A DNA stretch of 52,351 nt, filler included, from Sphacelaria rigidula (Eukaryota): NCBI GenBank assembly GCA_964200075.2. It is 4 parts of 4 records of this genome, joined end to end, with 100 filler letters (N's around TTAATTAATTAA, not from the genome) between each part and the next. Parts side by side here need not be neighbours in the genome. Positions count along the whole stretch, not along the records: positions 39,340 to 52,351 come from CAXNAA020003231.1; 3 more parts are not named here. One strand, 5' to 3'. A program made the translations under genes and the position numbers. Positions 1 to 52,351 of the stretch are shown here, in pieces. The stretch's first letter is position 1, and every line of letters begins with the position of its first letter. The notes under the pieces are model-generated. The model saw only the letters and a list, made by a program, of their open reading frames with translations. It ran no database searches and was not told the DNA's origin.

Positions 1-150
1 AGCCTACTGATTATCTTGCATTTGGATGACAGCCAACAATGAGCTGCTTTCTTTTCTGGTATTGCCACTTCCAGAGATAGCCACGGCTTATACACTGCCT
101 CATGGATGCCTCACTATATAAACACCACGTAGTACGATCATCCCCATGCG
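1..150. repeat. Dispersed repeat (family A), copy 1
   Basis: agcctactgattat...gccacttccagaga...ccacggctta...ccacgtagtacgatcatcccc recurs with substitutions at about 1998-2150. Confidence 0.8.
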
Positions 151-565
151 CGAAGGGGGGGGGGCGGGGGAGGGGGACCCATATATTAAACGAAAACAAC
201 GAAAACAGCAACAACAACAACAACAGTGACAAAATTATTCCGAGATGGAAAATTTCTCGTAATCACGAATGGCATGCCATCACGGAATGTAAATTCGCTT
301 TTATTTTTATTACATATATATATTGGCGGATCTGAACCAGTTGAAGCCAATTGGTCACGGCGTAAAAGAGTCGTCGAACCAAAACAAAGTGGGGAAGGGA
401 TAGTATAATACTGCCAGTGCTACTGTACTATACTGTACTGTAGCATCGCACTACCGTCACTATATTCAAAAACACATGCACATACACATGCACACACCGA
501 ACAGACACTCGTAAAACCAACCACCCACGTACACAGGCCTTCTCTTTAGAGCATCCCTTCCTCAC

Positions 566-3500
566 CGCAGGCACGAGCGTAACGAACATGGGGTTGAGAC
601 TATTGGCCACCACCTCCGTGCGGCCGATCTCGCTCCAGAGGGACTCCCCACCGCATTTCATGTACACCACCTGCGAAACAGTTTTAAAAGAGTTTGATTT
701 TCAGTTCCGAGATCACAAAGCAAAGCAAAGAGAGAGGCAGAGACAGACACACAGATACCGTCACGTGCGGACAGGACAGTGAGGGTTTATTAGGGTGACA
801 AGGGAAATGAAGACAGGGAACAAGCAAGATGCACGCAGACACATGCACACACAGGAAGAGATTCGGAGGATGATGACAGAGAGGGGGGAAGATACAGGCA
901 GACAGACATATGAACAGGCATGAGTGATGCGCGATAGCGCCCCCAGCAAACCAGTTCCAAACCTGCCGCGAAAACAAATGGCCTCCTATCGCATGAAAGC
1001 TTGTTTCAGACGGCATGAAGCGCCTTATATGAGCGACATGGGCGAAGAATCCCAAACGTGGGTGTTGCTCAGCTTTCGTCATGATGATTTACAAGTAGAT
1101 TTTGCCTTCTCAAGCCAGCCAGTTTGGGGGGGGGGGGGGGGGGGGCTATTGCGGCACCACTAGCATACAGGCAGGGAGGCAGCGATGGACCAACGAAAAT
1201 ACATGCAGAGGAAGCATAGATTGAGACACACGGAGAGAAAGAGACAGCTAGCACCACCGAAGAAAGCATATCTAAAGTGAACGGGAAGAAGCAAGCCGCA
1301 CACAGAACGGTGGAATACCTCAGCGTGAGCAGCCCGCAACACTGACTGTCCAACATAATTTCATGCACGGACCACCTGTATGATGATGATGAACCATTAT
1401 AACAAAACCTGAACGTGGTAAATTCGCGCGTTTTTTGTTTTCCTCCAAAATACGAGCTTGATGGAAACAAAAATCAACTCAACTCAGGCTGTGTCTTATA
1501 AAAAAAATCGTGTCGAAAACGTGCGATCGAATCGAATTCGCTCGTTTCTGATTCGTCCACACCATTCATTTTCTCAGATGGTTGAGAGCATGAATGCCGT
1601 GCACGTATCAGGTACGAGCAAATGCGACTCCACCGTACATTTTCGAGTCGAAAACAATTTGAGAAGACACGGCCTCACCAGGCATACACATCACGTCCCA
1701 GGGCAGGACGGGGGGCGCGTACTCATTTGTTGCTTGCCTTAGTCGTTTGACCATGGGCCACGCATCCCTTTCGAGACGGGGAAGGAGCACGGGGGGCGGG
1801 GGGCGGGGTAGGTGGTGGGTACTCATAATCTCGCATGCCGTAGTCAAAATATCATTGACCTCGCATCCCTGCAAAGCCGGGACGGAGCACGACGGATTTT
1901 CGCCGGGCCAGGCTCGAAAATCTATTACCGAGCGCGAAGCGCCGTGGTGTGTTCGGTGAGTCGCAGACCTGCATTCTGGTAAGATTGTTCGGCCCGAAGC
2001 CTACTGATTATATTACACATGGATGAAAGCTTCGAATAAGCTGCTTCGTGTTCTGGTACCGCCACTTCCAGAGACACCCACGGCTTACACACTGCCTGAT
2101 GGGTGTCTCACTATTCAAACGCCACGTAGTACGATCATCCCCCTTGCACGGAGTTGAAGTTTATTCACCCCGCACAATATGATGTAACTCGACCATCATC
2201 ACGAGTACCGGGAAAAAACGCAAGCCAGAACAAAAAAAGGTAGTCTGGTTGTCTCGCTTACGCAGTGAGTGGCGCGTTCTACAGCATCGTTGCCAACCGA
2301 CGTCAACCCTTACAGGAGGGGGGGGGGGGGGCTCATTTGTTACTTGCCTAAGCCACTTGACCGTTGACCATGCATCCCTTTCGAGACGGAGCACTGTTCC
2401 TACTCCTGATAGAGACACCTCCAACATTTTGAGCGCTTATTACACTTTTCCCCTACATAACATAAGAACTTATTACATGACTTATCCCCCTCCTGCTTCG
2501 TCGTCCGTGGACACATTATATCTCCTAGTATAGCGATCGTTTTGTAATGCGCAACATCTCACTTTCGCTCTGTCCTCTCATCTCCTGGGAGGGAAGGAGC
2601 AGGGGGATTTCACCAAAGCAAATGAGCGAAATTGCAACGAAGGGGGAAAAAAAAAAAGAGAAAAGAGAGAAGACGGAAATAAAAGAAGAAGAAGAAGAAG
2701 GAAAAGAAAAAGAAAAACACCCTTCATGAAAATTTGGTTGTACACGTCGCTTGTAAAGCTCACTCACCACGAAGGGATCAGACAAGCTGCCAATGTCTAC
2801 GTTGGCCAGGCCCTTGCATGACAGCGACAGGTGAACGCGGGAGGTTAGCCCAGGTCCCGAGATGATGGCCGCCGCCTGAAACACGGAGCATAAAAATGCA
2901 CGTTTACAATATCATGATCTTGACCTTACTGTCTAGATACAGGGACTAGCAAGCGACCACGGCTAGGGCAGCAGGTGTTTATGTTACATGTGGTCTGTGT
3001 ATGCAGTTGAAATAGCACTCTCCCAGTAGATGCAAGTGGAATCCTTGTTGCCTTGTGTCTTGTCTTGTGTTTTATATACAATAGCCCAGTAGCATCATGC
3101 TGTGCACAACACACATTCTTTCATTTTCATCAAGTATCGAAAAACGATCCCGAAATGGTCATCGCCATCACCATCACTATCGCAGGATGTATTTTCTTAT
3201 ACATACATGCATACATAACCAGGGAAAAAAAAAATTATCTCGGTCGTTGATTATCCACTTTTTTTTCACCTCTCTCTCACACTTCCAACCCCTCCCCTTC
3301 CTCGGGACCAGCTTGTGGTCTGTCTCCAGGGATCAAATCATTTCCCCCTGGTGATGTTTGTTGTATGTTTGCTACGACGACACGTCTGACCTGCGTTCGC
3401 TGCACACAAAGCTGACGAAAATGACAAACAATAAAAGGGCCAAGTTGGGCACCATGTACAAAACAGGGGGTACGGGAAACGTACAACTACCCCGGGTTCA

Positions 3501-6500
3501 CTTCAGCAAAACCCGGCATTTTCTTTGAAGTATCTTCCTTGTAGTGGTTTCCAACACCGGATGTACGTGTAACATCGAGTTGTCAGCGTCTACTGCTCAA
3601 CCATACCCACCCACTAAACACCCGTATCGTATATATACGCAAGAGACTAGCGCGGTCCAGAAGATGGATGTTTCATCTGAAGGTGCAAAAGGGGCGTCGA
3701 TAGTCACCTAATTGTCATCGTGTGGCTACTTCTTCGAGGAGGTTTCCGTATTTCTTCTGGGAAAACGCGAGCTGTGTAATATTTCCGAATGCTTTTTGTA
3801 AGTGATCAAGTCAAAACACATTGCTACCTATATTTCAAGGGTCGGACGAATTAATGATTCGTCCGGAAATCACTCGATTTAAGTGTAATTGATTCGTACC
3901 GTACAAATCAATTCTCAGGGTTTGTTTTCAGCGTTGCAACCCAGGTACGCGCAGCCCAGGCACGTGGAATGGCGCAAAAGTTGTCTGGAGACCCTCTTGA
4001 CCCGCGGGCATTTCTTTTTTCTTTTTTTCGAGCAATCAGGCCTGAGAAATCGTGGATCTAGTGATTCGAAGCGGCGATGATTTGTCCGAACCGTGCTATA
4101 TTTATTGCACGCTTTTATTTCTGTCTTTTGTTCCGCGGCCTATGCACACACTTCGTACGCATACCGAAATGCGTTGAATTTGTCGGCCATGATAACCTAC
4201 ACCCAACAGTCTTTTTCATGACGCTCAGTTGTTGTCCGTGCCATAAATAGCGTATGTGTATGGCCACGATGCTTTCTCGTTGCTCATTGTCGTATGTCAC
4301 TCAATACAGGGCCAATCAGAATGATGAACATTTTTTCGTCCGTGATTCACGCGCGTATATACTTTTTTTGTCCGAATACTATTCTCAGTCCTGGAGCCCG
4401 CAGCTATAACACGTACTGCCTACATTTGTCTAGTCTACCACTACGACTGATTCTCAAGCGATGATCGGTATGCCACAGATAAAACAAAATTCCGATATTA
4501 TGTTCTCTGCGAGGAAATCTAGTCACTCCTTGTCATCGGTCAAAAGATGTCGATCCTGAAGATCTACCTTTAAAAAGATCAATATAATACCTTCTTCTGT
4601 CCTATCGGTACTCATGAATTCATCAATTTTTGTTCCATGCCGTTGTCATCCTATGATCACCACTTCCTGAGTGTTGTGAGTGAGTACTTTAGATGTATGT
4701 CTGAAAGACTGTTGGATCACCGCGTGACCAGGGGTCCTTCACTCCTTAGTTTCACGGTGTGAGAGTTCTAACGCCGTCATAACTGGGGGGTGACGTGAGT
4801 CCCATTTATGCGAACCCAACATGCCTGACAGTTCTGTCCAGACCCAGGCAGACTTCCCGGATCCGTTCACAGGAATTCACGAGGAAGATTCCTCGGGTGT
4901 CGACTGGATCACTTTTTGATAACTGGTCCAACACCGTCATAACTGGGGGGTGACGTGAGTGTCACTTCTGCGAACCCGACATGCCTTAAACTTATGTCCA
5001 GAACCAGTCAGACTTCCTGGTTCTGCTCATAAGAAACTTCTAGCCATGAGGAAGATTCTTCGGGTGTCGGTTAGACTGCTCTTGGAGAATGGGGCCTACT
5101 TCTGGAGGAACGAGACGATTGTAAACCTGAACTGCTCAAGAGAAATGGAGCCATGTACGCACCGAACTCATGGCCAACGTTCCTCGGTTCATTATCTGCC
5201 CATCTTGTCCCTTAAGGGAGACGATATGTGACGCTAACCCCTGCGCCCTCGTCGCGCTTACTTAATATCTGTCTAGCTCTCCATAGCTTCGTCCCTCACT
5301 GCAACCGTAGTAGCTCGATTGAAAGAGCACTCTGCTGTCCACAGAAAGACGAGGGCGCATAACCGTCCGGCGGTATCCTGTCGTGTACGAATCCTACCAG
5401 CATCTCGTTTTTTCCCAGCTGGAAAAAAATAACGATCTCCATCGGGGATTATTTATTTATTTTACTTATCTATTTCACATGTCGCACTTTGAATCCCTCC
5501 CCTTCCTCGGGATGAGTCCGTGGTGTCAAGGGATCTACCCATCTCTCCCAGGTATACGCCGTCCATTTCGGTCTCGCGGATTGGGTCAGCACTCCCGCAC
5601 CGCGTCAACTCTCGTCAAACAAACTTAGTCAGCTGACTTTGTTTTGTTTACTGACGTACAAACGCTTTTGACGATGAAAATCAGATACCTTGAAGAAAAA
5701 ACCTACGCGTCGGGATTCGAACTCTCGTTTCCTTTACCATAATGGCGACAACAGTCGGACCATCACACAACCGGGGCACAGCAAGGGATCAAGGAAAAGC
5801 GTTGCAGCCCAGTGCCCGCTGGATACTTCATGCCCGTGCTCGTTGTTTGCGGCAAACGGCTCGGAGGTCCTCCCCCATGATGCAGCTGCTGACGAGCTTG
5901 ATGCCAACTCCCAGCATTTCCAGCGTACTCTTGACTATGCGCAACAAAGTTGTCACCCGTAATTCCGACGCGTTTTACAAAAAAAAAAGTTGGAACACGC
6001 TATCGCGCCTCGAAATGAGATGCACCCGATACTCAAAGCAGTACGATAACGCCATAACCAGAACTGCGTCAAACGAACAGCGGCGGAGCTGTGCATAATC
6101 AGATTACTCCGCAGCGATATGCATATGTCATGCTGATTCGGGAAACTGAAAAGCTGTGAGCCAAGCGGTTTTACGCTTCAAGACTGGCCCAGCTCGTACT
6201 TATAGAGCAGAGTGGACCGACACCAAGCGGCCAGTGACCGAAATGTGCCAGTATTATTGTGAAGAGACAACGGTGCTTGGGTACTGTAACCGATTCCACT
6301 ACTGTGCAATACCGGGCGTTTGCACACAACAGTTATGAGCACTTCAGGTCTACAGAGCGGCATACATAAATTGATATTAGCACAGGATTTGTTCGGGATA
6401 TACACAACACAGGACCGGGGTGTTGCATGTATAGAACGGGATGGCGTGAAGAACGCGTAGTGGAAGCACCGGGACTCGACACTGCTAGACCTGGTCAACC

Positions 6501-6977
6501 AGTGCAGCACAGTTGCAGTACGGTGCAGCTCAGCATACTGCAGCAACGCGTTCAATGTGTGTGTATATGTGTTGCCATCCCATCTATTCTGGTCGTCAGC
6601 CTGCACCATTCGGTATGTGTGGGCGCATCAGCCCGGGTCACACCGGAGAAAGGTCAGCACAGGAGCGTTTTTTTTTTCTGCAGTGCAGTGGATAATTGCT
6701 GCTGTTTGTCCTGCTCTGTTGCTGCTACTGTACGCTGTTGGCATCTGATTGTGTTGGGTCACCCCCGCCGTGTTGCCGTACGGCATTCTAGACCGTACCA
6801 TGCCATGCCGTGATGTCTTATACGGTATACAGTATACTTCAAGCTCGTGTGGCTGTGTGTGTGCTGCATGACTGCGTGCTGTACCTCATCCGCGAACCCT
6901 TCGCGTGCCCTCGCTCCTCCCAGCGTGTGTCCAGCAGTGTCGCGATCGTCTTCTAGTGTGCTGTTGCTGCAGCCCAT
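566..6977 (-). CDS. Copine (C2-domain Ca2+/phospholipid-binding protein), 5' part; gene continues beyond the left edge
   Basis: Three GT-AG, phase-0 exons: 6977-6885 (MGCSNSTLEDDRDTAGHTLGGARAREGFADE), 2875-2768 (AAAIISGPGLTSRVHLSLSCKGLANVDIGSLSDPFV) and 670-566 (VVYMKCGGESLWSEIGRTEVVANSLNPMFVTLVPA). The joined sequence matches the copine C2A signature (LSxSCxxL...SDPFVVVY...WxEIGRTEVxxNxLNPxF). Confidence 0.88.
1722..1810. repeat. Short dispersed repeat (family B); further copies at ~2332-2394 and ~26228-26300
   Basis: Core tgttgcttgccttagtcgtttgacc...cacgcatccctttcgaga occurs three times, each next to a G-rich run. Confidence 0.75.
1998..2150. repeat. Dispersed repeat (family A), copy 2
   Basis: Direct, diverged copy of 1-150, inside a copine intron. 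Confidence 0.8.
3225..3350 (-). mobile_element. Fragment sharing the 3' tail of the tRNA-derived SINE family
   Basis: cacttccaacccctccccttcctcggga...gtggt...gggatc matches the 3' part of the SINE copies at 5447-5777 and 38845-39176. Confidence 0.55.
4770..5070. repeat. Tandem duplication, ~160-bp unit x2
   Basis: ccgtcataactggggggtgacgtgagt...gcgaaccc...cagacttcc...gaggaagatt...cgggtgtcg occurs at ~4775 and again at ~4935. Confidence 0.8.
5447..5777 (-). mobile_element. tRNA-derived SINE, minus-strand copy
   Basis: Reverse complement of 38845-39176. It has a B-box (gggattcgaac on the plus strand), a gccccgg head and an AT-rich tail. Confidence 0.75.
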
Positions 6978-7999
6978 GACAGCCCAACTTGACTGTCCAG
7001 TCCCGTAGTGACTTTGCCGTGCGTGTAGGTGTCCAGTACAGAATCCCGCAAGAGCAAGTTGCCAAGATGTTCGCTTGACGCGCTTCTATTCTGAGTTGCT
7101 ACGTACACAACCACTATAGTCGTTGTTTTCCGACGGCCACGTGTGCCTCAGTGTGTATACTTTTGAAGACAGGATAGAAGACGAAGCGACCAGATGGCGG
7201 TGGGATGAGGGAATGAAACTGCGGTGTGAGCCTCGTGACAGTCCTGTGCTTCCAGGGCGTTTGCAGATTGCGGAGTAATTGTAGAGTGTAGTGTCATTAT
7301 TTCGTGGAGGCTTTATCTGTGTACGAGGTGCTGACGTCGAGGAATCCAGGACGTGACGCTTGATGACGCTAGAGCTCCCAGTATATGTTGCTCGATGCCG
7401 GAGGGTGGTGTTGAAGCGACCGCGTCAGAGGCTTAAGTCGCTTTGGGTTCAGTGTGGAATGAAACGACGATTATGAGCATGGCGCCCTTTTTTTCTGCTT
7501 GTTTCATCTAGTACATGTCAATCATCCTGTAAGACAATGGGGGGTGGTCATACTTCGTTCTCCTAGTGCAGGTAATGAGGATCAATCACACAGAGAACTC
7601 TCTTTTCTTGTGTTGGGTTCTTCGGCCACCGTTTCACCGTCTGCGATACCTTGGTAGTACATCAGCAGGCCTCAGGAGGTCACCGACAGCGAATTTTCTT
7701 CTGCTCACAAACGCGACAACCTCCTGTCTGCGGACTATCAGCCTAAACTCGGTTCGCGAGAGCCGCAAATAGCTGTTTTTTAACTGTACCGTCTGCACTG
7801 TATTATTGTGTTTCTGATGGACCTGTTTGCCGAGGATATCGTACGCCTTGGGTACGGGGGTAGCAAACCACTGCCTACATCATGATGGTGCCGAAATACA
7901 CATACACACACGACTCGACCTCTGGTGTCTCGTATCCCGCGGTTGGATTCGGTATGTACGTGAGTATCGACACCAACGCTCATGCAGGAAAAGTGGAGA

Positions 8000-8240
8000 G
8001 ACTCGCCCTCCCTTGCGAGAGGACCTTGCTCACTTGTCGAGCTCACCAGAGAATTACGTATTGGATATAGCCTATAGTTGTTGTAGTGCAGGACTATCGT
8101 ACGGTACACGCCGAAGAAATGTGTCGAGTTCAATTGGCTCGAATACTATCACAGGTTACTGCCAGCGCTGTGAGGTGAAACGTATCCGCAAGTGTATCGA
8201 GGCACGAGCTCTGATTTGCACATTACCAGGGGTGTTACCT
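8000..8240 (+). mobile_element. Possible decayed Ty1/copia reverse-transcriptase fragment
   Basis: Frameshifted LAHLSSS...LDIAYS and VKRIRKCI/GTSSDLHIT resemble the copia RT C-terminal motifs (LxYL...RPDIAYAV; AVKRILRYLKGT...IT). Confidence 0.35.
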
Positions 8241-8429
8241 TTCAGTCAGATCGTTGCCGCACGGTATAATAACGTGTCATCCACACGTACGGACGAACAA
8301 GGGGTGTGGGCATCTTCAAGGGTGTTATATCCCGAGCAGCACACCACGCTACTGCATTGTGCATTAAACGAGAAGCTACGACAGCAAATATCATAGTGGT
8401 CGAGGCAATCGCAGCTGAGAACCTACCAA

Positions 8430-8625
8430 CCCCAAGTCAACAAGATAGGGTCGTTCAATAGACCACAGTGCACTGGGACCCCGCGGAATCTGCACGGAAA
8501 ATAAATGGCAAACCGTAGGGTTACTTGACCCTAACCCCAAGTTCAACAAGATAGAGTCGTTCAATTGACCATGGTGCACTGGGACCCCGCGGAATCTGCA
8601 CGGAAAATAAATGGCAAGCCGTACT
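8430..8625. repeat. Tandem duplication, ~107-bp unit x2
   Basis: caacaagatag.gtcgttcaat.gacca..gtgcactgggaccccgcggaatctgcacggaaaataaatggcaa.ccgta is repeated head to tail. Confidence 0.85.
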
Positions 8626-8634
8626 GTTCGTTAA

Positions 8635-9386
8635 CCCTCAGACAGGAAGCGTCGCCTCGGACAAATTTCACAGGCTGATAGTCCAGGGACATCCGTGGGT
8701 TTCCGGGAGGCGGGGGGGTAGAGTTGACAGGGGGTGGGGTTCTGTTCGCAGAACAGCCGAAAAGTTCACCAAGTCAACCATTTGTGTTTGAAAGCTCCCC
8801 ACCGAAAAATTATTAGAGAGAAACGAGGCCCGAGAGGAGCGGATCGACCGTTCTGATCAATCACAGATATCAAAATGATCACTTGTTCCCCTTCAGGTGA
8901 CTACAGGTGGACTACTTCGCTGTATAGCCGTATTTATCATTTTGGTCATGGCAATTCAACTATAGAAAACGGAAGCACAAATAACGTGCTTTTTACTTTC
9001 CTTGTGGTCTTTGCCGCCTGCCTGACCCCTCACGTGTTGCCAGCATATAGCGTCACACCGTCTGTAGTGTGGTTGTGGAACACTAAGTAGAGACATCAGC
9101 AGTAACGTGCAGCACATTGCATTCAATGGAGAGCAATGGCACGCTGACGGCTTCTTGCCGTTGTATCCAGCGAAGACACACAGCACACAACATACATACT
9201 GACTGCACGCAATGGACTGCAGGGTCAAAATCTGTCAGGGCTTCTCCGGGACTATTTTCTATGAAGATGCCCGGCATCCGATTGTTCATGAAAAAGGGCG
9301 TTGTTTGCAGCGAGAAATGAGTCGGTCTCAACCACAAATCTGGCATAGGTATCTCATTCCACCTCCTAGGGGTTGCTGTCTAAGGA
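8635..9386. mobile_element. piggyBac-like non-autonomous DNA transposon (MITE)
   Basis: Left end is TTAA|CCCTCAGACAG and the degenerate right end is CTGTCTAAGGA|TCGA. The interior is homologous to ~26290-26680 (direct) and ~12273-12460 (inverted). Confidence 0.55.
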
Positions 9387-10057
9387 TCGAGCCACTTCTA
9401 CTTGAAGAGTTACTGCGTGGCCCACATGACCTATCCTGACGATCAAAGGGTTAACCAGACTATGAATAAGTGTACAAGAGTAAGTGGCTTATGCCCCTAT
9501 CCACCACACTGTACTGTACTGTCTCTGTTGACTGTACTGTGTACGGTGTCATCCTGTTCAGAACGCAAGGTCCATGCCTCGCAGGTGCTATGCTGCTAGT
9601 CTATTAGTACTGTTTTGTGTGCTGTACTGCGCTGTCTGCAGTGACTCCACTACGGTTTACTGTCTATTGAACGAAGGGTACGCTGTCAACTTCACTTGTA
9701 TTCGGATAGACCCAGTGACGCTTTATATTTGCATACCATCTGCACAGACCAACGTATGCGACATGCACTGACCTCACTCCTCGGCAGCGCGTGTGTTTTC
9801 CTTGTGCAGTAAAGTGTTGAGAGGACGAAGAGAGGGCCTGAACCAGGGCAATGTATAATTGGTAACGAGGCCGATGATTGGTCGAAGAGAGGCGTTTTGA
9901 CCGACTCCAATATTTTGGTTCCAAGGTGTGTTTTGGTTCTATCAACGGTTCTGCCAAATCTGTACAGTCCCGCACAAACCAGCCGAAAGCTCACACAAGC
10001 AAGGCCGTACCTACTTACTGCCCTCATCAGCAAGCAGCAAGTATCCAAGGGACAAAC

Positions 10058-10315
10058 ATGAGCAAAAATCTCATGTCTAATCGAATATTTCAGGTAGGTG
10101 CCCTGACATTAATCTGCGGGACGTATGTGAGCGTCGTAGCTTTCGATCGATTCGGCACCCATAACCATGCGGCCTTCCTGAAGGCCCAGCAACGCGGCCG
10201 GGAGAGGGGCGAGGCGAGGTTCAGGGCAATGCAAGCGGAGGAGGATAAAGCGGCAGCTGCGGCAGCTGCGGCGGATGCAATGGTTGATATGCGGGCCCAT
10301 GAAAGGAAACGATAG
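10058..10315 (+). CDS. Small hypothetical protein (85 aa) with one predicted transmembrane segment and a charged, Ala-rich C-terminus
   Basis: ATG in an acaaacATG context. MSKNLMSNRIFQVGALTLICGTYVSVVAFDRFGTHNHAAFLKAQQRGRERGEARFRAMQAEEDKAAAAAAAADAMVDMRAHERKR*. Codons look GC3-rich in the 3' half. No family recognised. Confidence 0.5.
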   Translation: MSKNLMSNRIFQVGALTLICGTYVSVVAFDRFGTHNHAAFLKAQQRGRERGEARFRAMQAEEDKAAAAAAAADAMVDMRAHERKR

Positions 10316-11429
10316 TACTGGTTGGACAGTGTACGCGCGTGCGTTCGAAGAGTATTGTCAGATCATCGTAGTGACGTCGGGCGTAAGCGGTGTATCCACC
10401 CAGACGCGTCGGTCTTCTGTTGAGCACTCGATTCGGCTATCAAGGGGTGTGCTCGTGAGCCTGGAGAGACGGTTTGGGCGGAGCGGGAAGGTGAAAACGT
10501 GTGCATGTGTTTCAAGGTAGAAAATAAAGGGAGAAACAACGAGGGGCTCGTGCAAGGACCGAGTTCGCCGCACTGATTCGACAGCGGGGCTAGCGAAGAT
10601 GACACATGATCGGTTACGGTCGCGACCCTTGCATGAACCGAGTCCAACGAGAGCAGCGCTGTGATGACGAGAAACTGATGGAGATGGGCCAAGAAGGTGT
10701 AGCCGCATAAGGAGGAAGCATTGCTAATGATCTGGTTCGAGATATTTCATTGTACCCTGAGGTAGAGAGCGTTACCGGTACGAAGGATTCGGCGGTACTA
10801 CATTATTTGGTGACGGTGGATAACACCCCCGGTTCTCGAAGGTTGCATCAACGTCGAATGAACTGTCTCTAACAATTCCCTCGAGAGATGCACTTTGTAT
10901 ATGACATTAGTTTACACGCAACAAGGTGGCGCCTCATCAGGCGGCCTCGGCATCAAGACGAATGTTTGTTTGGGGCTTGGAATGACTTTTAGGTTCGCAG
11001 GTTTTTGCTATTTGGCAAGCTGACCCGTGGTTTTATCAACAAGGCATATGATTTCGTGGGCCCACGGTCCACGACTGCAACAGTACAGTAATGTGCGCAT
11101 TCTAGTGGTGCTGTACATACGGTTACCGTATAGATTTCCTGGCGAAGGTTCCAAGAGTCAGACGAATAAATCGTGATTCGCCCCATATTCAAGTTTTGCA
11201 AGACGTACATATTCCCGCGTGTCAGTCATGCGGTATACTGTCGAAAGTCCGTTGTCATACATGCATGTTTCGAAGCTGTCTTTCGGCGGTATGAATCAAG
11301 CTTATACGAATTCCACATATCACTCGCCCAGCATGAAAAAAGAGTCTTGGCGAATGAAATAGTGACCTGGGTAATTGCGTCACCCCAACGATGGGTGGGA
11401 ACAAATGTCCAAGGCTGCGTTCTGTAGAG

Positions 11430-11870
11430 AGTACGAATTTTTTAGCACCCGGGGTATTGACCCGGTTATTACCTGTACCCGACATGTTCTGTGGGTTCTG
11501 CGACGGTTGCATTTTGTAGAGTACAATTATTTTGTACACCCGGGGTATTGACCCGACTATTACCCGTAACCGACATGTTATGTGAGTTTTGTAACCTTCC
11601 CATACCGGTACCCGACAGTTCTGTACGATCTAGATAAAATATGTACTTTTTCCATTCTCCGGGTACACCCTTGTATGAACACCCGGTTGCAGATAAGTGT
11701 TTCTGTACAACCTCCATGCCATACCCGCCAGATTCTGCAAGTCCTGCAAGATTTCCATACCGGTACCCGACAGTTCTGAACGTTCTTTAAGACTTCCATA
11801 GCAGTATCCGACAGTTACTGTGATTTCTATGAGATATCTCATACCCTACGGAACATACCCGTACCCTGCA
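11430..11870. repeat. Complex minisatellite-like repeat built from tacccgaca(g/t)ttctg and cccggggtattgacccg units
   Basis: Many internal direct repeats, e.g. cacccggggtattgacccg at ~11446 and ~11537, and cataccggtacccgacagttctg at ~11601 and ~11756. Confidence 0.75.
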
Positions 11871-12272
11871 CAAGACAACCTTGGAATCATGCGTACGCAT
11901 TTCCCGCCTTTCATTCATACGCATGAATCAAACTGACATTCGCTCTCCCTCATCATTGGTGCGACATGAATCAAATGCACCCGGCCACCATGTCATGCGC
12001 CAGGACCTTTTACTTTGGTGCGTATTCCGCAAGTGCCGCTCACGAGGCACGACTCTTTGGTTCATTTTCCGCCTCTCCAGTTCATGCGGCACAACTCTTG
12101 CACATAACGAAAAAGCTAGCCTATGGCTGATGATGCATATACATCATGTATCGCACATTTACTTTTTTGTCTGTTGAAGACGGGCCTGTTTCGACCATTC
12201 GGAACGAATAAACTAAATTCACCTTTTGATCGATAGGTGTGCCATCTGTTGAACCGGCAGAATCTTGACTAA

Positions 12273-13014
12273 CCCTCAGACAGCGATGCCCCCGCAGGTG
12301 GAATGAGATGATCTATGCCATGTTTGGGGTTCAGAACAGCTCTTTTCTCGCTACACAAAAGCGCCTTTTTTCATCAACATGTGTATGTTGGGCATCAAGA
12401 TCTGACCGGTTTTGATCCTGCTGTCCATTGCATGCAGAATCAGTATGTGCGCTGTATTGTAGTCGGCATCAGAAGTTTTCAAAATCCGTAGTTGTTGTAG
12501 TTTTTGAGTTTTTCTCGAGCACTATTCTGCATTACTACTTGAAAGTGATAGCGCCGGTAGATATAGGGGGAAAGCGTAGGCCGCGCTCAAACTGCAGTGC
12601 CCAAGTTGCTTTTTTTGGGGCGATACGGACTAGACACCCCACCCCGTTTATCAGGAGGGTGTTATTGACCGTTTTTTGTCCAATAAAAGCAGTTTTCCGG
12701 CTCTTCCTCCACGGAACGGTAAATATTCAGATGAATGAATACGTATAAAGTTCTTCACAATAACGATCGAGATCGTGTTTCCCTCCTATACTGCACAGAC
12801 CTCAGTCTAACATTTCCTGTGGATGGCCTCTTTTCGGTTTTTTTCGCATAGCATTTTCTATGATTACTCGAAAGTGCTAGCGTCGATAGTTTTGGCAAAA
12901 TAAGCAGACCGTTCTCGAATTGCAATGCCCAAGTTGGTGTTGTGGGGGCGATACGGAGTAAAGACTCCGTTTATCAGGAGAGTGTTTTTGAACGTAAATG
13001 GTCCAAGAAACATG
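12273..13014. mobile_element. piggyBac-like element end (CTAA|CCCTCAGACAG) followed by ~190-bp subterminal repeat units; runs into a gap
   Basis: 12273-12460 is the reverse complement of ~9180-9386. A unit ending ccccgtttatcaggagggtgttattgaccg occurs at ~12490-12680, ~12830-13010, ~13500-13672 (diverged) and ~44360-44535. Confidence 0.55.
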
Positions 13015-13114
13015 NNNNNNNNNNNNNNNNNNNNNNNNNNNNNNNNNNNNNNNNNNNNTTAATTAATTAANNNNNNNNNNNNNNNNNNNNNNNNNNNNNN
13101 NNNNNNNNNNNNNN
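13015..13114. other. Assembly gap (100-bp spacer with TTAATTAATTAA linker)
   Basis: Pattern is N44-TTAATTAATTAA-N44; identical spacers lie at 26128-26227 and 39240-39339. Confidence 0.97.
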
Positions 13115-13735
13115 TTGCACTCTGTGACCACGGGTTCGAGAGATCGAGCTAATGTGATGGATATAATAATAATATAACAATAATCGCTCATCCCAGTGAA
13201 TGTTTTATCCCGAGGTCTGGTGATCTGGAGAGATACTAGGCAGCCGCTCCACAATCCGAAACAAGAATCACATTTGCGCTCAGTACTGCACGAGTGACGG
13301 GCTGGTTTGACAAGAGGAGGTGCTGTTGACCGCTTTTGGTCCAGGAGACATTTTTTTTCGCGCTAGCGCAATGCATAAGTGAAATCTAAAATTAAGGATC
13401 TGTGAAATTATTAGTGAGAGCGATCGGGCTTGCCCCACCCACCCCTCCCCGTTCCCCTCCGCCCCTGTGCTATACAGAGCTCGATTGGGCAATTTTCGTT
13501 GGTGCGTATTTTCTTAATTTACTCGTGTATAATTCATCTTCAGCACTCGAAAGTCCTTGCGTCAATATATATTAGGAAAAGAATGGTGTGATGCTCAACA
13601 GACAATCCTCGAACTGGTATTGATGGGATGATATGGAGTAAGAACTTGGTTTGTCAGGGGTTATTGACCGTCACTAGTCCGAAACACTCGGTTCGTTGGC
13701 CCTAGCTCAGGGTCAAGGCCGTTTCTTTCGGTTCG

Positions 13736-14090
13736 TATTTTGTTTGGCTCGTATTTTCCACTTTTAGGACATTTGACAAGGTATTTGACCCCCAAACGGG
13801 GAAAATCGCCACCACACGTCTCGGACACTTTGTATCACCCCACCCAGAGGACTCTAGCCCACTTTTCCGACTCGCTTGGATCAGAGATTTCGAAAGCGAC
13901 CTCTGGACAAAAATACGAGGAAAACATGCATTGCACAGTCTGCAGGAAAATATATCGGAAAAGTGGGCTAGGCTCCTCTCGGTGGGGTGATACAAAGTGT
14001 CCGAGACGTGTGGTGGCGATTTTCCCCGTTTGGGGATCAAAAACCTTGTCAAATGTTCTAAAGGTGGAAAATACGGGCCAAACGAAAATA
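13736..14090. repeat. Long inverted repeat / foldback (arms ~135 bp, loop ~85 bp)
   Basis: 13736-13870 (...ggggaaaatcgccaccacacgtctcggacactttgtatcacccca...) is the near-perfect reverse complement of 13955-14090. Confidence 0.9.
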
Positions 14091-14660
14091 GGTGTATATT
14101 CGAAAAATTCATGTGCATTTTTTGTCCATGAGAACGATCGAGATCGCTTTGATGGAGCAAAGATACCCAATAGTCAGAAGCTGGGGTTGGGCAGTCTCAA
14201 GACCCACAAGGATCGGCCAGTCCGTAAGTCGTTCAATATTGAGTGCAGAGATGATTTTTGTTTCGTAGGGTGGAGTGAACGCCTTTTTATAGTATGTTTC
14301 CATCCCCAAACTTGGGGATCGAAACGCTCACTGGGATGAGCGGTGGCACGCGAAATCACTGTTGGAAATCGAAGACTACAAAAGAGGTACAATACCCCCC
14401 GATTTTCAGCTGGAAACTACTGTACGAGGGTCGTTGATATGTGCCTCTCCAGGAAGACTTGCTGCTGTACCTCTGGGAGGATGCTAGCGCACGTTTTCAC
14501 GCACCCAACTTGACTTCCATCCGAACAATTGTTTTCTCGAGTAACCAAAAAATTTAAGGCTGGCGTGTTTCTCCGAGGTCGTCGGTACGCTTGTTTGTGT
14601 TCTGGGACATATGTCTAAGGTATTTGCTGGTCGTTTGACAAACTGTTTATTTCCCCAACA

Positions 14661-17600
14661 GTCGAACCGAGCGCACGGTAAAAGTCAGAAAGGGCGCTCG
14701 AAACCGCTCGGAAACGTACAGCAAGACTTTCCGAGGTGGCACAATCCGCAACCCCCCCTACGAAAACTATTAGTAGTAGTACGATTACTGGTGTGCCCTG
14801 GTGAGAATCAGCGCTCAAATTCACACCAAATGTTATCACGGTGGGTACTACGAGTAGGTGTATTCAGCATGTTGCCCATGTTCAGGGTTTTCATTCAAGC
14901 AATGGTTCGTTCCTCAACCACCCGTGTGTCGATAAATGTGCCCCCGTATGCTCGGCACCAAGTTACGACTTCTTTGGGGTATTTTAGTTTGTTTTCCCCG
15001 TCGTGACGCAAAAGATGCGCAGTTGTTTACACGATTCGTAAATGAATCCAACCCGGCGGATTTTTATTGGATGCAGAGATAACCCTATAGGTCCGGAGCC
15101 CGCTGCTGCCAAACTTCGTCAGTGTCGTAGTGCAAAGTGGGCAAGCCCTGGAAGCAGCGAACAACTAGCCGTTCCATCGAACAGTTTGACAACCCGGTAC
15201 TTATTGCCATCGGTTCGGCGGCTTCGAGTTCGGGATAGAGATGGGGGCGCGAAATGCTGCACGTTATCGAAAACGTCAAGAACGGTTTGCGTTTTTGTTA
15301 GACCCTTGGGCCTCGGAAATCTGTCTGCCATACAAGTGCCAGTGAACCAAAACACATCATCCCGCGATCGTCGTGTGCCACGTGCACAGATTTCAACCCC
15401 AAGCTTGTGTTTAAGCAAAGACGTACGTCGTACACGATGGCGGAGGAGTGGAGAAGCAAGCCGCACACCCAGGAATGTATCGAAATCGTGTACTCTCGCT
15501 GTCACCTCAGAAGATCTCGTACAGCTAAGCTAGGGTGATGCAGAACAAGGGCTTGTAGTGCGCCGGGAGATGAACTCCATCTGGCTAAGAAGCTGTGAAG
15601 GTAACGTTGGAGTAGTTCACTGGTCCGTGCGCGGCGGATATTACTCAATGCACTGTCTCCTTCGTTTCCCCTCCACCGTGCCGTTTTCTCACCGGGCTGG
15701 ACGAGAAGGCTGGGTGTACTTTCCGCAAGTACCCGGGCACTCGAGAATCTCTTACGGCCGAAATTCAGGCCTATTTGCTTTGTGGAGGGATGGCAGGAGT
15801 GCCGGAGCTCGTGCGCTTCCATGAAGGGAACGACAAGATCCGTGGCTTCGTGACAACAAAAGAGATTTGCGGGTAATGCTCTCTCCCTGTCCGCGCCACC
15901 TGCTGTCTGTAGATCCCGCCGCAGTAGTGCAAGAGTGAGAATTCGGTTGAGATTGCGTCGGCTGCTCTGTTTAGTCGAGTTCTGCTCATTTTCGGGGAAT
16001 ATGTACCGAAAATAGTGCCTGCTTTACTCAACAATGTTGAGAGCGACCCATAGTGTTGGGCTCAGCGTTGGCTCCAGCCAGATAATGGAAGGCCTTGTTT
16101 TTGGACAAGAACTGTGAACAGCGCTTCTCAGACAAGTGGCGAGCAGACTTCCCCATGATTCTCCGTTAGCACACGTGTGTATTCCCTGACCCTCCTCCGT
16201 TACTCACCCGTGCATCCAAACCTCGTGTTCCTCTGCACTCCACTTTCTTTCTTATCCAAAGAGCGACGCTCAAGGAACACAGCAAGCAATACCAAACAAT
16301 GTTCGGGTACCAATTTGGCAAGCGCAGGATGCAGTGCGAGTCCATCCTTTACCAGGTGAGTATGTCGTGTGTAGTCGCGCGCGCGCGCGCGTGTGTGTAT
16401 GCCTTCTGTGAACTTGTCACGCCTAAAGTACCCCTAGTCTCATGGTTAAGGTTGTTCAAAACCGTTTCGGGTCGATTTTCGATCCATTCCCAGGAGACGG
16501 GTTCATCATATTGAAGCTGAAGTATACCCACTGTTGCGTACCTTGATAGAAGTTGCGCATGTGGAGAAACTCTCAGTGACCCCGGGGAAAGGAACACACA
16601 CGCTGAAGATCCAGCAGGCCAAGCGTCGATCACTGTTGGTGTTTGCACTAACCGCTTCCAGCGTCTACTACGCCCGCCAGCCGAGTACCGCGTAAAGAAA
16701 AATATCGCGTGATATAAATGCAATCTGTAGGCGAGAATAACAACGACGCCGACAAGGTGTATCCTCAGGCTCGGCAAAAACAAGCTGTGGCGTTTTGGCG
16801 AAGGGCACGATCTCGACCAGCCGTGTCGTCGGTCTACAAAGTGGTGCACCGAGTACCTGGCATGATGCACCGCGCTGTGGCTCGCCTTCGCCCTGGTTTC
16901 AGCAGCAAAACGGACAAGTCGTCGTTTAACAATTTGCATGTCTTGCCAGCCTTTCTCGCAGAAATCCTTTGACGCAGTGTAACTTGTTGACCATTGCTGT
17001 TGTTGTGCAGGCACTGAAGGTGATGATGAACCTTCACAGAAGAGGTGTTTATCATAACGATTTCGCTATGGAAAATATCATGATCGGGTTTTTGAAGCAA
17101 GGGCAAATGAGTTACGGAGAGGGAGATGTGGTCGTCCTCGACTTCGGCGCGTCACGGGCGGCCGAGCGGGCAAAGCGTGAGGTACAGTCTCTAGGTCCCC
17201 GTCTATGTTTCGTGCTGTGCCACAGTGCTGTACTGTAGACAAAGCGCCACTGCTGGTCGTCAACTCCGGGGATCAACCACGATTGAGGAGTGCAACCAAG
17301 CGCTGTCGAGGTCAACATGATATCATGTCGACGGTTGTGAGTCGTGGCACAGAGATGCCTTGTGTATGGTGTGGGAGAGATCCAACGGAGTATTTCTTGG
17401 TGCTGCATGCACACCCATGACACTGTTCCGTTTACGGTAACTTCTTCCGGCGGGTGCCTCGTACAGAAGGATACGCTTCATGACGTGGTGAAAATTTCCC
17501 TCATAACGAAAGTAATCCGACACTCGGACTCGTGGTCGCATTTCTTTTGTTATCTCCCCTGCAGAAGTCTCACGACCTCGATCCACATGTGTTCTCGTGG

Positions 17601-20600
17601 TGCCTTGACTGACGGTGGTGACTGATGTGGTTCAAGGTCTGGTACATTAACGGTTGGTTAAGGCGCCAGACATAGTCTGGCAAGTGTATCGATTTGTTCG
17701 CGATATCATGTACGCTACGACTTGTTTTCCGAAGTACCGGTGTTGTAATTGGTCCATTTTTCATTTCCAGCGAGACCCTTGATGTCACCCGACCGCCCGC
17801 ATTTCTCCGCTTTGTCTGTGGCGTCGTCGGGTGCTCTTCCCTCTACAGCGTGAAAACTACCGGTGGCAACCGGGAGACGAGTGGGTGGCTGCTCCCACCG
17901 AAGGTCGGAGCGAGTACACAGATACTCTACAGGTGCGAGCTGGTGCCCAACGTTCGTCTGTGCCGTGAGCTTGATCTTCCTCGTGCAGCTACGACCCATT
18001 CACACGTTGGTGGCCGCGTCTTGTAGTATTTACACACATCGCCCGGACGGAATGTTTGAAGCTCCCCTGTCTGTCCCTCCTGAAAGAACCTCAGGTTCTT
18101 GTTTCGCACGGGTGTTCCATCAGAGCGTACAACGTCCGTAGTCACATGCCGGGTTGAGTGGTGTTGGTAGCCGCGCTCAAAACGCCGTCCCTTCCTTCTT
18201 GATCGCTCAACGTCTTCGATTGGATGTCTGTATTGTGTTGCCTTTAGGACATCTTCAAGTACTTGTCGTACATGGGGGGGGACGGCAAGCTGAACGGTAT
18301 CCTGAGCGACCGCTACCAGTGGGGAATGGTAGCGACGTTCTTGCTCGGTCTCTCTCACCCCATGCAGCGGAGCCCGCTAATGTCGGACGGTAAGCGGGGT
18401 AGTGGTATGATAATGCATTCTGAGGGCCTTGTATGTCTTTATTTCGCACAGGGGGGAGGGCGAAATAAGCGGCATCAATCGATCACTTCTAGTGAATGAC
18501 TTCGTTTTGTCGTTAGGAAAAGAAATCCACTCGACTGGCCTTTTCCTGTCTTGACAACGGGCGTACGATGTAGGTGAGTTTTCGCGGGGTAAAGTTTCAC
18601 CGACAGTTTGATATATAAAATTGCCTTCCCGAGAAGCTTATGCTTGAGCGCGTTGTCGCCGTACCCCGACAACACGGCATCGGTTGGTCGAGCGGCACGT
18701 AGTGCTTGGCTGTCGTTGTGCAGGTATAACCCGCCCATTGGAAAGCAATGTCCCGGTGAGCTTCGCGCTATGCCTGCCGCCATGTTGTAGCCCACCGTAG
18801 TACGTACTACCTCGGCAAAAGAGCTGGACTTTCAATGAGTATCGTGGATGGTACAGATATCGATACATTGCATGCATGCGTACACTACAGCCCATTCGCC
18901 CATGCATCGTACGCAGATCTTCAAGAACTGGTGAAGATGGTGACTACCACGGATCCGAGGTCGCGATTGGCGCCTGAGGCCGACCTCGAAAGCTTCCCGT
19001 GGATGAAGGTAAGAGCGGACGTTGCCGTCAGTACACCCTGTATTTTTTGCAGCAGGACTTTGCACGGGTTCCCGGGTGCAGACCGATTGATTTTTCGTCT
19101 GCTGCCGCCCGGTGCCTGATGAGTAGCCCCAAGGCTGACCATATGGGAATGTAAAAAAAAATGAAGAAGATGGAAGAAGAGGCCCTTGGAAGGTATTCTC
19201 GAATCGGCACCAGATGGAAACTGTTACTTTGTCGAACGTGATCACATGTAGGCGTGTGCTACAGGCAGGTGATGCTCTTGTGCTACAGCCCCTAGAGGAA
19301 GAATGCCGTAAAGTTGAGCACGCCCTTTTGCGCCTTCGTTTTTGTGCAGAGAATGGCAAGGGCGGCGGAAGATCCCAACCCTGTGATATATATGATGCCT
19401 AGAGAAGAGGTTGACGCTTTGCCCAAGTGCTGGGGAAAAGACGCCCAGGCGAAGATCGGGAGGGTATACGACGCCATTGGGGCCACTAATGGAATGGAGT
19501 TTGTGGTACGCGCGGCGGAGAAGATTGAGAACGCCTCCGCCGCAGGGGAGGTTGCTGCAAGAGAGGATAAAGCGGCGACGGCGTCAAGGGCTTCCGCAGC
19601 CGGGGCCGCCGCTGTGGCTGTGGCGTCACTCCAGTCTGAGCGAGCCGCGGAAGAGCCCATGTCAGCTAACCCTGAAGATGGAAAGGAAGGGGAGGACGAG
19701 GACGAGGACGGGGCGGGTGCGTCCGAGAAGGTCGATGGGCAGCGTAGCCTGGACAGTGCCGGCAAGGTTTTGGCTGAGAAGCAGCAACAACAGAGGTCCG
19801 GGGGTGTAGACGAGCGTTCTCGCGGCGGAGGCGGTGACGGTGACGGAGGCGACAACAGCAGCGGCGCTGTGAGCGGTACTGGTAGCAGCGGCGGTGGCAG
19901 CAGAAGTGGGAGTGGCGACAAGCGAGCGAGGAGTGTGGAGGAGGAAGAGGTGTGTTACTGGTTTTTTCACCGTGAAAACTCGTAAAAACTCACGGAGGAA
20001 TGTTCGACAGCACCTGAGAAGCCATTGCTGTATGAGGCGTATGGCCGTATTCCCTTGTTGTCAAGTAGTTCGGACATTTAGCTGTTTGCGAGGAGTTACT
20101 CCACGTGGCCTCTTTGGAGTTACTGTGACCGGTCCCGTTGGTGTAGCTTCTGTGCGTCCGTGCTCATCTTATCCTTGTTTTTCTGTGAAATTGCGACGGG
20201 CCGCCACGCCGCCCGAAGGATGATACCCGGTGAAAATGTTGATGATGGGCGGGGCATTCCGACAGCCTGGCGTTCTGTTTCTCGAGAGAGTATAACTCAA
20301 CAATACTCAGCACCATAGTTTGGCGCACCAGCGCGTCATGTATGTCGGTCTCGCCATGTAGCTACCTGCGATTCACTGCGCTTTCGAATCGTTCCTTCGC
20401 AACCACTCTTGTTCCCCTCGGACTCACCGCCCCTGCGCCACTTACGAAATAAATGAAGGACTCCGCGGCCAAGAAGCCTGACATCAAGAAGCGGTGCGGG
20501 GGAAGGCAGGGCAGGAGCGCGGTCGGTAGTGCGATAGCAGAGGGCGCGGGAAGCGACGTGGGAAGCAAGCGTGGCCGTTCCGATGACGATGGTCCGGCGA

Positions 20601-21050
20601 CAAGCGACACGCGCACGGGCTCGAAGAAGAAGGCGAGCGTCAATGCTTCGGTATCTTGTATTTTTGGTTGATGTGTTATGACTTACTTGAGAATACATAC
20701 GTCAACCGCATTCAGTTGGCGATCGGACTTGCTAGCGAACCGACGAGTACTGTGTGTCGGGTTATAGGTGGTGCAGGCGTCACGCAACTGAAATACATCG
20801 ACTTCGTCGCGATCTTCAGCCAATGTGAAATTCCGCTCATCGTTTGACAAAAAGATTAACGCAACGCGCATATCCACGGATCCACCCGTCCTCTTGCTTT
20901 ATCCACCAGGCACGCAAAGCAAGGAGCAGCAACAGCACCGGCGTCTGGACCGGTCGCCTCCGCAACCGTGGAGGTGGAGGTGGCGGCGGCGGCGGCGGTG
21001 GATCGCAGGGGTCCACCGCTGCCCGTAACACCCTCTCCCCCCCGTGCTGA
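14661..21050 (+). pseudogene. Divergent multi-exon protein kinase (non-RD) with a low-complexity basic C-terminal tail; probably disabled
   Basis: Exons: ~15696-15872 (LTAEIQAYLLCGGMAGVPELVRF...GFVT; subdomains III-V), 16262-16355 (ATLKEH...ESILYQ), 17011-17181 (ALKVMMNLHRRGVYHNDFAMENIMI...VVVLDFGAS; VIa-VII), 17849-17903, 18248-18389 (SDRYQWGMVATFLL; IX), 18724-18755, ~18801/18917-19008 (DLQELVKMVTTTDPRSRL...FPWMK; XI), 19350-19949, 20459-20650, 20910-21050 (stop). Upstream candidate exons are 14661-14735, 15091-15196 and 15511-15600; the last has stops in all frames. Confidence 0.75.
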
Positions 21051-22149
21051 CGCACGGAGGGGAGGGGGGGTGGGCACCAAAACGGATAAACTCGGAAAAC
21101 TTAACGACGATAAAGCACGGGGGAGGTCTGCATCAATAAAAACGGGTCGACGTCCAGCTGGTACTCGACGTGTAGGTGAGCTCGGCCGGTGCGGTGTACG
21201 CAGCAACTTGAGCATCTGAACCACAGAACCATTAAGTCGTGAAGAATCTCCGAAGGAAATTTTGAAAGAAGCAGGTGATGGTGGCTTGGTGTGGGGTAGA
21301 CGAGGAATATTTACCGAGTTTTTGTTGTCCGGGCGATGCGGGGTGATCGCCCGGTGTGTGGAGATGCAATCTACCATGTATTGGTCTAGAAACGCGGCCT
21401 TTCAACCGTAGCGCCATGAAAAGCTAACAAATATGGTGACGATCCAACACGATGTTCGTTCAACAGAGCGGTCAGGATTGGTTCGATCGTTCAAAAGTAC
21501 CGAAGAGTCCGACCCTGCGGCCGTGTAGTCGCAGGGCTCCCGATGGTCGGTCAGTGCGTTCGGGGTTCCAGGTTGATCATAAAAGGGATTTTACGAGCGG
21601 AACTTGGGGTGGCGTCCGATGCCTCGCGATCCCCAAATGCTAGGATTATACTCTTTGTCGTAGGGGGTGGTGCGAACCGGAAAGCCTGCAAAAATCTTTT
21701 TGTTTGTAACCGAAATATACTTTCTTAAAATACATCCTACTACTATTAGATCATCGAAAACATAGCACCGTACAGCAGAGCCATGTCGATATCCAGACGT
21801 GTCCCCGCCACTGTGCGATTTGATCAAGACCTGGCTTCCGGCTCTGGAAACCCAGCGTCAAAGGGCGATTGTCGGCACTGGTGATTCCCTGGCACATGGT
21901 GCGTCAGTTCAGCTTCATTACCAAATTATCTTGAAAACGACAGCGACATTGATCCGAGACCCCCTGCTAGCAGTCCCACGGTTGAACGGTTGACGCTTGC
22001 GGGTCGTTCGTGGCCCTCCGCGTCCAAGGCGTCAGCTCATGTATGGGTCAATTGTTCGCATGGTGGGAAGACGCAGAGAAGAGCGTTCGTTCTGAGAGTG
22101 ACTGTAAACCACAGATGATAGCTATGTATTGACAAATAAATGCGCTGGT

Positions 22150-24647
22150 CAGTTAGTCATCGGGGTTGCTTATTTTGGTCGCGGGTGCGGCGTGGTGGGG
22201 TGGAAACAGACCTGGCACGAAACAGGGCGTTGATGAATGGTGTTGTGGCAGGATATCGATGCGCCAAGGGTTGGTGGTCATGCTGAGTCTGCAATGAGTA
22301 CACGGAGTGCTCAAAGGGCGCCGGATGACCGAACAGACACACCGCCCATGGTAGCACGATCGTGAGGCTCTTGCAGTGTTACAGATGCGATTATCGCCAA
22401 AAGCTGCAGCATATCCGTGACACAAGCGAAAGCATAAAATTTGCAAAAATAATTGTGTGCAAAGTTTCTTCTGTCGTGATGATGTTCCGTGCCAGTGATA
22501 TCGCGGAGCCGCGAGCTACTTAATGCAGCTAGGCGAGGTCGGCGCATGAGACTTCGACAGGGGGAGAGACAAGGGGATGTGGCGAAACATGCACAGGTTG
22601 TTGGCGTGCGCGAATTCCCAAGCTGAGCCGCAGGTGAGTCACTTCTCCTGACGATAGCGGTGGTGTTGGGGTGGTTGTTGAGGTATTTGGAGGCACAGTG
22701 CCCTGAAATCCGAAGTTTTCCGGGATCATCGGCAATTCGTGTGTCTACTTGTGACCCTCTGGGTATGGTCTTGTGCCCCATTTTTGGTGCCTTGCTGACG
22801 GCGTCATAGAAGCCCTTCCGGAACGCACAGGGGTGAGGAGGTTGTGCGAATGACTAGTCTGACAGATGGGTATTGCTTATTTTCGATCGGATGTACGTGT
22901 AACTCTGAAATATTCTTCCGGAGATCTAGTGAATTATGCACTTGTCACCAGCCAGTAGCACCGTGGTTGTCGGAAATCGTCGCATTTCGAAACCCATCGC
23001 ACCTCGATACAAGAACTTTATCGGGTTGGGTGCTTCGTCACTAGGTGAAAAGTGCGTTCGAGAGGGTATGTGCATGTTGTGGCGTTGAGCTGCTCTGCTT
23101 TGCCGATCGTTGTGTTACTGCTGGAAATTCGCGTGGAAACAGAGCGAGCACCACCCAGACCCGTGCATAATTGCCCTGCATGCGCGCTTAGGCGATGCCC
23201 GCACAGCCGCTGGTGTGTTTGTGTGCCGCGTGCGAATGGTGATCGTGGCGTCGTGTGTAGTGGGCATATCATTCCGCCACACTGACGAGATGTTTTGCCC
23301 ATGTATATATGTGCTGTGTACGGCTGTGAAACTGCCGTCGTCTCGATCAGTCTTACTGACCTGTGTATATCCGCCCTTGCTCCGCTCCACTTCAGATCAT
23401 GATTGGCAGGCATGATCTAGCTGCCTAAGAGACGCCGCGTCCTGTGCGATGGTTGGATCACAACAGCCCCGCGGCACGGCTGCACCATGAGCGACCGGAT
23501 GACACTACACCAGGTACCCTTTCCTCTCAAGCAGGTCGAGCTGGATGCCTGCCAGCTGTGCGGTATGCGGCCCTGCATAGTTCCTTTACACGCGAATAAG
23601 CTGTCCTGGACGACCGATCAGACGCGCACCCTTGGCTGGGTTAACTTCAATTCTGCCTCAGTATGCCGTCCCCGGGGTCTGGTCTTGTGCCCACCCCGTC
23701 GTCGACGGTTATGCGGTGCATTCACAAAATGATACGGTGAGTATACATACCACGCGCAGCACTGGAGTGTTGTATCCCCTACCGTGACAGCTCATCTACT
23801 TTCAGAATATTCACGAGGACTTGCGGATGTTTGCTTCTTTGTACTTGTGAGTGTACGCGATCGCTCGGTGACCGTAGACTGCACTATTGTATCGTCGAAG
23901 CATTTGCGGTATTTCTTGCTGCAGGGTCGCACGGAACGTTTTTTCTTGTACTTTCTGTGATGGGCACCTTTGCTTGTTCACGCCGTTGCTGAAAGCGAAG
24001 GGAATCAAGCGCTCAGTTACCGCTCTTGTACGATAATTAGCCTCATTCGTTGTTTTTGGGCGCTCTGAAGTTTTACCCTTGGGACCTGATTGCTGAAGGT
24101 AGTAAAGTCTCGGTGCTGGAACACAAGATCTATTACCTGGTATGACGTCGTGGCCAAGCGAGACGAGCGAGTTTCGGCGGCTTCATTGAATGCATCGACA
24201 GCATGAGGAAACTTGCCACAGCATTGGAACGCATGATCTTTTTTTTCTGCTGTGACTCAGAGCCGACAGTCACCGGGGATATGTTGCTTTTCATTAGTGA
24301 ACATGCATTCCTGCTAGTCGCCCGTGAGCTACGTACGTGACATGAACTTGTCACATGTTATCGCCAGCGGCGCACACACAATAGTTTCCAGACCCGCTGC
24401 CGTGCTCATCTTATCCCACCCCGTGCCATGAACAAATGCTCCGAACTAACCGATCGTGACTCTCCCGTTCCACTCCACATTTGTGTTCTTTCATCTGGCA
24501 GTCGCTCAAGATCTAGTGAACCTGTTGGCAGATGAAGGTCGGACCTCTCGGTGCTAATACGCCTGCACTATTGACGGGCTTTGCGTCGTACACGGTATTT
24601 CGAGTTTTTCCGTTTTGGTGTGGGTAATGACGATGGTGAGAATTAAA

Positions 24648-24680
<33 letters not shown>

Positions 24681-25950
24681 GTAAAGATGGTTGATATGGT
24701 TTAACATCATGTTTCAGGATTATGGTATGTAGTGGATGGGCTTGGTGTTGGTAGCTGATGCCCTCAAGCAAGGATTTCTGCGTACGCTGATTATGATATT
24801 TTCGAGATTCTTGATTGTAACTTTCAAAAGATGCATGGCGCATATATTGTATATGAGTAAGGATGGGGTTTTGGGTGGTCTGGGGGTACACATGGACATG
24901 CGAATTGTGGTGGATGACGACCGAAACACAGAAGGTTCTCACAAGAAGCGGGATGGAGGAGGAGGTATACTTGGCTGAGGGTTCGCTGCTGGATTGATTC
25001 CCTTGATAGTCTCTTGGCATGACCCGACGGCAGTTTTCGTAAGGTAGTGGTGTGATGAGCGTCTGATTCGTTGCAGCGGCACTGGTGGCGTGTTTTGTGT
25101 GCAGCAGCATCGATGGTCGAGTGTCACTGCACTCGGTCGATGTCTGTGAATGAACGCCCTCCGGTGCTAGTCGCACTCGACCGGTGGTGACGACGATGCT
25201 TCAGCAGAAGTTGCTTTTCGTCGTCGTGTCTCTTTGTTTGACTCATTGTAGTTTAGTCTATCCAGTTATGCTAGGGGTGATTCCCTGTGTATTTGCATCT
25301 TCTCCGCAACCAACGGGTGCATGAGATTCTGAGGAATTTGATCAGTAGCGGTCTTTGCGACGTGGGGTTGGAGCTGTTTTCAGAGTTTTACCTTCGCGGG
25401 CGAATGGCTATTCGTTTTCGAGTCATGTTGTGAGGGACGCAGTACTTGGCCCATGCCAACAGGTTGGCTGTGGCTTGCGAGCTATTTCTTCGTTGCCAAT
25501 TTTTCACTGGTTTTTGCAGATCCGGTGACCGAGATAGTGCTAAATAGGTGTATCAAACGCATGCATGGTTGGATATGAGTGAGTTGCTTTGTTTTCGCAT
25601 GAAAGTATTGTTAGTTGGTTGAAGGAGGCGAGGGGTGGAGCGTGGCTACGAACAATACAGATGACCATCTCGTACCCCCGCTAGCGTGGAATCTCGTCGC
25701 GTAAATTAAGGAACGGGGAAACGTTTTGCTTTTGGGAACGAAACACCCATGCCTCTCGCTGCGGAGTTTGTCGAGGAGAGAGGATGACGTTCGCCGCGTT
25801 GAGGGAGAACGATCCTCCCTACGAACTGCTGCAGTCTCATATCTGGCACTGATGTAGCCATCACTAAAAACAAATCTTGTACGAGCTGGGCCCATAGTAA
25901 ACCTCGCATTCGCTTTCCACACCATAACTTTTGAAGCTTTCCAAATCAGC
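22150..25950 (-). mobile_element. Possible highly decayed, intron-containing Mutator (MULE)/SWIM-type transposase relic
   Basis: Broken minus-strand peptides in MULE-like order: SDAHHTTTLRKLP...RDYQG (~25070-25000), YIHGQNISSVWRND...HTN (~23310-23210), HDRRNFAHNYFCKF (SWIM-like CxCx..CKH remnant, ~22480-22435). There are many stops and frameshifts, and the motifs are weak. Confidence 0.25.
24648..24680. repeat. (GAT)n microsatellite
   Basis: Run of about 10 ATG/GAT units. Confidence 0.9.
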
Positions 25951-26127
25951 GGGACTTGGAGCATATTGCTGTGAACTGTAGACCAACCTGGCAACACACG
26001 GCACCGCTACTAAATGGAGGGGGAAAAAATGTAGTGAATAATATATAACCTTGAGGACGGCCGGGAAAAAAAGAAGAGCAATGGCCTAGAAAAGGTATAC
26101 CTTCTCGTTTTTTGCCCAAGAAAGGTA

Positions 26128-26227
26128 NNNNNNNNNNNNNNNNNNNNNNNNNNNNNNNNNNNNNNNNNNNNTTAATTAATTAANNNNNNNNNNNNNNNNN
26201 NNNNNNNNNNNNNNNNNNNNNNNNNNN
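26128..26227. other. Assembly gap (100-bp spacer)
   Basis: N run with TTAATTAATTAA linker. Confidence 0.97.
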
Positions 26228-26289
26228 TGTTGCTTGCCTTAGTCGTTTGACCATTGACCACGCATCCCTTTCGAGATGGAGCAGAGCAG

Positions 26290-26950
26290 AGGGGGGAGGG
26301 GGGGGGTTCACATGGGGGTGGGTACCTGCTCGCAGAGTAGCCGGAAAACCCACCAATCAACCATATGTGTTCGGAAGTTTCCCGCGGAAAATTGAGTCAG
26401 GAACGCGGCCTAAGTGGAGGCAAGTGACGACTTTGATAGTTGTGACTGGTCAGAACAATCACTTTGTTCCGCTCTAGATGGACTACAGGTGAACTACCTC
26501 GCAGCGAAGCTGTATTTGACATCTGTCCGTTTTGATCACAACCGTTAACTATGGAAAGCATGCGTGCTTCAAAGCTTTGCTCGTAGTCTTCGCCCCCTGC
26601 CTGATACTCTCGTGTTGCTAGCATCGCTTCACACTGTAGTGTTGTTGTGGAACCCAAAGCAAGACATCAGCACCGTTCAGTAAGTAGACTGCCACGGAGA
26701 GCGACGGCAAGCTGACTGTTTCCTACCACTGTATTCAACCATTGATGAAAGAAGTTCGCATGTACGGTAGAGTAGTAGCAGCAGCTGCAGCCGCAGTAGT
26801 ACAGAGACAATAAAAAATAAACTACGGTCGAGATTGTGCGACATGTGTCCAAGATCAAAACACACTCGAGGTGTGCCAGCTGTGCGCCGGGATTAGACGG
26901 TGCAGTCCCATCTGAGTCCACCTCCTGGGTGTTCGCGGTGAAAGGGTTAG
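26290..26950. mobile_element. Diverged relative of the piggyBac-like MITE at 8635-9386
   Basis: Colinear similarity to ~8712-9110 (gcaga.. agccg.aaa...aatcaacca...atcact.tgttcc...gactacaggtg.actac.tcgc...ctgtagtgt.gttgtggaac...agacatcagca). A candidate end AAAGGG|TTAG lies at ~26941-26950. Confidence 0.5.
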
Positions 26951-28600
26951 CAAGACCAAATGAAGAAGCGAGAGCAAAGCGAGCGTCCAAAAGCAGCATG
27001 CTGGTTGGTCGCCTCGATATCACCTCACCGCGGGATGTCGCGTCAACCAATCAACAGGCCTCTTGTAGACACTGGCTTTGCTCTCCGCTCCTCTTTTTGG
27101 TCCCGCTAAGATGGGCCCTTAACCCTTTGAACGCCGGGCCTCTTTTCGGTGCAACATATCTGAGCAAGATGGAGTACAGACAGGACAGTACAACCTATGC
27201 GTCACAGAAGAGCGTAAAAAGAATATGAACAACATTCAGTACAGACACAGTGCAGTACTACCTGCACAGTAGGATGTGGATGACAGTTTGCATACCGTAG
27301 TACCCCGGGCTGCGGACATAAAATACTGGCACCGTGGTGCATGCGGCGGTGCAAAGGAGATGATGAGTGATTGTGATACTGCACTAAGACAAAGCCGTTG
27401 TTTGGCTGGTTTTACTAGGGCGATATTTTATGCCACGAAGCGTGAATGTTTAGCTACTGAGGATCGCCGTTGGAGAATACGGGACCTTACACCGTGCGGT
27501 GTTCTCCGTGATCGCTCTCGTTGCTCTCATCGCTCTCATTCAGTCGCAGTTGCACTGGGGACTGTCATCAAGCCCCCCTTCCCCCCGTTCTTCTTGCCTT
27601 GTGCTATTGTTTTATTTTATTTTCTACTGTTGTGTTATATTTTGTTCTCTGTGAGTTTGTCATTTCGAGTCAAGTGGATACTTTGAATATCGTATTTTTC
27701 GCTGGCGTGTGTGTAGTGTGAGAACCCCGCCCTTTGGGCTGACGTGTTTTCATGTTGGTGGGTGTGTTATTCAGTTTTTTCTTGTATTCTGTCTTTTTGT
27801 GCCATGGCTTCATGACCACAAGCGCTAGATTTCTGGAATAGGGCTAATTCGAGGAGCGACGACAATGACAACGACAACTCGCACACGAGCACGCGGCTGC
27901 GAAGATAGGCAAATGTGATGTTGGACGTACGGAGCAAAAATTATGCTTTTTTTTCGATTCCTCCGTAACCGCCGGAGTTGCCAGATCGCCTCGTTCAAAT
28001 AGTGATGAAAGGGCGAGCTGGGCCTATCGTGGTTCTACTATACTGCCATCTCACGCATTTACCCCCGACAACACCCCTCTTCTGCAGAAATTCAGAACCC
28101 CGAACCGCTCACCGGCGCAGCACGGCGTTTTCAATGTGGCCGAAGTAGCCGTTTTTTTCTTGCATTTTTTGGGGACCGATCTGGAACCGATCCGAGGTTT
28201 CCGGGTCTCTAAGGGTTGAGGAAGATGACTTACTTGAGCCGAGGCCAGCCTGGGCCGAAAGCAGTGCTTCGTTCGTAGCGTACCGGTTCTTTGCTCGTCA
28301 GCGCGGCACAGGGCGTGTCTTATGCGCCTTGTACTCTGTACTATACTATCACTATACCGCACTCTCCGAGATGTATCCACCGGCAGCGTCTCCAGGGCGT
28401 TGAGGTGTTTGGGCAAGGCCTGCTGCGGCAAAAATTGTGGCATCTGGCGGCGGCATCTGCTCTAAAGTTGATCTTGGAAGGAAACGACAAGAACACTGTC
28501 TTCCGAATACCCGAAGGATCGGGTTTACAGTTTCGGGGGGGGGGGGGGGGATACTAACTTCCCGCAAGCGAAATCCATTCGTGGTGGTTTAAATGATGAA

Positions 28601-28611
28601 ANNNNNNNNNN
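28601..28611. other. Small N gap with duplicated flanks
   Basis: polyG-atactaacttcccgcaagcgaaatccattcgtg occurs on both sides (~28535-28583 and ~28658-28713). Confidence 0.85.
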
Positions 28612-28770
28612 ACCACTTCACTCCTGCTGGAGGTCTCCTGTCTGGTGGCGCTGTGTGAGGGGGGGGGGGGGGGGGTGTGTATACTAACTTCCCGCAAGCG
28701 AAATCCATTCGTGTTTGTTTCAATGATGACATCGTCTTGTTGTGCGTCCACTGGTTCTTTTTTTCGGCAG

Positions 28771-31700
28771 GACAAGAACAGCAGCAGCAGCAAGGCAAAA
28801 AGTGCTGGCCACAAAGATTCCTCTCGTCCGTCAGACTCTCGTTCCAGATCACACTCGTCTCCTCCTCGCAAGAATGTGATGAGAGCAGACAGGGATCGGG
28901 AGAGAAGAAGAGATCGGAGCAGGAGTCCCAGCGTGCAATATGATTCTGACGAGAGGAGGAAAGCAAAGGAGGCCAGGTATTGACATGAAGATATCTATAC
29001 GGTGCTCTTGACCGTTTGATCGCCCGTTGTTTTTGTTGCCAGGTTTTTCATCCCCCATGGTAATTGTTGGAGTTCAAGGAAGATGACTTTTGTTGACGTC
29101 AATGGACAAGAAATGGGCATGGACAAGAAGAAGGAGTTATGTTTTTATTTTCTTGTAGCCAATAGGCGTGCATTAGCCTTTGCCATGGTCTAGTGGGGAC
29201 GATGCACACTTATTTTATCCATGTATCTTCCTGCCATGTGTGCTGAAATCCTTGTTGAAGGCATCGTACATGGACTTGTGCTGCGAGCTCTGCTGCGACG
29301 TTGCTATATTGCGACGATAATATGATGATGGCTGCGGTTCGTTCAACAACAAGTATGACGAGCGGCATATGCACGGCAACCCCCTATTCAATGGTCGTTG
29401 TATCTCCACCAAAAATCCAAGTAGTTTTTCCAACACCAGCAAAAAGCCCACCCGTTGAGCGTTCAAGTACTGGTCCGGGGGGCAAACGGGTTACGTCGGC
29501 CCTGGGTGCGGATCGTAGTTTGCAACAGACCGTTTGGTGTTGATTCTGGCTCGAGATATCGTCGAGAGGACATGAGTACCCCATGAGACTTTCTCCCCAA
29601 GATTGAGCTCTCAGCTCAGCTTTTACATACAGCATCGATGGTCGCGCTAACGGCGCAATTTGCTTCGTATGGTGCCTACCCGTGCCATACGTATAACGTA
29701 CGTGACCAGGCACTGTTATGAGCTAACTCGCCGTTCTGTGTGATTGGACATTTGCGCTTTTTCAGGCGCGAGCAAAAGTACCAGGAGAAACTGGCGGCCA
29801 AAAAGGCTCAACGACGGGCGACGGAGTCTGCGGCTGCCAAACTCGAGAGGAAAAAGAAGGCTAAGATGGATAACACCGCCGCACACTTTGGGTGAGATAA
29901 CATACTGTACTTGGACAACCGAACGTGCTGCGGAGGGTTTTCGTTGGCGTTCTCGATGACCGCTTGCAGGCGAACTTCGATGGCTTTTTGCGGAGCTGGG
30001 CGGGGAGAGGGGCCAAGACTATGTAGACCGTGTAGGGATCTTACCTGATTTTGGGGCAGCTCGTGTATTTTCTTCTTGCGAGTGTGGCACAAAGTGGGGG
30101 CTGCATCCGCTGAGCCGATACCTTGATATTTTATCGCTCCTTGTCTTGTTGGACCATCGCGCGCGTTTTTTTTTTTCTTCAAGGTACTCCAACGATATCA
30201 ACCCATTTGGAGACTCTAACCTGACGGAGCAATTCGTGTGGGGCAAGAAACGCGAGAAGGAAGGAACAGCGAGCGACGCGCTCACCAAACGAGAGCTGCG
30301 CGAAAGGCAAAGGAAAAATGTGCTAGAGATCGAAAAGGTGCGACTTCCCCCTCCCGCGCCGCCCCTAACCCATTTTGTGCAGACTCACACAATGCGTAGA
30401 ACCAGAGTCTTCAATGCGTAGAACCAGATTGTGACCAGATTGTGCTGAGCCAGACAGCACTCGTATTTTCCTGCTTGCAACACGACGGAGTTGGTGCCAT
30501 CTGGAGATACGTCGTGTCGGTCAGCTTGCACTATTACGATGGCGGCATGCCCGCCCGCGATCTAAGGTTGTTGATAGCCAACGATGTCGCGTAGCCGTGG
30601 CGTAGGTTTCGTGGTTCCATGCAGGATCGGGTGCTGTCGATTATTCCGGCATTATGTTTGTGCATACACCGACAATCTAGGTATTGTCTCGGCGAATCCG
30701 GGGGAATATGTTTTGTTTGTGGGACCGGGCGACGCAAATGTTGACGGAACATGGTAGATGTGCAAGCGGGGATATGATCGCATCGCAGGAGGAGTAGCCA
30801 TGGCGTTCACAGTCGCGGTCAGCAAATGTCAACCTTGTACTGTGCTGAGTCGTTTTGTGGTGTCTGTCGTCATGCATCTGCGGCAACTTACTTGGGGGTA
30901 GGTGCGTAAAAGGCGGGATGATGCGGAGGCTGAGAGAGAGGAGATGGAGCGCCTCAAGGCAGAGGAGGCGAGACTGAGAGAGCAGCAGCAGTACGGGGAC
31001 TGGCAGAAGAAGGAGGAGCATTTCCACCTCAAGCAGGCCACACAGAGGTCCAAGGTGTGTGTGTGTCTATGTGTGTCTGTGTCTATGTGTGTCTGTGTCT
31101 GTGTCTGTGTGGGTGTGACCGTTATTCAGGATGATGTTGGAGGCTGCTCCAGAATGGTGCTAGGAGGGTTGAGAAATGAAAATCGGAGTAACCGTACGCT
31201 TATTTCGAGGATTGCGGGCTGTTACTTTCCAACACTGTGCTGACGTGCGTAACGCAAGGTCTTGAATGCATCGCCCGCCGGTAGGAGGGCAGGTGGTGTG
31301 TAGGCGAGGTGGCGTACGGATGCAAGACGATTTGTTTTAGCTGAAAAAAGCACCTGATTGAGGAGTCAACGACAAGCGACAAGCCTCATTGCACCCAGCC
31401 GACATGGGTACGGCGAAGATTGTTGCTTCGCTCTGCTTGACTGTTCCAGCACAAGGGATGCATTGTACTGACATCATGTCTCCATGTTACACGCGTTTTA
31501 TGAAATTCTCGTGGTATTAGACCTGGAACTCCCTCGCACTTTCTGTTGCCTTATCTTCCACTCACGCGCCTTTGGCTTGCTCTCGATTTGACACTCCTGT
31601 CATTGCTTACTGTTGTTGCTGCGCTCATCAGATTCGCTTGGTTGAGGGTCGCGATCGCCCCATCGACCGCCTGGCGAAGAACGTGCTCTTGTATGGTGAA

Positions 31701-34700
31701 CGTGACGAGGGGTCGGAAGATGTGAGTGTGACTGTATCAACATGTGGACAACCTGCCAATTGACCAAAGCTGTTGGTTGGTATCGCTTGTCGCTATTATA
31801 GTGGTCATCGCTCTCGTTCATTGCTCTTGGTGTTGGTGTCGTTGCGGGCTCCTTCGTCCATGTCTAGATGTGCCCTAGTACTTGTATGCCTACCCGATTG
31901 CCCAATCCAAGAGGATGAGAGATGAGAGTGAGCTGCCAGTTTAATCCGGTGAGGAACAATCGGGCACTTGACCCATGCACCTACAGATGAGGTAGATGTT
32001 AAGGCTAGTGTTTCGGAGCCTCTAAATCAAGGTAGGCGACAGCCATCTCAGCGCCGCGAGTATTGATGTCCTTCAAACTCTCGATCGGGACACCGGCCTC
32101 ATGTGAAACAGTATACATAACGTAGGTTTTGTCCATTTATTTGTTTTGCAGGTGACTGACTACATGCGAGAAAATAGGCGGAGAATCACCAACCCCTCTA
32201 GCAAGCAAAATGTCGTTATTCCCACATGCACGCGCTGTTACTAAGACCTTCGGCGTTTTTTTTTTCAAGATGACGGAGCCCTACCTGTCATGGTCGAATT
32301 ACTCACCTACAATGACTTTCACATCCTACAAAGCTGTTCGGTCGTGATGAAGGCCGGTCGGTCTCTAGAGGGATAGCTGATAAGTTTCAGTTGACTTGTG
32401 AAAAATAAGGTTTCTGTTGGCCGCTCTTCTTTTTTGTTTGACCAGTTAGTTGCTTGCCATGAGCGTATTATTGTACTGCGTAGTATAGTTTATCACACTC
32501 CAATCGGCATCCTTAGTGTATTGTGCTTCAGCGACCTTGGGATGCCGTACACCTACATCATTGTGATTCCGAGTCCTTGAGTTCAGTACGGGCCGTTAAC
32601 AACGAGGGTGCCGTATGAGCACTGTTGATCGCCTGTGCGCACTGTGGTGCATGTGATGTGATGAGGAAAACCACGAATTGTCACGCTCTGAGTATGCTTC
32701 GTTTTGTTTGGTGTAGCGGTAGCTTGGCACTTGACACATTAAATGTGACACTGAGTATGCCTCTAACCATTCGAGCGACAGTTGTTCTTCTGTAAAGTGT
32801 CGAAGTGGTGAAGCCATGCTAACGTTGATATATGTATTCATCACACAAACACCACCGCGTTTGACGTTTCATTTTCTTATCTGACCACGTCATATGGGGT
32901 ACATGTTGCCAAATCGTGTTTCGCTCGGTGTACATGGCTCTGCCGCGTCTCGCAGGCCTTTGTTGCCTTTGTTAAGCCAGCCCTACACGCGCAGAGCGCT
33001 ATGGTGCTCCTTCTCCCTTTCAGTTGGGTTTGATCCGCCAAGATTCCCCCCCGAATTCATCCTCAATCATTCTTCTTCCTGCACCTAGTCCACACTCAAG
33101 ATGCGGGAGAACTGGTTCTTCGAATCAGTTCCCAGCTCTACAAAATAACGTTATGTCGCTCGAGGAGTCATGGTCCATGATGAATCAAGAGGTGCCGCTG
33201 GGTTTGTGCCGTTTGGCGCACGATCGCTGTTGGTTTCTGCGGTGCTCGTGACATGTAAACCCAAGTGTAATTTTCCGGGTTAAGGCTCACCCCTCCGCGT
33301 CTTGTTTTCCTAATTTTTGTTCGTTGCGTGGTGATTGTTCTTCATCGGGTGTCCGTCAGGTTGGGATTAAGTACGGAGGCAAGGGAGATGTGGACATCAG
33401 CGGCTTGGACATGGAGCTCAGAGAGCCCTACAAGGTGATACAATGTGCATGGGTTTCCGATATTTTCCGCTTTTGTTCGATAGTTCACCACTGTATCACT
33501 CTGGACACCACGGAGAGGTAGCCAATCATGGTATGGTGGAATGAAACCGTGGTAGGACCGGTTGGGGTGGGGTGATCGCAGGCTCGGTGCATTCCCGGTT
33601 GGAAACAACCGCACTGTGTTTTTCCTGAGCGTTTGCCCCGGGGCACTTCTGCGGTCGTCAACGCCAAAGTCTCGCGGGGCCAATTCTGACTACAACGAGG
33701 GAGGAAAATGTGATCGGACTGAAAGCTTGGCGTAGACACCGAACCTGAGGTACCTTTTGCGATGCTATCTCTCCTTTGACTGAAAAATGGCTATTTTACT
33801 CTCGGTAATACCACTTTGAGGTATTCCAGAGAGGTTATAAAAAAAGGCAATCCGGAAGTTGCATTTAGGTTATCGAGAAGTGCGTTTAGAAGAACTTTGC
33901 GGCCGAATTGAGTATAGTCCAGCGAACGCCAAATGAAGGTTCAGCGCTTGGACCGACGGGTCCTGATCAATTCATTTGAATTTAGAGCAACATGCAGGCT
34001 AATATTGCCCTGTTTTTTGTTTCGGGTGCCTCATTACATTCAAAGCCTCATCGAGATTCGAACATTTAGTGCATGACACTCACGTCTAAGAGAAGATATC
34101 GTCATGGGTGGAGTCTCGTAGAGGTCGGTCCCACGGTCTTTCCAAGGAGAAGACAAACGGTATCCAACGTTTTGACCCATCGCAAACGAAAGGTGGTGCT
34201 CCTGACTATCCCAGGGTTACTTCGTAAGAGTGTCGATGTTTTGACAATACCTCTTATGGGTTTAGGGGCATCATGCAGTCCACTGGCAAGCGACTGATGC
34301 GTCGAACAACTTTCCCTAGGTAAAGTCGTTTGGGGAGGGGATATGCTCATCTCATCGTCGGGGAGGGAATAGGGTGATCTCGCATCAGCAGCTGGACTAC
34401 ATGCGTCCTAGTCACCACTCGCTTGTTTAGGGGCATCGACATTCGTATCTGCAGGCCCTGATGAGACTAAAACCCCAGCGCGTACTTGTGGAGTGAGTGT
34501 ACGGCTATTTTCAGGTAACCTGCGCCACCATGAACCCACCGCTCAAATCCAAGTTGACCAATGTTGTTTACATACTATAATGCGTCATCTATAAAAAAAT
34601 GAGTCTCTTGGTGAGTTTTCGGATGTGTTGAACTCGAACATCTTCAAAACGTGGCCTTGGTGATCGCGTATGTGCCCTCCGCTTGAACGTGCTGCCAGCC

Positions 34701-37700
34701 GTGGAAATTTTCACGACTGGGAAAGCTAGCTGTTTTTTGTGAAAACGCTCGCTGCTTGTACTGCTGTTACCACTGCGACGGTGCCCCATGTATCTGTAAC
34801 CGTGCGTGTGTGCTTGCTTGCTTTTGCATCAATGCGTGTGTTGCCCTCCTGAAGCTGTGCGACGGCTTGACTTTGGAGGAGCTGGAGGAGCTGCAAGCAG
34901 AGATCAAGCAATACCAAGAACTCGTCGGGGAGAACGGGTGAGTGGAATTATGCACAAGAAACATCTAGGTTACAGTGTACTCTTCCATCTATGGCTAGGG
35001 TACGAGGTATAGCGTCCGACTCCGCGTATTTTGAGGGGTGCATGCTGTAGCTACTGGGGGGTACTCGAGTACCCCCCCCCAGGTACCCGGACACACGCAA
35101 TACTTTCGGCGGCCGGCACCCGAAGTAACTCGCAATTCCTCGTACCGCAGTACAGTACTTTGTGCTCCCAATATCAGACGATATATTCGAGTAGTTTGAG
35201 GAGCGCGTTTCCGAGGTACCGGGGGAGGCGATTGCTCAGTACCTGCAGGTCCTGCGGAGCACTTAGTACTGCAAATGCTCTGGTTGTTCATAGTAAACTG
35301 GGGTATGATTATGCTTTACCTTCAGCATTGGATAATTAGCATGGATACTTTGCTACGCTGTCTTGAAAGATATCATACTCGATCATCGGGGAGTTGTAAC
35401 GCGCACGAGTCCGAACTCAGTGTTGAACAGGAATTATCAGAGTCTTGAAGCTACAAGTGTACCCGTAGGCAATAACAATTAAACTACATTGAGTGAAAAC
35501 CGCGGTATCTGAATGCATGAATGACGTGAGACACGCGGCCTCGTCACATGGCTCTTTCACAGATTTTGTGGCAAATGTTACTAGCCCTGTAATTCAGCGG
35601 TTGTACTCGACACGGGAAAAACAGAGGATCATGCCTCGGTCGTCTGCGTACAGGGTTGATCATTCGCTGCGCTCTAGGATGTTACTACACGTGCTGGGTG
35701 CCTTTCGTCGTATTCCATGTACAGCTGCATCGGCACATCGGCACACGAACTCGCTCGCGATCGTTTCGGTCGCCAGCGAGGTAAGTGTTGGGTTGGGTTT
35801 CCTCCTTCCATCAAGTGAAAAACAAAGAAAAAAAAAGCTGCATACAACAACTCGTTCTCTTGCAACATCTGGCCGCCATACTTCCGCTGTGGTTTGTGTC
35901 TAGTGTTCTTCAAATCCCCGGATGTTGTGTCCCGATTGTCGTTGTTGCTGTTGTTGTCCAGACCCAATCGGGGGTTTTGGATGGCCTTGGGGGTTATTTG
36001 CGAAGACAAGGTGGCCAAGGCGAAGGCGCTCCTTGGAGAAACGGAGGAGGGCGTGGCATCTGGTGGATTGCACAAGGTGACCATTCTCACCACTCTCACC
36101 ACTTTCACTACTCAGGACTTGTGCGAATGTGATCCCTGTTGCATGTTGGCACTTGGTGTTATTTGTGTTCGGGGTGAAGAAGGGGAGGCGGAGGTATAAG
36201 TACATGAAACGACCATTCCAACCGCTTGTAGACCCCATCCTATCGTGTATAAATACTCTTGTTGCGCAGTCATGCTACGTTGTATCGTGAATGCTGCGAA
36301 TGCGTTCGTTCATGGGTGAATATTGTTCACGTCTGACTCACTTACACTGATGCTGAGGTCTCCGCCTCCGCCTCCGCCTCCGCCTCCGCCTCCGCATTGT
36401 CGGTTCCTACTGGCGATCGATGTCTCACATTTATTTACTCGAGTTGCCTGCAAAATGTCAAGTTGCGTCCATGGGGTGATGGATTGATGTGCTGTTGCGA
36501 ATGTATCCGTGCTCATGTTGACTCCTTGATTGATCGATTCATTTATTCATTCATTCACTGGCGGACTGACTTGATCAGACTGTCGTCGAGGACGTGGCCG
36601 CGAAGTTCGATAACCAGAGCGTGGAGGAGTTAGCGAAACAAGAGAGTGCCATTCAGGAAAAGCTAGACTCGGGGGATGCGGCTGTTGACTCAGAGTTCTG
36701 GGAGGCCGTGTTGAAGGAGCTGCATGTGTATCAGGTACAAAAACATAATTTAGTGACGACACGAGCACAGCAAAACTGTTACAATACTTTCATACGCAAG
36801 GTCTCATCGTGTCATCGTATCACCTCGTCCACACAATTGGTATATTGCTGTATTGATTGCTATTGCCCCGACCCTTGGGAGCTTGTACTATTAACAGCTC
36901 TACATGCCGTCAAACTAGTAGGGAGAAGCACTCAGCGCGCTGTGCACTCGATGCCGCCCTTGTTGCGCTGTGCATATTGTTGAAGGGCCTGGGACTGACG
37001 ATCGTTTGCTCGTCAGTCTTTGTACCTCCTCACTGCCGTACCGTTTGGTAGCTGCTCATGCGACACAGGAACCGTCAAGAACCGTGCTGCCTGCGGAAAT
37101 TTTCTGGTGGTATTTTTGTGTTCAATGGCGTACGAGTGCGGATAAAATGTCAAGTAGTACTCCACCCCCGATACGCGGTTTGGTTTCTCGAGTCTACACA
37201 AAGCTCACTTGCATGCTTGTTGGTGTGTAAACAAGTTCTGTGTTGTAGCCTTTAGGCGGTGCTTGGGGGCGGGTGTTGTTGGAGGATGACGCACGCACGG
37301 GCTGGGCGGGATCACCAGGTTTTTTGCTTGGTAGTAGTGTGTCATGTTGTAAGAACTCCATCCCAGCGTGGTGTCGGGGAAGGCACGCGGTGCTGCTGTG
37401 GACTTACTTGATTTTGTTCTAGTGTGGCGTTTACACATATCTAGCAACACGTTCTTTTTGTGTGGTGACGTCTCAATTGCACGGAATCCCGCCTTGGCTG
37501 TTGTGGACTTGCCTTGTCGGCTTGATTCTTGGCGTGTACTGTCGTTGTGACATGTCAAATGTGTGGTTTCAGCGTGGTGTGTCTCGTTTTCCCTCGTCCG
37601 TTTTCATGTTCGTCTGTGCAGAATTTTGACTTTTGGTCCGTTTTTTTGTCGTGCGACAGGCGATGGCCCATCTGCGTGAGGTCCACCAGTCCATGCTGGA

Positions 37701-38489
37701 GGCACAGCTGACGCGTCTCGAGTGTGAGTTGTCTGTCGTGTTTGCGTACATGCTATATGTACAGAGTAGGCAGATCGGAGTTGCCTTGCCCAAGAGGGGG
37801 TTCGTCCCCTGCGGAAGTGTCGTCTAGCTCCATAGTCGTGCATGTCTGCAAAGGCGCTGCTCGTACATACTACGCCGCTGTGTAGTATGGAGTGCGTTGC
37901 TTTCCCGGCGTCAGCTCACCAAGTGAGAAGTTCCGTGCTTCTCTTCGAGTGTGCAGCACCAGCACCCTCAGTTGTTTTGGTGTGGTTGTAGCAAGCTGCC
38001 GTCACCAGAAACCAAGCGCCTTTTCTGTAGTTTCGCATGAATATTGACGCCAAAGACAAGCTCAAGGTTTCCGACGTTACATTTTTTCATTCTTGCCCCC
38101 CCCCCCCCCCCCCCCCCCCCCCAACCCTCACCCACCCCCTCCCTCCCATATCCCCCCGCTCGCTCTCATTCATTTTTTTTTTTTTTTGTTGTTTTCCAAT
38201 GTCCTCCCAATATATTGTGGTGTGCCTGCTCTTCGGATCAGTGTTCATGTCGGGAATTGATGAAGTTCACGTCCACCCCCATGCGGCTGACACCATGGCT
38301 TGCGTGTCCACGTCGATATGTCTGTGTATCGAATTCCCAGCGATGCGTGACCAGATGAAGACGAAGCGTGCTCGACGGGCCGAGGACGGAGAAGAAGAGG
38401 AAGGGGACAGCGAAGGAGCGGGGGAGGGGGCGGATGAACAGGGCAACGAAGAACGTGTGGCAGCTGCGGATTCGTCAGCCTTGGCCCTG
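28771..38489 (+). CDS. CACTIN: Cactin (spliceosome-associated protein), N-terminal and mid domains; start exon and C-terminal domain not found
   Basis: Eleven phase-consistent GT-AG exons: 28771-28976 (RS-rich), 29766-29891, 30184-30337 (GYSNDINPFGDSNLTEQFVWGKK), 30902-31054 (WQKKEEHFHLKQATQRSK), 31632-31721 (IRLVEGRDRPIDRLAKN), 33360-33434 (ELREPY), 34855-34937 (GLTLEELEELQAEIKQY), 35962-36076 (FWMALGVIC), 36579-36734 (VDSEFWEAVLKEL), 37660-37723 (AHLREVHQSML), 38341-38489. These are hallmark Cactin_mid motifs. Confidence 0.93.
34995..35275. repeat. Intronic interspersed repeat rich in AGTACT/GTAC palindromes
   Basis: Contains the perfect palindrome GGGGGGTACTCGAGTACCCCCC (~35056-35077) and several gtac/agtact motifs. 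Only one copy is in the window. Confidence 0.5.
36360..36395. repeat. (CTCCGC)n microsatellite
   Basis: Six tandem hexamers in a cactin intron. Confidence 0.9.
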
Positions 38490-38844
38490 GTAAAACTATG
38501 GGCAGCTCGAATACATACTTATTATGTTCTAATCTTCGTGTTCCGACAATCGATGATGATCTCGGCAACTCATCTTTTTATTATTGCTAGGGCTCATGGC
38601 CCAGGCATGTTGGCTTGAAGGTGGAGAACAAGAGAAGTAACCCGATAGGGGGTTGATAACACTAGTCAACAACTACTGGAACCACACCTCAAGCCAATCA
38701 CCCGAAGGTCACATAAATGCCCCGCGTAATACTCCCTACACATGAGAAACTTCCAGCGGGAACTTCCCATCAAATATTCGACCATGATATTGTGCATATT
38801 ACCCAGAAGATATCGTTGTTACTGACCGAGATATCAACCGCCGC

Positions 38845-39176
38845 GCCCCGGTGGTGTAACGGTCCAACTGTCGCCATTAGGGTGGAGAGAACGAGGGTTC
38901 GATTCCCGATGCGTTGGGTTTTTTCTGCGTATCGTCTGATTTCCACAGTGGAAAGCGTGAGAGCGTGAGTAAACAAAGTATTCGATTGAGTTTGTTTGAC
39001 TTGGGTTGACGCGGTGCGATAGTGCTGATAGTCATGACCCAATCCGCGAGACCAAAATGCAAGGCACGTACCGGGGAAGAGACGGGATGATCCATTGAGA
39101 GCACAGACATGTCCTGAGGAAGGGGAGGGGTTCAAAGTGCGACAAAAAAGAATGATATATATATATATATATATAT
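38845..39176 (+). mobile_element. tRNA-derived SINE, apparently full length
   Basis: Head gccccggTGGTGTAACGGtcc (A-box), then GGTTCGATTCC (B-box, ~38896), a ~250-bp body and an (AT)n tail. An inverted copy is at 5447-5777. Confidence 0.78.
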
Positions 39177-39239
39177 AATTTTTTTTTGCAGTCTCTCACC
39201 CCAGTTGTTGAGCATTGCGGGTGGGAAAAGTATGCTGGA

Positions 39240-39339
39240 NNNNNNNNNNNNNNNNNNNNNNNNNNNNNNNNNNNNNNNNNNNNTTAATTAATTAANNNNN
39301 NNNNNNNNNNNNNNNNNNNNNNNNNNNNNNNNNNNNNNN
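39240..39339. other. Assembly gap (100-bp spacer)
   Basis: N run with TTAATTAATTAA linker. Confidence 0.97.
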
Positions 39340-40407
39340 TTCCCTCCACGACTTTCTTCCTATTTCGTACCTTTCTTAGGCAAAAACCGAGAAGGTAAAC
39401 CTTTCCTAGGCCATTGCGCTTATTTATTTATTTTACGGGGGGGTGGGGGTGGTAGACAGCACATCGTCCCACCGCCCATCACTCCACCACCCACGACACT
39501 CCACACACACACAGCCACTTGCTGCAAACCACACCGATCTGCAACATGAGCCGCCTTTAGACTTTCGGCTTTATAAAGGGCGGTAGCGCAGAGTCTGCGA
39601 TCGACTTTTCTGCCGAACCGTCTATATCTGTGTCTGCTACGGCGGCGGCTGTAGCACCAGTGGCCGCCCCAGTGCACTTTACCAAGAGTGGAGAGAGTGG
39701 GCATGCAAAGTTACCCGCGAAGGTAGCAGATCCTCTAGACTTCCCACACAACCCATCCCTGCAAGCCCACGTGTTCTAGTACGGGAAATGGAGACGTTCG
39801 GTCGAGAGGAAATCAGCTCTCATCATATCCAGTTTTTTCTACAAGCTTTGGAATTCTATTGCTCTGGCGTTTGGGTGTCTGGAGAGAGTATACCTTGTTG
39901 TGTAGCCGACAATGAAAAGAAATGGTCCTGCTGCCGACTTATCCCTTGTTTGGTGTAGAGAAAAGAAAAAGTGAGCGCGCATTTGCACTCATTATTTTTC
40001 ACCCAGTTTCGACGTTTGGCGCAGTTACTGAGTAAGGAGTGCGTTCGCACTTCGCACTTCGCAGAGCCAAGGTAAATGCTCCAATTCGATAGAAACATGA
40101 CGGAATAGTGACCGCGGAATATACTTTGGTATATCACTGACTTCAACAACATACTTTTCATCGTGCATCACACCTCGAGTTGTGATCAACGACCTCTTTT
40201 GCGACTTGCCCCTTGCATGAACCATTTTCGTCAAACCGAAGCATCACGCCGCGTGTTGTGTCGCCAATTCTATGATATCAGATAACAAATCACAAACCAC
40301 ACTGATGCTGCTGTACCTTCATACAATCAGGCGTGCACTCCGGGTTAGGTTGCTAGTGTCAGTGTAGTACCGTGAAGTCTTGCAAGCTGTGACCCCACCA
40401 AAACAGC

Positions 40408-40551
40408 CGTACCATATCGAGTATCAGAGTCGAGTATCGATACGTTTCGGCCCATGTTCCGCGTATCGAAAAAAATATCGATATCGACGTCTCGAGACCG
40501 ATACGTTGAAATATCGTATCGAACTTTGCTTTCCGTTCGATATTCAACACT
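40408..40551. repeat. ATCGA/TCGAT-rich repeat, probably a DNA-transposon subterminal region
   Basis: Dense tatcga/tcgata/cgatac motifs in both orientations. Confidence 0.5.
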
Positions 40552-40824
40552 GACTGACTGTAACCGTAAGTGCGATTTCAGCCGGGTTCTTTTCGTTGAT
40601 TCCGCCGCACATGCCACCCCAACTCTCTACACTTCGCAGCTGACTACAGTTTGATATTTCGTTCGATGAGAACGTGTCAGATCGCAGTGCTACGTGGGGT
40701 TGAAGACGCGCGTTGATTTGTAGATTACCACGATGTGTCATAGTAGGCACAACTCGCGAGATATCGTCTGTTAGAACCGGCTGAAGGAAAGTCCGCTTCT
40801 TAGGCAGCCCAGCCTGTAACACTA

Positions 40825-40827
<3 letters not shown>

Positions 40828-40867
<40 letters not shown>
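40828..40867. repeat. (TA)n microsatellite
   Basis: About 20 TA units. Confidence 0.92.
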
Positions 40868-40869
<2 letters not shown>

Positions 40870-41768
40870 GTCACGCAAAGCCGGCGATTCGCCCAAGGGC
40901 GTCGACAGATAACTCGTCATACATTTCATGCACCCGAGGGCACACCGCACGAGGCATCAAACACATTCATGGTGCACACAAGGGACGATTCATTACTGCC
41001 TCCTAGTGGAGGAGAAAATCTCCACGGTAACAGATATACGCATGCAATGTATGTACAGCAAACGTGTCTCCAAATTACCAAACAGACTCAATCGAAACGC
41101 AAAATCATCATCATGTTCGTACCGCTTCCGGTGCTGAGCCCTCCTTCGAACTGTTGCAATGGAAGTGTGAATCTTCAAAGTCAGAGAAGTTGGAGGAAAT
41201 ATTCAACCTCAAGAGGGAAGTCGAAAAGTACGGAATATATGCCCCTTTTTCGGCCACTCCTCATCAGGGCAGCTGGTTCGTTTTTCTTCTACTTTCCCCA
41301 AAAATATGGTGCTTTTCCGGCTTTCCACCCAAATACTCCGACATAAGATTTCGGAGAAATCGATAGTCTTACTGTGATCTATTGCCTCACTTGGATGAGA
41401 AATCCATCATCAGGTTTTCGGAGATTTGTTCGTATCCCGAAATTTTGGGAAATATTCCACAAACAATATCCTCACAGCTGTGAGAGGCTCACCGCTGTGC
41501 CTCCAGAGGGCCGGTCACAAGAGTGTCCAAAAACGATGTGGAACCATTATTGCGAAAACAGAAAACTATCCGCTAGCATTCGAGCCCCCCAACTCCGCTC
41601 TGACGAGTTTGTGAGGTTCAACAGTTCAACCACATGGGCAAGGCGGCAAAATTATGTGCCCCCCCATCCCACGAACGTAACACGCATAGCTCAAAACACG
41701 GCACGAAGCGTGAGGTGCACGCCTTTATGCCTATACTCGGGCAACAAAAAACCTCCGGCGTCGCGGTG

Positions 41769-44070
41769 TCATCTACTGTTCATCGAACTCTGAGAAGGAC
41801 CAGACGTTTCCAGCTCCAACTTCACGTTTGAACCCTCCCCTGTCTCGTCAACGTCTACACTGACACACGTGTTCACGCGTCCAGGTACCATTACCGGCGA
41901 ACCACAGAGCAACCCCATACTCCTACCGTCACTGCTGATCAAGCTACGACCACCACCTTCTCTGCTCCGACCAGTCGAAGGGGCACTCTGATGGCAACAC
42001 TCCCTCACCCCATCGCGACCATGTGTAGGAGAAGAAACTGCAAGCTCTGCTTTCATTCCTGCCCCTGCTCCTGCCCCCCAAGAAACCCCACCATCATCCC
42101 TCGAAGGTGCGTATCCCGAGAACGACGATATTTTTACATCCTGCCTGAGACGAAGGCATACGCTACGGGGAGCACCATCACCGTCGTTTGCGGCAGCAGC
42201 GGATAGTACTGTGCACTTCCGCTTCGTTTCTCGTACATGCGCAATGTTTCCTTCACTATTCTCCGTCGGCCTACGGTCGGGTGTGCCCGCGCCAGTGTTG
42301 AGCTTGGCGGTGTTCGACATTCCAGCTGTGTTGTGTGCAGGAGCATGCTGTCGGCGAAACATGGCCTCATCAGAGTTGTGCTTCTTGTTGATAGCCCATT
42401 GGGAGAACCCATCTTCACTACACCTCCCGTCGACCACATCTACTATTCCCGTCGTGGCATGCTTCGAGCAGAGCCGTGCCTTTGTGCTCTCCGCTACACC
42501 ACACGACGGCCGCGAGGAGCAGCTCTCGTGGCCGCATCGCTTGCTCCTCACATGCACCATTCCCGCTTTGGTATGCTTGGAACAGAACTGCATTTTTTTC
42601 CCCGCCTCGCCATATGATGCATGAGTAGAACAGCCCTCGTAGCCGCACCTCTTGCTCACCACATCCACCATTCCCGCCGTGGCATGCTTCGAGCAGAACT
42701 GCGCAGTTTTACTTCCCGCTACACCATAGGACGGCCGCGTGAAGCAGCCCTCGTAGCCGCACCTCTTGCTCACCACATCCACCATTCCCGCCGTGACATG
42801 CCTCGAGCAGAACTGCGCCTTTGCGCTCCCCGCTACACCATACAAGGCCCGTGTGGTGCAGCCCTCGTGGCCGCACCTTTTGATCCTCACATACACCATT
42901 CCCGTCGGGGCATGCTTGCAGCAGAACTGCGCATATGTGCTCCCCGCTACACCATACGACGGCCACTTGGAGCAGCCCTCGTGACCGCACCTCTTGCTCC
43001 TCACATGCACCATTCCCGCCGTGGCATGCTTGGAGCAGAACTGCGCAATTTTGCTTCCCGCCTCACCATACGACGGATGAAGACGGCAGCCCTCGTAGCC
43101 GCACCTCTTGCTTCTCACATTCACCATTCCCGCCGTGGCATGCCTCGAGCAGAACTGTACACTTGTGCTTCCCGCTACACCATACGACGGCTGCCTCGAG
43201 CAGTCGCCGTAGTCGCACGTCTTGATCCTCACATGCACCATTCCCGCCGTGGCATGCTTGGAGCAGAACTGCGCCTTCTTGCTCCCCGATACACCATACG
43301 ACGGATGAGTATGGCAGCCCTCCTGACCACACCTCTCGTTCGTCACATTGACCATTCCGGCCATGGCATGCTTGGAGCAGAACCGAGCTGTTTTGCTCCC
43401 CGCCACACCATACGACGGATGAGTAGAGCAGCCCTCCTGGCCGCACCTCTTGCCTTTCACATACACCATTTCCGCCGGGGCATGCTTGGAGCAGAACAGC
43501 GCATTTTTACTCCCCGCTACACCATACGACGGCCACTTGGAGCAGCCCTCCTGACCGCACCTCTTGCTAATAATTTGCACCATTCCCACCGTGGCATGCT
43601 TAGGAGCAGAACCGAACCTTTTTGCTCCCCGCTACACCATACGACGGATGAGTTAGGCAGCTCGCGTAGCAGCACCTCTTGCTCACCACGCTCACCATTC
43701 CCGCCATGGCATGTTTCGAGCAGAATTGCGCAGTTTTACTTTCCGCCACACCATACGACGGTTGCGTGGAGCAGCTATCGTAGCCGCACCTCTTGCTCCT
43801 CACACGCACCATTCCTTCTGCGGCATGCCTTGAGCAGAACTGCGCCTTCTTACTTCCCGCCACACCATACCACGGCCGCGTGGAGCAGCCCTCGTGGCCG
43901 CACCTCTTGCTCACGACATTCACCATTCCTGCCGTGGCATGCTGAGAGCACAAGTCCGGCATGGAGCCGTGTAAACCGTGAGATGGCTTCGAGCAGCCCT
44001 TGTTGAGGCACGTTTCCTCGCGACCTCGGCCATTAGCTCCTTCGCGTGGGGCTTCTTCGGAAACCAACTG
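41769..44070 (-). CDS. EsV-1-7 repeat (Cys/His zinc-finger-like) protein, 14 repeats plus 1 degenerate, with a low-complexity C-terminal tail; split by a 1-bp insertion at 43602 (pseudogene or sequencing error)
   Basis: 114-bp/38-aa tandem unit KRCGxEGCxxxPSYGVAGSKxAQFCSKHAxAGMVxVxS (C-x4-C-x16-C-x2-H), the motif of Ectocarpus siliculosus virus EsV-1-7 and of brown algal IMM-like proteins. ORFs 44085-43600 and 43589-41769 join into one frame if base 43602 is removed. The 5' end is uncertain: an acceptor at ~44071 or the ATG at 44033. Confidence 0.9.
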
Positions 44071-44359
44071 CTGACAGTAGCACAAATGCGAATACGGCGG
44101 AAAACAGTTCTTGAATCATGATCGAGAACGAGTTGAAGATTTTCAGATGACGACTGACTTCGTCGTCGTTCAACGTACTCGGGAAAAAAAGCAGCTGCCT
44201 ACACTCAACTAAGACCATGCTTCATGGAGGCTGAGGCCAACAACTACAGCACTACTCGCAAGATGATTCAAGGGAATGGGACGTGCTCTACACTAATGCA
44301 GAAAGATTCGAGAGCGAATGAAGCACTACAGTAGTGGGCGGTCTAACTATTCAGGGGTG

Positions 44360-44535
44360 TCTCGGGGTTTTCCTCGCGTACTACTCTTTGATATAACTTG
44401 AAATTCTAGCGTCGGCAAAGTTTGGTACAATGAATAGATCCTCCTCGAAACACATTGTCCAAGTCAGTGTTAGTTGGTGTTATCGGGCGATACGAGCAAG
44501 TACCCCGTTTATCAGGAGGGTGTTATTGACCGTGA
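44360..44535. repeat. Copy of the ~190-bp unit seen at 12490-13010
   Basis: accccgtttatcaggagggtgttattgaccgt is identical to ~12641-12672. Confidence 0.75.
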
Positions 44536-47500
44536 AACATAGTATTTCGGATCTAGTGTGATGAGTGAGTAGAATTAAAAATAAAAAATCCACATTTTTT
44601 ACAGATATGATCGGGACAGACCCCGGGAAGTTACGAATTCGATATGGATCTTTTATTGGGGATGAAAACCCGGAGAATTAAAATCTTCGTATCCACACCA
44701 AACCTCCGGAGTATGCTTCCATTTCTTCACTTGCTGGTAGCTATTGACTACTAATACACGCCATACAATTCTGGATTTTGATAACCGAAATATCGGGGTA
44801 CTAGGTGAAGAACCAATCTTGGGGGATTCTAGTCGTCTCCCAAACTTTCACAAGAGTTTGTATTTACGAAGCAACTGTTCGTAATCGAAAATGATACGCA
44901 TCAGCTGTGCTGTGCTGAGTCTTGGCCGCCGCTGGTGTTCATGGGCTGCAGTTGTGAACCTTCACATACATCGCCACATACATCGTGGTTGACAGGGTAT
45001 TCATGATGTGAGGTCGGCGCTTGTATGCTGTTCTGGCCATGAATTCAAAGACGAAGAATATTGAGCGTAAGGTGGTGGAGCATCCTGAGCGTCCCGTACA
45101 CCATCCCAACAAGGTTTCGCGATCCTGTGGAAGGGTGCGCAGAGTATTAGGATGACGGATGAGACTCCTGATGGGTGGTCTTGACTACACTGTAGTCGGG
45201 GTTCCGCTATACAAAGTAATACAGCGTAAAGCCATCGACCGATGGGACACGACCATGCGGATCCTTCCATAATATAACTGTCATTTTTCATGGGGTTCAA
45301 TAATGACTAAAACTACCTGACTTGTCCTCTTCACCGTCTGTTTTGAGGCAGAGCATGTGAACGCATCATGAAGCGCTTGCCGACACGGAAATGCATGGCA
45401 CCGCCTCATCTGTTGGTTTGGAGAGGCTGCATGCGATACCGAACCACGACCTGAATCGTGTGGGAGGTGACCGACGAAGATACAGTTATGGTTGACCCAT
45501 CATAAATATAAGACTCCTGCATGTATCATCCGCATCTAAGACGCATTCATTGTTTTATGACCGGAACTGTACAACGTGACTGTGTCATGTTTAGTACGGT
45601 TACATATATCACTGTACGGTACTGTGGTCAGAAGGAGCAACGCGGGCTGTCTGTTCAACAAGCGCGAGACCGAAAATGTGACAACTACCGTGACGCGCTG
45701 TAGTATTGATGGACACGTGGCATTCCATCGGTCGCAATAGCTGTTCAAGCGTGCGCCCTGTCCGTTTCACGAAGCGAGACAGCAACGAAAGGCTTATCCA
45801 TGCCCCATGAACAATCCACATGTACGACAGAACACAATACCATATCCCTGCTCCCGATTCGTCAAATGGAAAATGCCAAGTAATCTGCCAACCGTTGGGA
45901 AAGTTGCTGTAGATTCGCAGGATACCTCCACGTCTGGGGCGTTGTTCTAATCCGGATGATATCTGTTAGCTTCCTCATCTGTCCTGCTTCTGTTTCCGTC
46001 GGCCGCTAGGAATAGAACAGGGATACCTGTCCTGGGAGCTGGACGGCGATACACCCGATCGTTGAAAGCCAGTGTCTCATCTTGTAGTGCCGAATCTAGT
46101 ACGTGCACATGCGCAGAAAAATATCAATATCTGCTGAATCTCAATGCGCGAACGCGCATATGCTGATCTGGTAATACATGAGAACACATATATTACGTCC
46201 GAAGTGTGTTTATATGCATTTTAAACATGTACAACCTGGTGGCCATCGTTCTACGGAGTAAATTGGGTCATGTAGTGTTTGTTCAGGGTAACGTATAGCT
46301 TAAATCTTCTTGCTCTTGTGTCCTACACGCACAAAAGCTCGCATATATCTGATACCGATCGGAAAGGCTGTTTTGCGCCAGAAGAAAAAACAAGAACCAC
46401 AATATGTTAAACTGCCCGCCCAATCTTTGTGAATTTCCATGCTAATGGCATTCGAAAACATTCTTCTATGCCAGAATAAAAAAAGAAGTCAATATGTCAG
46501 AATGCCGGCCCTATATTTGTGAACTCCCGCACTTGGCCCACGAAAATCATTGCACATTTGAATAGAGGCTTTGCTTGAAAATTTCTCGACCGTGGGTAGA
46601 ATCACCACCATGAAAATTGGTCTACCAGTCGGGCATGAGACAGACAGCAAGCATGAGTCGGCGACACGTTCGGACGAGCAGGCAAGCTCAACACAGAAAC
46701 CGTTTGGAATATCGGCAACACCTACGATTTGCCCTCAAATTAACTTTCTCGCAGCCCAGAGCTTGTACACTGCGAGTAAATGCACATCAGGACACGCTGA
46801 TGCACTCACTTCCATATCATCAGCATCTGGGGGGTTGCTATGCTCGCAGGCCATTATTGATATGTACTGGGATACCCTCTGAATAAGGACAATCTGTACA
46901 AATTTATGCCCGGATCGACTGTAGAGGTGCTCAGATCGGGAGGTACGGTCGTACACACGCTGTCGGCGTTGCAACGTGCTGAAAGTTCGGCCACATATAA
47001 TGTAAACCACAGTCAACAAGCCCATCTGCCTCGAACTGGGGTTGCACGTTGCAGCAGTACGCGGCGAGGCGAAAAAAAGTCACGTTTTGTTCCGAAGTAT
47101 TCTATTTTCAATATTTCGGCGTATAACTGTCATGGGGCTGAATGGGGCCCGATTTTGGGCCCTTTATACAGGGAAAATGGACCAACCAACTACAGTCACT
47201 TGAATGCAGAAGAAATGAAACCTAAATGAGCCAATCAGTATCAATCACAAGTACATGCGTCACTCGAAATGACGACGGCGCTCATACGAAATGAAATATT
47301 GCAATAGTACAGTCTACAACCCTGTGACTGACGTTGCTGTGCACCTGTGCACAGGGTTACAACAGGAGGATAGATACTGCTGCTCGTGTGGTTGTTGTGC
47401 CCTTCTTGTTGTAGTATGTTGATGTGCGCATCTTTCAATCCAGATATCTTGACGACGAAGCAGAGGTTTGGACTGCAGTTTGATGCGTGCGTGCGCTTCC

Positions 47501-49079
47501 CACACACCAGAACTATACAGTGGCGCAGCGGCTTTCCGTAACGCATGCCGCGGAGTCCAATTTGATGTGTAGGTACATACAGCCTGCACAGTAAGACAGT
47601 ACGAATGTGGACTGATCTTGCCGACGCCAAAGTCGTGAGCTCAATCACGCCCAACCGTCGTCTTTTTTTCATCATTACCTTTTGCTCGACACTGTTGTTC
47701 AAAAGAACTGTCTGAAACTTGTGGCGGCGGGTCTGGGGAACTACAAGTCGTAGATATTATAATTGTAATGCGCAGCCAATCGCTGATATTGGGCTGCTCA
47801 TCTCCAGCCAAGTGACCTGGGACTGGTAATGGCGGCTACATGGAGAATGACTGCATCTATCGCGAAGGTGAAGAAAAGACGTCGCCAGGACTTCAGATAG
47901 GCCAGAGGCCACACGTGACGCCACCGGCAGGGGGCTGTTTGTAGGTGGTGTCTTCTCAACCTGCGAGCAGAACTGTGGCAGGGGGCTGTTTGTAATGGTT
48001 TCATGTATTGTGCAGTGACTGGGGACCTTCGTTCTTTATACCACTCTCATCTCGATTAGGGTTGAAGCCTACACTCGATATGGAGACTCGCACATACAAA
48101 ATGTCTCGTGATGAATTCATCACAATAGTACTACTAATATGGCTATAATGCTGGTGGTTTGTGCTTCGCCGTGGATTCATCACAACAATTGAATACACTG
48201 TAACCTGTAAGAATTGCCCTAGTCCGCGTTTGCTCATCACAACATCAACTCAAACACTGCCAGTTGAAATAATGCACATCTAAAGCGTCGTCGGCAGCCT
48301 GTGTAAGCCGAAGGTGGGTCGGGAAGTGCATCCCGCATACAACATCACCCAAGACTTACCTCGTTCAGTTTAATGTGAGAAGTCGTGGCCAATAGTTTGC
48401 GCCATGGCTCTTGGGGGTCGCTGCAAATCAAAGACATAAAGACGAATATGTATGGTTGGCGCCCTCCTCACAACAATACTCAAGACTGATGATACCTGTT
48501 GGTAGTCGTTGCCAATTTGGATTGCCGTGCAGCGCCAATGGCCGATATTGTTGTGCCCTTCTCGATTGGGGTAGTTGAGTCCAAGGCGAGAAGTCGACAC
48601 ATGCTTTCGAGAGGCACATGATACTTGGCAACCTCATCACAACAACAAGAGTAGTTGTATTGCGTACGCACCGCGTGAATGCGTATGCTGGAGACCGGCA
48701 TAACACGCGCTTTGAAAAGGCACATTGAGTCGGTAATCCGTGTACTCTATGCTGGAGGTGGAAGGAGAAACTCATTTTTCGATCAACACGCCCCACGATT
48801 CGGCGTCTTCATTTCTCACCAGAGAACCATGAAGCAAACAGAAATGTCGTGGGGGTGTTTCGGGAATTCTCACACAGACCGCTCCCAGCGAGCATGAGTG
48901 AGACAGCAGTCTCCACCGCGCCAGCGGCTGGTGAACAGGCCCTGGTGCCTCAGGGTGAGTTGCCGACCCTTCTGCATTGGGTGACAGCTCCGCTGCCGCA
49001 CCCGTGTTCGCTGCCATGCGTTAGCCCGCTGGTGCAGCTTCTTCGCACTTTGTTGCAAGGCGGTCGACTGCACACAGAT

Positions 49080-49260
49080 AACTGCCGAAGCGCGAGAGAA
49101 GGCAGCTGACGAGGCGGTGAAACCTTCGATGTGACTGTAGTTCCACATAGTAGGCCATGCCCGCTTCTGAGGGTACCGTCCTGATGCTCGCGTTTGGGGC
49201 TGAGCGCGGTGACTTTACCATACTGCAGACCGTGGTGTTTTGCATTTCGTGTACGGCGTG
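49080..49260 (-). mobile_element. Possible decayed BED zinc finger (hAT-type transposase N-terminus)
   Basis: Frameshifted peptides KTPRSAVW*SH and (G/C)LLCGTTVTSK/GFTASSAA resemble the BED consensus SxVWxHF...CxxC...GTSS. Confidence 0.22.
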
Positions 49261-51599
49261 GTCGTCGGAGTTGAGTCTCTGACGTGGCAACTGATGTCGT
49301 CAACTCGTCCAATTTGCTGCTTTTGCATGTTGGTTGACTAGTCATGATTTGGACTATGCTGTACGTCTACTGGTACAATTTCTCTTTTCGTCAAATGTGT
49401 ACACCTCATATGCCTCTTCGTTTGAGCTATGGACATGAAATGGAAAAAGGCCGCGAGTATTTCCACGTTTTCAGCCCAAATCGACATCGGAAAATCCTCA
49501 TCGAGGGATTGGTGGTTGATTGTTGGCTTTCGTACGCGCTATCTTTCGAGCTTGTGACTTGTATCTGGGGGCCCCGAAGTTGTGTGTTACTTTTCATAGT
49601 GTCGCCGTACTCTCTCTCATCCATCAGCCGATTTCTTTCATGTCTGCAGCTCTCTTTTTTTTCCTACTTTCGTTTCATTCGGAGAAGGGGGTGAAGCTGC
49701 TTAATCCTTGGCAGCCAAAGTAGGTCACCTGTTGAATAAGTATCAATCTCACTCGAAAAAATGTATAATGCATGATCTAGATGGACTACCCTGGCGGTCT
49801 ACAGGTTAAGCTTTTTCCTGCTGCGGCTGATGAGCATGACAAAAAAGGGTGAATAAATATTTTCGTGCCGAGGGGGCCGTGTGGTTTTTTCTCGCGTACG
49901 GCCATTTTGGTTTTTGACTGTTTTTCCCGAGTTCAACGAGCAATCTTGGGCCTACATGTTATGATGTAGCAGTGCTTTAGGTGAAAGTCACGGCACTGTA
50001 GAGTAGTCAGTCGTACCGTTCCTCCTCCTCGATGTATTGTTAGTTTTGACAATCATCTTGTACATAGCTCTCGTTGATGAATTGACAGCAATGAGCTTGG
50101 AACTAAAAAAATGGGCCTAGGGATAGGACGCAGTGCTAGAGATACGGCGTAGGGCTAGGTATGAGGGATGGTATACGGCGAATTCCCCAGTAACAATGTT
50201 TTCGTAAGATTGAGAGTCTAACGTTGCTTAGGAGTGACTTGTATTATTTTTTTTGTCGAAACTGACCAATTTCCCATTTTTTGTGTGCTCGCGCCTGTAA
50301 AACTGTCGTGTGCTTACAGCTACACATCGATATCCCATTCAAGGATAATATCAGAGGCTCCAGCGGCGAGCCACTACAGAAAGCGTTTCTGGCCTCGGGT
50401 AAGGCCCGGAGGGACATTTCGGAACTGAAACTCCTCTATTCGTTAATTGACCGCTCCTCACACTCAGTCGTATCCTCAACTCTCCACCTCACGAAAACAT
50501 TACCCTACTCAAATTCCGCACTGTAGAGCTGAGATTTACTGTCGAGTGAAGCCGCAAATGTCGAGGGGTAACCTTCCACCCTACATGCTGCCAGGCGTTG
50601 CTTCTCAGGGTTAGAATAATGAAGCGGACCTAGCCACGCCGCAGAATGCAACTACGCTGCACAGTGCACCAGTACAGTAGAGTGGTACATGCAGCAAGAA
50701 GAAGCAAGGACCGATCTCAGTACCCTGCTCTCGACTGTGATCACCACCAAGTCCTCTTTGGCCAGCAGGATGGGTTGTACGGTCAAACGAGCTCACCGCG
50801 ATGGTTCCATCATCACAGGTTCATCCTCGTTGTGTGAAAAAAAAGTCACCTCGACGCGTAGTAATGCTTGGCATTGTCTACCGACAGTACAGTAGAGTAG
50901 TACAACATTAGTCCTCACCGAGCTTGATGCTCCCTCTCCAACCCTAACTGCTACGAGCTACACGTTGGGCAGCAGAAAGCACGTGGGCGCAGGTATGTGG
51001 ATGTGTGGGTTGGTGTGTGAGAGGGTGCTTTCGGAAGTGGATGTGTTCGACAGATCAAACAAATCAGGACAGCAGAACAATACACAGAACGTAAGCGGTA
51101 CACCTACACCTCTTCGTGTACAACTGAGTTATGCCGTACAACTTACAGTGTTGTTCCTTCTCAATCATATGGAGGCGGTGTTTTGAAAAGTTATGCGTCG
51201 AGATAATCCGCACCTCGCTTGCGATGACGCCGACACTTGGATGATGCGTGGACTGGTACTACAGCAAGGTGTCACAGTCACAGCCGTAGCCGCGCAAGGC
51301 GCTGAGGGCCCCGTTTGGATGAAACGGTGGATACCATGAGTACCAGCTCTTTTTTTCTTTCAACACTTGCTGTCTGGTGACGATTATACAGGGTGCGGTA
51401 TCAGTTGGGCACGCAGGCCGCAACAGATCCTGCCGGCCTCATCATACGTCTTTGCCTAGTGATGGATGAACACTCGGAGAAACCTACAAAAGAATAATCG
51501 TATACGCTCCGTGATATATCTGAGGGTTGGGGACTGAACGTTCCCGGTCTAAGTCGCTCGACGGGTCGAGGTAAAACTCCCCTTCGCGCGACCAGTGGG

Positions 51600-52351
51600 T
51601 TCTGCAACGGACCCTTGCCGGCGTACCTGGCAAGGTGGCAACGTCTCCTTGCAGGTAGCACCACAACTTCCGGACACAGCGTGCTGACAGCTTGGCAACC
51701 AGCAACGTGGTTGTAGCGGTATTCCTCTGGCGGCATCAACTTGGAGTACGGTGCTTGACGTGTTTATTTTGGCGATTGTCCCACTTTCACTTCGCTCATA
51801 TGTTGCGGATTGTTTCACGATCTCTCCGCGCAACATTTTATGTGGGAATATATCACACCATGGACGAGGTCGTAGCAAGGGGTGGTATCCCACGTACACA
51901 TGGACCACAGCCCAAGCGTCTGCGTTCATGTGGCGAACTGCATCTGACGGCGGCGACTAAAAAGAGCGCAGGGCTAGGCTAAGGATGTGACGTGCTACGG
52001 TGTGCTATGTCACCGATACCCTGCCGCTATGCAGTGAGCAGGTAGTACCGCCCAAGGCGTCACTGCTGCGGTTGGTACGCAGTCCCGCACAGTGCGCAAG
52101 CAGTATATTACATTTATGATTTGAGACCAGAGCGCGTTGGGTAGGGCAGATCTGTAGAGAACCCTGCACCAACTCTGCCCTGCACTCCCGGACACGGATC
52201 TCGTTTCAGCGGCAATGGCTTCCGATGTGTGCTGTGACGGACCTCGTGCGTTATGCCGCTTTCTCCACCACGGGGGGTCGCCGGTGACGCCAGCTGCTCG
52301 TGCTGACAGTGACCACTCCTCTTCGCACGATAACCTCCCCTCTGAGCACAA
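51600..52351 (-). mobile_element. Decayed Ty1/copia retrotransposon fragment (integrase C-terminus to RT start)
   Basis: RVLYRSALPNALWSQIINVIYCLRT...PTAAVTP matches the copia pattern ML..SxLPxxLWxEA...YLxNR.P...TP. RHMNADAW...YVGY matches KLxxKAxxGxFVGY. Frameshifted RYN/LVAK...KETLPP matches RYKARLVAKG...ETFAP. The motifs are in copia order. Confidence 0.55.

Follow-up and report, generated by a model that had tools for sequence, protein, structure and literature searches.

The window, a stretch of 52,351 nucleotides of Sphacelaria rigidula DNA joined from four records, carries on its minus strand a two-exon, spliced and transcribed gene that is an ordinary member of the EsV-1-7 family. The original prediction had placed 14 units of about 38 residues with invariant C, C, C and H ligands at 42400..44012; this was borne out, with the array running from 42423 to 44010. 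The features of the gene are listed below, with unit coordinates spanning the first Cys codon to the last codon.

48360..48437, minus strand: coding end of exon 1, ATG at 48437-48435 and 25 more codons, closed by a GTAAGT donor
44068..48359, minus strand: intron of 4292 nt, GT..AG, joint 44067->48360, donor GTAAGT, acceptor ...CTGTCAGCAG
44011..44067, minus strand: start of exon 2, 19 codons (LVSEEAPREGANGRGREET), in the frame of exon 1 and units 1-4
42423..44010, minus strand: EsV-1-7 array of 14 units, C-x4-C-x16-C-x2-H, 38 aa, 114 nt
44010-43903, minus strand: unit 1
43902-43789, minus strand: unit 2
43788-43675, minus strand: unit 3
43674-43560, minus strand: unit 4, containing the frameshift
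Base 43602, minus strand: extra base in unit 4, giving a TAA stop at 43600..43602 and throwing units 5-14 into another frame
43559-43446, minus strand: unit 5
43445-43332, minus strand: unit 6
43331-43218, minus strand: unit 7
43217-43104, minus strand: unit 8
43103-42990, minus strand: unit 9
42989-42876, minus strand: unit 10
42875-42762, minus strand: unit 11
42761-42648, minus strand: unit 12
42647-42537, minus strand: unit 13
42536-42423, minus strand: unit 14
41772..42422, minus strand: Ser/Gly/Ala-rich tail, 217 codons, in the frame of units 5-14
40966..41768, minus strand: likely 3' untranslated region, covered by contigs of runs X1 (40966-42654), X3 and X4

The coding end of exon 1 translates as MSLICSDPQEPWRKLLATTSHIKLNE. 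The exon joint is spanned by one contig of run X1, with a shorter side of 63 letters and plus-strand intron ends CT..AC; none of the listed runs is recorded as RNA, and the RNA nature of X1 rests on that single spliced contig. Contigs of X1, X3 and X4 match 40966-42654 and 43885-44067 with zero differences, at a depth of 225-445 over the 3' region. The intron contains a very high-copy repeat at approximately 44185-44830, where the summed contig depth in X8, a related metagenome population, reaches up to 204,226 (44508-44830). Depth is 0-8 across 44831-47091 and 47415-49000, and higher and repeat-like in the bin 47092-47414. The tail frame is closed by a stop codon at 41769-41771. The tail is of low complexity and contains no recognisable domain, as Pfam searches of its ORF returned PF19114 and sub-threshold matches only. 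The 114 nt past unit 14 show 37% identity to the units, compared to 27-29% for flanking DNA, and the first 38 tail codons may, judging by this likeness, be a decayed 15th unit. Elsewhere in the window, none of the 17 other long ORFs had a Pfam match, a motif search located no second EsV motif, and no inverted repeats were found flanking the gene.

The repeat is regular at both the nucleotide and the protein level. Tandem Repeats Finder reported 13.2 copies with a period of 114 at 42445-43950 (78% matches, score 1608), and the mean nucleotide identity between units is 0.79. Family membership, as predicted, was supported by matches to PF19114 (EsV_1_7_cys) well above the gathering cut-off of 25 bits: four stretches in ORF 43600-44115(-) (E 7.1e-50, 167 bits) and ten in ORF 41772-43631(-) (E 1.1e-144, 470 bits). 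The expression C-x4-C-x14-18-C-x2-H recovers 13 intact units, the fourteenth being unit 4, which is broken by the frameshift. The C, C, C and H ligands are present in all 14 units, with the His of unit 4 behind the frameshift. Twelve units are 38 residues long (unit 1 has 36, unit 13 has 37) and the spacing is canonical in 12 of the 14, with x14 in one and x15 in another. The gene shares the Pfam repeat (PF19114/IPR043822), the C-x4-C-x16-C-x2-H pattern and the 38-aa period with EsV-1-7 proteins such as IMM and EsV-1 gene 7, and like these it lacks any domain beyond PF19114, nucleases and transposases included. The (4,16) spacing recurs in 479 matches among the relatives, where the period is 38 in 267 unit pairs. 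The 14 units exceed the number in each of 120 relatives compared, which have at most 10 canonical units, and the frameshift further sets this copy apart.

The extra base at 43602 is real and polymorphic. It is present in X1, X3 and X4, all runs of the same organism (lacking in 0/437.8, 0/238.7 and 0/315.9 depth, respectively), whilst X8 omits it in 16.1 of 21.3 depth. Because of this base, the product of the exon-1 ATG ends after approximately 3.6 units, and the copy is therefore a young truncated allele or a pseudogene; being frameshifted, it may be functionless in Sphacelaria rigidula. A second ATG in exon 2 (44033-44031) lies in a frame that differs from that of units 1-4, and the full array is reachable from neither ATG in the assembly allele. 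X8 contains an extra letter behind 44012 in 41.6/41.6 depth, which, from frame arithmetic, would bring the ATG at 44033 into the reading frame of the units. Confirmation of the TAA in three runs, the two unproductive ATGs and the possible 15th unit are what a dead pseudogene would predict, with the unit-to-unit variation being decay. We regard this as very improbable, since all 56 ligand codons are intact, the 620 codons behind the shift contain no further stop, the base is mostly missing in the related population, and transcription and splicing continue. In addition, the scaffold is under purifying selection, the 28 less variable columns having an omega of 0.33 (parsimony count on a neighbour-joining tree of 13 units). 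Thus, the variation is older than the break.

To our reading, the fold of the unit is that of a small zinc module. The AlphaFold2 model of units 9-14 (pLDDT 88.9) contains strands at columns 12-14 and 31-33, and the model of the relative P0211 (pLDDT 92.6) has the same unit pattern with a short helix at CxxH; DSSP assigned a 3-residue helix there in some units of both models. The units are otherwise mainly coil with short strands and do not form a helical repeat. The unit is thus predicted to be a short-strand zinc knuckle. Each module would most likely hold one zinc via C1, C2, C3 and H, in view of the invariant ligands and the confident model, and would be shaped as a knuckle with two short strands and, in some modelled units, a short CxxH turn. 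The treble-clef layout combines a knuckle with a subsequent CxxH located at a short helix. The best match of the six-unit model in a Foldseek search of the PDB was to hevein lectins at E 0.68, structure comparison with 48,161 chains gave none with Z >= 2, and an Atlas search with the same model returned nothing usable. At the sequence level, the PDB contained a single chance match (E 1.2), and a PDB search with the profile of A2 gave none.

The array had been likened to C2H2 (KRAB), TALE and PPR arrays, with which it shares a layout only: small tandem modules, a conserved scaffold and few unit-individual positions. The predicted fold departs from all three unit types. In comparison to C2H2 fingers, the ligands are CCCH with other spacing and the model lacks beta-beta-alpha units; the window protein has no Pfam match to zf-C2H2 or KRAB at E <= 0.1 and no effector domain. 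TALE and PPR repeats are helical, 33-35 residues long and vary at a fixed di-residue, whereas the window array is not helical and varies at about ten columns. Unlike these readers, it has no fixed two- or four-residue alphabet.

We then consider the variation itself. For units 2-14, the triplets predicted to follow the second Cys are exact (STR, STQ, LTH, SKW, STH, HTH, SRQ, RLH, SKW, TTR, FTR, STH, SSR), and the second predicted slot, the x of MVxV (column 33), takes seven residue types. Both slots are variable, and they are not the sole variable slots: amino-acid entropy over units 2-14 is 2.66 bits at column 33, 2.14 at column 19, 1.89 at column 35, 1.88 at columns 9 and 28, 1.85 at column 7, 1.70 at columns 8 and 36, and 1.53 at column 3. 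Column 9, the third residue past the second Cys, is limited to four residues within this array (R4/H5/Q2/W2), as had been noted; this restriction does not extend to the family, where 473 distinct units contain R119, Q101, H48, K34, I28, T22, Y22, L20 and others. Column 33 is mostly N or D across the family (379/473), in contrast to its seven types here. Position-specific variation is real as predicted. Across the family, variation extends to over half of the non-ligand columns, and 13 of these 34 columns reach an entropy of 3 bits or more. A possible contact of column 9 with column 33 was considered from the pairings in this array (R9-D33 in 3/4 units, W9-Y33 in 2/2, H9-H33 in 3/5) and rejected on family counts, in which R-D (56) is about as frequent as R-N (53), and on covariation, in which the pair comes 65th and no coupling was found.

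The indirect evidence that the repeats bind nucleic acid comes from charge and from the relatives. The array carries a net charge of +50 over 529 residues (pI 9.5) with every unit net positive, and family units have a mean charge of +2.7, 84% being positive. We compared 120 + 117 database proteins (P0001-P0120, P0208-P0324), of which the closest named ones are brown-algal (Sphacelaria rigidula, Ectocarpus spp., Scytosiphon promiscuus and Pylaiella littoralis). A domain of the form RPD...E-V-D-E-x-Q-H...RxNPD lies C-terminal to the array in 87 of the best 150 representatives, and in 120 of the 237 relatives. Its model aligns best to the catalytic domain of I-Bth0305I (3r3p_B, Z 8.7, rmsd 3.1, 94/98 residues) and also to Vsr (1vsr, Z 8.3); this match is middling, Foldseek alone gave nothing at E <= 0.001, and no Pfam family was found for the domain in 59 + 58 proteins. 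The domain is thus best described as a putative Vsr/I-Bth0305I-like nuclease, and fusions of the array to it exist among the relatives. Metagenome proteins combining an array with such an 'EDxHD'-like domain have 5-12 homologous units and show 36-39% identity to the window array over several units (P0009, E 1e-89; P0209, E 1.1e-127). Where they have the nuclease, the window protein has its Ser/Gly-rich tail, in which neither the RPD...E-V-D-E-x-Q-H domain nor any Pfam domain is found. An EsV-1-7 domain is also reported at the N-terminus of the Ectocarpus Tc1/mariner transposase TcMar-2_Ec32. EsV-1-7 repeats probably bind DNA. We lean slightly towards the overall reading of a transcribed EsV-1-7 gene, here in a frameshifted copy, whose zinc-binding modules form a DNA- or polyanion-binding array. 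The basic array would most likely bind DNA, or at the least polyanions, with general affinity supplied by the conserved basic columns 18, 19, 37 and 38. The putatively exposed columns 9, 33, 35 and 36, of which the last three lie on and behind the MVxV strand, would give every unit its own surface and might confer specificity. The proposal of a modular nucleic-acid reader is indirectly supported as far as binding is concerned (basic array, nuclease fusions, transposase), and is not supported as regards a programmable code.

The opposing possibility is that no code exists and that the variable columns are exposed, weakly constrained residues of a zinc scaffold that binds a partner protein or is unspecific, with the array acting as a spacer or adaptor. 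Omega at the ten variable columns is 1.29 against the global synonymous rate and 1.06 against their own, as expected for such residues, and the family entropy agrees. Changes between close relatives follow diversity (Spearman 0.86, pooled 76 units, 294 changes). In other relatives the array is joined to a ubiquitin protease (UCH/DUSP/MYND), to EF-hands or to a reverse transcriptase. Such fusions would fit a protein-binding role, but may be artefacts of the gene models. However, the strong positive charge on every unit, the presence in half of the close relatives of a nuclease domain, for which a module targeting DNA is required, and a difference between nuclease-fused and nuclease-free arrays at columns 9, 33, 35 and 36 argue against it, and we consider it rather unlikely.

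A true code, in which units read a few bases via columns 7-9 and 33 and duplication or shuffling re-specifies them in an arms race with transposons and viruses, was the central proposal of the original prediction. Measured against the global synonymous rate, columns 7, 8, 9 and 33 have an omega of 1.36 (26 nonsynonymous changes, 19.1 expected; P = 0.08), which is not distinguishable from 1, with synonymous sites saturated at about two changes per site. Columns 7 and 8 change quickly from one close relative to another, are alike in neighbouring units, and behave as ordinary fast sites. The N/D preference at column 33 and the low covariation rank of the 9-33 pair also speak against such a code. 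On the other side, column 9 is R, Q, H or K in 302/473 family units, the variation is position-specific, and the nucleotide tree shows units 5 and 10 (both SKW...P28...Y33) to be duplicates. With about ten variable columns, no fixed alphabet and no 9-33 coupling, re-specification by repeat shuffling is not borne out, and nothing was found linking the gene to transposons or viruses as targets; the one locus that a single-protein query recovered from viral contigs, L001, is a weak match (33% identity across 40 residues). We judge a code of this kind to be quite unlikely.

In 72 arrays (388 units), two units of the same protein differ most at column 9 (0.81) and at columns 35 and 36 (0.79 each), which are also the most unit-individual in the array-nuclease proteins. 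The within/between-protein ratio at these three columns is 0.89-0.94, compared to 0.36-0.80 at subfamily-specific columns such as 13, 15, 27 and 28. Neighbouring units are uncorrelated at columns 9, 33, 35 and 36, and correlated at 13, 27, 15, 28, 25 and 7. Conservation of column 9 between orthologues, suggested by a small test (3 changes; 40 units, 168 changes), was dropped as the overall signal disappeared in the enlarged test: in the pooled relatives, columns 9, 33, 35 and 36 had 42 changes versus 46.8 expected. The conservation signal survives only when arrays are split by nuclease presence. In near-identical pairs of nuclease-fused relatives these columns took 27 of 132 changes (20.8 expected) and the loop columns 7-11 took 34 (22.9 expected), as a re-specified code would have it, whilst nuclease-free arrays had 15 changes at the four columns versus 25.9 expected (P 0.015). 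The groups differ with a Fisher P of 0.007 and a group label permutation P of 0.016, for a four-column set chosen after the first small test had been seen. This is a post hoc hint that the four columns are less changeable in nuclease-free than in nuclease-fused arrays. It is unlikely, albeit conceivable, that these columns form a specificity patch of modular DNA readers, fixed in cellular brown-algal orthologues, which would keep stable targets, and turned over between near-identical nuclease-fused relatives, which would be re-targeted.

On its own the locus adds little; together with its relatives, it sharpens the idea of a DNA-binding repeat in which columns 9, 33, 35 and 36 would be the first candidates for mutation. 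A preprint counts 95-335 EsV-1-7 genes per brown-algal genome, among the most expanded families, and one member, IMM (IMMEDIATE UPRIGHT), with five repeats according to preprint methods, governs early development in Ectocarpus. Published sources still call the molecular function of EsV-1-7 proteins unknown, in line with the earlier statement that their ligand is not established. In the EsV-1-7/PF19114 literature searched, no recognition code is proposed and no nuclease fusion is reported. If EsV-1-7 repeats are a DNA-binding module, a large lineage-specific family would be explained, with a possible new modular DNA-binding scaffold. If the units are modular DNA readers, zinc fingers and TALEs would be joined by a third natural class of programmable DNA-binding repeats. 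If the variation is surface drift only, the family stays a zinc scaffold. Finally, the C-x4-C part of the window protein shows a weak Pfam match to WRKY19-type repeats (PF24906, E 0.077, no single stretch passing), whose profile has 24 positions versus the 38-aa EsV-1-7 unit. One relative has a weak DUF4379 match (E 7.7e-4), and the relatives P0043 and P0169 reach 36-42 bits, summed, with PF24906.

Every feature tested assigns the locus to the EsV-1-7 family. Tandem Repeats Finder places a period of 114 over 42445-43950 (13.2 copies, 78% matches), and the repeats lie in two overlapping open frames:

43600-44115, minus strand: repeat-bearing frame 1, 171 codons
41769-43631, minus strand: repeat-bearing frame 2, 620 codons, overlapping frame 1

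The Pfam model PF19114 (EsV-1-7 cysteine-rich motif) matches four stretches in the first frame (E 7.1e-50) and ten in the second (E 1.1e-144). A pattern scan for C-x4-C-x14-18-C-x2-H identified 13 intact units, the 14th (unit 4) being broken by a frameshift; in the rest of the window the scan gave four matches, all containing stops or lacking any likeness. Twelve units are 38 residues long, with unit 1 at 36 and unit 13 at 37. Of 8000 candidates scored in a database search, 169 were relatives at E ≤ 1e-3, the best at 45-65% identity; named relatives among the matches listed come from Sphacelaria rigidula, Ectocarpus species, Scytosiphon promiscuus and Pylaiella littoralis. The 38 codons past unit 14 (42309-42422) retain C, QH and AGM in register, with 37% DNA identity to the units versus 27-29% for the flanking sequence, and may be a decayed 15th unit. 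On the plus strand, a 462-codon open frame (42618-44006) runs antisense to the array; this frame arises from periodic sequence free of stops and does not indicate a gene.

We aligned contigs from three sequencing runs of one organism (X1, X3 and X4) and from a related "algae metagenome" run (X8) to 39340-49000. Over 40966-42654 and 43885-44067, the X1, X3 and X4 contigs show no differences from the window at a depth of 225-445, and their depth is 0-8 across most of 44831-49000, rising only at 47092-47414. One X1 contig connects 44067 to 48360, skipping 4292 nt whose ends read GTAAGT...CAG on the minus strand. This contig is a spliced transcript. Exon 1 has an ATG at 48437, 26 codons upstream of the donor, in the same frame as exon 2 and units 1-4. 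This frame ends at a TAA (43602-43600) made by an extra base at 43602 in unit 4, and units 5-14 and the tail follow in a different frame with no further stop. The extra base is retained in all three runs, with 0 of 437.8, 0 of 238.7 and 0 of 315.9 of the depth lacking it in X1, X3 and X4, respectively. In X8, the base is absent in 16.1 of 21.3 of the depth, and one additional letter is present behind 44012 (41.6 of 41.6). By frame arithmetic, the latter would bring all 14 units into frame with a second ATG (44033-44031). The gene in the window organism is either a truncated allele of recent origin or a pseudogene from which transcripts are still made, and the variation between units is older than the frameshift.

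Several further features of these alignments were noted. The two X8 differences together would yield a single-exon open reading frame from the second ATG through the 14 units, and the window organism differs from X8 at both 44012 and 43602. At 44068-44069, the X3 and X4 contigs end at the intron acceptor and continue into loose ends unlike window exon 1 and unlike each other, which suggests alternative first exons, or paralogues sharing the first units. Summed X8 contig depth reaches 204,226 at 44508-44830 (within 44185-44830) and 41,791 at 40632-40954, and several X8 joints connect 40188-40553 with about 44325; 44185-44830 and 40632-40954 look like high-copy repeats in the intron and 3' flank, probably transposon-derived. 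A (TA)20 microsatellite lies at 40828-40867, just past the end of transcript cover. The stretches 13015-13114, 26128-26227 and 39240-39339 each consist of 44 + 44 N around 12 bases, and 28602-28611 is 10 N; all are gaps or masked sequence.

The original prediction singled out two variable slots in the units, the three residues after the second Cys (columns 7-9, counting from the first Cys) and the x of MVxV (column 33). Its residue lists proved exact when the units were read out, and both slots are real, but entropy shows them to be only two among about five variable patches.

Amino-acid entropy per column, units 2-14
Column 33: 2.66 bits
Column 19: 2.14 bits
Column 35: 1.89 bits
Column 9: 1.88 bits
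Column 28: 1.88 bits
Column 7: 1.85 bits
Column 8: 1.70 bits
Column 36: 1.70 bits
Column 3: 1.53 bits

Pooled pairwise comparison gives pS 0.33 and pN 0.19. Parsimony counting on a neighbour-joining tree of units 2-14 gave 52.5 synonymous and 107.5 nonsynonymous changes. At the 28 less variable columns omega is 0.33; it reaches 1.29 at the ten variable columns and 1.36 at the a-priori columns 7, 8, 9 and 33 (26 nonsynonymous changes where omega = 1 predicts 19.1, Poisson P 0.08), in a count that is saturated and weak at about two changes per synonymous site. The scaffold columns are under purifying selection and the variable sites evolve at about the neutral rate; for units 2-14, with synonymous sites saturated, the omega count does not show diversifying selection at the variable sites.

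To place this variation in the family, we used the 120 listed of the 169 relatives, which contain 480 canonical units, 473 of them distinct. Of the 34 non-ligand columns, 13 reach an entropy of at least 3 bits (2, 3, 4, 7, 9, 14, 15, 24, 25, 28, 29, 35 and 36). At column 33, 379 of the 473 units have N or D, and column 9 is R in 119, Q in 101, H in 48, K in 34, I in 28, T in 22, Y in 22 and L in 20, among others. Thus, the R/Q/H/W alphabet of column 9 and the diversity of column 33 are traits of this array and not of the family. Within 72 arrays of at least four units (388 units), unit pairs of one protein differ most at columns 9 (0.81), 35 (0.79) and 36 (0.79); the within/between-protein ratio is 0.89-0.94 for these columns and 0.92 for column 33, whereas columns 13, 15, 27, 28 and 7, among others, differ mainly between proteins. 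Neighbouring units are correlated at columns 13, 27, 15, 28, 25, 17, 4, 29 and 7, and hardly at columns 9, 33, 35 and 36. This refines the original claim about the triplet: column 9 is individual to the unit, and columns 7 and 8 do not stand out. Columns 9 and 33 show no covariation (the pair ranks 65th; R-D, 56, is about as frequent as R-N, 53), and columns 9, 33, 35 and 36 are weakly coupled to one another (0.08-0.21, where one standard deviation is 0.06).

In the AlphaFold2 model of units 9-14, a confident one (pLDDT 88.9), coil predominates and columns 12-14 and 31-33 form short strands; the model of a relative (pLDDT 92.6) has an additional three-residue helix at CxxH. The variable columns 33 and 35 are interleaved with the conserved V32 and V34, and should therefore share the exposed face of the predicted strand. 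The array carries a net charge of +50 over 529 residues (pI 9.5), and each of the 14 units is positive. Fold and sequence searches of solved structures found none resembling the unit. The arrays of three relatives (P0009, P0024 and P0082) gave summed weak Pfam matches of up to 41 bits to the coronavirus nsp13 zinc-binding domain PF20632, with no single stretch passing, and Foldseek returned nsp13 for the window model at E 5-10; this likeness is probably a shared Cys/His pattern.

The strongest functional hint for the repeat is its domain context. An exhaustive search at E ≤ 1e-3 returned 6534 representative clusters, and a C-terminal domain follows the array in 87 of the 150 best representatives and in 120 of 237 proteins (P0001-P0120 and P0208-P0324). 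An alignment of these 120 shows invariant E, D, E and H and nearly invariant R-P-D, Q, E, R and R-x-N-P-D. No Pfam model matches the domain. Foldseek returned only PD-(D/E)xK-type nucleases for its model (E 0.015-0.2), and a second aligner ranked the I-Bth0305I catalytic domain first (3r3p_B: Z 8.7, rmsd 3.1, 94/98 residues) and Vsr second (Z 8.3), Z near 8 being middling for that aligner. In enzymes of the nuclease or transposase kind, the non-catalytic module usually binds DNA, and for this reason DNA binding would be the most likely job of the repeat. Counted against this are other relatives, in which the array is fused to a ubiquitin protease, EF-hands or a reverse transcriptase, and the window protein itself, which has only a Ser/Gly-rich tail behind the array. 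The accessible part of the published record places an N-terminal EsV-1-7 domain on the Ectocarpus TcMar-2_Ec32 transposase, and describes the domain as a possible new class of zinc finger in proteins of unknown function. Among the papers that literature searches on EsV-1-7 and PF19114 returned, none puts forward a recognition code or mentions the nuclease fusions.

The proposal of a nucleic-acid reader gains indirect support, from relatives; that of a programmable code against transposons or viruses is unsupported by the tests run here. The locus resembles C2H2, TALE and PPR arrays in layout only and is not such an array, and the metagenomic array-plus-nuclease relatives carry a nuclease that the window gene lacks. 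For all its length and its broken frame, the locus is an ordinary representative of a known family. The useful outcome is twofold and testable: the shortlist of columns 9, 33, 35 and 36, and the difference between nuclease-free and nuclease-fused arrays.

This difference comes from minimum changes per column, counted from protein sequences only in aligned units of orthologous or near-identical groups, with expected changes proportional to unit-to-unit diversity.

Changes between close relatives
First set: 9 groups, 40 units, 168 changes; column 9, just 3 changes
Enlarged set: 18 groups, 76 units, 294 changes; columns 9, 33, 35 and 36, 42 versus 46.8 expected
Groups without nuclease domain: 42 units, 162 changes; columns 9, 33, 35 and 36, 15 versus 25.9 expected (P 0.015)
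Groups with nuclease domain: 34 units, 132 changes; columns 9, 33, 35 and 36, 27 versus 20.8 expected

In the enlarged set, changes track diversity (Spearman 0.86). The overall signal of the first set, which suggested that column 9 is conserved between orthologues, was gone in the enlarged set. At the four columns, nuclease-free and nuclease-fused groups differ (Fisher P 0.007; label permutation of groups, P 0.016), and whole-group resampling gave shares of 9.3% versus 20.5% (bootstrap interval of the difference 0.03-0.22). The counts are low and the choice of the four columns followed the first small test; we regard the contrast as a lead rather than a result. In the nuclease-fused near-identical proteins (groups F, J-N and Q-S), changes number 11 versus 4.9 expected at column 11, 9 versus 4.9 at column 36 and 7 versus 3.2 at column 8; columns 8 and 11 belong to the loop that follows the second Cys, and column 36 sits just past the MVxV strand.
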